Source: Staphylothermus marinus F1 (GTDB taxonomy: Archaea > Thermoproteota > Thermoprotei_A > Sulfolobales > Desulfurococcaceae). Taken from it: 32,000 bases of DNA. Numbering within the stretch: position 1 is the stretch's first letter; each line of letters opens with the position of its first letter. This document shows, piece by piece, positions 1-32,000 of this stretch. Where the stretch lies: positions 270,001 through 302,000 of the forward strand of contig NC_009033.1 of the NCBI RefSeq assembly GCF_000015945.1, written 5' to 3'. A program made the position numbers and the translations under genes. Below the pieces are notes generated by a model. It was given only the letters and a program-made list of their open reading frames with translations. It ran no database searches and was not told where the DNA came from.

Positions 1-720
1 TACTAGATAATCTTTGACTCGTGCAAACAATTTTCCCCTAACGGGTTTAATCATTTGTTTCCATGAAGGTCTATTTATTGTTTTCAAGTAAATCTTCACT
101 ATACCTGTTGAACCAATATGGCTTGTTAGCTCATCTAGTGTTGGGGGATCAGAGTTTTTTATTCCATTTATCTTTAAAAGATTGATTTCGAATGCTATTT
201 TTCTCCTATATGTTTTAGGTATACTTTTCAATATCTTTATTAATAAGCTGGTCTTCGCATTATTCATAGGATCATTTATTACTTGTCTAGTATCCTCTGC
301 AGCATCAAATGGAATAATTACCTCGTCTACAATGTCTAGTATTGGCGAAGCCCATTTCTCTCCTAAGGTATATCCTGTTGTTCTAATTCTAATACTTGAT
401 TTACAACCATATTGATTAATAATATCTCTTATTGTTTTAGCTACTAGCGGTGTATGATAATTGAGTAATGGGTCACCATATCCCCACAATAATATGTTCC
501 GAAATATACATCCATTAACTTGTATGAATTCTTCGATTTCTTTTTTAACTGTCTCTGGATCAATAAGCATTGTTGGCTTCATGGTTTTAATAGATGTTCT
601 CCCTAATGGACAATAAATACAGTTGTGCGGGCATCTTTTAGGAGGAAGCAATACATCTACTCCAAGACTCCAATCAAAACATCTACTAGGATGGGGGCCA
701 TAAATAGTCTTTAACTTCAC
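1..720 (-). CDS. Radical SAM domain protein (C-terminus runs off the window start)
   Basis: Absent from the supplied ORF track because it is open at the window edge. Reverse translation from GTG (720-718) gives (M)KLKTIYGPHPSRCFDWSLGVDVLLPPKRCPHNCIYCPLGRT... CPHNCIYC (nt 633-610) is the CxxxCxxC radical-SAM [4Fe-4S] motif. The GTG overlaps the stop of the upstream gene (GTGA), implying translational coupling. Confidence 0.75.
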   Translation of the reverse strand, partial: MKLKTIYGPHPSRCFDWSLGVDVLLPPKRCPHNCIYCPLGRTSIKTMKPTMLIDPETVKKEIEEFIQVNGCIFRNILLWGYGDPLLNYHTPLVAKTIRDIINQYGCKSSIRIRTTGYTLGEKWASPILDIVDEVIIPFDAAEDTRQVINDPMNNAKTSLLIKILKSIPKTYRRKIAFEINLLKINGIKNSDPPTLDELTSHIGSTGIVKIYLKTINRPSWKQMIKPVRGKLFARVKDYLV

Positions 721-1964
721 TTGCCAGCCACCTTGCTCTCCAGTACCGCTATGTAGAAGCCTTGACTATTCATTGTATGCGGTAACACTCTATAAGTGCT
801 ATTACTTATATTGAAACCTTTATAAGCTGTTGATAAACCAGGCAAATTTATTTTCACAGTTTCAGCTAATCCTTCATTAACTATTCTTTCAATAACCTTC
901 TCACCCTCTAATGGATGAATACTACATGTAGCATAAACTACTCTCCTAGCATATCTCAAAATATTCTTAAGAATTCTATATTGTTTTTTATGGTATTGTT
1001 CCAGCTTGGATCTTCTATTCGTATTTAACTTGACTGCTGGATCTGAATAAACAGCGCCTAACCCACTACACGGAGCATCCACTAAAGCATAGTCGAAAAC
1101 CCGACTCAGCTTAATATTTCTAGAATCTGCATTAATCAGAATAGTTCTTATGGAATCAACACCAAGCCTTTTAAGAAGTGTTTGCTCGATACTAATTCTT
1201 TTAGAGCTAAGATCAATGGCAAAGCCATATAGTTTATTATTAGTAAGCATAAATGCTAAACTATATTTTAGCCCAGGAGCGCTACAGGCGTCTAAGAAAT
1301 ACTTATCCTCCTCTAGTTCTAGAGCTTCTACAACATATGCACTCGCTAAGTCTTGTGGAATAATGAATCCATTTTTTACGCATTTATTATGACCGATTGG
1401 ATCCCATTTTGGATGTTCTACGTAAACCATGTATTTAGGGAAATCTTTTTTCTGATAAATAATACCGGTTTCATCTAAGCATTTATATGCGTCTTCATAA
1501 CTTATTTTCAAAGTATTTATTCTAAGCCATCTCTTCCTTACATTAAGGTTTTTAAGCATCTTATCTAGTTCTTTCTCGCTCATATGATTCAATAAATCTT
1601 TAACGAGAAATTCCGGATAACTATGTAGGAGACTTATTCTTTTGGTTCTAGATAATTGTTTAACTTCGTCTTTTATAAGGGATCGTGCTCTTCTAATACT
1701 GAATCCTATTTTGGAGAAGTAATTAATTATTCCAGCAGGTTTTGTTCCATAACCGTTTTTTGCAGATAACCATCTTAGAGAATAATAGTAATTTATAGTA
1801 TAGTATCCTACCTTGTAGAATATGCGTAGAGCCCATCTTGGAAAACTGTATTTGTGAATTATAGTTCTGAATGCTTTATCATAGCTTATATGTGCTTTTA
1901 ATATGTAGTTTAGAAGTCGTTTCAGGAAAAACTCTAATTGGTGAGGGGGGAGAACTGTTTCCAA
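717..1964 (-). CDS. NOL1/NOP2/Sun-family RNA (cytosine-C5) methyltransferase (tRNA/rRNA m5C)
   Basis: 415-aa ORF. Carries DAPCSGLG (motif IV, the Pro-Cys motif) and YATCSIHPLEGE (motif VI, TCS catalytic Cys), which are characteristic of RsmB/Trm4/Nop2 enzymes. Sits 2 nt downstream of the preceding gene. Confidence 0.85.
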   Translation of the reverse strand: METVLPPHQLEFFLKRLLNYILKAHISYDKAFRTIIHKYSFPRWALRIFYKVGYYTINYYYSLRWLSAKNGYGTKPAGIINYFSKIGFSIRRARSLIKDEVKQLSRTKRISLLHSYPEFLVKDLLNHMSEKELDKMLKNLNVRKRWLRINTLKISYEDAYKCLDETGIIYQKKDFPKYMVYVEHPKWDPIGHNKCVKNGFIIPQDLASAYVVEALELEEDKYFLDACSAPGLKYSLAFMLTNNKLYGFAIDLSSKRISIEQTLLKRLGVDSIRTILINADSRNIKLSRVFDYALVDAPCSGLGAVYSDPAVKLNTNRRSKLEQYHKKQYRILKNILRYARRVVYATCSIHPLEGEKVIERIVNEGLAETVKINLPGLSTAYKGFNISNSTYRVLPHTMNSQGFYIAVLESKVAGK

Positions 1965-1966
1965 TC

Positions 1967-2626
1967 CTAAACCCTACCTGTTCTCTCCCGTAGTAATAGG
2001 AATAATTTGTTGATAAATCTTGGGGGCTCAATATATTTCACACCAATTTGCATGCATAGTTTCATTATTCCAGTATCATTAGTTACTAGTTCACCGTTTA
2101 TTTCGTGAGCTAGTACTACGAGGTCGAAATCAACCCTTGTATCAATAACGCCTTTACGCGTGGCTTCTCGATATTTTTCTCTAAGTTCATGTATTGTTTC
2201 GGCAACGCTTTCCTCAAATCCCTTTTTATCCTGTGCTACTCCATAATCGTATCCTCTACGAGCAGCTCTACGAACACTATCTTCAGCTACTCTTAACCCC
2301 TTTGTTATCCTGATCAACATATCATGTATCCAATCACTCATAATTATAGCTGGTATCCGAGTAGTATATAGATCAGGGGATCTAATAGTTATGGCTCCCA
2401 TCAACATATCAATTGCTTCTCTACTAACATTGTTTCTTTCAAGAAAGCTTCTAAGCTCTAATGCCGTACTAGGTGTTGTATAGAATTCAGCTCCTAAAAC
2501 TATATGGGACCTTATAAGTAGGCGAGCATATTCTCTGACAACGCCATCTAGAGTTTTAACTCCGAAGATCTCTCTAAGCCTAGGATCAGTTACAGCACTT
2601 GTATCAAGCACATATATTAGTGGCAA
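1967..2626 (-). CDS. PIN-domain-like protein of the UPF0278 / RNA-free RNase P (HARP, Aq_880-like) type
   Basis: 219 aa. The N-terminal IYVLDTSAVTDP is a PIN-type acidic strand. The central and C-terminal KGLRVAED...LREKYREATRKGVIDTRVDFDLVVLAHE...LVTNDTGI...IGVKYIEPP closely resemble, from memory, the Aquifex Aq_880 / archaeal HARP pattern. No HMM was run. Confidence 0.62.
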   Translation of the reverse strand: MPLIYVLDTSAVTDPRLREIFGVKTLDGVVREYARLLIRSHIVLGAEFYTTPSTALELRSFLERNNVSREAIDMLMGAITIRSPDLYTTRIPAIIMSDWIHDMLIRITKGLRVAEDSVRRAARRGYDYGVAQDKKGFEESVAETIHELREKYREATRKGVIDTRVDFDLVVLAHEINGELVTNDTGIMKLCMQIGVKYIEPPRFINKLFLLLRERTGRV

Positions 2627-2656
2627 AGCATTCCTGCCTCAAACCATTATCCTAAA

Positions 2657-4216
2657 CTATTTCGGAACACTCACAACTCTAACATCTGAACCTTGTGTCT
2701 TTGATGTGAAGTAGGGTAGTATAGGTGTTGGAAGTTTCTGGAGGAAATCAAGGTCTTTACTGAATAGATCCCTTATATCATCTAGTCCAAGCACAGCCAT
2801 AGCTAGTCGATCAATACCTATACCCCAAGCAATAGCTCTAACACCAGGTGCTCCCAAGATCTCCATTACTTCAGGTCTAAATACTCCGCCTGGAAACACC
2901 TCGATCCATCCAAGATGAGGATGCTTAATAAAGCCTTCAACACTTGGTTCTGTGAATGGGAAGTATCCAGGTTTAAACCATACTTCTCTAATACCTAGTG
3001 CTGCAGCGAATTCTTTGAAAAATGCTAGTAAATGTTTAAATGTAACGTTTTTACCTACAATAACACCGTCTAATTGATAAAACTCCATAGCATGTTTAGC
3101 ATCAAGTGTTTCCGGTCTAAATACTCTGTCAAGACTAAAAACTCTATACTCTCCCTCTCCTCTTTCATAGATTGCTCTAACAGATACAGCTGTGGTTTGG
3201 CTACGGAGTATAGGTCTAAGAGCTCTAATAGGGTCCCATTTATACCCCCAGCCTCTCTCATGTATTTTTCCAGCTCTACTGAGAAGCTCTTCTGGGACTT
3301 TGCCTTTGAAATCCATTTTCAAGAAGAAAGTATCATGTATTTCTCTAGCGGGATGATCTTGTGCTTGAAACAATGCATCAAAGTTCCAAAACTCTAATTC
3401 AACATGTGGGCCTTTAACTTCTTCAAAACCCATGGAGACCAGTATATCACGGACAAGGTCGAGGAACTCTATATAAGCATTTAGTCTCCCACCAACAGGT
3501 TTGGGAGGAGGAACTGTTAGGTCGAATTCTTTAATAACATATTTCTCCAATTCATCCTTTGGCTTAGGGATAACTACAGTTAATAATTCTCTCCTCGTTA
3601 TCAAGCCTTCTCTAAATAATTTTTCGAGAACATCGCTAGGTTCAACAATTATTATTGTCTTCTTCTCGGTTCTTATCATTCGTCTACGTTTTAGAATATT
3701 AATAATATTGTCTCCTACGGTTTCGCCACGCATTATTTTTTCGAGAGCAGACCTTATGATTGAAGCCTCCTCTATAGCTTTGTGACAACCATATTCATCG
3801 CCTACAACAACGACTCCACTCATAACACTTAGACATTTATTCCTGACTAGATGTTGGAAGCCTATTTGGGCTTTTTGCTTTTCAATACCTGCTTCACTAC
3901 TAACACATTCTAGGAAATCCTCAACATTCCTACCAACACATCTATACATTACCCTAAAAACTCTTTCCTCCGGTGTTCTTGAACTAAGAACTTCACGTCC
4001 TTCATCCGTGATTACTGGTACTTGTTTAATTTTACGGATTACTCTAAGTAACCCTTTAGCTTCGAGCTCAGCTAGATCCCTCATTATATTCTCGGGCTTC
4101 TCATCCAAAGCCCTAGCTAGTTCTTCGACACTGAGCGATCCACTGCTCAAAAGAACCTCGACAATCCTGTATTGCCTATTTGGCAAATAATATTTATCAT
4201 CACTATCTTGACTCAT
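2657..4216 (-). CDS. pheS: Phenylalanine--tRNA ligase alpha subunit
   Basis: 519 aa. Class II aaRS motifs: FRPETLDAKHAMEFYQLDG (motif 2) and GIGIDRLAM (motif 3). N-terminal winged-helix-like region is typical of archaeal PheS. GGAGGGG Shine-Dalgarno upstream of the ATG. Confidence 0.92.
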   Translation of the reverse strand: MSQDSDDKYYLPNRQYRIVEVLLSSGSLSVEELARALDEKPENIMRDLAELEAKGLLRVIRKIKQVPVITDEGREVLSSRTPEERVFRVMYRCVGRNVEDFLECVSSEAGIEKQKAQIGFQHLVRNKCLSVMSGVVVVGDEYGCHKAIEEASIIRSALEKIMRGETVGDNIINILKRRRMIRTEKKTIIIVEPSDVLEKLFREGLITRRELLTVVIPKPKDELEKYVIKEFDLTVPPPKPVGGRLNAYIEFLDLVRDILVSMGFEEVKGPHVELEFWNFDALFQAQDHPAREIHDTFFLKMDFKGKVPEELLSRAGKIHERGWGYKWDPIRALRPILRSQTTAVSVRAIYERGEGEYRVFSLDRVFRPETLDAKHAMEFYQLDGVIVGKNVTFKHLLAFFKEFAAALGIREVWFKPGYFPFTEPSVEGFIKHPHLGWIEVFPGGVFRPEVMEILGAPGVRAIAWGIGIDRLAMAVLGLDDIRDLFSKDLDFLQKLPTPILPYFTSKTQGSDVRVVSVPK

Positions 4217-4329
4217 TTACCAATACCCCTCCTAACAATTAACTCAGTCACTCATCTCATATATTACATTATAAATTATCAAACATGAAATAAATACTAA
4301 TCCACCAATATACATTATTAATTATGTAA

Positions 4330-4414
4330 GGCCCCGAGCCTCTGGACCTGCAAATAACCCCTCTTATTCATGTAGGGGGTTAGGGATGAGCAGGTCCGCG
4401 CGACGGGGCCGACA
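4330..4414 (+). ncRNA. GC-rich structured small RNA candidate (H/ACA-guide-like hairpin); identity unproven
   Basis: The only strongly GC-rich island in an AT-rich intergenic region. Lower stem GGCCCCG (4330-4336) pairs with CGGGGCC (4404-4410). Upper stem GGACCTGC (4344-4351) pairs with GCAGGTCC (4390-4397). These are separated by a 7-nt/6-nt internal loop. An apical hairpin forms at about 4356-4381 (core CCCCT 4358-4362 / AGGGG 4374-4378). GATGA lies directly 5' of the upper-stem 3' strand. ACA is at 4412-4414, 14 nt beyond the upper-stem base. Confidence 0.4.
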
Positions 4415-4481
4415 ATCAAATATTTTCAAAATAAAACATAAGTATTGTCCATGAAAAAACCTAGTGGAGTGTAAAGATTTG

Positions 4482-5960
4482 ATGTATAGAGTTATAATTA
4501 TTGGAGCAGGCATTGTTGGCTTAAGCATTGCCAGGGTCTTATCACGTTTTGAAAACCTTAAGATCACTGTTATCGATAAAAATCCTGATGTGGGATGGGG
4601 TGTTAGTAAAGCTAATACTTCAATTATTCATCCATGCCACGAAGAGGATCCCGACAAACATCCTTTGAGAACAAAGCTTTGCCTAGAAGGACATAATATA
4701 TGGTATAAATGGGTCCGTGAACTAGATATACCGAATAGGTGGCCAGGCGAGATAATCGTTGCAACAAATGAAGATGAATACCATGTATTAAAACATTATC
4801 TCGAACTAGCTAGGAGAAATAATGTTCCAGGCGTTAGGATTGTTGATGGAGAGGAGCTTTTCAAGTTAGAGCCGAGTATAAATAGGAGTAGTATAGCAGG
4901 ACTATATGCTCCATCAGCTGGCTCAATAGATCCTGTTCAAGCATGTATAGCTTTAGCTGAGAACAATGTAGATAATGGTGTAAGATTTGTTTTAGGAGAA
5001 AAAGTTGTTGATATAGTTGTTAAAGATAAACATGTCAAGGAAGTGGTTACAAATAATAATGTTTATGAAGCAGACATAGTTATTAATGCTGCTGGGTTAT
5101 TTGCTGATGAAATAGCTCGTATGGTGGGTATAAATGATTACATAATCTATCCTAGAAGAGGTCAATACATATTATTTGATAAAACAGCTAGTCCTAAACC
5201 AGACAAAATAATACATACAACGCCAACACCTAAAACAAAAGGAGTATATGTATTGAAAACAATTGAAGAAACACTACTTATAGGTCCCACAGCAGAAGAT
5301 TTATCAATAGAGGAGAAGGAAGCAAACATTGTTACTAAGGAAGGAATAAGCTTCATTCTTGAAAATGCTAAGAAAATAATTGAGAAACTACCTCCCATGA
5401 ATCTAGTTATTAGAACATTTACAGGAATAAGGCCGGAGCCTCCGAATGGATCATATATTCTTAGATTTCACGAGGAACCATGGGGATTTGTTGAGGCAGC
5501 AGGAATAAGATCGCCTGGTTTAACAGCTGCTCCAGCAATTGCATACTATATAAAAAACCTGATCTCTCAACACATAGATCTTAAGCTGAAAAAGAAATGG
5601 ATACGTATACGTAAAGGAATCATTAAGATCAAGGATCTTAGTAGAATCGAAAGAAATAACTTGATAAAACAGAACCCAAAATACGGTAGAATAATTTGTC
5701 AATGCATGGGTGTTTCAGAAGCTGAGATCTTAGAGGCAATTAATAGGATGAGAAAGATAGGTGTTAAGGAAACAACACTTGACGGCATTAAATTTAGAAC
5801 ACACTCTATGTATGGTAGGTGCCAAGGAACATTCTGCAGACCACTAATATCCCTAATAGTTTCGAGAGAAACAGGCTTAGAGCCTTGGAAAGTTTCTTTC
5901 AAGGGAGGAAACAGCACATATGGTATTGGATTTGTCAAGGAATTATTTATGAAGAGGTGA
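4482..5960 (+). CDS. glpA: FAD-dependent glycerol-3-phosphate dehydrogenase (anaerobic GlpA-type) with C-terminal BFD-like [2Fe-2S] domain
   Basis: The N-terminal dinucleotide fold YRVIIIGAGIVGLSIA places the start at ATG 4482 (the track ORF begins at GTG 4464). The C-terminal ICQCMGVSEAEILEAI...RCQGTFC is a BFD-like Cys pattern. Sits in a glycerol gene context. Confidence 0.85.
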   Translation: MYRVIIIGAGIVGLSIARVLSRFENLKITVIDKNPDVGWGVSKANTSIIHPCHEEDPDKHPLRTKLCLEGHNIWYKWVRELDIPNRWPGEIIVATNEDEYHVLKHYLELARRNNVPGVRIVDGEELFKLEPSINRSSIAGLYAPSAGSIDPVQACIALAENNVDNGVRFVLGEKVVDIVVKDKHVKEVVTNNNVYEADIVINAAGLFADEIARMVGINDYIIYPRRGQYILFDKTASPKPDKIIHTTPTPKTKGVYVLKTIEETLLIGPTAEDLSIEEKEANIVTKEGISFILENAKKIIEKLPPMNLVIRTFTGIRPEPPNGSYILRFHEEPWGFVEAAGIRSPGLTAAPAIAYYIKNLISQHIDLKLKKKWIRIRKGIIKIKDLSRIERNNLIKQNPKYGRIICQCMGVSEAEILEAINRMRKIGVKETTLDGIKFRTHSMYGRCQGTFCRPLISLIVSRETGLEPWKVSFKGGNSTYGIGFVKELFMKR

Positions 5961-5966
5961 TCTATT

Positions 5967-7220
5967 GTGAGGAAAGAATATGATGCATTAATAATTGGCG
6001 GGGGACCAGCAGGTTTAGCATCTGCTATAAAATTAGCTGAGAAAGGATATGAACCACTCATAATAGAGGCTAAGGATAGATTGGGAGGTATACCCCTTCA
6101 ATGTATTCATCCCGGTTTTGGCTTGCATTATTTCCATGAAGACCTTACCGGGCCGGAATTTATTTATAGATTCATTAACCGCGTGGAACAACTTGATATA
6201 AACTATGTTACTAATGCATATGTTGAGAAAATAATTAATGAATCCATTATTTCCAAGAAAGTCTCAATTATCTCGCCTCATGGAAACCTAGTATTCGAGG
6301 GTAAGGCTTTAATATATGCTGCAGGAGCTCGTGAACGCCATAGATACGAAATAAGTATTCCGGGACCAAATGTTGCAGGAATTTATACTGCTGGAGAAGC
6401 ACAGACAATGATGGATATGTATGGTATAATGCCAGGGAAGAAAGTATTAATTATAGGATCAGGAGATGTAGGTCTCATAATGGCTCGTAGATTTGTTCTC
6501 GAAGGTGCAGAAGTTGTTGGAGTTGTGGAAATACTAAAGTATCCAAGCGGTCTAGTCAGAAACATTGTTCAGTGTTTAAAAGATTTCAGTATACCCTTAA
6601 TGCTTCAACACATGGTTACAGATATAAAAGCTGAGAATGGAAGGGTATCAGGAGCAATAATCTCGAAAGTAGACGAGAATCTCAAACCAATACCTGGAAC
6701 CGAGAAAGAAATAGGTTGTGATACTATAATTATAGCCGCCGGTCTTAGACCTAAAGTAAAATTGTTAAAAGAAATAGGCGTAAATATTGATCCAAGAACA
6801 CACGGGCCCTTAGTTAATGATTACTTGGAAACAATAAATGTTCCAGGAGTATTTGTAGCAGGCAACGCATTATTAATTAATGACTATGTAGACTATGCTA
6901 CAGAACAAGGAGAATGGGCTGCTGAAAGTGCAGCCTTACATATAGAATTCAAAGGATTACCAACAAAACAATGGCGTAAAGTAGTACCTGGAGAAAACAT
7001 TAGGCTTGTTGTCCCACAATATGTTAGCGGGGAAAAGAACACTATCCTATACATACGTGTAACAGAACCCCTCGAAAACGTTCAGCTAATGTTTCCAGAA
7101 GTTGGTAAAAGTATACCAGTAATACACGCATTACCATCAATTATGCTTAGAATAAGGCTTAGGAAAGAAGACGTCTCCAAGACAACCGACAAAATAATTG
7201 TCGAGGCGAAACCCCTATGA
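5967..7220 (+). CDS. FAD/NAD(P)-binding pyridine-nucleotide-disulfide oxidoreductase (NOX-like partner of G3P dehydrogenase)
   Basis: Two Rossmann signatures: ALIIGGGPAGLASA and KVLIIGSGDVGLIMA. GTG start is preceded by GAGGTGA. Lies 6 nt after the glpA stop. Confidence 0.8.
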   Translation: MRKEYDALIIGGGPAGLASAIKLAEKGYEPLIIEAKDRLGGIPLQCIHPGFGLHYFHEDLTGPEFIYRFINRVEQLDINYVTNAYVEKIINESIISKKVSIISPHGNLVFEGKALIYAAGARERHRYEISIPGPNVAGIYTAGEAQTMMDMYGIMPGKKVLIIGSGDVGLIMARRFVLEGAEVVGVVEILKYPSGLVRNIVQCLKDFSIPLMLQHMVTDIKAENGRVSGAIISKVDENLKPIPGTEKEIGCDTIIIAAGLRPKVKLLKEIGVNIDPRTHGPLVNDYLETINVPGVFVAGNALLINDYVDYATEQGEWAAESAALHIEFKGLPTKQWRKVVPGENIRLVVPQYVSGEKNTILYIRVTEPLENVQLMFPEVGKSIPVIHALPSIMLRIRLRKEDVSKTTDKIIVEAKPL

Positions 7221-7591
7221 GCCCCGATAGAATAGATGAGATCATATGTATTATATGTCCTAGAGGATGCCAGATCAAAGTCTATAGTGTAAACGGTAAA
7301 ATAACACGTATTGAAGGCTATAGTTGTCCTAGAGGTAAAGAATATGCTATTAAAGAAGTAAAAATGCCAATGAGAACTTTAATGACTATTGTAAAATGTA
7401 GAGGAGGAGATCTCCCAGTAGTATCTGTTAAAACATCCAAGCCTATTCCGAAAAATAAATTGATAGAAGTTTCAAAGTACCTAGCAAACATAGTTGTCGA
7501 GGCACCTGTTGAAATAGGTGATATTATAGTAAGAAACGTTCTTGGATTAAACGTAGACATAGTGGCTACTAGGCCTTGTAGAAAAATATGA
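7217..7591 (+). CDS. DUF1667-type small Cys-rich protein (third subunit of the archaeal G3PDH-NOX complex)
   Basis: 124 aa with CIICPRGC and YSCPRGKEYA Cys motifs. Overlaps the upstream gene by 4 nt (ATGA). This gene order is known from Thermococcales G3PDH/NOX/MOX clusters. Confidence 0.72.
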   Translation: MSPDRIDEIICIICPRGCQIKVYSVNGKITRIEGYSCPRGKEYAIKEVKMPMRTLMTIVKCRGGDLPVVSVKTSKPIPKNKLIEVSKYLANIVVEAPVEIGDIIVRNVLGLNVDIVATRPCRKI

Positions 7592-7608
7592 TTAGAGAAG
7601 ATCAAAAA

Positions 7609-8304
7609 TTATTTCTTAGTAAAAGCCTCAACATTATTGGTTATAACTACATCAATAAGTTCCTCTAATCCTTTTAATAAGCTTGGATCATCAACTGTCC
7701 ATAACACGGTTTTTGCACCAACATTCTTCACATTAACAAGATACTCTCTAAACTTTTCGAATCCTATTAGTTGAAGTCCTTGAATAGGAGGATTAATAGA
7801 GTATAATTTTAGTTTTTCATGTAGTTTAAAAGCATTCATTGCCGCCTCTAAGCTTCCAATATTGTATCCTATTTTAGCGTTTGGATCAAGCTCTCTGATC
7901 TTCTCTAATGCTTTCTCGAAAAAACTAACATATACTATATTATCCTGCCAATTCATTTCATTAACAATTTTAATAGTCTCTTCAACAGCATCTACATCTT
8001 TTATCTCAATAGCTACAATATATCTTCGCGGAATAGCTTTTAATACATCTCGTAAAAGGGGAATATGTTGACCCATTCCAAGATCTATTTTTGCGAGCTC
8101 ATTATAACTAGACTCCTTAACAATAAGCTTCACATTCGATACCCTCTGAGTATCAGGATCATGTATTACTACAACTTGTCCATCAGCACTAAGCCAAACA
8201 TCAAGTTCTATTCCATCAGCACCATAGAGAAGAGCTCCTAGAAAAGAAGCAACAGTGTTTTCAGGGTATTTCAATGGGTATCCGCGATGACCTATAATAA
8301 TCAA
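7609..8304 (-). CDS. Glycerophosphodiester phosphodiesterase (GDPD family)
   Basis: IIGHRGYPLKYPENT is the GDPD HRG...PENT motif, and ELDVWLSADGQVVVIHD is also present. TTG start is preceded by AAGGTGCTTAGAT (SD 7 nt upstream). Confidence 0.85.
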   Translation of the reverse strand: MIIIGHRGYPLKYPENTVASFLGALLYGADGIELDVWLSADGQVVVIHDPDTQRVSNVKLIVKESSYNELAKIDLGMGQHIPLLRDVLKAIPRRYIVAIEIKDVDAVEETIKIVNEMNWQDNIVYVSFFEKALEKIRELDPNAKIGYNIGSLEAAMNAFKLHEKLKLYSINPPIQGLQLIGFEKFREYLVNVKNVGAKTVLWTVDDPSLLKGLEELIDVVITNNVEAFTKK

Positions 8305-8397
8305 ATCTAAGCACCTTGATCAATACATACTTTTCATTTATATATTTGATAAAACAGTAAAAAATTATTGTTGTAAACATGTTTTTAGGTGCTAAAA

Positions 8398-9312
8398 TTG
8401 ATAGGTTTGATCGAGATAATTCTCATTATAATTGTTCTAGCAGTAATCTTATTCGCAATATTAATTATTGGTCTAGCATATATTGCTGCAAATAAACTAG
8501 TTAAGCCACCAAGATATAAGCGTTCATGGACTCCTAAAGATCTAGGTTATGATTATGAAGATGTGATTGTTGAAACAAGTGATGGATTGAAACTGAAAGG
8601 ATGGTTTATTGATCGTGGAAGCAATACTACAATACTAGCAATCCACGGATACACTTCCAGTAAATGGGATGAAACCTATATGAAACCAATAATTAATATT
8701 CTCGCTAAGAACGGATTCAATGTCGCGGCATTCGATTTTCGAGCTCATGGAGAAAGTGAAGGAGAAACAACTACTCTAGGATACTTAGAGGTAAGGGATT
8801 ATGTGAAGATTATTGACTGGTTAAAACAGAGTAAGCCTGAGAAATCCGAGAAAATAGGAGTTATAGGTTATTCTATGGGTGGAGCAGTAACGATAATGTT
8901 GTCAGCAATAGATAAACGCGTAAACGTTGCTGTAGCCGATAGCCCCTACATAGATATTGTAGAATCCGGTAGGAGATGGATCAATAGAATGAAGGGGGTG
9001 GTGAAAAACTTGTTAATTCTAGGATACCCGTTAATCGTTAGTATAGCGTCTAGAAAAATGAATGTAAACATCGATGATTTAAGAATGTATAAGTATGCTG
9101 ATAAAATAAAAATACCAATACTTATAATTGCTGGTGAAAAAGATGATCTTGTTAGTTTAGAGGAGATCAAGAAATTCTATGATGAATTAAAGAAACATAA
9201 TGAAAAAGCTGAATTGTGGATCACAGAGTCAGCACATGTTAGAAGCATTGCTGATAAGCCGGAGGAATACGAGGAGAAAGTAATTGGATTCTTTAAGAGG
9301 TGGTTGATTTGA
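8398..9312 (+). CDS. Membrane-anchored alpha/beta-fold hydrolase (esterase/lysophospholipase-like)
   Basis: N-terminal TM helix. HG oxyanion motif (AIHGYTSS), nucleophile elbow GYSMGG, and a late Asp/His region (EKDDLV, SAHV). I prefer TTG 8398 as the start because AGGTG sits 6 nt upstream. The track start, GTG 8389, lies inside that SD. Confidence 0.72.
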   Translation: MIGLIEIILIIIVLAVILFAILIIGLAYIAANKLVKPPRYKRSWTPKDLGYDYEDVIVETSDGLKLKGWFIDRGSNTTILAIHGYTSSKWDETYMKPIINILAKNGFNVAAFDFRAHGESEGETTTLGYLEVRDYVKIIDWLKQSKPEKSEKIGVIGYSMGGAVTIMLSAIDKRVNVAVADSPYIDIVESGRRWINRMKGVVKNLLILGYPLIVSIASRKMNVNIDDLRMYKYADKIKIPILIIAGEKDDLVSLEEIKKFYDELKKHNEKAELWITESAHVRSIADKPEEYEEKVIGFFKRWLI

Positions 9313-10595
9313 GTGAAACTAAAAATATATATTTAAAATCAATTCTAATAACTCTCGCATTGCTTGTTCTAAGTTATTTTGCCGGCGACTACATGTTAGC
9401 AGCAGTTATTGATCCAATGCATCAGGAAGGAATAATACCTGGAACCGAGGCAACATGGAGAACATACGCTGGTTTATTGAAAACTATTCCAGGCCTCGTT
9501 GGTCTTGCACTAACTATTATGTGGGGAGTGTTGGCTGATAAGATTGGTAGGCCGCGACTATTATTCATATTAGGAATCACTATGGGATTATCTTTAGCAT
9601 TAGTAAGCTTCGCTATGAACTATATCTACTTATTACTCATACTAACGATATTTGGCATAGCGAAGATCGGTATCGGGCCGGTAATATATGCTTTCATACC
9701 CGATATTATGCCTCCAGAGAAGAGAGGACTAGGTTATGCTGCATATTATGCGCCAAGCGTGTTAGGATTCGTAGTTGGAATGATTATTGGTGGAATATTG
9801 TTTTATTGGAGAACTGCTTATTTACTCGTTGGACTAATGATACTAGTATTCGCTATTCCACTCTACTTATTATCTAGAGGCATAAGGATAGGCTTTGCAG
9901 AAGAGAAGATTATTGAGAAAAAATATCGTTTCATAGATGCTCTGCGTGCAGCGCTGAATAAAACAATAACACTCATGATGATCCAGATAATTCCATGGGC
10001 TATTCCATGGGGCTTCATAACATTATTTGGTGTCGACTATATAAAGATTAGATGGGGTTTGCCTGGACCGATTGCGAGCGGCATATTAGCAATAGCAGCT
10101 CTTTCAATAGCTACAGGACATATTCTAGGAGGTAAATTAGCTGATAATCTAGTTAAGAAAGGAAATGTTAATGGTAGAGTTAAGATATCAGTTATAGGTA
10201 TCGTTATAGGATATTTAGCTATGCTGGGAATGTTCATATATCCTTATCCATACGGCTCTACAGCTATTACAGACCTATTACCACCAATAATCCTAGCATT
10301 AACCGGATTAATGTTCACAACATTCGCATATCCTAATATCAGCAGTATTATTAGCGACTGTGCATATCCAGAATATAGAGGAACTGTTTTCTCACTATAC
10401 AATATACTAAATACTAGTGGCTGGGCTATAGGACCAGTCCTATACGGATTAATAGCTGGATATTATATATCTATAGGAATACCCGAGAAAACAGCCTTAA
10501 TGTATTCTGCAGTTCTCATTGAAGCCTTATGGTTAATAAGCCTCATAATATGGATCATAGTCGGTAAAACATATCCAAGAGACAGAATCAAATAA
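9300..10595 (+). CDS. Major facilitator superfamily transporter (substrate unknown)
   Basis: 431 aa with about 12 predicted hydrophobic helices. MFS loop motif GVLADKIGRPR (G-x-x-x-D-[RK]-x-G-R-[RK]-like). Start overlaps the hydrolase stop by 13 nt. Confidence 0.8.
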   Translation: MVDLSETKNIYLKSILITLALLVLSYFAGDYMLAAVIDPMHQEGIIPGTEATWRTYAGLLKTIPGLVGLALTIMWGVLADKIGRPRLLFILGITMGLSLALVSFAMNYIYLLLILTIFGIAKIGIGPVIYAFIPDIMPPEKRGLGYAAYYAPSVLGFVVGMIIGGILFYWRTAYLLVGLMILVFAIPLYLLSRGIRIGFAEEKIIEKKYRFIDALRAALNKTITLMMIQIIPWAIPWGFITLFGVDYIKIRWGLPGPIASGILAIAALSIATGHILGGKLADNLVKKGNVNGRVKISVIGIVIGYLAMLGMFIYPYPYGSTAITDLLPPIILALTGLMFTTFAYPNISSIISDCAYPEYRGTVFSLYNILNTSGWAIGPVLYGLIAGYYISIGIPEKTALMYSAVLIEALWLISLIIWIIVGKTYPRDRIK

Positions 10596-10628
10596 CAAAA
10601 AAATATATTATTTTTATCTAATCAATTC
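10596..10628. terminator. Convergent intergenic oligo-T/oligo-A tract (probable bidirectional archaeal termination region)
   Basis: CAAAAAAATATATTATTTTTATC lies between convergent stops: a T5 run on the + strand and a T7 run on the - strand. Archaeal RNAP terminates at oligo-T tracts. Confidence 0.35.
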
Positions 10629-12221
10629 TCATTCCCAATAAGCACCGCTACCTGGTAGTTCGCCGACTTCATCTAACCATTTCATAGCTCTCTTAACAGC
10701 TGATCTCCATCCACTATATAGTTTCTCTCTTTTCTCCTTACTCCATATAGGTTTAAACTCTTTATCCAACACCCACAGTTTGCGTAGTTCATCGATATTT
10801 CTCCATAATCCAGCTCCTAATCCAGCGGCAAATGCCGCACCTAAGCTTGTGGTTTCAATGTTTCGGGGGCGGAGAACAGGTATTCCTAGTATGTTGGCTT
10901 GTAATTGCATAAGATAGTTGTTTTTAGTAGCACCACCATCTACTTTTAACATGTTTATAACTATTCCAGCATCCTTGATCATGGCTTCATACACGTCTCT
11001 CACCTGGTAAGCTATTGCTTCAAGCACTGCATGAACAATATGTTCTATCCTAGTATACCTTGTAAGACCGATTATTAGCCCTCTAGCAGTCATGTCCCAG
11101 TATGGAGCATATAATCCACTAAATGCAGGAACAAAATATACTCCACCAGAACCGATTTCTCCAGTCTTCCCTGCTAGTTTTTCGGTTTCAGAAGGATCTC
11201 TAATTATTCTGAGATTATCTCTAAGCCATTGAATAGCCGCACCACTAATTGCAACCGATCCTTCAAGAGCATATACTGGATCATACCCTTCAAATACATA
11301 ACCAATAGTAGTAAGCAATCCCTTAGACGAATGAACAGGTTTATCCCCAGTATTTAATAACATAAATGTTCCAGTACCATATGTTGATTTCATTTCACCT
11401 CTTCTAAAACATGTTTGTCCAACAAGAGCAGCTTGTTGATCGCCTAGATCTCCATGTATAGGTATTTCTTCGCCTAGTATATCCTTATTCATGTAACCAT
11501 ATGGTTTCCTAGAACTGCTTGGAACAACTACTGGTAGGATCTCATATGGTATCCTCATTTTCTCTAATAATTCAATTGACCATCTATGATTAACTATGTC
11601 AAACAACATTGTCCTAGACGCATTAGAATAGTCTATGACATGTGCTCCTCCACGATCAGGGGTTAAATGATCTCTTGTCCCCCTCGTCATATTCCATATA
11701 ATCCATGTGTCAATTGTTCCAAACAATATTTCTCCGTGCTCCGCCCTATCACGAGCACCTGGAATATTATCAAGGATCCATTTAATTTTTGAAGCCGAGA
11801 AATATGTTGAAATAGTCAACCCGGTTTTCTCATGAACAAACTTGCTTAAACCCTTTTCAATAAGACTTTTACAGTAATTAATAGTTCGAGTATCTTGCCA
11901 CACAATAGCATTATAAATAGGCTTACCTGTAGCTTTATCCCATACAATAGTCGTTTCTCGCTGATTAGTTATACCAACACTAACTATATCACTAGGATCA
12001 ATTTCTGAAAGCTTCACAGCATCCTTCATAACATAAACTGTGTTTCTCCAGATCTCTAATGGATCGTGCTCTACCCAGCCTGGACGCGGATAAATCTGTC
12101 TATGCTCTCGATAACTATAATTAATTATCCTACCTTCATTATCGTAGAGAACTGCTCGAGTACCAGTAGTTCCTTGATCAACAACGAGGATATAGCGAGG
12201 CAAAACCCCGTCCTGCTCCAT
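10629..12221 (-). CDS. glpK: Glycerol kinase
   Basis: FGGY kinase pattern YILVVDQGTTGTRAVL, with GITNQRETTIVWD and other GlpK-like stretches along the whole length. I place the start at ATG 12221 (MEQDGVLPRYILVVDQGTTG). The track ORF adds 33 low-complexity residues that cover the promoter. Confidence 0.92.
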   Translation of the reverse strand: MEQDGVLPRYILVVDQGTTGTRAVLYDNEGRIINYSYREHRQIYPRPGWVEHDPLEIWRNTVYVMKDAVKLSEIDPSDIVSVGITNQRETTIVWDKATGKPIYNAIVWQDTRTINYCKSLIEKGLSKFVHEKTGLTISTYFSASKIKWILDNIPGARDRAEHGEILFGTIDTWIIWNMTRGTRDHLTPDRGGAHVIDYSNASRTMLFDIVNHRWSIELLEKMRIPYEILPVVVPSSSRKPYGYMNKDILGEEIPIHGDLGDQQAALVGQTCFRRGEMKSTYGTGTFMLLNTGDKPVHSSKGLLTTIGYVFEGYDPVYALEGSVAISGAAIQWLRDNLRIIRDPSETEKLAGKTGEIGSGGVYFVPAFSGLYAPYWDMTARGLIIGLTRYTRIEHIVHAVLEAIAYQVRDVYEAMIKDAGIVINMLKVDGGATKNNYLMQLQANILGIPVLRPRNIETTSLGAAFAAGLGAGLWRNIDELRKLWVLDKEFKPIWSKEKREKLYSGWRSAVKRAMKWLDEVGELPGSGAYWE

Positions 12222-12230
12222 CACATTATT

Positions 12231-12253
12231 TACATTATAAAAATTATAATGTA
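12231..12253. promoter_or_regulatory. Perfect 10-bp inverted repeat (TACATTATAA-AAA-TTATAATGTA) overlapping the presumed glpK TATA box
   Basis: The arms are exact reverse complements with a 3-bp spacer. The repeat lies 10-32 nt upstream of the glpK ATG, which would give a leaderless or short-leader transcript. Confidence 0.3.
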
Positions 12254-12329
12254 TAGGCAAGAATAAAAATGCAACAAAACTATCTAGATCTAAAGATGCT
12301 TCTCTAGAAATATCGGGCATGATTTATTA

Positions 12330-12716
12330 TTAGTTACCGAATAGTTCTGGGCAAATATTACATTTTAAAGGATCTATTTCTGGATCCAGCTTTTTATGTA
12401 TGTTACACATATATTTTTTCGACATAATATATAGTGTAAGCGATGTTATATCTCTGTATATTTCATAAATTGACGGGTTCTTATCTATTATTTTCTCAGC
12501 CAGTTCTTCTAATTTTCGTTCTACATCAATGTTCCTTGATAGATCTATTTGTACTCCTCTCTGCTTAGCTAGATACCGTGATACAGCTGAGGGTGTTATT
12601 CTTAATTTTCTAGCTATTTCTATCTCTGATAATCCATGTTGATACATTATCTCGACTATTCTCCTATTAATATATGGGACTATGTATCTATAAGCTAGTT
12701 CGAATATTGATTTCAA
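12330..12716 (-). CDS. Small HTH transcriptional regulator with C-terminal Cys/His cluster
   Basis: 128 aa. The HTH is GLSEIEIARKLRITPSAVSRYL. The C-terminal motif is CNIHKKLDPEIDPLKCNICP (C-x-H...C-x-x-C). Starts 4 nt after the stop of the DUF438 gene. Confidence 0.7.
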   Translation of the reverse strand: MKSIFELAYRYIVPYINRRIVEIMYQHGLSEIEIARKLRITPSAVSRYLAKQRGVQIDLSRNIDVERKLEELAEKIIDKNPSIYEIYRDITSLTLYIMSKKYMCNIHKKLDPEIDPLKCNICPELFGN

Positions 12717-12720
12717 TTCT

Positions 12721-14043
12721 TTATAGCACCACTATTTTCTTCTTGATCTCGTCTGGATTATTAATTATATCAGTTAGATCTTCTACTATTTCAACTGTTC
12801 CTAGTTGTTTACCATCCTTATTATTGACTGGAACAATTAGTACTCTTATTATTCTATTACCTAATCTTGTCCAGAATTCTCTATATGGTTTATCTCCTCT
12901 CTTCAATTGTTCGACCACTAGCTTTACATATCTCTCCAATCTTGGAGGATGACAATAATATAATAGTCTACCAACTATTGTTTTTGTTCTAATAAATCCC
13001 TTATGGAATATGCTACTACTATAGAATCTTATTCTATCATCCGTATTAGCATATGTAATCTCTAATGGAAGTGCTCTAAATAATCCTTCTATCTCTTCTC
13101 TGTTAAGAAACCCTGTATCTAATTCTATGTCGTTCTCTTTCCTAATCTGATATTTATCTGGTTTGAATTGTCCAATCATCTTTCTAACATGTATAGGTAT
13201 CTTATCATATTTTTCAGGAGGTATTGTACCATCGATCTCGAATGGATATATAGGTTTAGCGCTTGGTTTCCAGTTTTTATTTGTTTCAACAATATATCCG
13301 ATCTCTTCTCCGATCTCATGAATAACGGTCCATTCACCCTCGCTGAATAACTCCCATATGGTGGGGAATAATATTTTGTTTTCTCTGAAAACTATATCTG
13401 CAATTTCCTTGGAAAGCCATGTTGTATCATCAACTATTTTCTTTACATTGGCTTCACTAATGGTTTCTTTTTCGAGAAGCTTTTCAACATATTCTATCAT
13501 TTCTCTAATCTTCTTTATTACACCATCTTCTTTACTCCATAATACTCTTGGTATTGCCTCTAATCCTCTCCGCTCTAGATATGGGAAGATTAGCATCTGG
13601 ATTTTCCTATAGTGAACCCTGATCTTCTTGAGATCATATAGTATATTTATTAATTCACTCAGTATTTTTCTTCTAACATCGTTGTTTGTTGCTCTAGCAA
13701 GTGATCCTGTATATATACCTAAAAGTTCAGCTTGCTTCAAGATGTAATTGTTTTCTTTCAATAAATTATCTAGTGGATGCCCTTCTGGTATGTCTTTTAA
13801 CTCTTTTCCTCTCAGATAATCCATGAATAGGTTGAGATGAAGATCGCAGAGTTTTATTATATCGTTTACACTAAATCCCTCGAGGACGAGTTGTTGTTCT
13901 AGTAGGGGTATTTCTAATGGGGAGACTTCTCGAAGCAAGTTGCCGAATTCTATTTTTATTCTTTCGACGTCTTCTCCGCTTTTTATCTTTTTAAGGATTT
14001 CTTTTAATAATTCGAGTTTTTGTGCTTTATCAATATTTGACAT
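12721..14043 (-). CDS. DUF438 / hemerythrin-like / PAS-type sensor-like protein (COG2461-like)
   Basis: 440 aa. The N-terminal LLKEILKKIKSGEDVERIKIEFGNLLREVSPLEI...L...EG is DUF438-like. The middle has HP...L.KEN and HYRK...LFPYLERRG...P..V.W segments that parallel hemerythrin HHE helices. The C-terminal ITYANTDDRIRFYS...CHPPRLERYV...PVNNKDGKQLGTVEIVEDLT is PAS-like. AGGTGTGA SD upstream. Confidence 0.68.
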   Translation of the reverse strand: MSNIDKAQKLELLKEILKKIKSGEDVERIKIEFGNLLREVSPLEIPLLEQQLVLEGFSVNDIIKLCDLHLNLFMDYLRGKELKDIPEGHPLDNLLKENNYILKQAELLGIYTGSLARATNNDVRRKILSELINILYDLKKIRVHYRKIQMLIFPYLERRGLEAIPRVLWSKEDGVIKKIREMIEYVEKLLEKETISEANVKKIVDDTTWLSKEIADIVFRENKILFPTIWELFSEGEWTVIHEIGEEIGYIVETNKNWKPSAKPIYPFEIDGTIPPEKYDKIPIHVRKMIGQFKPDKYQIRKENDIELDTGFLNREEIEGLFRALPLEITYANTDDRIRFYSSSIFHKGFIRTKTIVGRLLYYCHPPRLERYVKLVVEQLKRGDKPYREFWTRLGNRIIRVLIVPVNNKDGKQLGTVEIVEDLTDIINNPDEIKKKIVVL

Positions 14044-14128
14044 GTGTCACACCTAATTAGGGATACATATATAGCCACTTATAAACCTATAGGAAGTTAT
14101 GATCCGTACGATGATTCTCTATAATTTA

Positions 14129-16075
14129 CTAGTATATTGTATTAAGACCTGGCATCTCTTTCCATGCACTATGTAGTAGTTTTACATAGTATTCTACACT
14201 ATATTTTTGATCAACATCTATAAAGGGTTCAGGTTCTCCACTAGGAGATACTATGTAGACTATGGGTCCAGTATATTTTCTAATCATTGATAATGCTTTC
14301 AACCATGGTGTTTTATTTTTGGATCTTTTCCTAGTATTAACAATTATGCCTAACTTCCAAGATTCTACTTCTCTATTGATAAGTTTTTGTTCAGCTGATT
14401 GGAAAATCTTGTGAGCTTCTCTTAGTTTTTCTTTGAATTCCTCTGGTTTCTTAGCTTCTCCCAGCTTGTTTATTGCTTCTAATTGTGTTTCTCTAATAAA
14501 TATTGGAGTATTTTTCCTAACACACATTACTCCCTTGATCTTCATTTCACCACTAACTAGTCTCCCATAATACCTATTAGATGCTCCAAGCCCTGTATTC
14601 TTTGTTTTCGGAATATATAGCCATGTATATTCAGCCTCGATCTTTGCAGGCATACCTGTTTCTTCAACTATTCTCAATGCTTTCTCGCAATCTCCTCCTT
14701 GAACAAATAAGCTGTCTATTATTATATGTATTACTTTATATCCTCTATTCTCAAGCAACCTATGTGCTTCTCTCAATATTCTGCGAGCATACCATGTAAC
14801 TGTTTCATGAGCCATTATTGAGCCGAACAAGCTGTTTTTAAAGCCTAGGTAGCCGAATCCTGAGACAAGTATCCATTTCAGAGCTTTGCTTCTAAGACTA
14901 TATATTTCATTATTTGTCTGTGCTACAAGCATTTTTGCTTTCTCACGTAGCTTTACTAGTTTGTTAAGAACAATTGATACAAGCCCTCTACGATCAAGAC
15001 ATATTATGTGAGGTAGATTCTTCACTACATGTTTTTTCCTACAATATGGATTATCAATTGTTTCGCCACTAATATTGTATTTAGCAATGATGCTTGGATA
15101 AAGACTATTATAGTCTATTTGACAAACACCCCAATATAGGCCGGGTCTAGGCGAGTAAACTAGTCCTCCACGATCGGTTTCTAGTAAGCTTCGAAGACTT
15201 CTCCAAGACTCTCTACGTCCAAAACCATTTATTATAAGGTATTTATGTTTCCTAGCTTCTAATGCTTCTATAGTAGTTAATATTCTGCCTATAGTTGCGT
15301 AATTAAGCATTCTAGGAGGAGTATATGCTAGTCTGCTCCAATACACTATACCTGTATGATCAACAAGTGTTTCCACATCATCTATCCATACATCATAGTA
15401 TTTCCTGATCCAAGAATATCTTTGCTCAACATATATTTTTTCTACAATACTAGTATAAAGTATTAATGGTTTATATTCACGAACAACTTCAACAGCTCCA
15501 TCCAAGTCACCCTCATAAACTATGCCCTCACTGTTCTCTATAACAGCTTTCTCAGGATCTATTGTTTCAGAATATAATCTATACCCGTCTCTAAATAAGC
15601 GTAGTATTAAATACTTAATCGGAGGCTCAGAATATTCTGGATCAAAAGGATTCTCTAAAGCAACATAGCCTTCTCCACGTTTCTTCAGAGGAGTCAATAC
15701 AGGGATCTTGTTTCTCCATAAAGCCTCAATTAATGGTTCAGGATAAGTATTAACAGGGACAGCGATGGCTTTACGTATAACCCAATTATTAACAATATCT
15801 ATTATGCGGGGATCCAGTGTTTCATAAACAATAACTTCTGTCTCAGACGCGTAATATGGTGGTTTATACCAGTTCTCAACCCATACGTTTTCAACACCAT
15901 TTATTAACTCAACATTTTCAGCTAAAACATCTGGATCGATACGTGGCATAAGGTATCCGCGGTATAGAAGACTTGTTGATACTACATATACTTTTCCATC
16001 CTGATCTAATAGTTTAAACAAGGTGTGTTTACCGGTGGGGGCAGCGTCGAAAAGGTAGAGAACAGTGTTGTTCAA
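14129..16075 (-). CDS. Family-B DNA polymerase, divergent PolB2/Dpo2-like form (no recognisable 3'-5' exonuclease motifs, degenerate motifs B and C)
   Basis: 648 aa. Motif A is intact: QIDYNSLYPSII (nt about 15121-15086). Motif B is KWILVSGFGYLG versus the consensus KxxxNSxYG (Asn->Val, Tyr->Phe). Motif C is KVIHIIIDSLF versus the consensus YxDTDS (first Asp->Ile, second Asp kept). The KxY region is KIKGVMCVRKNTPIFIRETQ. TTG start overlaps the stop of the upstream 74-aa gene (TTGA). Confidence 0.85.
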   Translation of the reverse strand: MNNTVLYLFDAAPTGKHTLFKLLDQDGKVYVVSTSLLYRGYLMPRIDPDVLAENVELINGVENVWVENWYKPPYYASETEVIVYETLDPRIIDIVNNWVIRKAIAVPVNTYPEPLIEALWRNKIPVLTPLKKRGEGYVALENPFDPEYSEPPIKYLILRLFRDGYRLYSETIDPEKAVIENSEGIVYEGDLDGAVEVVREYKPLILYTSIVEKIYVEQRYSWIRKYYDVWIDDVETLVDHTGIVYWSRLAYTPPRMLNYATIGRILTTIEALEARKHKYLIINGFGRRESWRSLRSLLETDRGGLVYSPRPGLYWGVCQIDYNSLYPSIIAKYNISGETIDNPYCRKKHVVKNLPHIICLDRRGLVSIVLNKLVKLREKAKMLVAQTNNEIYSLRSKALKWILVSGFGYLGFKNSLFGSIMAHETVTWYARRILREAHRLLENRGYKVIHIIIDSLFVQGGDCEKALRIVEETGMPAKIEAEYTWLYIPKTKNTGLGASNRYYGRLVSGEMKIKGVMCVRKNTPIFIRETQLEAINKLGEAKKPEEFKEKLREAHKIFQSAEQKLINREVESWKLGIIVNTRKRSKNKTPWLKALSMIRKYTGPIVYIVSPSGEPEPFIDVDQKYSVEYYVKLLHSAWKEMPGLNTIY

Positions 16076-16296
16076 GAAACATCCTCTCTTAAGAATCTAC
16101 GTAGTATGTGGAAATATATGATCTCTAATGGATCATTTACGGGTATATCGCTGTATATACTTATGGTATCCTCAATGTCTTCAAGTATTTCTTCCCACCT
16201 AGCTTCCTCATCCTTTGGAAGCCTAGCTATTATTTTACGGAATCTTTCCAGCTCCCTTAGGAGAGCCATTCTATAAGAGACCGTTGTTCTACCCAT
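16072..16296 (-). CDS. Hypothetical 74-aa (or 65-aa) acidic helical protein, translationally coupled between the RadA-like and PolB genes
   Basis: The ORF MGRTTVSYRMALLRELERFRKIIARLPKDEEARWEEILEDIEDT... overlaps the RadA-like gene by 40 nt (13 nt if it starts at ATG 16269) and the PolB start by 4 nt. I recognise no family. Confidence 0.5.
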   Translation of the reverse strand: MGRTTVSYRMALLRELERFRKIIARLPKDEEARWEEILEDIEDTISIYSDIPVNDPLEIIYFHILRRFLREDVS

Positions 16297-16928
16297 ACAT
16301 TTCCACCCCTGATCTTATCAATAGGAATACTTGTACGCAACCCCTCTGATAGACGGGGATGTTTAACAACAATAAGATAACCCCACTTCCTATCCTTAAC
16401 ATCTAATCGGAGAACAATATCTGCTGTATGATGATGGAAAAAACCGCCCATAGGCCTATAATAACCATCCCTGCCAACCTCGTTAAACAATATAATACGA
16501 TAACCGAGATTTTTCAACCTATGAATTAAACCAGTAATTCTGCTCATATCACGATAACCTATTAAGCCATTCCTGACAAAGGAGTAGGGAGTATAGATCA
16601 AAATGGATGCTTTCTCTGAAGAATTATTCTCTAAAAAATCCTCGAGAACTGTTTCAACATCTCCCATGCGAAAACAACGGGCAATGAAAACATTATCGGG
16701 ATCACCTCTACGCATACGGATAAGTCTGAGAAGAAAATATGGGTCTAGACCGCCGAATTCCCGTACCAGAACAACATAGACTCTCCCATAAACACTAGAA
16801 ACACTTATGACATGGTGAAATAAAAGCTCTAACAAACTATTATCACTACTGTAAAACTCGTAGACACCATTCCATGGGATTCCATTGAAAAACCTATCAA
16901 TGAACCAGAAACCAGTGATTTTAACCAT
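16257..16928 (-). CDS. RadA/RadB (RecA-superfamily) paralog lacking Walker A and Walker B motifs (predicted pseudo-ATPase)
   Basis: From ATG 16928, preceded by GGGTGA SD: MVKITGFWFIDRFFNGIPWNGVYEFYSSDNSLLE... This is collinear with the RadB pattern TG...LD.LLGGG...G..T.VYG..GSGKT, but the P-loop is replaced by YSSDNSLL. The Walker B hhhhD is replaced by ILIYTPYS. The C-terminal IVLRLDVKDRKWGYLIVVKHPRLSEG parallels the RadB ILRLD...R.A.L.RHR..PEG. The track ORF adds 14 residues upstream. Confidence 0.68.
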   Translation of the reverse strand: MVKITGFWFIDRFFNGIPWNGVYEFYSSDNSLLELLFHHVISVSSVYGRVYVVLVREFGGLDPYFLLRLIRMRRGDPDNVFIARCFRMGDVETVLEDFLENNSSEKASILIYTPYSFVRNGLIGYRDMSRITGLIHRLKNLGYRIILFNEVGRDGYYRPMGGFFHHHTADIVLRLDVKDRKWGYLIVVKHPRLSEGLRTSIPIDKIRGGNVWVEQRSLIEWLS

Positions 16929-17112
16929 AAAAGCTTCACCCAGAGAATAAATAAAACAATATAAAACCAAGAGACGTAACCGAAAATATTATAGAAACAT
17001 AGTTGTATCAATAAAGACATTATATTTAATTATTAATTAGAGAAAATATTTCCGAAACATATTTAGAAATATTAAAATTACTGTTAATGCGGTTCTTTAA
17101 CAATAACTATTC

Positions 17113-17910
17113 TTAAGGCTTTACTGGTAAAGTATAGGATTGTATTAGTGTTCGTGTATAGGGATGTTTTGGATTCTCTATTATTTCTTGAAATGATGCT
17201 TCTTCTACTATTTCTCCCTTATACAGTATTATTGCTTTCTCCGCGAGATACTGGGCTACAGGTATATCATGTGTTACAGTGATCATTGTTGGTTTTAGTT
17301 TTTCATAGATTTCATTGAGTATATTTATTATTTGTGCCTGAATAGATACATCCAACGCTGATGTTGGCTCATCTAGTATTAGTATTTCTGGTTTATGCAC
17401 TAATGCTCTCGCTATTAGTACTCTTTGCATCATACCCCCGCTAAGCTGATCCGGGTAGTAATCTAAAACAGCTCTGTGGAGATGAACATGTTTCAAGCTC
17501 TCAAATACACGTTTCTCTGCTTCCTCCCCATCTATACCCAGTGCTTCTAATGGTTCATAGAGAATCCTTCTCACCTTAAGCCTTGGATTCAATGATCTAC
17601 TAGGATCTTGTGGCACATAACCTATTTTCTTAGCTAATAATCTTTTTTCACGTCTCTTCAAACTATACGGAGTATATCCGAGAACTCTTACCTCTCCATG
17701 TCTAGGCTTGATTAAGCCGAGCATTATTTTTATTAAAGTAGTTTTTCCAGCTCCACTTTCACCTATAATTGCAACTTTTTCTCCACGATAAATTGTTAAG
17801 TTAATATTTCTTAGTACAGGAGTGAATTTTTTGAATAATGACCTAAATCCTTTCGCAACATAGTATCCAGCCACAAGATCCTTGATTTCCACAACAGGTT
17901 CACTACTCAC
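17113..17910 (-). CDS. Peptide/nickel ABC transporter ATP-binding protein (DppF/OppF-like)
   Basis: Walker A GESGAGKT, signature LSGGMMQR, Walker B ILILDEP. Overlaps the upstream ATPase gene by 4 nt. Confidence 0.9.
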   Translation of the reverse strand: MSSEPVVEIKDLVAGYYVAKGFRSLFKKFTPVLRNINLTIYRGEKVAIIGESGAGKTTLIKIMLGLIKPRHGEVRVLGYTPYSLKRREKRLLAKKIGYVPQDPSRSLNPRLKVRRILYEPLEALGIDGEEAEKRVFESLKHVHLHRAVLDYYPDQLSGGMMQRVLIARALVHKPEILILDEPTSALDVSIQAQIINILNEIYEKLKPTMITVTHDIPVAQYLAEKAIILYKGEIVEEASFQEIIENPKHPYTRTLIQSYTLPVKP

Positions 17911-18887
17911 TTTTCCCCGCCCTCCACATTATATAGCCAGCAAGCAACACGATGACCATTGATCTCTATAATCTCGGGTTCTTTTTCTCTACAAATATCC
18001 ATAGCCTTTGGACATCTTTTACTGAACTGGCAACCTTTGATATATTCTCCGGGCCTAGGTGGTTCGCCTAGATAGGAGACTAGTTTTTTCTTAACACCTA
18101 GAATAGGGACGGCGTCGAACAACATTTTAGTGTAGGGATGCAGAGGGTTTTCGATAATTTCTCTAGTACTTGTTTCCTCAACTATTTTTCCAGCATACAT
18201 TACCGCTACTCGATCACATATTCGAGTAGCTGATAATATATCATGTGTTATCATTATAATTGTTAAGCCTAACTCGTTTTTCAGTCTCAGAAGAAGCTTT
18301 AATAATTGAAGCCTCAAATTAGCATCTAGCGCCGATGTTGGTTCGTCCGCAACAACTATTTTAGCACCAGTTGCCAGTGCTAAAGCAATAGCTGTTCTCT
18401 GCTGCATTCCACCACTTAGTTCGTGAGGATAACTGTCAAGTACTTGTTCAGGGTCTAATCCAACTATACCTAGTAGTTCTCTAGCTTTCTTCAACGAGTT
18501 CTCTTTATTTAATTCATATAGGCTGTTGAAAACATAGTAGAATTGCTCACTTATTGTTAGGTATGGATTCAAAGCTTTGCCTGGATTCTGAGGTATAAGT
18601 GTTACTAGTTTACCTCTTATTTCTTCATAGTGTTTCTCGTCTTCTACTATAACTTCTCTATTAAAGACTCTAAGCCTCCCCTTCGTAACCGAGTATGGTG
18701 GGAGTATTCCAACTATTGCGTTTCCAAGTGTTGACTTACCGCATCCACTCTCGCCTACGAGACAATATATTTCTCTCTCCAATACCTCGATGCTTATTCC
18801 TCGAACAGCCCATAAAATATTCTCTTCTTCATCCATATAGCCAATCCATAAATTCTCTGCTTTAACAGCTAAAACCATAATCTCCAC
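17907..18887 (-). CDS. Peptide/nickel ABC transporter ATP-binding protein (DppD/OppD-like)
   Basis: Walker A GESGCGKS, signature LSGGMQQR, Walker B VVADEP. The C-terminal Cys-containing oligopeptide-ABC extension (CQFSKRCP...C) is present. Confidence 0.9.
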   Translation of the reverse strand: MEIMVLAVKAENLWIGYMDEEENILWAVRGISIEVLEREIYCLVGESGCGKSTLGNAIVGILPPYSVTKGRLRVFNREVIVEDEKHYEEIRGKLVTLIPQNPGKALNPYLTISEQFYYVFNSLYELNKENSLKKARELLGIVGLDPEQVLDSYPHELSGGMQQRTAIALALATGAKIVVADEPTSALDANLRLQLLKLLLRLKNELGLTIIMITHDILSATRICDRVAVMYAGKIVEETSTREIIENPLHPYTKMLFDAVPILGVKKKLVSYLGEPPRPGEYIKGCQFSKRCPKAMDICREKEPEIIEINGHRVACWLYNVEGGEK

Positions 18888-19777
18888 CTACGCCTCATCC
18901 TAGGATCTAATTCTTCTCTAAGATTATCTCCTAACAAACTGAATCCTAAAGCTACCAATAATATGAAGAATCCTGGTATGAGGCTTATCCATGGATAACT
19001 ATAGATATAATTGAAACCATTCTGTACAAGAACTCCCCAATCAGGATAGTCTGGTGGCAGTCCTAGTCCTAGGAAATTTATAGCTGCTGCCTCCAATAAT
19101 ACGCTTCCAGTATCAGTTATTGCTTGGACAATAACGGGGGTTAGAGTGTTTGGTAGGATGTGGCGGTAAATTATTTTATAACCTGGTAAACCAGCTAGTT
19201 CAGCTAATGTAACAAATTCCATCCCTCTTACTCCTCTAGCATGGACATATGCTATTCTAGCATACCACGACCACCATGTAATTATTAGACTGGTTATTAC
19301 TACGAATAATCCTCTCCCGCCAAGCGTGTTGAGAGCTAAAGCAATTATTATTGCTGGAAAAGCCATAAATAATTCTGTGAAATAATTCAGTATCCTCTCT
19401 ATTAAACCACGATAATAAGCTGCGAAAACACCGATGACTAATCCTATAGCTAGACTAACAACTACAACAATGGTTATTTGAAACAATGCGTATCCAGCGC
19501 CGATAAGTATACGGGACAACAGGTCTCTGCCAATGAGATCTGTTCCGAACAAGTGTTTCAAACTAGGAGGCTGAGGCCCCCTCATCTGTGTTTCAGGGCC
19601 TGCAATACCCCAGCCTTCCTCTGGATAAGGAGCTATGAAAGGTCCTAGAATAGCTATTAATACTGTGAAAACCACTATTACAACCCCAATCCTAAACCCT
19701 GCTCTACGTTTCCATGCTCTCTTAACAAGTGTTTTTAGCTCGGCAACTCTCTCCGATCGTTTTATTCTATTCATCAT
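18869..19777 (-). CDS. Peptide ABC transporter permease (DppC/OppC-like)
   Basis: 302 aa, multi-TM. The BPD-transporter EAA-like loop is (L/V)ELAGLPGYKIIYRHILPN. Confidence 0.9.
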   Translation of the reverse strand: MMNRIKRSERVAELKTLVKRAWKRRAGFRIGVVIVVFTVLIAILGPFIAPYPEEGWGIAGPETQMRGPQPPSLKHLFGTDLIGRDLLSRILIGAGYALFQITIVVVVSLAIGLVIGVFAAYYRGLIERILNYFTELFMAFPAIIIALALNTLGGRGLFVVITSLIITWWSWYARIAYVHARGVRGMEFVTLAELAGLPGYKIIYRHILPNTLTPVIVQAITDTGSVLLEAAAINFLGLGLPPDYPDWGVLVQNGFNYIYSYPWISLIPGFFILLVALGFSLLGDNLREELDPRMRRRWRLWF

Positions 19778-20802
19778 AGTTTCACCCTTGGATCAATTAT
19801 TGCTTGTAATATGTCCGCTAACGTATTCATTATGATATAGAATATTGTTACAGTAACCATGAGCCCGGTGATCAATGTATAGTCGCTTTTACCGATCACA
19901 CTATAAGCAATACTGCCTAAGCCTTCACGTCCAAAAACAACTTCAACAATCATCGCATCAACTAAGCTGTAAGCAAAAGCAAGACCCATTATTTGGGTAA
20001 GACTCGGTATAGCTCCTCTAAAAGCATATTTCCATATAATAATTCTTCTCTCAACCCCCCAAGCAACAGCCGCACGAACATATTCCTCATTAAGGTTCTC
20101 AGCTACTAATGCCCTGGATATTCTAAGCCCTAACCCTATAGGATATGTTGCAACCACTATTGCTGGAGGCAGTATTCTTAGAAAAACATCTATAAAGACA
20201 GGCAGGTTACCCTCAATTAAAGCATCTAATAAGTAAAAACCCGTTATTGGATGAAAACCTGTCTGAAACATGAGATATGTATCTATTCTACCATAGCCTG
20301 TAAACCCTATTGTCTCAGCCAGCAATATTATTAAGCCTATTCCCAACCAGAAACTAGGAGCGTTAGCAAGCAGTATTGCTAGAGACTGCATTATGCTATC
20401 AAATCTAGAGCCCCGGCGCAGAGCTGATTCTACACCTAGAAAAACACCTATACTTATACCTATAATATAAGATACTACTAGTAATTCAAGAGTGGCTGTT
20501 AATCCTCTCCAAATAACTTCTGCGACTGGAACTCTATATACTATGGATACACCCATGTTTCCGCTGAGAACTTGTAGAGTATACCTTAATACCTGTATGG
20601 GTAAGGGCTGATCTAGTCCTAGCTCCTCCCGTGCTTTCTGAATAGCTAACCCAGCTTTTTCGCCACGCGGATTTCCCGCCCATATCTTAGCGGGGTCTCC
20701 CGGCGCAGATATGATTATTATATATGATAACATTATAACTCCAATAATTATTAGTGCCGACCAAAAAACTCTTTTAACTAAATAGTTGAGGCTGACAGGC
20801 AA
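19774..20802 (-). CDS. Peptide ABC transporter permease (DppB/OppB-like)
   Basis: 342 aa. Begins with the typical YLVKR(V/L) N-terminus, has 6 TM helices, and an EEYVRAAVAWGV EAA loop. Confidence 0.9.
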   Translation of the reverse strand: MPVSLNYLVKRVFWSALIIIGVIMLSYIIIISAPGDPAKIWAGNPRGEKAGLAIQKAREELGLDQPLPIQVLRYTLQVLSGNMGVSIVYRVPVAEVIWRGLTATLELLVVSYIIGISIGVFLGVESALRRGSRFDSIMQSLAILLANAPSFWLGIGLIILLAETIGFTGYGRIDTYLMFQTGFHPITGFYLLDALIEGNLPVFIDVFLRILPPAIVVATYPIGLGLRISRALVAENLNEEYVRAAVAWGVERRIIIWKYAFRGAIPSLTQIMGLAFAYSLVDAMIVEVVFGREGLGSIAYSVIGKSDYTLITGLMVTVTIFYIIMNTLADILQAIIDPRVKL

Positions 20803-20807
20803 TTCTG

Positions 20808-22445
20808 CTAACCTTTAACTTCAACATATTGGAAAAAGACCACAAACATATATAGCGGATTCAACGCCTTATCCTCTAATACAACCCTATCACTATATAC
20901 GTATGGCTGTATTTCATCCCATAGATTAATAGCGGGGACATCACGGTAAATTATGTCTTGTGCTTGAACATATAGTTTCATAGCTTTATCATAATCTACA
21001 CCTTCAAGTTTCCAAGCATTATCTATTAGTTCCTCGAATTCATTATTCTCATAACCCGCCCAGTTCCACTCCTTTACATCGCTGTGTAATAGATTATATA
21101 GGAAATCATAGGGTGAGGGAATCGTTGGCCACCAATCATTTATCATGAGATGAGGAACACTATTAGGATCCTCCCAGACCTTAGGCCCTGTCTCAGCCAT
21201 AGTATCCCATGGCTTAGCAAGAATATCCACATCTATCCCTAGATCTTTTAGTTCGCCCTTCAAGATCTCTGCAAATGCTACTTCTTGTTCATAGCTTCCC
21301 TCAACCATTATCTCTATTTTAAGGTTCTTACCGAGAAGCCCTGCTTTTCTGAGGAGTTCTCGTGCTAGTGTCTTATTATATGTATATGTATAGTTGTCAA
21401 GATGGCCGGGGAAGTGGTGTGGTATTATTCCACTTCCTGGAACCCCGAAGCCTTTCAGAGCTCTCGTAACTATTCTATCCCATGGTATTGAGTGCGCTAT
21501 AGCTAATCTAAATTCTGTAATGTTTGTTGGGTATCTTCTAGTATTGAACATTAATACATAGTTGTGATATGTTGTTTCATTTCTTACATGGTATCCTTGC
21601 TTCATAAGGTTATGGATCTCTCCTAGTGGAACTTGTGTGGCTATATCTATTGCACCACTCTTTAAACCATTTAGTTGAGCAGTACTATCCGTCACGATCT
21701 TTATTACTACAATGTCTGGAGCGTATGGATTATTAATTATTTTCCATCCCCACCAATCTTTGAACTTCTCCAATCTAACTTCAGATTCTGGATCATAATA
21801 TGTGATCTTATATGGCCCGCTACCATCCTCATGCCCTTTATCAAACCATTCCCTGAGCGAGGGATCTAGCGGATCATTTACTCCAGCATATTCTAGGACC
21901 TTAGGACTATAAATGTATGCACCATAACTAGCAGCCGCTATTAAGTCCAGTCTCATTGGTCTATCGAGGATGAATTGTACAGTATAATTATCGACGACTT
22001 TGATCTCTTTCACACCCTCCCATATATACCCTGGTCCCTCCCCTTCTTCAACATATGCTTTGAGTGCCCGCTCAATACTAAACTTTACAGCTTGAGCAGT
22101 AACAGGTGTTCCATCGTGAAACTTAGCATCTCTTCTCAAATGAAAAGTCCAAATAGTATGGTTATCGTTTGCCTCCCAAGACTCAGCAAGCGCAGGCATG
22201 AACTCGTTTTTCTCGGGATCATAGTATAATAGAGGCTCATATACTGTTCCAAGCACAACTAATCCTGTATCAAATTCTAGGGAGGGATCGATCCCCGTTA
22301 TGGAGTCTTCGTATGCATACACCACTACCCTTAGCTTCTGCGTGGGTTTCTCTGTCCAGAAATTATAATTATATAGATAATAAGCTGTTAGACCTACGGC
22401 AATAATCACTACTAATATAATCCCAATCAGTAATTTTCTATTCAT
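20808..22445 (-). CDS. ABC transporter substrate-binding protein, family 5 (peptide/oligosaccharide-binding), N-terminally membrane anchored
   Basis: 545 aa. N-terminal TM anchor MNRKLLIGIILVVIIAVGL. SBP_bac_5-like stretches (PLLYYDP...PALAESWE, KFHDGTP.TA.AVKFS). First gene of the 5-gene operon. GGGGTGAG SD upstream. Confidence 0.87.
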   Translation of the reverse strand: MNRKLLIGIILVVIIAVGLTAYYLYNYNFWTEKPTQKLRVVVYAYEDSITGIDPSLEFDTGLVVLGTVYEPLLYYDPEKNEFMPALAESWEANDNHTIWTFHLRRDAKFHDGTPVTAQAVKFSIERALKAYVEEGEGPGYIWEGVKEIKVVDNYTVQFILDRPMRLDLIAAASYGAYIYSPKVLEYAGVNDPLDPSLREWFDKGHEDGSGPYKITYYDPESEVRLEKFKDWWGWKIINNPYAPDIVVIKIVTDSTAQLNGLKSGAIDIATQVPLGEIHNLMKQGYHVRNETTYHNYVLMFNTRRYPTNITEFRLAIAHSIPWDRIVTRALKGFGVPGSGIIPHHFPGHLDNYTYTYNKTLARELLRKAGLLGKNLKIEIMVEGSYEQEVAFAEILKGELKDLGIDVDILAKPWDTMAETGPKVWEDPNSVPHLMINDWWPTIPSPYDFLYNLLHSDVKEWNWAGYENNEFEELIDNAWKLEGVDYDKAMKLYVQAQDIIYRDVPAINLWDEIQPYVYSDRVVLEDKALNPLYMFVVFFQYVEVKG

Positions 22446-22548
22446 GAAGCACTCACCCCTGATTTAATGGGGGGCTCAATGAGAATTTAAATATATTGTA
22501 TAATAATATAGGACAGTGTCTATAAAAATTGGTCAAATTATTAAAACT

Positions 22549-22587
22549 ATAAAGGTGCTAATAAAGGTGCTAATAAAGGTGCTAATA
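22549..22587 (+). repeat. Perfect tandem repeat, 3 x 12 bp (ATAAAGGTGCTA) plus a partial 4th copy, ending 1 nt before the DUF89 start codon
   Basis: Read directly: ATAAAGGTGCTA at 22549-22560, 22561-22572 and 22573-22584, then ATA. Each unit carries an AGGTG Shine-Dalgarno-like core. Only the third unit is at functional spacing (7 nt) from ATG 22589. Confidence 0.9.
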
Positions 22588-22588
22588 C

Positions 22589-23485
22589 ATGAAGCCACAT
22601 ACACCATGTATTCAATGCATAGTATCTGTTAGATTACGTGAAATAATAAATAGTGTGAGAAATCAAGAAAGATCGATTAAGCTACAAATACAACTATTAA
22701 AAATAGCATATGAAGAGTTTTCTAAAAATAATGAATTAACAATTATTGCTACAAATATATTTAATAGACTAATAAGGCTTGCACCAGAGATAATAGAGTA
22801 TTATAGGGAGATTAAGAGAAAAGCAATAGATAAAGCATGGGAAAACATAGGAGAGTATAAATCTTTTCTCGAAAAATTTATGGGATACGAGAAATTCAGG
22901 TTTGCAACGAAGATATCCATAGCAGGTAACGCGTTAGATACTGGAGTGGCAGGATATGAGCCGCCGAATAAGATCTCAATTGATCGAATACTCTCTACAC
23001 CGTTAATAATAGATCATACCCGTGAAATATATGATTATATACGGATAGGAGGTAAGAAGATCCTATGGTTATTTGACAATGCTGGGGAATCAGTTCTAGA
23101 TACATTGCTTGTGGAAATACTGCAGAACTATGGGAATAAAGTGATAGGTGTTGCTAAGGAGGACCCTGGTTTCCAAAATGATCTAACAATAAGCGACACA
23201 TATTATGCAAGACTAGATAAAGTATTCGATGAAATAATTTCAACTGGTTATAATGGTTCAAGCATACATTTAAATAAAGTATCAGAGCAATTCAAAAAAT
23301 ATCTTAAAGAAGCTGATCTAATAGTAGCTAAGGGTATGGCACACTATGAATACATAAGCAGTATAGAGTTAGCAAAACCAATAATTCATCTTCTTATTCC
23401 TAAATGCGAACCTGTAGCTAAAACGGTGGGTGCCATAAGGGGATTCTATGTCGCATATTTGAGAAAAACCGGTGATCATAATTAA
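22589..23485 (+). CDS. DUF89 (ARMT1-like) metal-dependent damage-control phosphatase
   Basis: 298 aa. N-terminal CIQC, the DNAGE motif (WLFDNAGESVLD), and AKGMAHYE (the KG.GNYE-like motif). These are typical of archaeal DUF89 proteins. Confidence 0.8.
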   Translation: MKPHTPCIQCIVSVRLREIINSVRNQERSIKLQIQLLKIAYEEFSKNNELTIIATNIFNRLIRLAPEIIEYYREIKRKAIDKAWENIGEYKSFLEKFMGYEKFRFATKISIAGNALDTGVAGYEPPNKISIDRILSTPLIIDHTREIYDYIRIGGKKILWLFDNAGESVLDTLLVEILQNYGNKVIGVAKEDPGFQNDLTISDTYYARLDKVFDEIISTGYNGSSIHLNKVSEQFKKYLKEADLIVAKGMAHYEYISSIELAKPIIHLLIPKCEPVAKTVGAIRGFYVAYLRKTGDHN

Positions 23486-23536
23486 AATCTAAACTAACAA
23501 GGAGGAGATCGGCGGACATATTAGCTTAAGGCTAAT

Positions 23537-23564
23537 TTAGAAAAAAGTATTTATTATTGCCTGG
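23537..23564 (-). terminator. Oligo-T tract just downstream of the aminotransferase stop (probable terminator)
   Basis: The minus strand reads CCAGGCAATAATAAATACTTTTTTCTAA, a T6 run within 25 nt of the stop. A 6-bp hairpin ATTAGC/GCTAAT follows at 23520-23536. Confidence 0.3.
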
Positions 23565-24794
23565 TTACTTGGTTCTTTCAGATAATAAGTCTTCGACAGC
23601 TTTCCTGAACCTTTTAGCCCCTTCTAGTATTGCTTCTTTACTTGTTGCAAAGCTGAATCTAACATAGTCTTTTCCAGCGGTGTCCGGAAATGCTGTTCCT
23701 GGAAGTATTATTAAGTAATAATTATCTATTATATAGTCTACGAACTCGTCCACGCTCATATTTATCTTATCAAGTAAGTTCCTGATCCTAGGGAACAAGT
23801 AGAATGCTCCAAGGCTTTTCCAGACTTCTACTCCCTCTATTCCTTGCAGTTCATTATATAGTAGATCCCTCATCTCTGCATATCTCTTACTTAGTTTTTC
23901 AGCCCATTTCCATGACTCCGGATCTTTCAATGCTGTAACTGCTGCTTTTTGTGCAAAACTTATTGGGCATCCCCAAATATTTACTGCTAACTTACTCAGT
24001 ATTTCAGCAACTTCTCTACGTACTACAATGTATCCTAGGCGCCAACCAGTCATGGAGAATGTTTTTGAGAAACCATTTGTGTATACTAAAAACTCCCTCC
24101 AGTCAGGATAGGAGATTAGGGATTTAAACTTTCCCTCATATATGAAGTTATCATATATCTCGTCTGCTAGAATCATTATTTTGTGTTTTCTAGCAATACT
24201 CACTAGTTCATCTATTTCTTTAGGTGTAAAAACTGCTCCGCTAGGGTTATGTGGATTATTAACAACGATCATTTTTGTTCTAGAAGTTATAGCTTCTTCT
24301 ATGGCTTCTATGTCAAGTTTAAACCCCTTATCACGTCCCTCGAAGCGTAAAGACACGAACCTAGCTCTGGCATTAAGTATTTTCGCTCCTTCTGGGTAAG
24401 CAGGATATGTTGGTTCTGGAACAATTATTTCATCTCCAGGATCAAGATAAGCAGCTAAAGCTAAGAAAATCGCTCCTTTAGTTCCAGGAGTCACCACTAC
24501 TTCTCTCCAATCAACATCACTACCATATCTCTCATTCAAATAATCCGCGATAGCTTGTCTAAGCTCAGGTATACCTGGAGTCTCGGTATAACCAGTGAAT
24601 TTCTCATCTTTTAACCAGTGAACAGCTGATTCAATAACATTATCGGGTGTAGGAACATCTGGTTGTCCAATACTTAGATTTACTACGTGATATCCTTTAG
24701 AAGCTAGTTCTCTCCCTCTCGCAATAAATGCAAATCCTCCCTCTCCTCTCATATGGGGAATTATGCTTCTGAATTTTAGAGTTGGGGATACCAT
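23565..24794 (-). CDS. Class I/II pyridoxal-phosphate-dependent aminotransferase (aspartate/aromatic aminotransferase-like)
   Basis: 409 aa. NNPHNPSGAVF, and SKTFSMTGWRLGY with the PLP-binding Lys in the SK motif. Confidence 0.9.
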   Translation of the reverse strand: MVSPTLKFRSIIPHMRGEGGFAFIARGRELASKGYHVVNLSIGQPDVPTPDNVIESAVHWLKDEKFTGYTETPGIPELRQAIADYLNERYGSDVDWREVVVTPGTKGAIFLALAAYLDPGDEIIVPEPTYPAYPEGAKILNARARFVSLRFEGRDKGFKLDIEAIEEAITSRTKMIVVNNPHNPSGAVFTPKEIDELVSIARKHKIMILADEIYDNFIYEGKFKSLISYPDWREFLVYTNGFSKTFSMTGWRLGYIVVRREVAEILSKLAVNIWGCPISFAQKAAVTALKDPESWKWAEKLSKRYAEMRDLLYNELQGIEGVEVWKSLGAFYLFPRIRNLLDKINMSVDEFVDYIIDNYYLIILPGTAFPDTAGKDYVRFSFATSKEAILEGAKRFRKAVEDLLSERTK

Positions 24795-25089
24795 TTACGA
24801 ACACCGAATCATTATAGGTAGCTGAGAAACCAATCATATCAAGCAAAGAATATAAATTACAATACTAGTATATTACTCTATCCCGGAAATTTCACGTATT
24901 ATACTGTTTTGAAGATGAAACGCTATAATTGGTTATGAATTATCTAAGCTCCGCTACTCCTCTATATTAAAAACATTGCTATGTGTAGCTGTTGCTGGAG
25001 CATTATTTATAACAGCATTCTTCTACAATATAAAATAGTTATTTGTACTAACTGCATTCTTTGACTGGCTCCCTCTTCCAACAGAGTGG

Positions 25090-25293
25090 ATGAAAATAGG
25101 TGGAATAAGAAGTAGTAGGGCTAGAAAAGCCGGGATACTGCATGGTGTGGTCACTATTGTTGCATATACTATTGGGATAACGTGGTTATTCGTTGATCGT
25201 ATAGGTATAATTGATCTAGGCTATTTATTTATTCTAATATGGTTCCAAGCAGTCATATTGGGATCTTATACAACTGCTGTAAAGTTAACATAG
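25090..25293 (+). CDS. Hypothetical small membrane protein (67 aa, 2 predicted TM helices)
   Basis: This is the only ORF of 60 codons or more in a 716-bp gap. It has a basic N-terminus (RSSRARK) followed by two hydrophobic segments, and a TATA-like ATATAAAAT about 55 nt upstream. There is no SD and I recognise no homology. Confidence 0.3.
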   Translation: MKIGGIRSSRARKAGILHGVVTIVAYTIGITWLFVDRIGIIDLGYLFILIWFQAVILGSYTTAVKLT

Positions 25294-25510
25294 AAAAACA
25301 TATCTGAAAAATACCGTGTTAACGCATGAATTACAGCCTTACGCGCTAGAGCTTCCTATTCTATTTCTTGCAATGTTATGATAGGTATGCATTGTTATAT
25401 TATTATTGTATATTTGTTCGATATGCTTATTTATATTCCCGATGCTACTCTTTTTATTCTTGAACAATCTATAAATCAATTATGTAACATATATTGTCTC
25501 CAGAGGTGAC

Positions 25511-26572
25511 ATGTGTTTGAGGCATCTTGTGAGAGATCTTAGTGGAAAAGATCTGATATCCACGCTAGATTGGAGTGATGAAGAATTAGAAATCGCATTA
25601 AAGCTCGCCGAGGAACTTAAATGGACAGCTCACTATTATGGCGTAGAAGCTATACCCAAGATCCTTGAGCGAAAAGTATTCTTCATGCTGTTCTTCGCTC
25701 CCTCGACAAGGACGAGAGCAGCGTTTGAAGCAGCAATGCATTATCTTGGAGGGCATGCAGCATATATTGAAGCTAAAACAACTCGTATGGCTTGGGGTAA
25801 AGAGGAGAAGGTTGGTGAAGCTGTGAAGGATGTTGCAGTAATGTATGAGAGATACGGCCATGGTATAGGAGTACGTATACTTGACAAAGCAATCGATTAC
25901 ATATATGGACGTGGAAACAGCTATATAAGAGAAATAGCAAAAGCAGCGAATGTCCCAGTAATAAATATGGCTGACGACATGTTTCATCCAACACAGGGAT
26001 TAGCAGACCTATACACGTTCAGGGAGAGATTCGGAAAAGTTGAAGGCAAGAAATACGTTATAATGTGGGCTTATAGCCCAGAAATACGTGGATGGTGCAG
26101 TGTACAAGAAGACATGATTCTCTTCCCAAGATTCGGAGTAGACGTAGTAGTTGCACGCCCACCAGGCTTCGACCTAGATCCCAAACTAGTTGAGAAAGCA
26201 AAGCAACTAGCCAAAGAACACGGTGGATCACTAGAATTCACAGACAACTATAAGGAAGCCCTAGAGGGAGCACACGCAGTATTCCCGAGAAACTGGGCTT
26301 CACCAAAACTAGTACAGCTAGGATATAGTAAGTTCAAGGACGAAGAACTAAGAATATATGAGAAATACAAGGACTGGAAAGTAACACGTGAACTATTCGA
26401 TAAAATGGATAAGCACGGCGTACTAATGCATGTATTACCAATAATGAGAAACTATGAAGCAGACGACGACGTCATAGATGATCCAAAGAGATCAATAATA
26501 TATGAACAAGCAGAAAACGGATTATGGACAAAAGCAGCAGTTCTAGCATTAACAATGTTTGGAGTAAAGTAA
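25511..26572 (+). CDS. YgeW-type (knotted) carbamoyltransferase of the OTC/ATC superfamily; substrate unassigned
   Basis: STRTR carbamoyl-phosphate motif (FFAPSTRTRAAFE), HPTQGLADL, and HVLP in place of HCLP. The stretch KKYVIMWAYSPEIRGWCSVQ...FGVDVVVARPPGFDL, plus GRGNSYIREI and PRNWASPK, match my recollection of E. coli YgeW (MTWAYSP...FGMDVTLAHPEGYDL, GAGNAYMREV, KSWAP). They do not match OTCase or ATCase second-substrate motifs. GGTGA SD before the ATG. Confidence 0.82.
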   Translation: MCLRHLVRDLSGKDLISTLDWSDEELEIALKLAEELKWTAHYYGVEAIPKILERKVFFMLFFAPSTRTRAAFEAAMHYLGGHAAYIEAKTTRMAWGKEEKVGEAVKDVAVMYERYGHGIGVRILDKAIDYIYGRGNSYIREIAKAANVPVINMADDMFHPTQGLADLYTFRERFGKVEGKKYVIMWAYSPEIRGWCSVQEDMILFPRFGVDVVVARPPGFDLDPKLVEKAKQLAKEHGGSLEFTDNYKEALEGAHAVFPRNWASPKLVQLGYSKFKDEELRIYEKYKDWKVTRELFDKMDKHGVLMHVLPIMRNYEADDDVIDDPKRSIIYEQAENGLWTKAAVLALTMFGVK

Positions 26573-26724
26573 AATATAGTTTAACAATTTTTAATTCCTA
26601 CTACTTCTTTTTCATCTTATATTACTTCTTTACTATATTATGTAATAGATGATCATGAATGTTGAAAACATGAAAATACTAATTATCCATGTAAGATTTT
26701 TCATAAAACTAGTGGTGTATACTA

Positions 26725-27783
26725 ATGGATTTGAGAGAATATTTGGAACTTAAACTCGTCCTAGATGGTAATGTGGTTTTGGATGAGTTATCGGCTAAGC
26801 TACTTTTTCTAATCAACCGCTACGGCTCAATATTATCTGCTAGTCGGGCATTAGGGTTATCATATAGTAGTGCTTGGGATATGTTGACGAGAATAGAGAA
26901 TATATTGGGTAAGAGAATAGTTGAGAAGCATCGTGGTGCTAAGGGTGGTGCGAGGCTAACGAGTGTTGGCTTGAATTTATTGGAGAGATATATTTCTGCT
27001 TATAAAAAGTATTTTCATAAGGAATTCAGTGTGGAAATACCTCTTAAACCTGAGGCTTCTCAGAAAATATACGTGTATGCTGGAAGCCACGATATTGTCA
27101 TAAGTTATTTAGCGAGCTTATTGAGGTATAAAGGATACATTGTTGAAGTACATTGGATCGGTTCATTAAAGGGTTTATCATCAATAATACTTGGTGAATC
27201 AGACTTCTCCGGAACACATCTATTAGACCCTAATACTGGTGAGTATAATGTATCATTTATAAAGAAATATGGTGGTTCAACCAGCCTAGCACTGGTGAGA
27301 GGATGGCTTAGAAGTATAGGGTTCATAACACGATCTAGGATTAGTTTTGAAGAGATCATTGAAAAACTCCTCAATGGATCATTTAGGCTTATAAATAGAA
27401 ATGAGGGATCTGGTAGTAGGCAATTATTAGAATACATTCTAAGACTTGAAGCTAAGAAGAGGAATACTAGAATAGACATTATTAGGTCTAGGATTAGAGA
27501 ATACAATAACACTGCATATACTCATTATGAGGTTGCAGAGCAAGTTTCTACTGGTAAAGCAGATGTGGGGATAGGTATTGAATGGGTTGCCAGAGCATAC
27601 AATCTATACTTCAACCATATTAAGTGGGAGAATTTCGATATAATTGTTAGAAGGGAGAAGATAGAAGATAAATTCTATAAAGACTTAATCGAAACAATTA
27701 AGTCGAAAGAATTTATTGAAAATATAAAAAGCATGCCCGGCTATAATGTGCCTGAGAACATTGGTGAAGTACTGTTTTTCTGA
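26725..27783 (+). CDS. ModE-type HTH regulator fused to a periplasmic-binding-protein-like oxyanion-sensing domain (COG1910-like)
   Basis: The N-terminal GSILSASRALGLSYSSAWDMLTRIENILGKRIVEKHRGAKGGARLTSVGLNLLERY is collinear with the E. coli ModE N-terminal domain (GSISQGAKDAGISYKSAWD...GGKGGGGA.LT..G). The C-terminal ~240 aa is PBP-like. Lies directly upstream of wtpABC. Confidence 0.75.
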   Translation: MDLREYLELKLVLDGNVVLDELSAKLLFLINRYGSILSASRALGLSYSSAWDMLTRIENILGKRIVEKHRGAKGGARLTSVGLNLLERYISAYKKYFHKEFSVEIPLKPEASQKIYVYAGSHDIVISYLASLLRYKGYIVEVHWIGSLKGLSSIILGESDFSGTHLLDPNTGEYNVSFIKKYGGSTSLALVRGWLRSIGFITRSRISFEEIIEKLLNGSFRLINRNEGSGSRQLLEYILRLEAKKRNTRIDIIRSRIREYNNTAYTHYEVAEQVSTGKADVGIGIEWVARAYNLYFNHIKWENFDIIVRREKIEDKFYKDLIETIKSKEFIENIKSMPGYNVPENIGEVLFF

Positions 27784-27813
27784 GTAAGATTTTTATTATG
27801 TATTATTGTTGAT

Positions 27814-27839
27814 TTAATTATCGGATATCCGATAATTAA
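27814..27839. promoter_or_regulatory. Perfect 26-bp palindrome TTAATTATCGGATATCCGATAATTAA between a TATA-like box and the wtpA start; candidate operator
   Basis: All 13 base pairs were checked around the centre at 27826/27827. The palindrome ends 3 nt before ATG 27843. TTTTTATTATG (about 27790-27800) lies upstream, so the palindrome would cover the expected transcription start. Confidence 0.55.
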
Positions 27840-27842
27840 TAA

Positions 27843-28901
27843 ATGGCGATCTACTTGGATAAGTTAAAGATGCCCATAATAATAGGCTTAATTGTTTTAA
27901 TTATAGCATCTCTCACCGGATACTACTACTATACACATAATACTAAGACTTCTGAGATCATAATATTCGCTGCTGGCTCATTAAAGATACCATTAGATGA
28001 GATAGCTTCGAAATATAGTGAGAAATATGGAGTAAACATATATATTGAAGCCAGTGGCAGTGTTGAAGCTATTCGTAAAGTAACCGATCTTGGAAGAGAA
28101 GCTGATATTATCGCAGTAGCCGATTATAGACTTATTCCAACATTCCTTGTCCCAAACTATACTAGTTGGTATATAGGATTTGCAACAAATCAAGTAGTTC
28201 TTGTATATACTGATAAATCAAAATACCATGAAATACTGGAAAACAATCCTAGTGAATGGTATAAGATCTTGATGAGAAACGATGTAAAATGGGGCTTTTC
28301 TGATCCAAACAAGGATCCATGTGGTTATCGCTCGGTGGGCATTATTGGTTTGGCATCAATATACTATAATGATACAAGTATTCTAGAGAACTTACTGCTT
28401 AATAAAACGAATATTGCTGTAGAAAAAGTTAACGATACCTTGAACCTAATTGTACCCGCTGATCTTAAGGTGAGCGAGAACAGTAATTTAATTATTAGAT
28501 CTAAAAGTGTTGACTTAATATCGCTGGTAGAAGCTGGAACAATTGATTACGCATTTGAATATCAAAGTGTTGCTGTACAACATCATTTAAAATACATTAA
28601 GCTACCGGATCAAATTAACCTAGGTAATCCGAAATATGCTTATTTCTATGGAAAAGTTATTGTAAAGATACTCGTCGGTACCGATAAAGAAAAATCCATA
28701 GCGATGTCTCCAATAATATATGGTATCACAGTTCTAGATAATGCCCCCCATAGAAGCGAAGCTTTAAAGTTCCTAAAATTTCTACTAGGTAATACTGGCA
28801 GAGAAATCTTCGAGGAAAAGGGCCAGCCATATCTCGACGAGTTTATAGTATATGGAAAGATCCCAGAGGAGTTAAGGAGCATTGCAGGTTCAGAGTCTTA
28901 G
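27843..28901 (+). CDS. wtpA: Tungstate/molybdate ABC transporter substrate-binding protein (WtpA type)
   Basis: N-terminal TM anchor. IFAAGSL...EASGSVEAIRKV...ADIIAVADY has the ModA/WtpA fold pattern. SDPNKDPCGYR matches the WtpA-subfamily signature as I recall it. Confidence 0.83.
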   Translation: MAIYLDKLKMPIIIGLIVLIIASLTGYYYYTHNTKTSEIIIFAAGSLKIPLDEIASKYSEKYGVNIYIEASGSVEAIRKVTDLGREADIIAVADYRLIPTFLVPNYTSWYIGFATNQVVLVYTDKSKYHEILENNPSEWYKILMRNDVKWGFSDPNKDPCGYRSVGIIGLASIYYNDTSILENLLLNKTNIAVEKVNDTLNLIVPADLKVSENSNLIIRSKSVDLISLVEAGTIDYAFEYQSVAVQHHLKYIKLPDQINLGNPKYAYFYGKVIVKILVGTDKEKSIAMSPIIYGITVLDNAPHRSEALKFLKFLLGNTGREIFEEKGQPYLDEFIVYGKIPEELRSIAGSES

Positions 28902-29682
28902 AAAAATTGAGGGATTCTTATTAGTCTTCGTAACCATTTCATCTCTAGGTATTTTATTTATTTTATCACCTATAATCGCTTTATTCATAAGTGCTGACCC
29001 AGAAACATTTTCTCAGGTATGGTTACAAGATAATGTGTTTTCTCGCCAAGCATATCCAGCGTTATTATTAACTATTCAAGCATCAATAACTTCTACACTA
29101 ATACTTTTATTCATAGGTATTCCTACAGCTTATTTATTGGCCCGATATAGTTTTAAAGGAAAACAATTTATTGAGGGACTCATAGATGTTCCATTAATGA
29201 TCCCGCATACAATTGTTGGAATAATGATTCTACTAGCTTATGGACGTAATGGATTATTTAGTGATCTACCACATATTTTAGGGTTATCTATAGAGAATAG
29301 TTTCTGGGGAATTGTCGCGGCAATGTTGTTTGTTTCTTTTCCAATAATGATTGATACATTAAAGCTAGGCTATGAGAAGATCAGTGTTTCTTTAGAGTTT
29401 GTTGCTAGAAGTTTGGGTGCGAGTAGATGGATTACATTTATAAAGATAACGTTGCCTCTACTATTACCTAATATAATCGTTGGATTTCTGTTATCATGGG
29501 CTAGAGCATTAAGCGAGGTCGGCTCTATACTTATCGTAGCATATTATCCGAAGACAATAAATGTATTGATCTATGAATGGTTTAATACTTACGGATTAAG
29601 GTATACAACATCATTATCATCAGTAGTTGTATTATTATCGCTTTTCGCATTCATAGGTATAAGGGTGTTATTTAAGAAATGA
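28882..29682 (+). CDS. wtpB: Tungstate/molybdate ABC transporter permease
   Basis: 266 aa with 5-6 TM helices. EAA-type loop SLEFVARSLGASRWITFIKITLP. TTG start is preceded by AAGGAG. Overlaps wtpA by 20 nt. Confidence 0.83.
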   Translation: MQVQSLRKIEGFLLVFVTISSLGILFILSPIIALFISADPETFSQVWLQDNVFSRQAYPALLLTIQASITSTLILLFIGIPTAYLLARYSFKGKQFIEGLIDVPLMIPHTIVGIMILLAYGRNGLFSDLPHILGLSIENSFWGIVAAMLFVSFPIMIDTLKLGYEKISVSLEFVARSLGASRWITFIKITLPLLLPNIIVGFLLSWARALSEVGSILIVAYYPKTINVLIYEWFNTYGLRYTTSLSSVVVLLSLFAFIGIRVLFKK

Positions 29683-30395
29683 TAGAAATACGTGATCTAT
29701 ACGTTGAAATAGGTGGTTTTAAACTAAGCATACCATATTTAAGCATTAACGATAATGAATACTTAATAGTCATGGGTCCAAGCGGTGTAGGGAAAACAGT
29801 ATTTCTCCACACACTCGCAGGATTCATAAAACCTCTCCGAGGAGAAATACTTGTAAACAATAAAAACATAGTCAAGCTACCTCCCGAGAAGAGAGGATTT
29901 GTATTAATTCCCCAAGATTATGGTCTCTTCCCCCACATGACTGTTAGGGAAAACATAGGTTTCGGCCTCATAATTAGGGGTTATGATAATAATACTATTG
30001 AGAAAAGGATCTTAGAGATCAGTAGGATTCTAGGTATTGAACATCTTCTCGAGAGAAAACCTGATACACTCAGTGGCGGCGAGAAACAGAGGGTTGCATT
30101 GGCAAGAGCTCTCATAGTTGAGCCTGAAATTATTCTTTTAGACGAGCCGCTTGCAAGCATTGATCCTGGAAACAGGGTTAAAATAAGATCTTTCATTAAG
30201 GAGCTAAGAAAGAAAATAAAATTTACAGCTATACATGTTACACATGATATTGTTGAAGCAATAGATCTAGGTGACCACATAGCATATGTAGAGAGAGGAA
30301 AACTTATCGGGAAATTCTCTGTAGAAGAATTTTTAGACACAAAATATGCTAAACCCTACATCGAAGAGTTAAAGCCTATACTAAATCGCTTATAA
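29679..30395 (+). CDS. wtpC: Tungstate/molybdate ABC transporter ATP-binding protein
   Basis: Walker A GPSGVGKT, signature LSGGEKQR, Walker B ILLDEP, H-loop HVTHD. Overlaps wtpB by 4 nt. Confidence 0.87.
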   Translation: MIEIRDLYVEIGGFKLSIPYLSINDNEYLIVMGPSGVGKTVFLHTLAGFIKPLRGEILVNNKNIVKLPPEKRGFVLIPQDYGLFPHMTVRENIGFGLIIRGYDNNTIEKRILEISRILGIEHLLERKPDTLSGGEKQRVALARALIVEPEIILLDEPLASIDPGNRVKIRSFIKELRKKIKFTAIHVTHDIVEAIDLGDHIAYVERGKLIGKFSVEEFLDTKYAKPYIEELKPILNRL

Positions 30396-30409
30396 AAATG
30401 AATAGTATT

Positions 30410-31060
30410 TTATGTTAAAATATGGATCCTTCTCGCTTTTATAGTTAGGATCAGGCTATACAATAAGAAAAAGAGAGCTATCAACGATAAAGATAATTCT
30501 ACAAAAACCGTTTGAACCCAAATATTACTTAGTATGCTCACTATATCTAATACCGCGATATATGAATCAAACAATATCGCATATAATGGAAGTATTAATG
30601 CTAAGTAGAAATATGTTTTATTATATACTTTACCTATATGTCTTGTTATTAAAGCAGAGATAATTAATAATACTAATGAGAACGTAAACAAGGGGTTATA
30701 TGGTAATGTAATGGGTAATGTAAATATGAAGCCTATTATTAAATGAAGTGTTGATCTATTAATTTTTGAAGCATCACTTGTTAAAAACGTAATATAAATT
30801 AATATGTCATCTATTAAATCATCGATTACTTGTTTGTTATCTTGTCCAGCAATGTTCTTAATTGTCTCCTTAATTTTAACTGTTTTCGAATATAGTTCTC
30901 TAAGCTTATTCTTATCATTTTCAACAAGAATACTAAATGATTTCTCGGCGTACTTTATAATCCTATCTATTCTCTCCGCATGTTTAATCAATTGTTTTTT
31001 CTTAGCTACTTTAGACGACTCCTCTAGTTTCTCTATCGCTTTATGAAGTATCTCTGACAT
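30410..31060 (-). CDS. Hypothetical membrane protein: ~100-aa charged helical N-domain plus ~4 TM helices (paralog-like to the upstream gene)
   Basis: 216 aa. The N-terminus, MSEILHKAIEKLEESSKVAKKK...IKETIKNI, is K/E/I-rich. The C-terminal half is hydrophobic. GAGGT lies 13 nt upstream of the ATG. I recognise no family. Confidence 0.6.
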   Translation of the reverse strand: MSEILHKAIEKLEESSKVAKKKQLIKHAERIDRIIKYAEKSFSILVENDKNKLRELYSKTVKIKETIKNIAGQDNKQVIDDLIDDILIYITFLTSDASKINRSTLHLIIGFIFTLPITLPYNPLFTFSLVLLIISALITRHIGKVYNKTYFYLALILPLYAILFDSYIAVLDIVSILSNIWVQTVFVELSLSLIALFFLLYSLILTIKARRIHILT

Positions 31061-31101
31061 TTCATTACAATACCTCGTAATATGTTCTTCGATAATATTA
31101 G

Positions 31102-31821
31102 TTAGATAAATGCATCTAGAGACTTGTATAGTGTAAGGAAGGATTTAAGACTGAGTATTAGGCCTATAGTTCCAAGCCCTCCTATGACTATTACTATAAT
31201 ATATGCTATTAGTGGTGATATGTTGAGTGCGTTTACTATTCTATATATTTCTCCGTTGTCCATGAAGGCGTATAGCATGTAAAGCATTGCTTGAAAACAT
31301 ATAAACAATGATATAGGTATTAAGGCGGATGAAATAATTAATCCCAGTTTTCTCCTCGCTCGGTAAGCATGTATTGATATAAGCAATGGGAATAAGAGGA
31401 AGCCGATAAATAATATGCTGAATCCAAAAAATATAGGTAGTAGAATCAATGTTATTGTGAAAGCTGTAATGAATTCTCTATAAGCCTTCCTCACCTTATC
31501 TATTTCCCCTGTGAAGTCATAGTATGATGCTGCTATATATTTTCTCAGTTTTTTAATTTCCTCTAATAAGAGGTGAGGATTTTTTCTAATATTAAAAATG
31601 TTTTTGTTAATCTCATCTGTCTTCTCATATATTTTAGAAGCTAGATCTGGATAGTCATATTTTTTCTTCCTAATAATATCATTGATAATATTAATCGACT
31701 CATCTATTAACGCATATGTTTTCTCGAGATTTGGAATTGGTGAAAAAATATTGTTTATTTTTGATTTCATCTTTTTAAGCATGTTTATTGTGTCTCTGAG
31801 GATTTCATCGGTTTTAGCCAC
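31102..31821 (-). CDS. Hypothetical membrane protein: ~110-aa charged helical N-domain plus ~4-5 TM helices
   Basis: 239 aa with the same architecture as the 216-aa neighbour. GTG start overlaps the stop of a 38-aa upstream ORF (GTGGCTAA). Confidence 0.6.
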   Translation of the reverse strand: MAKTDEILRDTINMLKKMKSKINNIFSPIPNLEKTYALIDESINIINDIIRKKKYDYPDLASKIYEKTDEINKNIFNIRKNPHLLLEEIKKLRKYIAASYYDFTGEIDKVRKAYREFITAFTITLILLPIFFGFSILFIGFLLFPLLISIHAYRARRKLGLIISSALIPISLFICFQAMLYMLYAFMDNGEIYRIVNALNISPLIAYIIVIVIGGLGTIGLILSLKSFLTLYKSLDAFI

Positions 31822-31930
31822 TTTCTTTTCTCCTCTTCCTCGCAGAAGTCCACTTATATGCTACAAATATTAATAGTAGAAATACTATTCCCCAGCCAAA
31901 GGCTAGGAACCCAAGTGCTTCGGGAGCCAT
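31814..31930 (-). CDS. Unannotated 38-aa single-TM micro-protein (MAPEALGFLAFGWGIVFLLLIFVAYKWTSARKRRKESG)
   Basis: Found by hand; it is below the ORF-track length cutoff. ATG (31930-31928) is preceded by GGAGG 8 nt upstream. It has a hydrophobic helix followed by a basic tail. Its TAA stop overlaps the GTG start of the 239-aa gene. Confidence 0.45.
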   Translation of the reverse strand: MAPEALGFLAFGWGIVFLLLIFVAYKWTSARKRRKESG

Positions 31931-31934
31931 GTTT

Positions 31935-32000
31935 TCAGCCTCCTAGTTCTTGTGGGTATCTATTCTTTAATGCCTTATAGTTTATGATTAAGCCGACGAT
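31935..32000 (-). CDS. 3' end of an unidentified CDS entering from beyond the window (...IVGLIINYKALKNRYPQELGG*)
   Basis: The minus-strand frame is open from the window edge to TGA (31937-31935). Its last codons contain the SD of the 38-aa ORF. Only 21 codons are visible. Confidence 0.2.
   Translation of the reverse strand: MVGLIINYKALKNRYPQELGG

What the first reader, a model, noticed from the sequence alone, without database searches (positions are those of the whole stretch)
14129..16970. Overlapping three-gene operon: Walker-less RadA/RadB-like protein, 74-aa acidic protein and a degenerate PolB, a possible archaeal mutasome-like module
Seen in sequence: three minus-strand genes are chained by overlaps. 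The RadA-like stop lies inside the small ORF (13 or 40 nt), and the small ORF's stop overlaps the PolB TTG start (TTGA). The first protein is collinear with RadB/RadA-paralog cores from end to end, but the P-loop position reads EFYSSDNSLLE (no GxxGxGK[TS]) and the Walker B position reads ILIYTPYS (no acidic residue). The polymerase keeps motif A (DYNSLYPS) and the second Asp of motif C (IIIDS). It has lost the first motif C Asp and the motif B Asn and Tyr, and I could not find Exo I-III motifs. Established knowledge: archaea carry a clade of apparently inactivated PolBs (PolB2). Sulfolobus Dpo2 of that type is DNA-damage inducible and implicated in lesion bypass. Saccharolobus PolB1 needs small accessory subunits (PBP1/PBP2). 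Bacteria have the imuA(RecA-like, degenerate)-imuB-dnaE2 mutagenesis cassette. Inference: this trio could be a dedicated damage-tolerance complex in which a pseudo-RecA and a small adaptor load or regulate a specialised PolB. I am not aware that this linkage has been described.
Basis: partly seen in the sequence, partly recalled or inferred. Interest (0 to 1): 0.72.

Follow-up and report, generated by a model that had tools for sequence, protein, structure and literature searches.

The report
Known archaeal PolB2–PPB2–iRadA polymerase operon
The three overlapping genes are real and correctly read, but they are the Staphylothermus marinus copy of an operon described since 2013-2014 (damage-tolerance polymerase PolB2, small partner PPB2, inactivated RadA), so the finding is a correct rediscovery, not something new.

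Summary
Three minus-strand genes are chained by overlaps: a 223-aa Walker-less RadA/Rad51-fold protein (16928..16257), a 74-aa helical protein (16296..16072) and a 648-aa family-B polymerase (16075..14129). The polymerase has an intact motif A, lacks the first Asp of motif C and the Asn/Tyr of motif B, and has no exonuclease motifs. The window comes from Staphylothermus marinus F1; the 74-aa protein is Smar_0268. The novelty claim fails. This linkage, PolB2 + arCOG07300 (now PPB2) + inactivated RadA (iRadA), was published by Makarova & Koonin 2013 and Makarova et al. 2014. Timinskas et al. 2025 modelled it as a heteropentameric "PolB2 mutasome". The 2014 supplementary alignment lists this exact 74-aa protein. 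All published hallmarks tested here are present: the PPB2 N-terminal MGRT arm with Arg3 and Arg9, the PolB2 D-R-GG motif, IID in place of DTD, and a C-terminal PIP-like tail on iRadA. Among 81 loci, PPB2 is next to the polymerase in 73, and 50 have the co-oriented iRadA-PPB2-PolB2 order. Two small additions are a Sulfolobales-type damage-response promoter element upstream, and a 40-nt overlap that encodes the iRadA PIP-like tail and the PPB2 arm in two frames.

The parts
16257..16928 (-). iRadA: inactivated RadA/Rad51-core protein, 223 aa (GenBank ABN69382). The mechanical ORF extends to TTG 16970 (237 aa).
   Evidence: 100% match to the S. marinus F1 protein. The family profile hits RadA at E about 1e-13 and Rad51 at about 1e-9. 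AF2 model pLDDT 92; Foldseek TM 0.7-0.78 to RAD51, RadA, DMC1 and RAD51 paralogs. No P-loop, and Thr at the Walker-B-equivalent position. ATG 16928 is supported by upstream conservation.
16263..16286 (-). Codons for the iRadA C-terminal PIP-like motif QRSLIEWL (putative PCNA-binding tail)
   Evidence: A C-terminal Qxx[LIMV]xx[FWYHL][FWYLIM] motif occurs in 20 of 32 family members, consensus QxxLxEWL. PMC11791011 reports PCNA-binding motifs in many iRadA C-termini. Binding is not tested here.
16072..16296 (-). PPB2 (arCOG07300), 74 aa, Smar_0268. N-terminal arm MGRTTVSYR with Arg3 and Arg9.
   Evidence: A PPB2 HMM built without this sequence matches residues 1-67 at E=2e-20, the only hit in the window. 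N-terminal pattern over 73 loci: M-G-[RK]-T-[VT]-P-[ST]-[YF]-R. This exact sequence is in Suppl. Fig. S1 of PMC4104785. Accession ABN69381.
16257..16296 (-). 40-nt iRadA/PPB2 overlap, dual-coding the iRadA tail (VWVEQRSLIEWLS*) and the PPB2 arm (MGRTTVSYRMALL)
   Evidence: Sequence reading. Nearly invariant in L081, L083 and the distant L001. Other lineages have little or no overlap.
14129..16075 (-). PolB2 (Dpo2-type family-B DNA polymerase), 648 aa, TTG start inside TTGA (GenBank ABN69380)
   Evidence: PF00136 E=8e-25 with no exonuclease-domain hit. Full-length 100% match to the annotated protein. Motifs DRGG, DYNSLYPS, KWILVSGFG and HIIIDS are shared with PPB2-linked PolBs, not with PolB1 or Pol II. 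AF2 pLDDT 90.5; Foldseek TMq about 0.7 to archaeal PolBs.
15161..15244 (-). Codons for PolB2 residues ~278-305: the loop with a short helix and D301-R302. PMC11791011 models the homologous S. islandicus loop as docking onto iRadA (beta-alpha motif) and the PPB2 arm (D-K/R).
   Evidence: D301 is invariant across 18 homologs. It is the only internal segment of lowered confidence, pLDDT 73-78 at residues 281-310. The docking role comes and is not tested here.
16971..16990 (-). DDRE-like promoter element AATATTTTCGGTTACGTCTC (contains ATTTTC, an ANTTTC match)
   Evidence: 16 of 20 matches to the S. islandicus DDRE consensus in PMC6061795. The core ATANTTTCRGW occurs only here in the window. Conserved in L081 and L083. 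Similar elements lie upstream of the operon in L002, L003, L018 and L030. Function is inferred.
16959..16966 (-). TATA-box-like TTTTATAT, 31-38 nt upstream of ATG 16928
   Evidence: Invariant in three genomes. Assignment is by position and archaeal promoter knowledge (inference).
16936..16940 (-). GGTGA Shine-Dalgarno-like sequence, 8-12 nt upstream of ATG 16928
   Evidence: Invariant in three genomes. Inference.
17042..17064 (-). Distal copy of a 23-nt direct repeat (proximal copy 16982-17004, which overlaps the DDRE-like element)
   Evidence: the repeat finder: 2 copies, 83% identity, 60-nt spacing. ATGTTTCNNNAATATTTTC has 2 matches against 0.17 expected. The distal copy is only weakly conserved.

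Best explanation
This is the Staphylothermus marinus F1 copy of the known iRadA-PPB2-PolB2 operon; the 74-aa gene is Smar_0268.

Shown here: the three proteins belong to these three families and carry their published sequence hallmarks, and the three-gene arrangement is widely conserved.

Inferred from work on Sulfolobus/Saccharolobus and from published structure models:
- The genes are transcribed together from a promoter upstream of iRadA and translated in a coupled way through the 40-nt and 4-nt overlaps.
- PolB2 is an active polymerase without proofreading that extends primer ends opposite lesions or mismatches.
- PolB2 works in a complex of 1 PolB2 : 1 iRadA : 3 PPB2. A loop before motif A (residues ~278-302, ending in D301-R302) docks onto iRadA as one RadA subunit docks onto the next in a filament. 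The MGRT arm of one PPB2 subunit inserts between PolB2, iRadA and the DNA.
- In this organism the QRSLIEWL tail of iRadA, not the polymerase, tethers the complex to PCNA.
- Expression is probably switched on by DNA damage through an Orc1-2-type regulator bound to the ANTTTC-containing element upstream of the TATA box.
For: Identity.
- 100% matches to S. marinus F1 proteins ABN69380, ABN69381 and ABN69382.
- This PPB2 sequence is printed in the arCOG07300 alignment of PMC4104785.
- A Staphylothermus sp. operon of type 1a (iRadA-PPB2-PolB2) is among the complexes modelled in PMC11791011.

Family hallmarks.
- PPB2: MGRT arm with R3 and R9; HMM built without the window sequence gives E=2e-20.
- PolB2: D-R-GG, IID, KW.LV..FGY, no exonuclease motifs.
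- iRadA: RadA/Rad51 core fold, no N-terminal domain, no P-loop, C-terminal PIP-like tail; no such motif on the PolB2 C-terminus.

Synteny.
- 594 or more genome stretches encode relatives of this polymerase.
- Among 81 loci, 50 have the co-oriented iRadA-PPB2-PolB2 order and 73 have PPB2 next to the polymerase, across archaea and bacteria.

Mechanism, from the literature.
- Dpo2 is active, lacks exonuclease activity and extends lesion-opposed or mismatched ends (PMC8764526).
- Dpo2 is damage-inducible and solely responsible for targeted mutagenesis (PMC7390963).
- Its induction depends on Orc1-2, which binds ANTTTC (PMC6061795).
- Heteropentamer models (PMC11791011).

Promoter.
Against: - No experiment has been done on S. 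marinus.
- In the literature I could search, no physical complex of PolB2, PPB2 and iRadA has been shown in any organism. The assembly rests on AlphaFold models and gene linkage.
- Purified S. islandicus Dpo2 alone is active (abstract of PMC8764526; discussed), so the partners are not needed for catalysis in vitro.
- I could not run a multimer prediction.
- The DDRE match is a short AT-rich element, and no orc1/cdc6 gene lies in the window.
- Bootstrap support for my NJ tree is only 53-60%, so clade placement rests mainly on shared derived motifs and gene context.
- The S. marinus iRadA has lost even the Walker-B-equivalent Asp that 22 of 32 relatives keep. The meaning of that is unknown.
Confidence: 0.88

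Rival explanations
1. A previously undescribed three-gene damage-tolerance module.
For: GenBank annotates the two partners only as 'hypothetical', and UniRef names the RadA-like protein only as 'KaiC-like domain-containing'.
Against: The linkage is described in PMC4104785 and PMC11791011. This exact PPB2 protein is in the 2014 supplementary alignment. A Staphylothermus sp. operon is in the 2025 modelling set.
Confidence: 0.01
2. The trio acts in replication control or restart rather than lesion bypass, for example alternative origin-independent initiation or handling of stalled forks, with PolB2 mainly as a scaffold. This is the alternative raised by Makarova et al. 2014.
For: PMC4104785 notes linkage to arORC2 genes in many euryarchaea and suggests roles in stalled-fork processing or regulation of replication. 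The RadA-like subunit and the PCNA tail would fit fork-associated work.
Against: S. islandicus genetics and biochemistry show an active polymerase responsible for damage-induced mutagenesis. The Orc1 paralog linked to the operon in Sulfolobales is the damage-response regulator Orc1-2, not an initiator. The catalytic motif A Asp and the second motif C Asp are invariant in the family. No orc gene is in this window.
Confidence: 0.07
3. The three genes are co-transcribed but do not form one complex. PolB2 acts alone as the bypass polymerase, while iRadA and PPB2 have a separate job such as recombination mediation, like other RadA paralogs.
For: [quoted passage not shown] No co-purification data were found. 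Some loci have the polymerase without a detectable iRadA.
Against: PPB2 is adjacent in 73 of 81 loci, including bacteria. Published fusions of iRadA-PPB2 and PPB2-PolB2, and 40 high-confidence pentamer models. The D-[KR]-GG motif is present in 24 of the 25 PolB2-signature polymerases compared and absent from PolB1 and Pol II. Overlapping reading frames here suggest coupled synthesis.
Confidence: 0.1
4. The S. marinus polymerase is a dead enzyme (the pre-2020 view of PolB2), so the locus encodes a non-catalytic structural or regulatory complex.
For: Loss of the first motif C Asp, of the motif B Asn and Tyr, and of all exonuclease motifs. PolB2 was predicted inactive by Rogozin 2008 and Makarova 2014, as cited.
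Against: S. islandicus and S. solfataricus Dpo2 carry the same substitutions (401-IID-403) and are robust polymerases. Motif A Asp321 and motif C Asp454 are invariant across 18 diverse homologs. The AF2 model has a complete palm-fingers-thumb architecture.
Confidence: 0.05

Closest known systems
PolB2 (Dpo2) operon of Sulfolobus/Saccharolobus islandicus: PPB2 (F0NED5), PolB2 (F0NED6), iRadA (F0NED7), with SiRe_0614 and SiRe_0615 coding for Dpo2; predicted 'PolB2 mutasome' (PMC11791011, PMC6061795, PMC7390963, PMC8764526)
   Same: The same three protein families. IID in place of DTD, D-[KR] before motif A, no exonuclease site, MGRT arm on PPB2, Walker-less RadA core without the N-terminal domain, and an ANTTTC-type element in the promoter region.
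   Different: In the Sulfolobaceae locus I could inspect (Stygiolobus, L014), iRadA is divergently oriented; here all three genes are co-oriented and overlap. PPB2 Arg9 is present here but is Thr in S. islandicus. The S. marinus iRadA also lacks the Walker-B-equivalent Asp and carries a PIP-like tail. No experimental data exist for S. marinus.
E. coli Pol V mutasome (UmuD'2-UmuC-RecA-ATP)
   Same: Same architectural logic, as argued in PMC11791011: a lesion-bypass polymerase bound to a RecA/Rad51-family subunit through a filament-type oligomerisation motif, a small oligomeric subunit inserting an N-terminal arm near the active site, clamp binding and damage induction.
   Different: The polymerase is Y-family, not B-family. 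RecA is active and ATP-bound, not a dead paralog. UmuD' is a dimer unrelated to the PPB2 trimer. The clamp motif is on UmuC. This is analogy, not homology of the assembly.
Bacterial ImuA-ImuB-DnaE2 mutagenesis cassette
   Same: A degenerate RecA-like protein is encoded together with an adaptor and an error-prone polymerase, under damage control.
   Different: The polymerase is C-family (DnaE2), and ImuB is a dead Y-family polymerase rather than a small helical trimer. The parts are not homologous except at the RecA-superfamily level. Not tested here.
Eukaryotic Pol zeta (Rev3-Rev7(2)-Pol31-Pol32)
   Same: A B-family polymerase with an inactivated exonuclease, an extender role in lesion bypass, a multisubunit (pentameric) assembly and damage-related use (comparison made in PMC11791011).
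   Different: The accessory subunits are unrelated (HORMA protein and Pol delta subunits), and there is no Rad51-like subunit.
Saccharolobus PolB1-PBP1-PBP2 replicative holoenzyme
   Same: An archaeal family-B polymerase with small accessory subunits.
   Different: PolB1 is the replicative, proofreading enzyme. The window's polymerase lacks the PolB1 signatures and separates from PolB1 in motif and tree comparisons. I made no comparison with PBP1 or PBP2 sequences, so their relation to PPB2 and iRadA is untested here.

Membership tests
PolB2 (Dpo2-type) group of family-B DNA polymerases | Family-B polymerase domain with motif A intact | tested here: met
   PF00136 E=8e-25. DYNSLYPS, with D321, S324, Y326 and P327 invariant in 18 homologs.
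PolB2 (Dpo2-type) group of family-B DNA polymerases | First Asp of motif C (DxD) replaced in most members, second Asp kept (S. islandicus 401-IID-403) | tested here: met
   HIIIDS against YGDTDS. D454 is invariant. The same H..[IV]D pattern occurs in all PPB2-linked PolBs compared and not in PolB1 or Pol II.
PolB2 (Dpo2-type) group of family-B DNA polymerases | Proofreading exonuclease active site missing and the domain decayed | tested here: met
   No PF03104 hit. At the aligned Exo I position (DIE in 5mdn) the family profile has no DxE, and about 100 exonuclease-domain residues of 5mdn have no counterpart.
PolB2 (Dpo2-type) group of family-B DNA polymerases | Conserved D(K/R) motif in the loop before motif A | tested here: met
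   ETD301-R302-GG. D301 and G304 are invariant. D-[KR]-GG is present in 24 of the 25 PolB2-signature polymerases compared and absent from PolB1 and Pol II.
PolB2 (Dpo2-type) group of family-B DNA polymerases | Phylogenetic placement in the PolB2 clade rather than PolB1 or PolB3 | tested here: inconclusive
   The NJ tree puts it with the Aeropyrum, Thermogladius, Sulfolobales and Stygiolobus PPB2-linked PolBs, away from PolB1 and Pol II, but bootstraps are only 53-60% and no labelled PolB3 sequences were available. The NCBIfam score pattern equals that of the Sulfolobales orthologs, with no model cutoff passed.
PolB2 (Dpo2-type) group of family-B DNA polymerases | Polymerase activity without proofreading; extension from lesion-opposed or mismatched termini | not testable with these tools
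   Known only for S. islandicus and S. solfataricus Dpo2 (PMC8764526).
PPB2 / arCOG07300 | Small protein (about 75-100 aa) encoded next to PolB2 | tested here: met
   74 aa, with its stop overlapping the PolB2 start. PPB2 is adjacent to PolB2 in 73 of 81 loci.
PPB2 / arCOG07300 | Conserved N-terminal arm 'MGRT' with Arg3 and usually Arg9 | tested here: met
   MGRTTVSYR. Family pattern M-G-[RK]-T-[VT]-P-[ST]-[YF]-R from 73 loci. Feature as defined.
PPB2 / arCOG07300 | Sequence-profile membership | tested here: met
   HMM built without the window sequence: E=2e-20 over residues 1-67, the only hit in the window. This sequence is listed in the arCOG07300 alignment of PMC4104785.
PPB2 / arCOG07300 | Three-helix fold forming a homotrimer | not tested
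iRadA (inactivated RadA of PolB2 operons; arCOG07763, arCOG04294, arCOG08101) | RadA/Rad51 ATPase-core fold without the N-terminal helical domain | tested here: met
   Profile against PDB: RadA about 1e-13, Rad51 about 1e-9. Profile position 5 aligns to residue 113 of full-length P. furiosus Rad51/RadA (1pzn). AF2 pLDDT 92; TM 0.7-0.78 to RAD51, RadA and DMC1 cores.
iRadA (inactivated RadA of PolB2 operons; arCOG07763, arCOG04294, arCOG08101) | ATP-binding and hydrolysis residues replaced | tested here: met
   SSDNSLLE at the GxxGxGKT position. No GK[ST] in the protein. Thr at the Walker-B-equivalent Asp.
iRadA (inactivated RadA of PolB2 operons; arCOG07763, arCOG04294, arCOG08101) | Encoded in the PolB2 operon | tested here: met
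   Overlaps PPB2 by 40 nt. iRadA-like genes are present in about 60 of 81 loci.
iRadA (inactivated RadA of PolB2 operons; arCOG07763, arCOG04294, arCOG08101) | C-terminal clamp-binding (PIP-like) motif, present in a subset; usually on iRadA or PolB2 but not both | tested here: met
   QRSLIEWLS at the C-terminus; 20 of 32 relatives have one; none on the PolB2 C-terminus. PCNA binding itself is not testable here.
iRadA (inactivated RadA of PolB2 operons; arCOG07763, arCOG04294, arCOG08101) | Binds the PolB2 beta-alpha loop in the manner of RadA-RadA filament contacts | not testable with these tools
   Needs a multimer model or an experiment. The only indirect sign is lowered pLDDT for PolB2 residues 281-310 in the monomer model.
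RadB (TIGR02237) | Passes the RadB equivalog model | tested here: not met
   15.2 bits against a cutoff of 172.4. The profile hits RadB at only E=3e-3, against about 1e-13 for RadA.
KaiC-like ATPase (UniRef's name for the protein) | Pfam KaiC domain hit | tested here: not met
   No KaiC family hit at E<=1 in Pfam. The nearest solved relatives are RadA and Rad51.
ImuA-ImuB-DnaE2 cassette | C-family DnaE2 polymerase and a Y-family-like ImuB | tested here: not met
   The polymerase is family B. The small protein hits no Y-family polymerase family. Functional analogy only.

The most novel reading that the evidence does not exclude
Two modest additions are not excluded.

(a) The Staphylothermus operon promoter carries a Sulfolobales-type DNA-damage response element: AATATTTTCGGTTACGTCTC, 16 of 20 matches to the S. 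islandicus Orc1-2 box. Similar elements lie upstream of the operon in other Desulfurococcales and related crenarchaeal lineages. This would extend the Orc1-2 damage regulon beyond Sulfolobales.

(b) In the Staphylothermus lineage, the iRadA PCNA-binding tail and the PPB2 MGRT arm are encoded by the same 40 nucleotides in two reading frames. That couples the evolution and the translation of the two motifs that the published model treats as key contacts.
Probability: 0.4. Interest if true: 0.3.

Novelty: already known. Interest (0 to 1): 0.12.

Why it matters
It adds little as a discovery. The operon, its distribution, the inactivation of the RadA paralog and the 'mutasome' analogy are all in print, and this very locus is catalogued. 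It does show that the first-stage reader can recover a real and biologically interesting system from raw sequence, with accurate motif calls. The open question is experimental and not specific to this window: nobody appears to have shown physically that PolB2, PPB2 and iRadA assemble, or what the dead recombinase contributes. A hyperthermophile such as S. marinus, with a compact co-oriented operon and a PIP-like tail on iRadA, could be a convenient source of stable proteins for that work. The promoter element gives a testable handle on damage regulation outside Sulfolobales.

Tried and rejected
- **Sigma-70 promoter and terminator scan.** Counts equal the shuffled expectation, and the scan does not apply to an archaeon. 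Discarded.
- **NCBIfam classification of the polymerase.** No model cutoff is passed by the window protein or by the Sulfolobales orthologs. It is useful only as a relative score pattern.
- **First bootstrap test.** It gave 0/60 because my target clade wrongly excluded exo+ proteins (P0085, P0106-P0109) that carry the PolB2 motif signature. Redone, with only moderate support.
- **Search of the 2014 supplement for the neighbouring GI numbers and for Figure S2.** Nothing found in the held text, so I cannot say whether the S. marinus iRadA is in their RadA alignment.
- **Hypothesis that the iRadA PIP-like tail is only a by-product of overlapping the conserved PPB2 arm.** Rejected. Lineages with little or no overlap also have PIP-like tails, e.g. 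RRTLLEWL in L007 and QTTLDEF in Methanomassiliicoccales.
- **TTG 16970 as the iRadA start.** Rejected in favour of ATG 16928.
- **Published co-occurring genes (orc1/cdc6, SRAP, DUF72) in the window.** None found.
- **tRNA and Rfam scans of the window.** Empty.

Full report
**What is in the sequence**

The region holds three minus-strand ORFs exactly as described. Reading the DNA gives these junctions:
- The RadA-like gene ends at TAA 16259-16257.
- The 74-aa ORF begins at ATG 16296, a 40-nt overlap. An internal Met codon at 16269 would give 13 nt.
- The 74-aa ORF ends at TGA 16074-16072, which overlaps the polymerase TTG 16075-16073 as TTGA.

The window is from Staphylothermus marinus F1. The three products are 100% identical to ABN69382 (223 aa), ABN69381 (Smar_0268, 74 aa) and ABN69380 (648 aa).

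One correction concerns the RadA-like start. The ORF runs back to TTG 16970, but the gene almost certainly starts at ATG 16928. That ATG, a GGTGA 8-12 nt before it and a TTTTATAT box are invariant in three related genomes. The TTG reads CTG in one of them.

**The polymerase**

- It hits PF00136 at E=8e-25, with no exonuclease-domain hit.
- Its close relatives are all about 630-690 aa and also lack PF03104.
- Alignment of the family profile to a solved archaeal PolB (5mdn), plus a motif table, gives:
  - motif A intact (DYNSLYPS);
  - motif B K...N..YG reads KWILVSGFG (Asn to Val, Tyr to Phe);
  - motif C YGDTDS reads HIIIDS;
  - at the aligned Exo I position (DIE in 5mdn) the profile has no DxE, and about 100 exonuclease-domain residues have no counterpart.
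- The AF2 model is confident (pLDDT 90.5) and superposes on archaeal PolBs at TMq about 0.7.

**The RadA-like protein**

- Pfam finds nothing, and the RadB model scores only 15 bits.
- An exhaustive HMMER search found 37 relatives at 50% clustering.
- A profile of 32 of them hits RadA at about 1e-13, Rad51 at about 1e-9, RadB at 3e-3 and RecA at about 0.1.
- The AF2 model (pLDDT 92) matches RAD51, RadA, DMC1 and RAD51-paralog cores at TM 0.7-0.78.
- The protein has no N-terminal helical domain.
- At the P-loop position it reads SSDNSLLE, and GK[ST] occurs nowhere.
- On the strand equivalent to Walker B it reads ILIYT. Asp is kept in that column in 22 of 32 relatives but is Thr here.
- The C-terminus, QRSLIEWLS, is a PIP-like motif. 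A motif of this kind (consensus QxxLxEWL) is present in 20 of 32 relatives.

**The small protein**

It has no Pfam or NCBIfam family. I collected small ORFs next to related polymerases in 80 genomes, built an HMM without the window's sequence and searched the window. The 74-aa ORF matches from residue 1 to 67 at E=2e-20 and is the only hit in the whole six-frame translation. The family N-terminus is M-G-[RK]-T-[VT]-P-[ST]-[YF]-R; the window reads MGRTTVSYR.

**It is already known**

- Makarova, Krupovic and Koonin 2014 (PMC4104785) describe PolB2, the small helical arCOG07300 protein and inactivated RadA-family proteins (arCOG07763, arCOG04294, arCOG08101) as one predicted operon. They find it across archaea and in several bacteria, and credit the first observation to Makarova and Koonin 2013.
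- Their Supplementary Figure S1 prints '126465180 Staphylothermus_marinus_F1 MGRTTVSYRMALLRELERFR...', which is this protein.
- Timinskas, Timinskas and Venclovas 2025 (PMC11791011) rename the parts PPB2 and iRadA. They model a PolB2:iRadA:PPB2(3) heteropentamer for 40 operons and call it a mutasome by analogy with Pol V. Their table includes a Staphylothermus sp. operon of type '1a (iRadA-PPB2-PolB2)'.

Every sequence hallmark they list that I could test is present here:
- the MGRT arm with Arg3 and Arg9;
- the D-(K/R) motif before motif A (ETD301-R302-GG, with D301 invariant);
- IID as in S. islandicus 401-IID-403;
- a decayed exonuclease domain;
- iRadA without the N-terminal domain or ATPase residues;
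- a clamp-binding-like tail on iRadA and none on PolB2.

**Synteny**

A scan of one genome per species found at least 594 stretches encoding relatives of this polymerase. In the 80 loci kept plus the window:
- 50 have the co-oriented iRadA-PPB2-PolB2 order;
- 73 have PPB2 adjacent to the polymerase;
- about 60 have a detectable iRadA.

Many of the exceptions have the polymerase right at a contig end. The set includes Desulfurococcales, Sulfolobales, Bathyarchaeia, Methanomassiliicoccales, Halobacteriota, Nitrososphaerales and bacterial phyla such as Nitrospirae, Sumerlaeota, Chloroflexi and Bacteroidetes.

**Clade placement**

In an NJ tree, the window's polymerase groups with the PPB2-linked polymerases of Aeropyrum, Thermogladius, a Sulfolobales MAG and Stygiolobus. 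It lies apart from proteins that pass the PolB1 and Pol II NCBIfam models. Bootstraps are modest at 53-60%.

The stronger argument is three derived signatures: D-[KR]-GG, KW.LV..FGY and H..[IV]D. The second and third are shared by every PPB2-linked polymerase compared; D-[KR]-GG is in 24 of 25 (the exception is Aeropyrum, whose gene context I did not check). None is found in PolB1 or Pol II.

**How it most likely works**

Shown here: family membership of the three proteins and conservation of the gene trio.

Inferred from Sulfolobus/Saccharolobus experiments:
- PolB2 is an active polymerase without proofreading that extends primer ends opposite lesions or mismatches (PMC8764526).
- It is damage-inducible and is the source of damage-induced mutations (PMC7390963).
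- Its induction depends on Orc1-2, which binds ANTTTC elements (PMC6061795).

Inferred from published models:
- The loop before motif A docks on iRadA like a RadA filament contact.
- One PPB2 arm inserts at the PolB2-iRadA-DNA junction.
- iRadA or PolB2 carries the clamp-binding motif.

In the S. marinus monomer model, the only weak internal segment of PolB2 is residues 281-310, which is that loop. The overlaps suggest coupled translation of the three subunits. I found no experimental demonstration of the complex.

**Two small things that may be new**

1. *Promoter element.* About 75 nt upstream of ATG 16928 is nearly invariant in S. marinus, S. hellenicus and a relative whose iRadA is 78% identical. 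It contains AATATTTTCGGTTACGTCTC (16990..16971).
   - This matches the S. islandicus damage-response consensus AATAGTTTCRGWDTACTCWS at 16 of 20 positions. One mismatch is at the free N of ANTTTC (and my comparison).
   - The core ATANTTTCRGW occurs once in the 32-kb window, here, with 0.69 expected anywhere.
   - Thermogladius has TAGTTTCGGAG and a second AGTTTC at the same relative position.
   - Over the loci, ANTTTCRGW is about 7-fold denser in the operon's promoter windows than in the background: 0.45 against 0.067 per kb, with hits in L002, L003, L018 and L030.
   - This suggests damage control of the operon in Desulfurococcales, but it rests on a short AT-rich motif and four hits.

2. 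*Dual-coded overlap.* The 40-nt iRadA/PPB2 overlap encodes the iRadA PIP-like tail and the PPB2 MGRT arm in two frames. It is conserved even in a distant Desulfurococcales MAG. Other lineages have PIP-like tails without the overlap, so the tail is not an artefact of the overlap.

**Verdict**

This is the S. marinus member of the published iRadA-PPB2-PolB2 operon. Interest is low.

Noticed in passing
window 16971-16990 (minus strand); also 16982-17004 and 17042-17064; L003, L002, L018, L030, L081, L083: A DDRE-like element, AATATTTTCGGTTACGTCTC, lies just upstream of the TATA-like box of the operon. It matches the S. islandicus Orc1-2 box at 16 of 20 positions. Its core ATANTTTCRGW is unique in the window, conserved in close relatives, and echoed upstream of the operon in other crenarchaeal loci. 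It sits in the proximal copy of a 23-nt direct repeat with 60-nt spacing.
   Followed up: partly
window 16257-16296 (minus strand); L081 4133-4172; L083 4133-4172; L001 ~131-170: The 40-nt iRadA/PPB2 overlap encodes the iRadA PIP-like tail (WVEQRSLIEWLS*) and the PPB2 MGRT arm (MGRTTVSYRMALL) in two frames. PPB2's ATG-G forces iRadA's Trp, and the Thr codon ACA plus the next base gives iRadA's Gln. It is conserved in the Staphylothermus group and in one distant Desulfurococcales MAG, and absent in most other lineages.
   Followed up: partly
window 16928 vs 16970: The mechanical ORF for iRadA starts at TTG 16970 (237 aa, a version also present in MetaClust). Conservation supports ATG 16928 (223 aa, GenBank). 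The TTG lies immediately upstream of the predicted TATA box.
   Followed up: yes
L081 4133-4357 and 4480-6300 (S. hellenicus): The S. hellenicus PPB2 is annotated in NCBI as 65 aa (Shell_0543) and lacks the MGRT arm; it is also truncated in the 2014 alignment. The DNA encodes the full 74-aa form. Its PolB2 is called 606 aa in one assembly, although the TTGA-overlap start is available. These are probably mis-called starts.
   Followed up: partly
window 17113-22445 versus L081: A five-gene Opp/Dpp-type ABC transporter cluster lies between the operon and the ARMT1-like, aminotransferase and carbamoyltransferase genes in S. marinus; the same transporter is also upstream of the operon in L083. It is absent in S. 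hellenicus, where the ARMT1-like gene abuts the operon. This is an insertion or deletion difference between sister species.
   Followed up: no
iRadA residue 112 (window codon 16595-16593) and alignment A2: The Walker-B-equivalent Asp is kept in 22 of 32 iRadA relatives, although all lack a P-loop at the canonical position. The Staphylothermus branch has lost it as well (Thr, His, Tyr or Phe). One relative matches GxxxxGK[ST] somewhere in its sequence; I did not check where.
   Followed up: no
proteins P0085 and P0106-P0109 (not in the window): These polymerases of about 720-820 aa have a Pfam-detectable exonuclease domain, yet carry the full PolB2 signature (DRGG, KW.LV..FGY, H..VD) and nest inside the PolB2 group. 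They may correspond to the less decayed PolB2 forms mentioned in the 2025 paper.
   Followed up: no
window 12721-14043 (minus strand): A DUF438-hemerythrin-PAS_10 protein lies immediately downstream of PolB2 on the same strand, with an 85-nt gap. The same neighbour is present in L083. There is no evidence that it belongs to the operon.
   Followed up: no
window 12330-12716, 30410-31060, 31102-31821 (all minus strand): Three ORFs of 128-239 aa have no Pfam hit at E<=1e-5. The 128-aa one looks, by eye, like a helix-turn-helix protein with a C-terminal CxxC pair.
   Followed up: no
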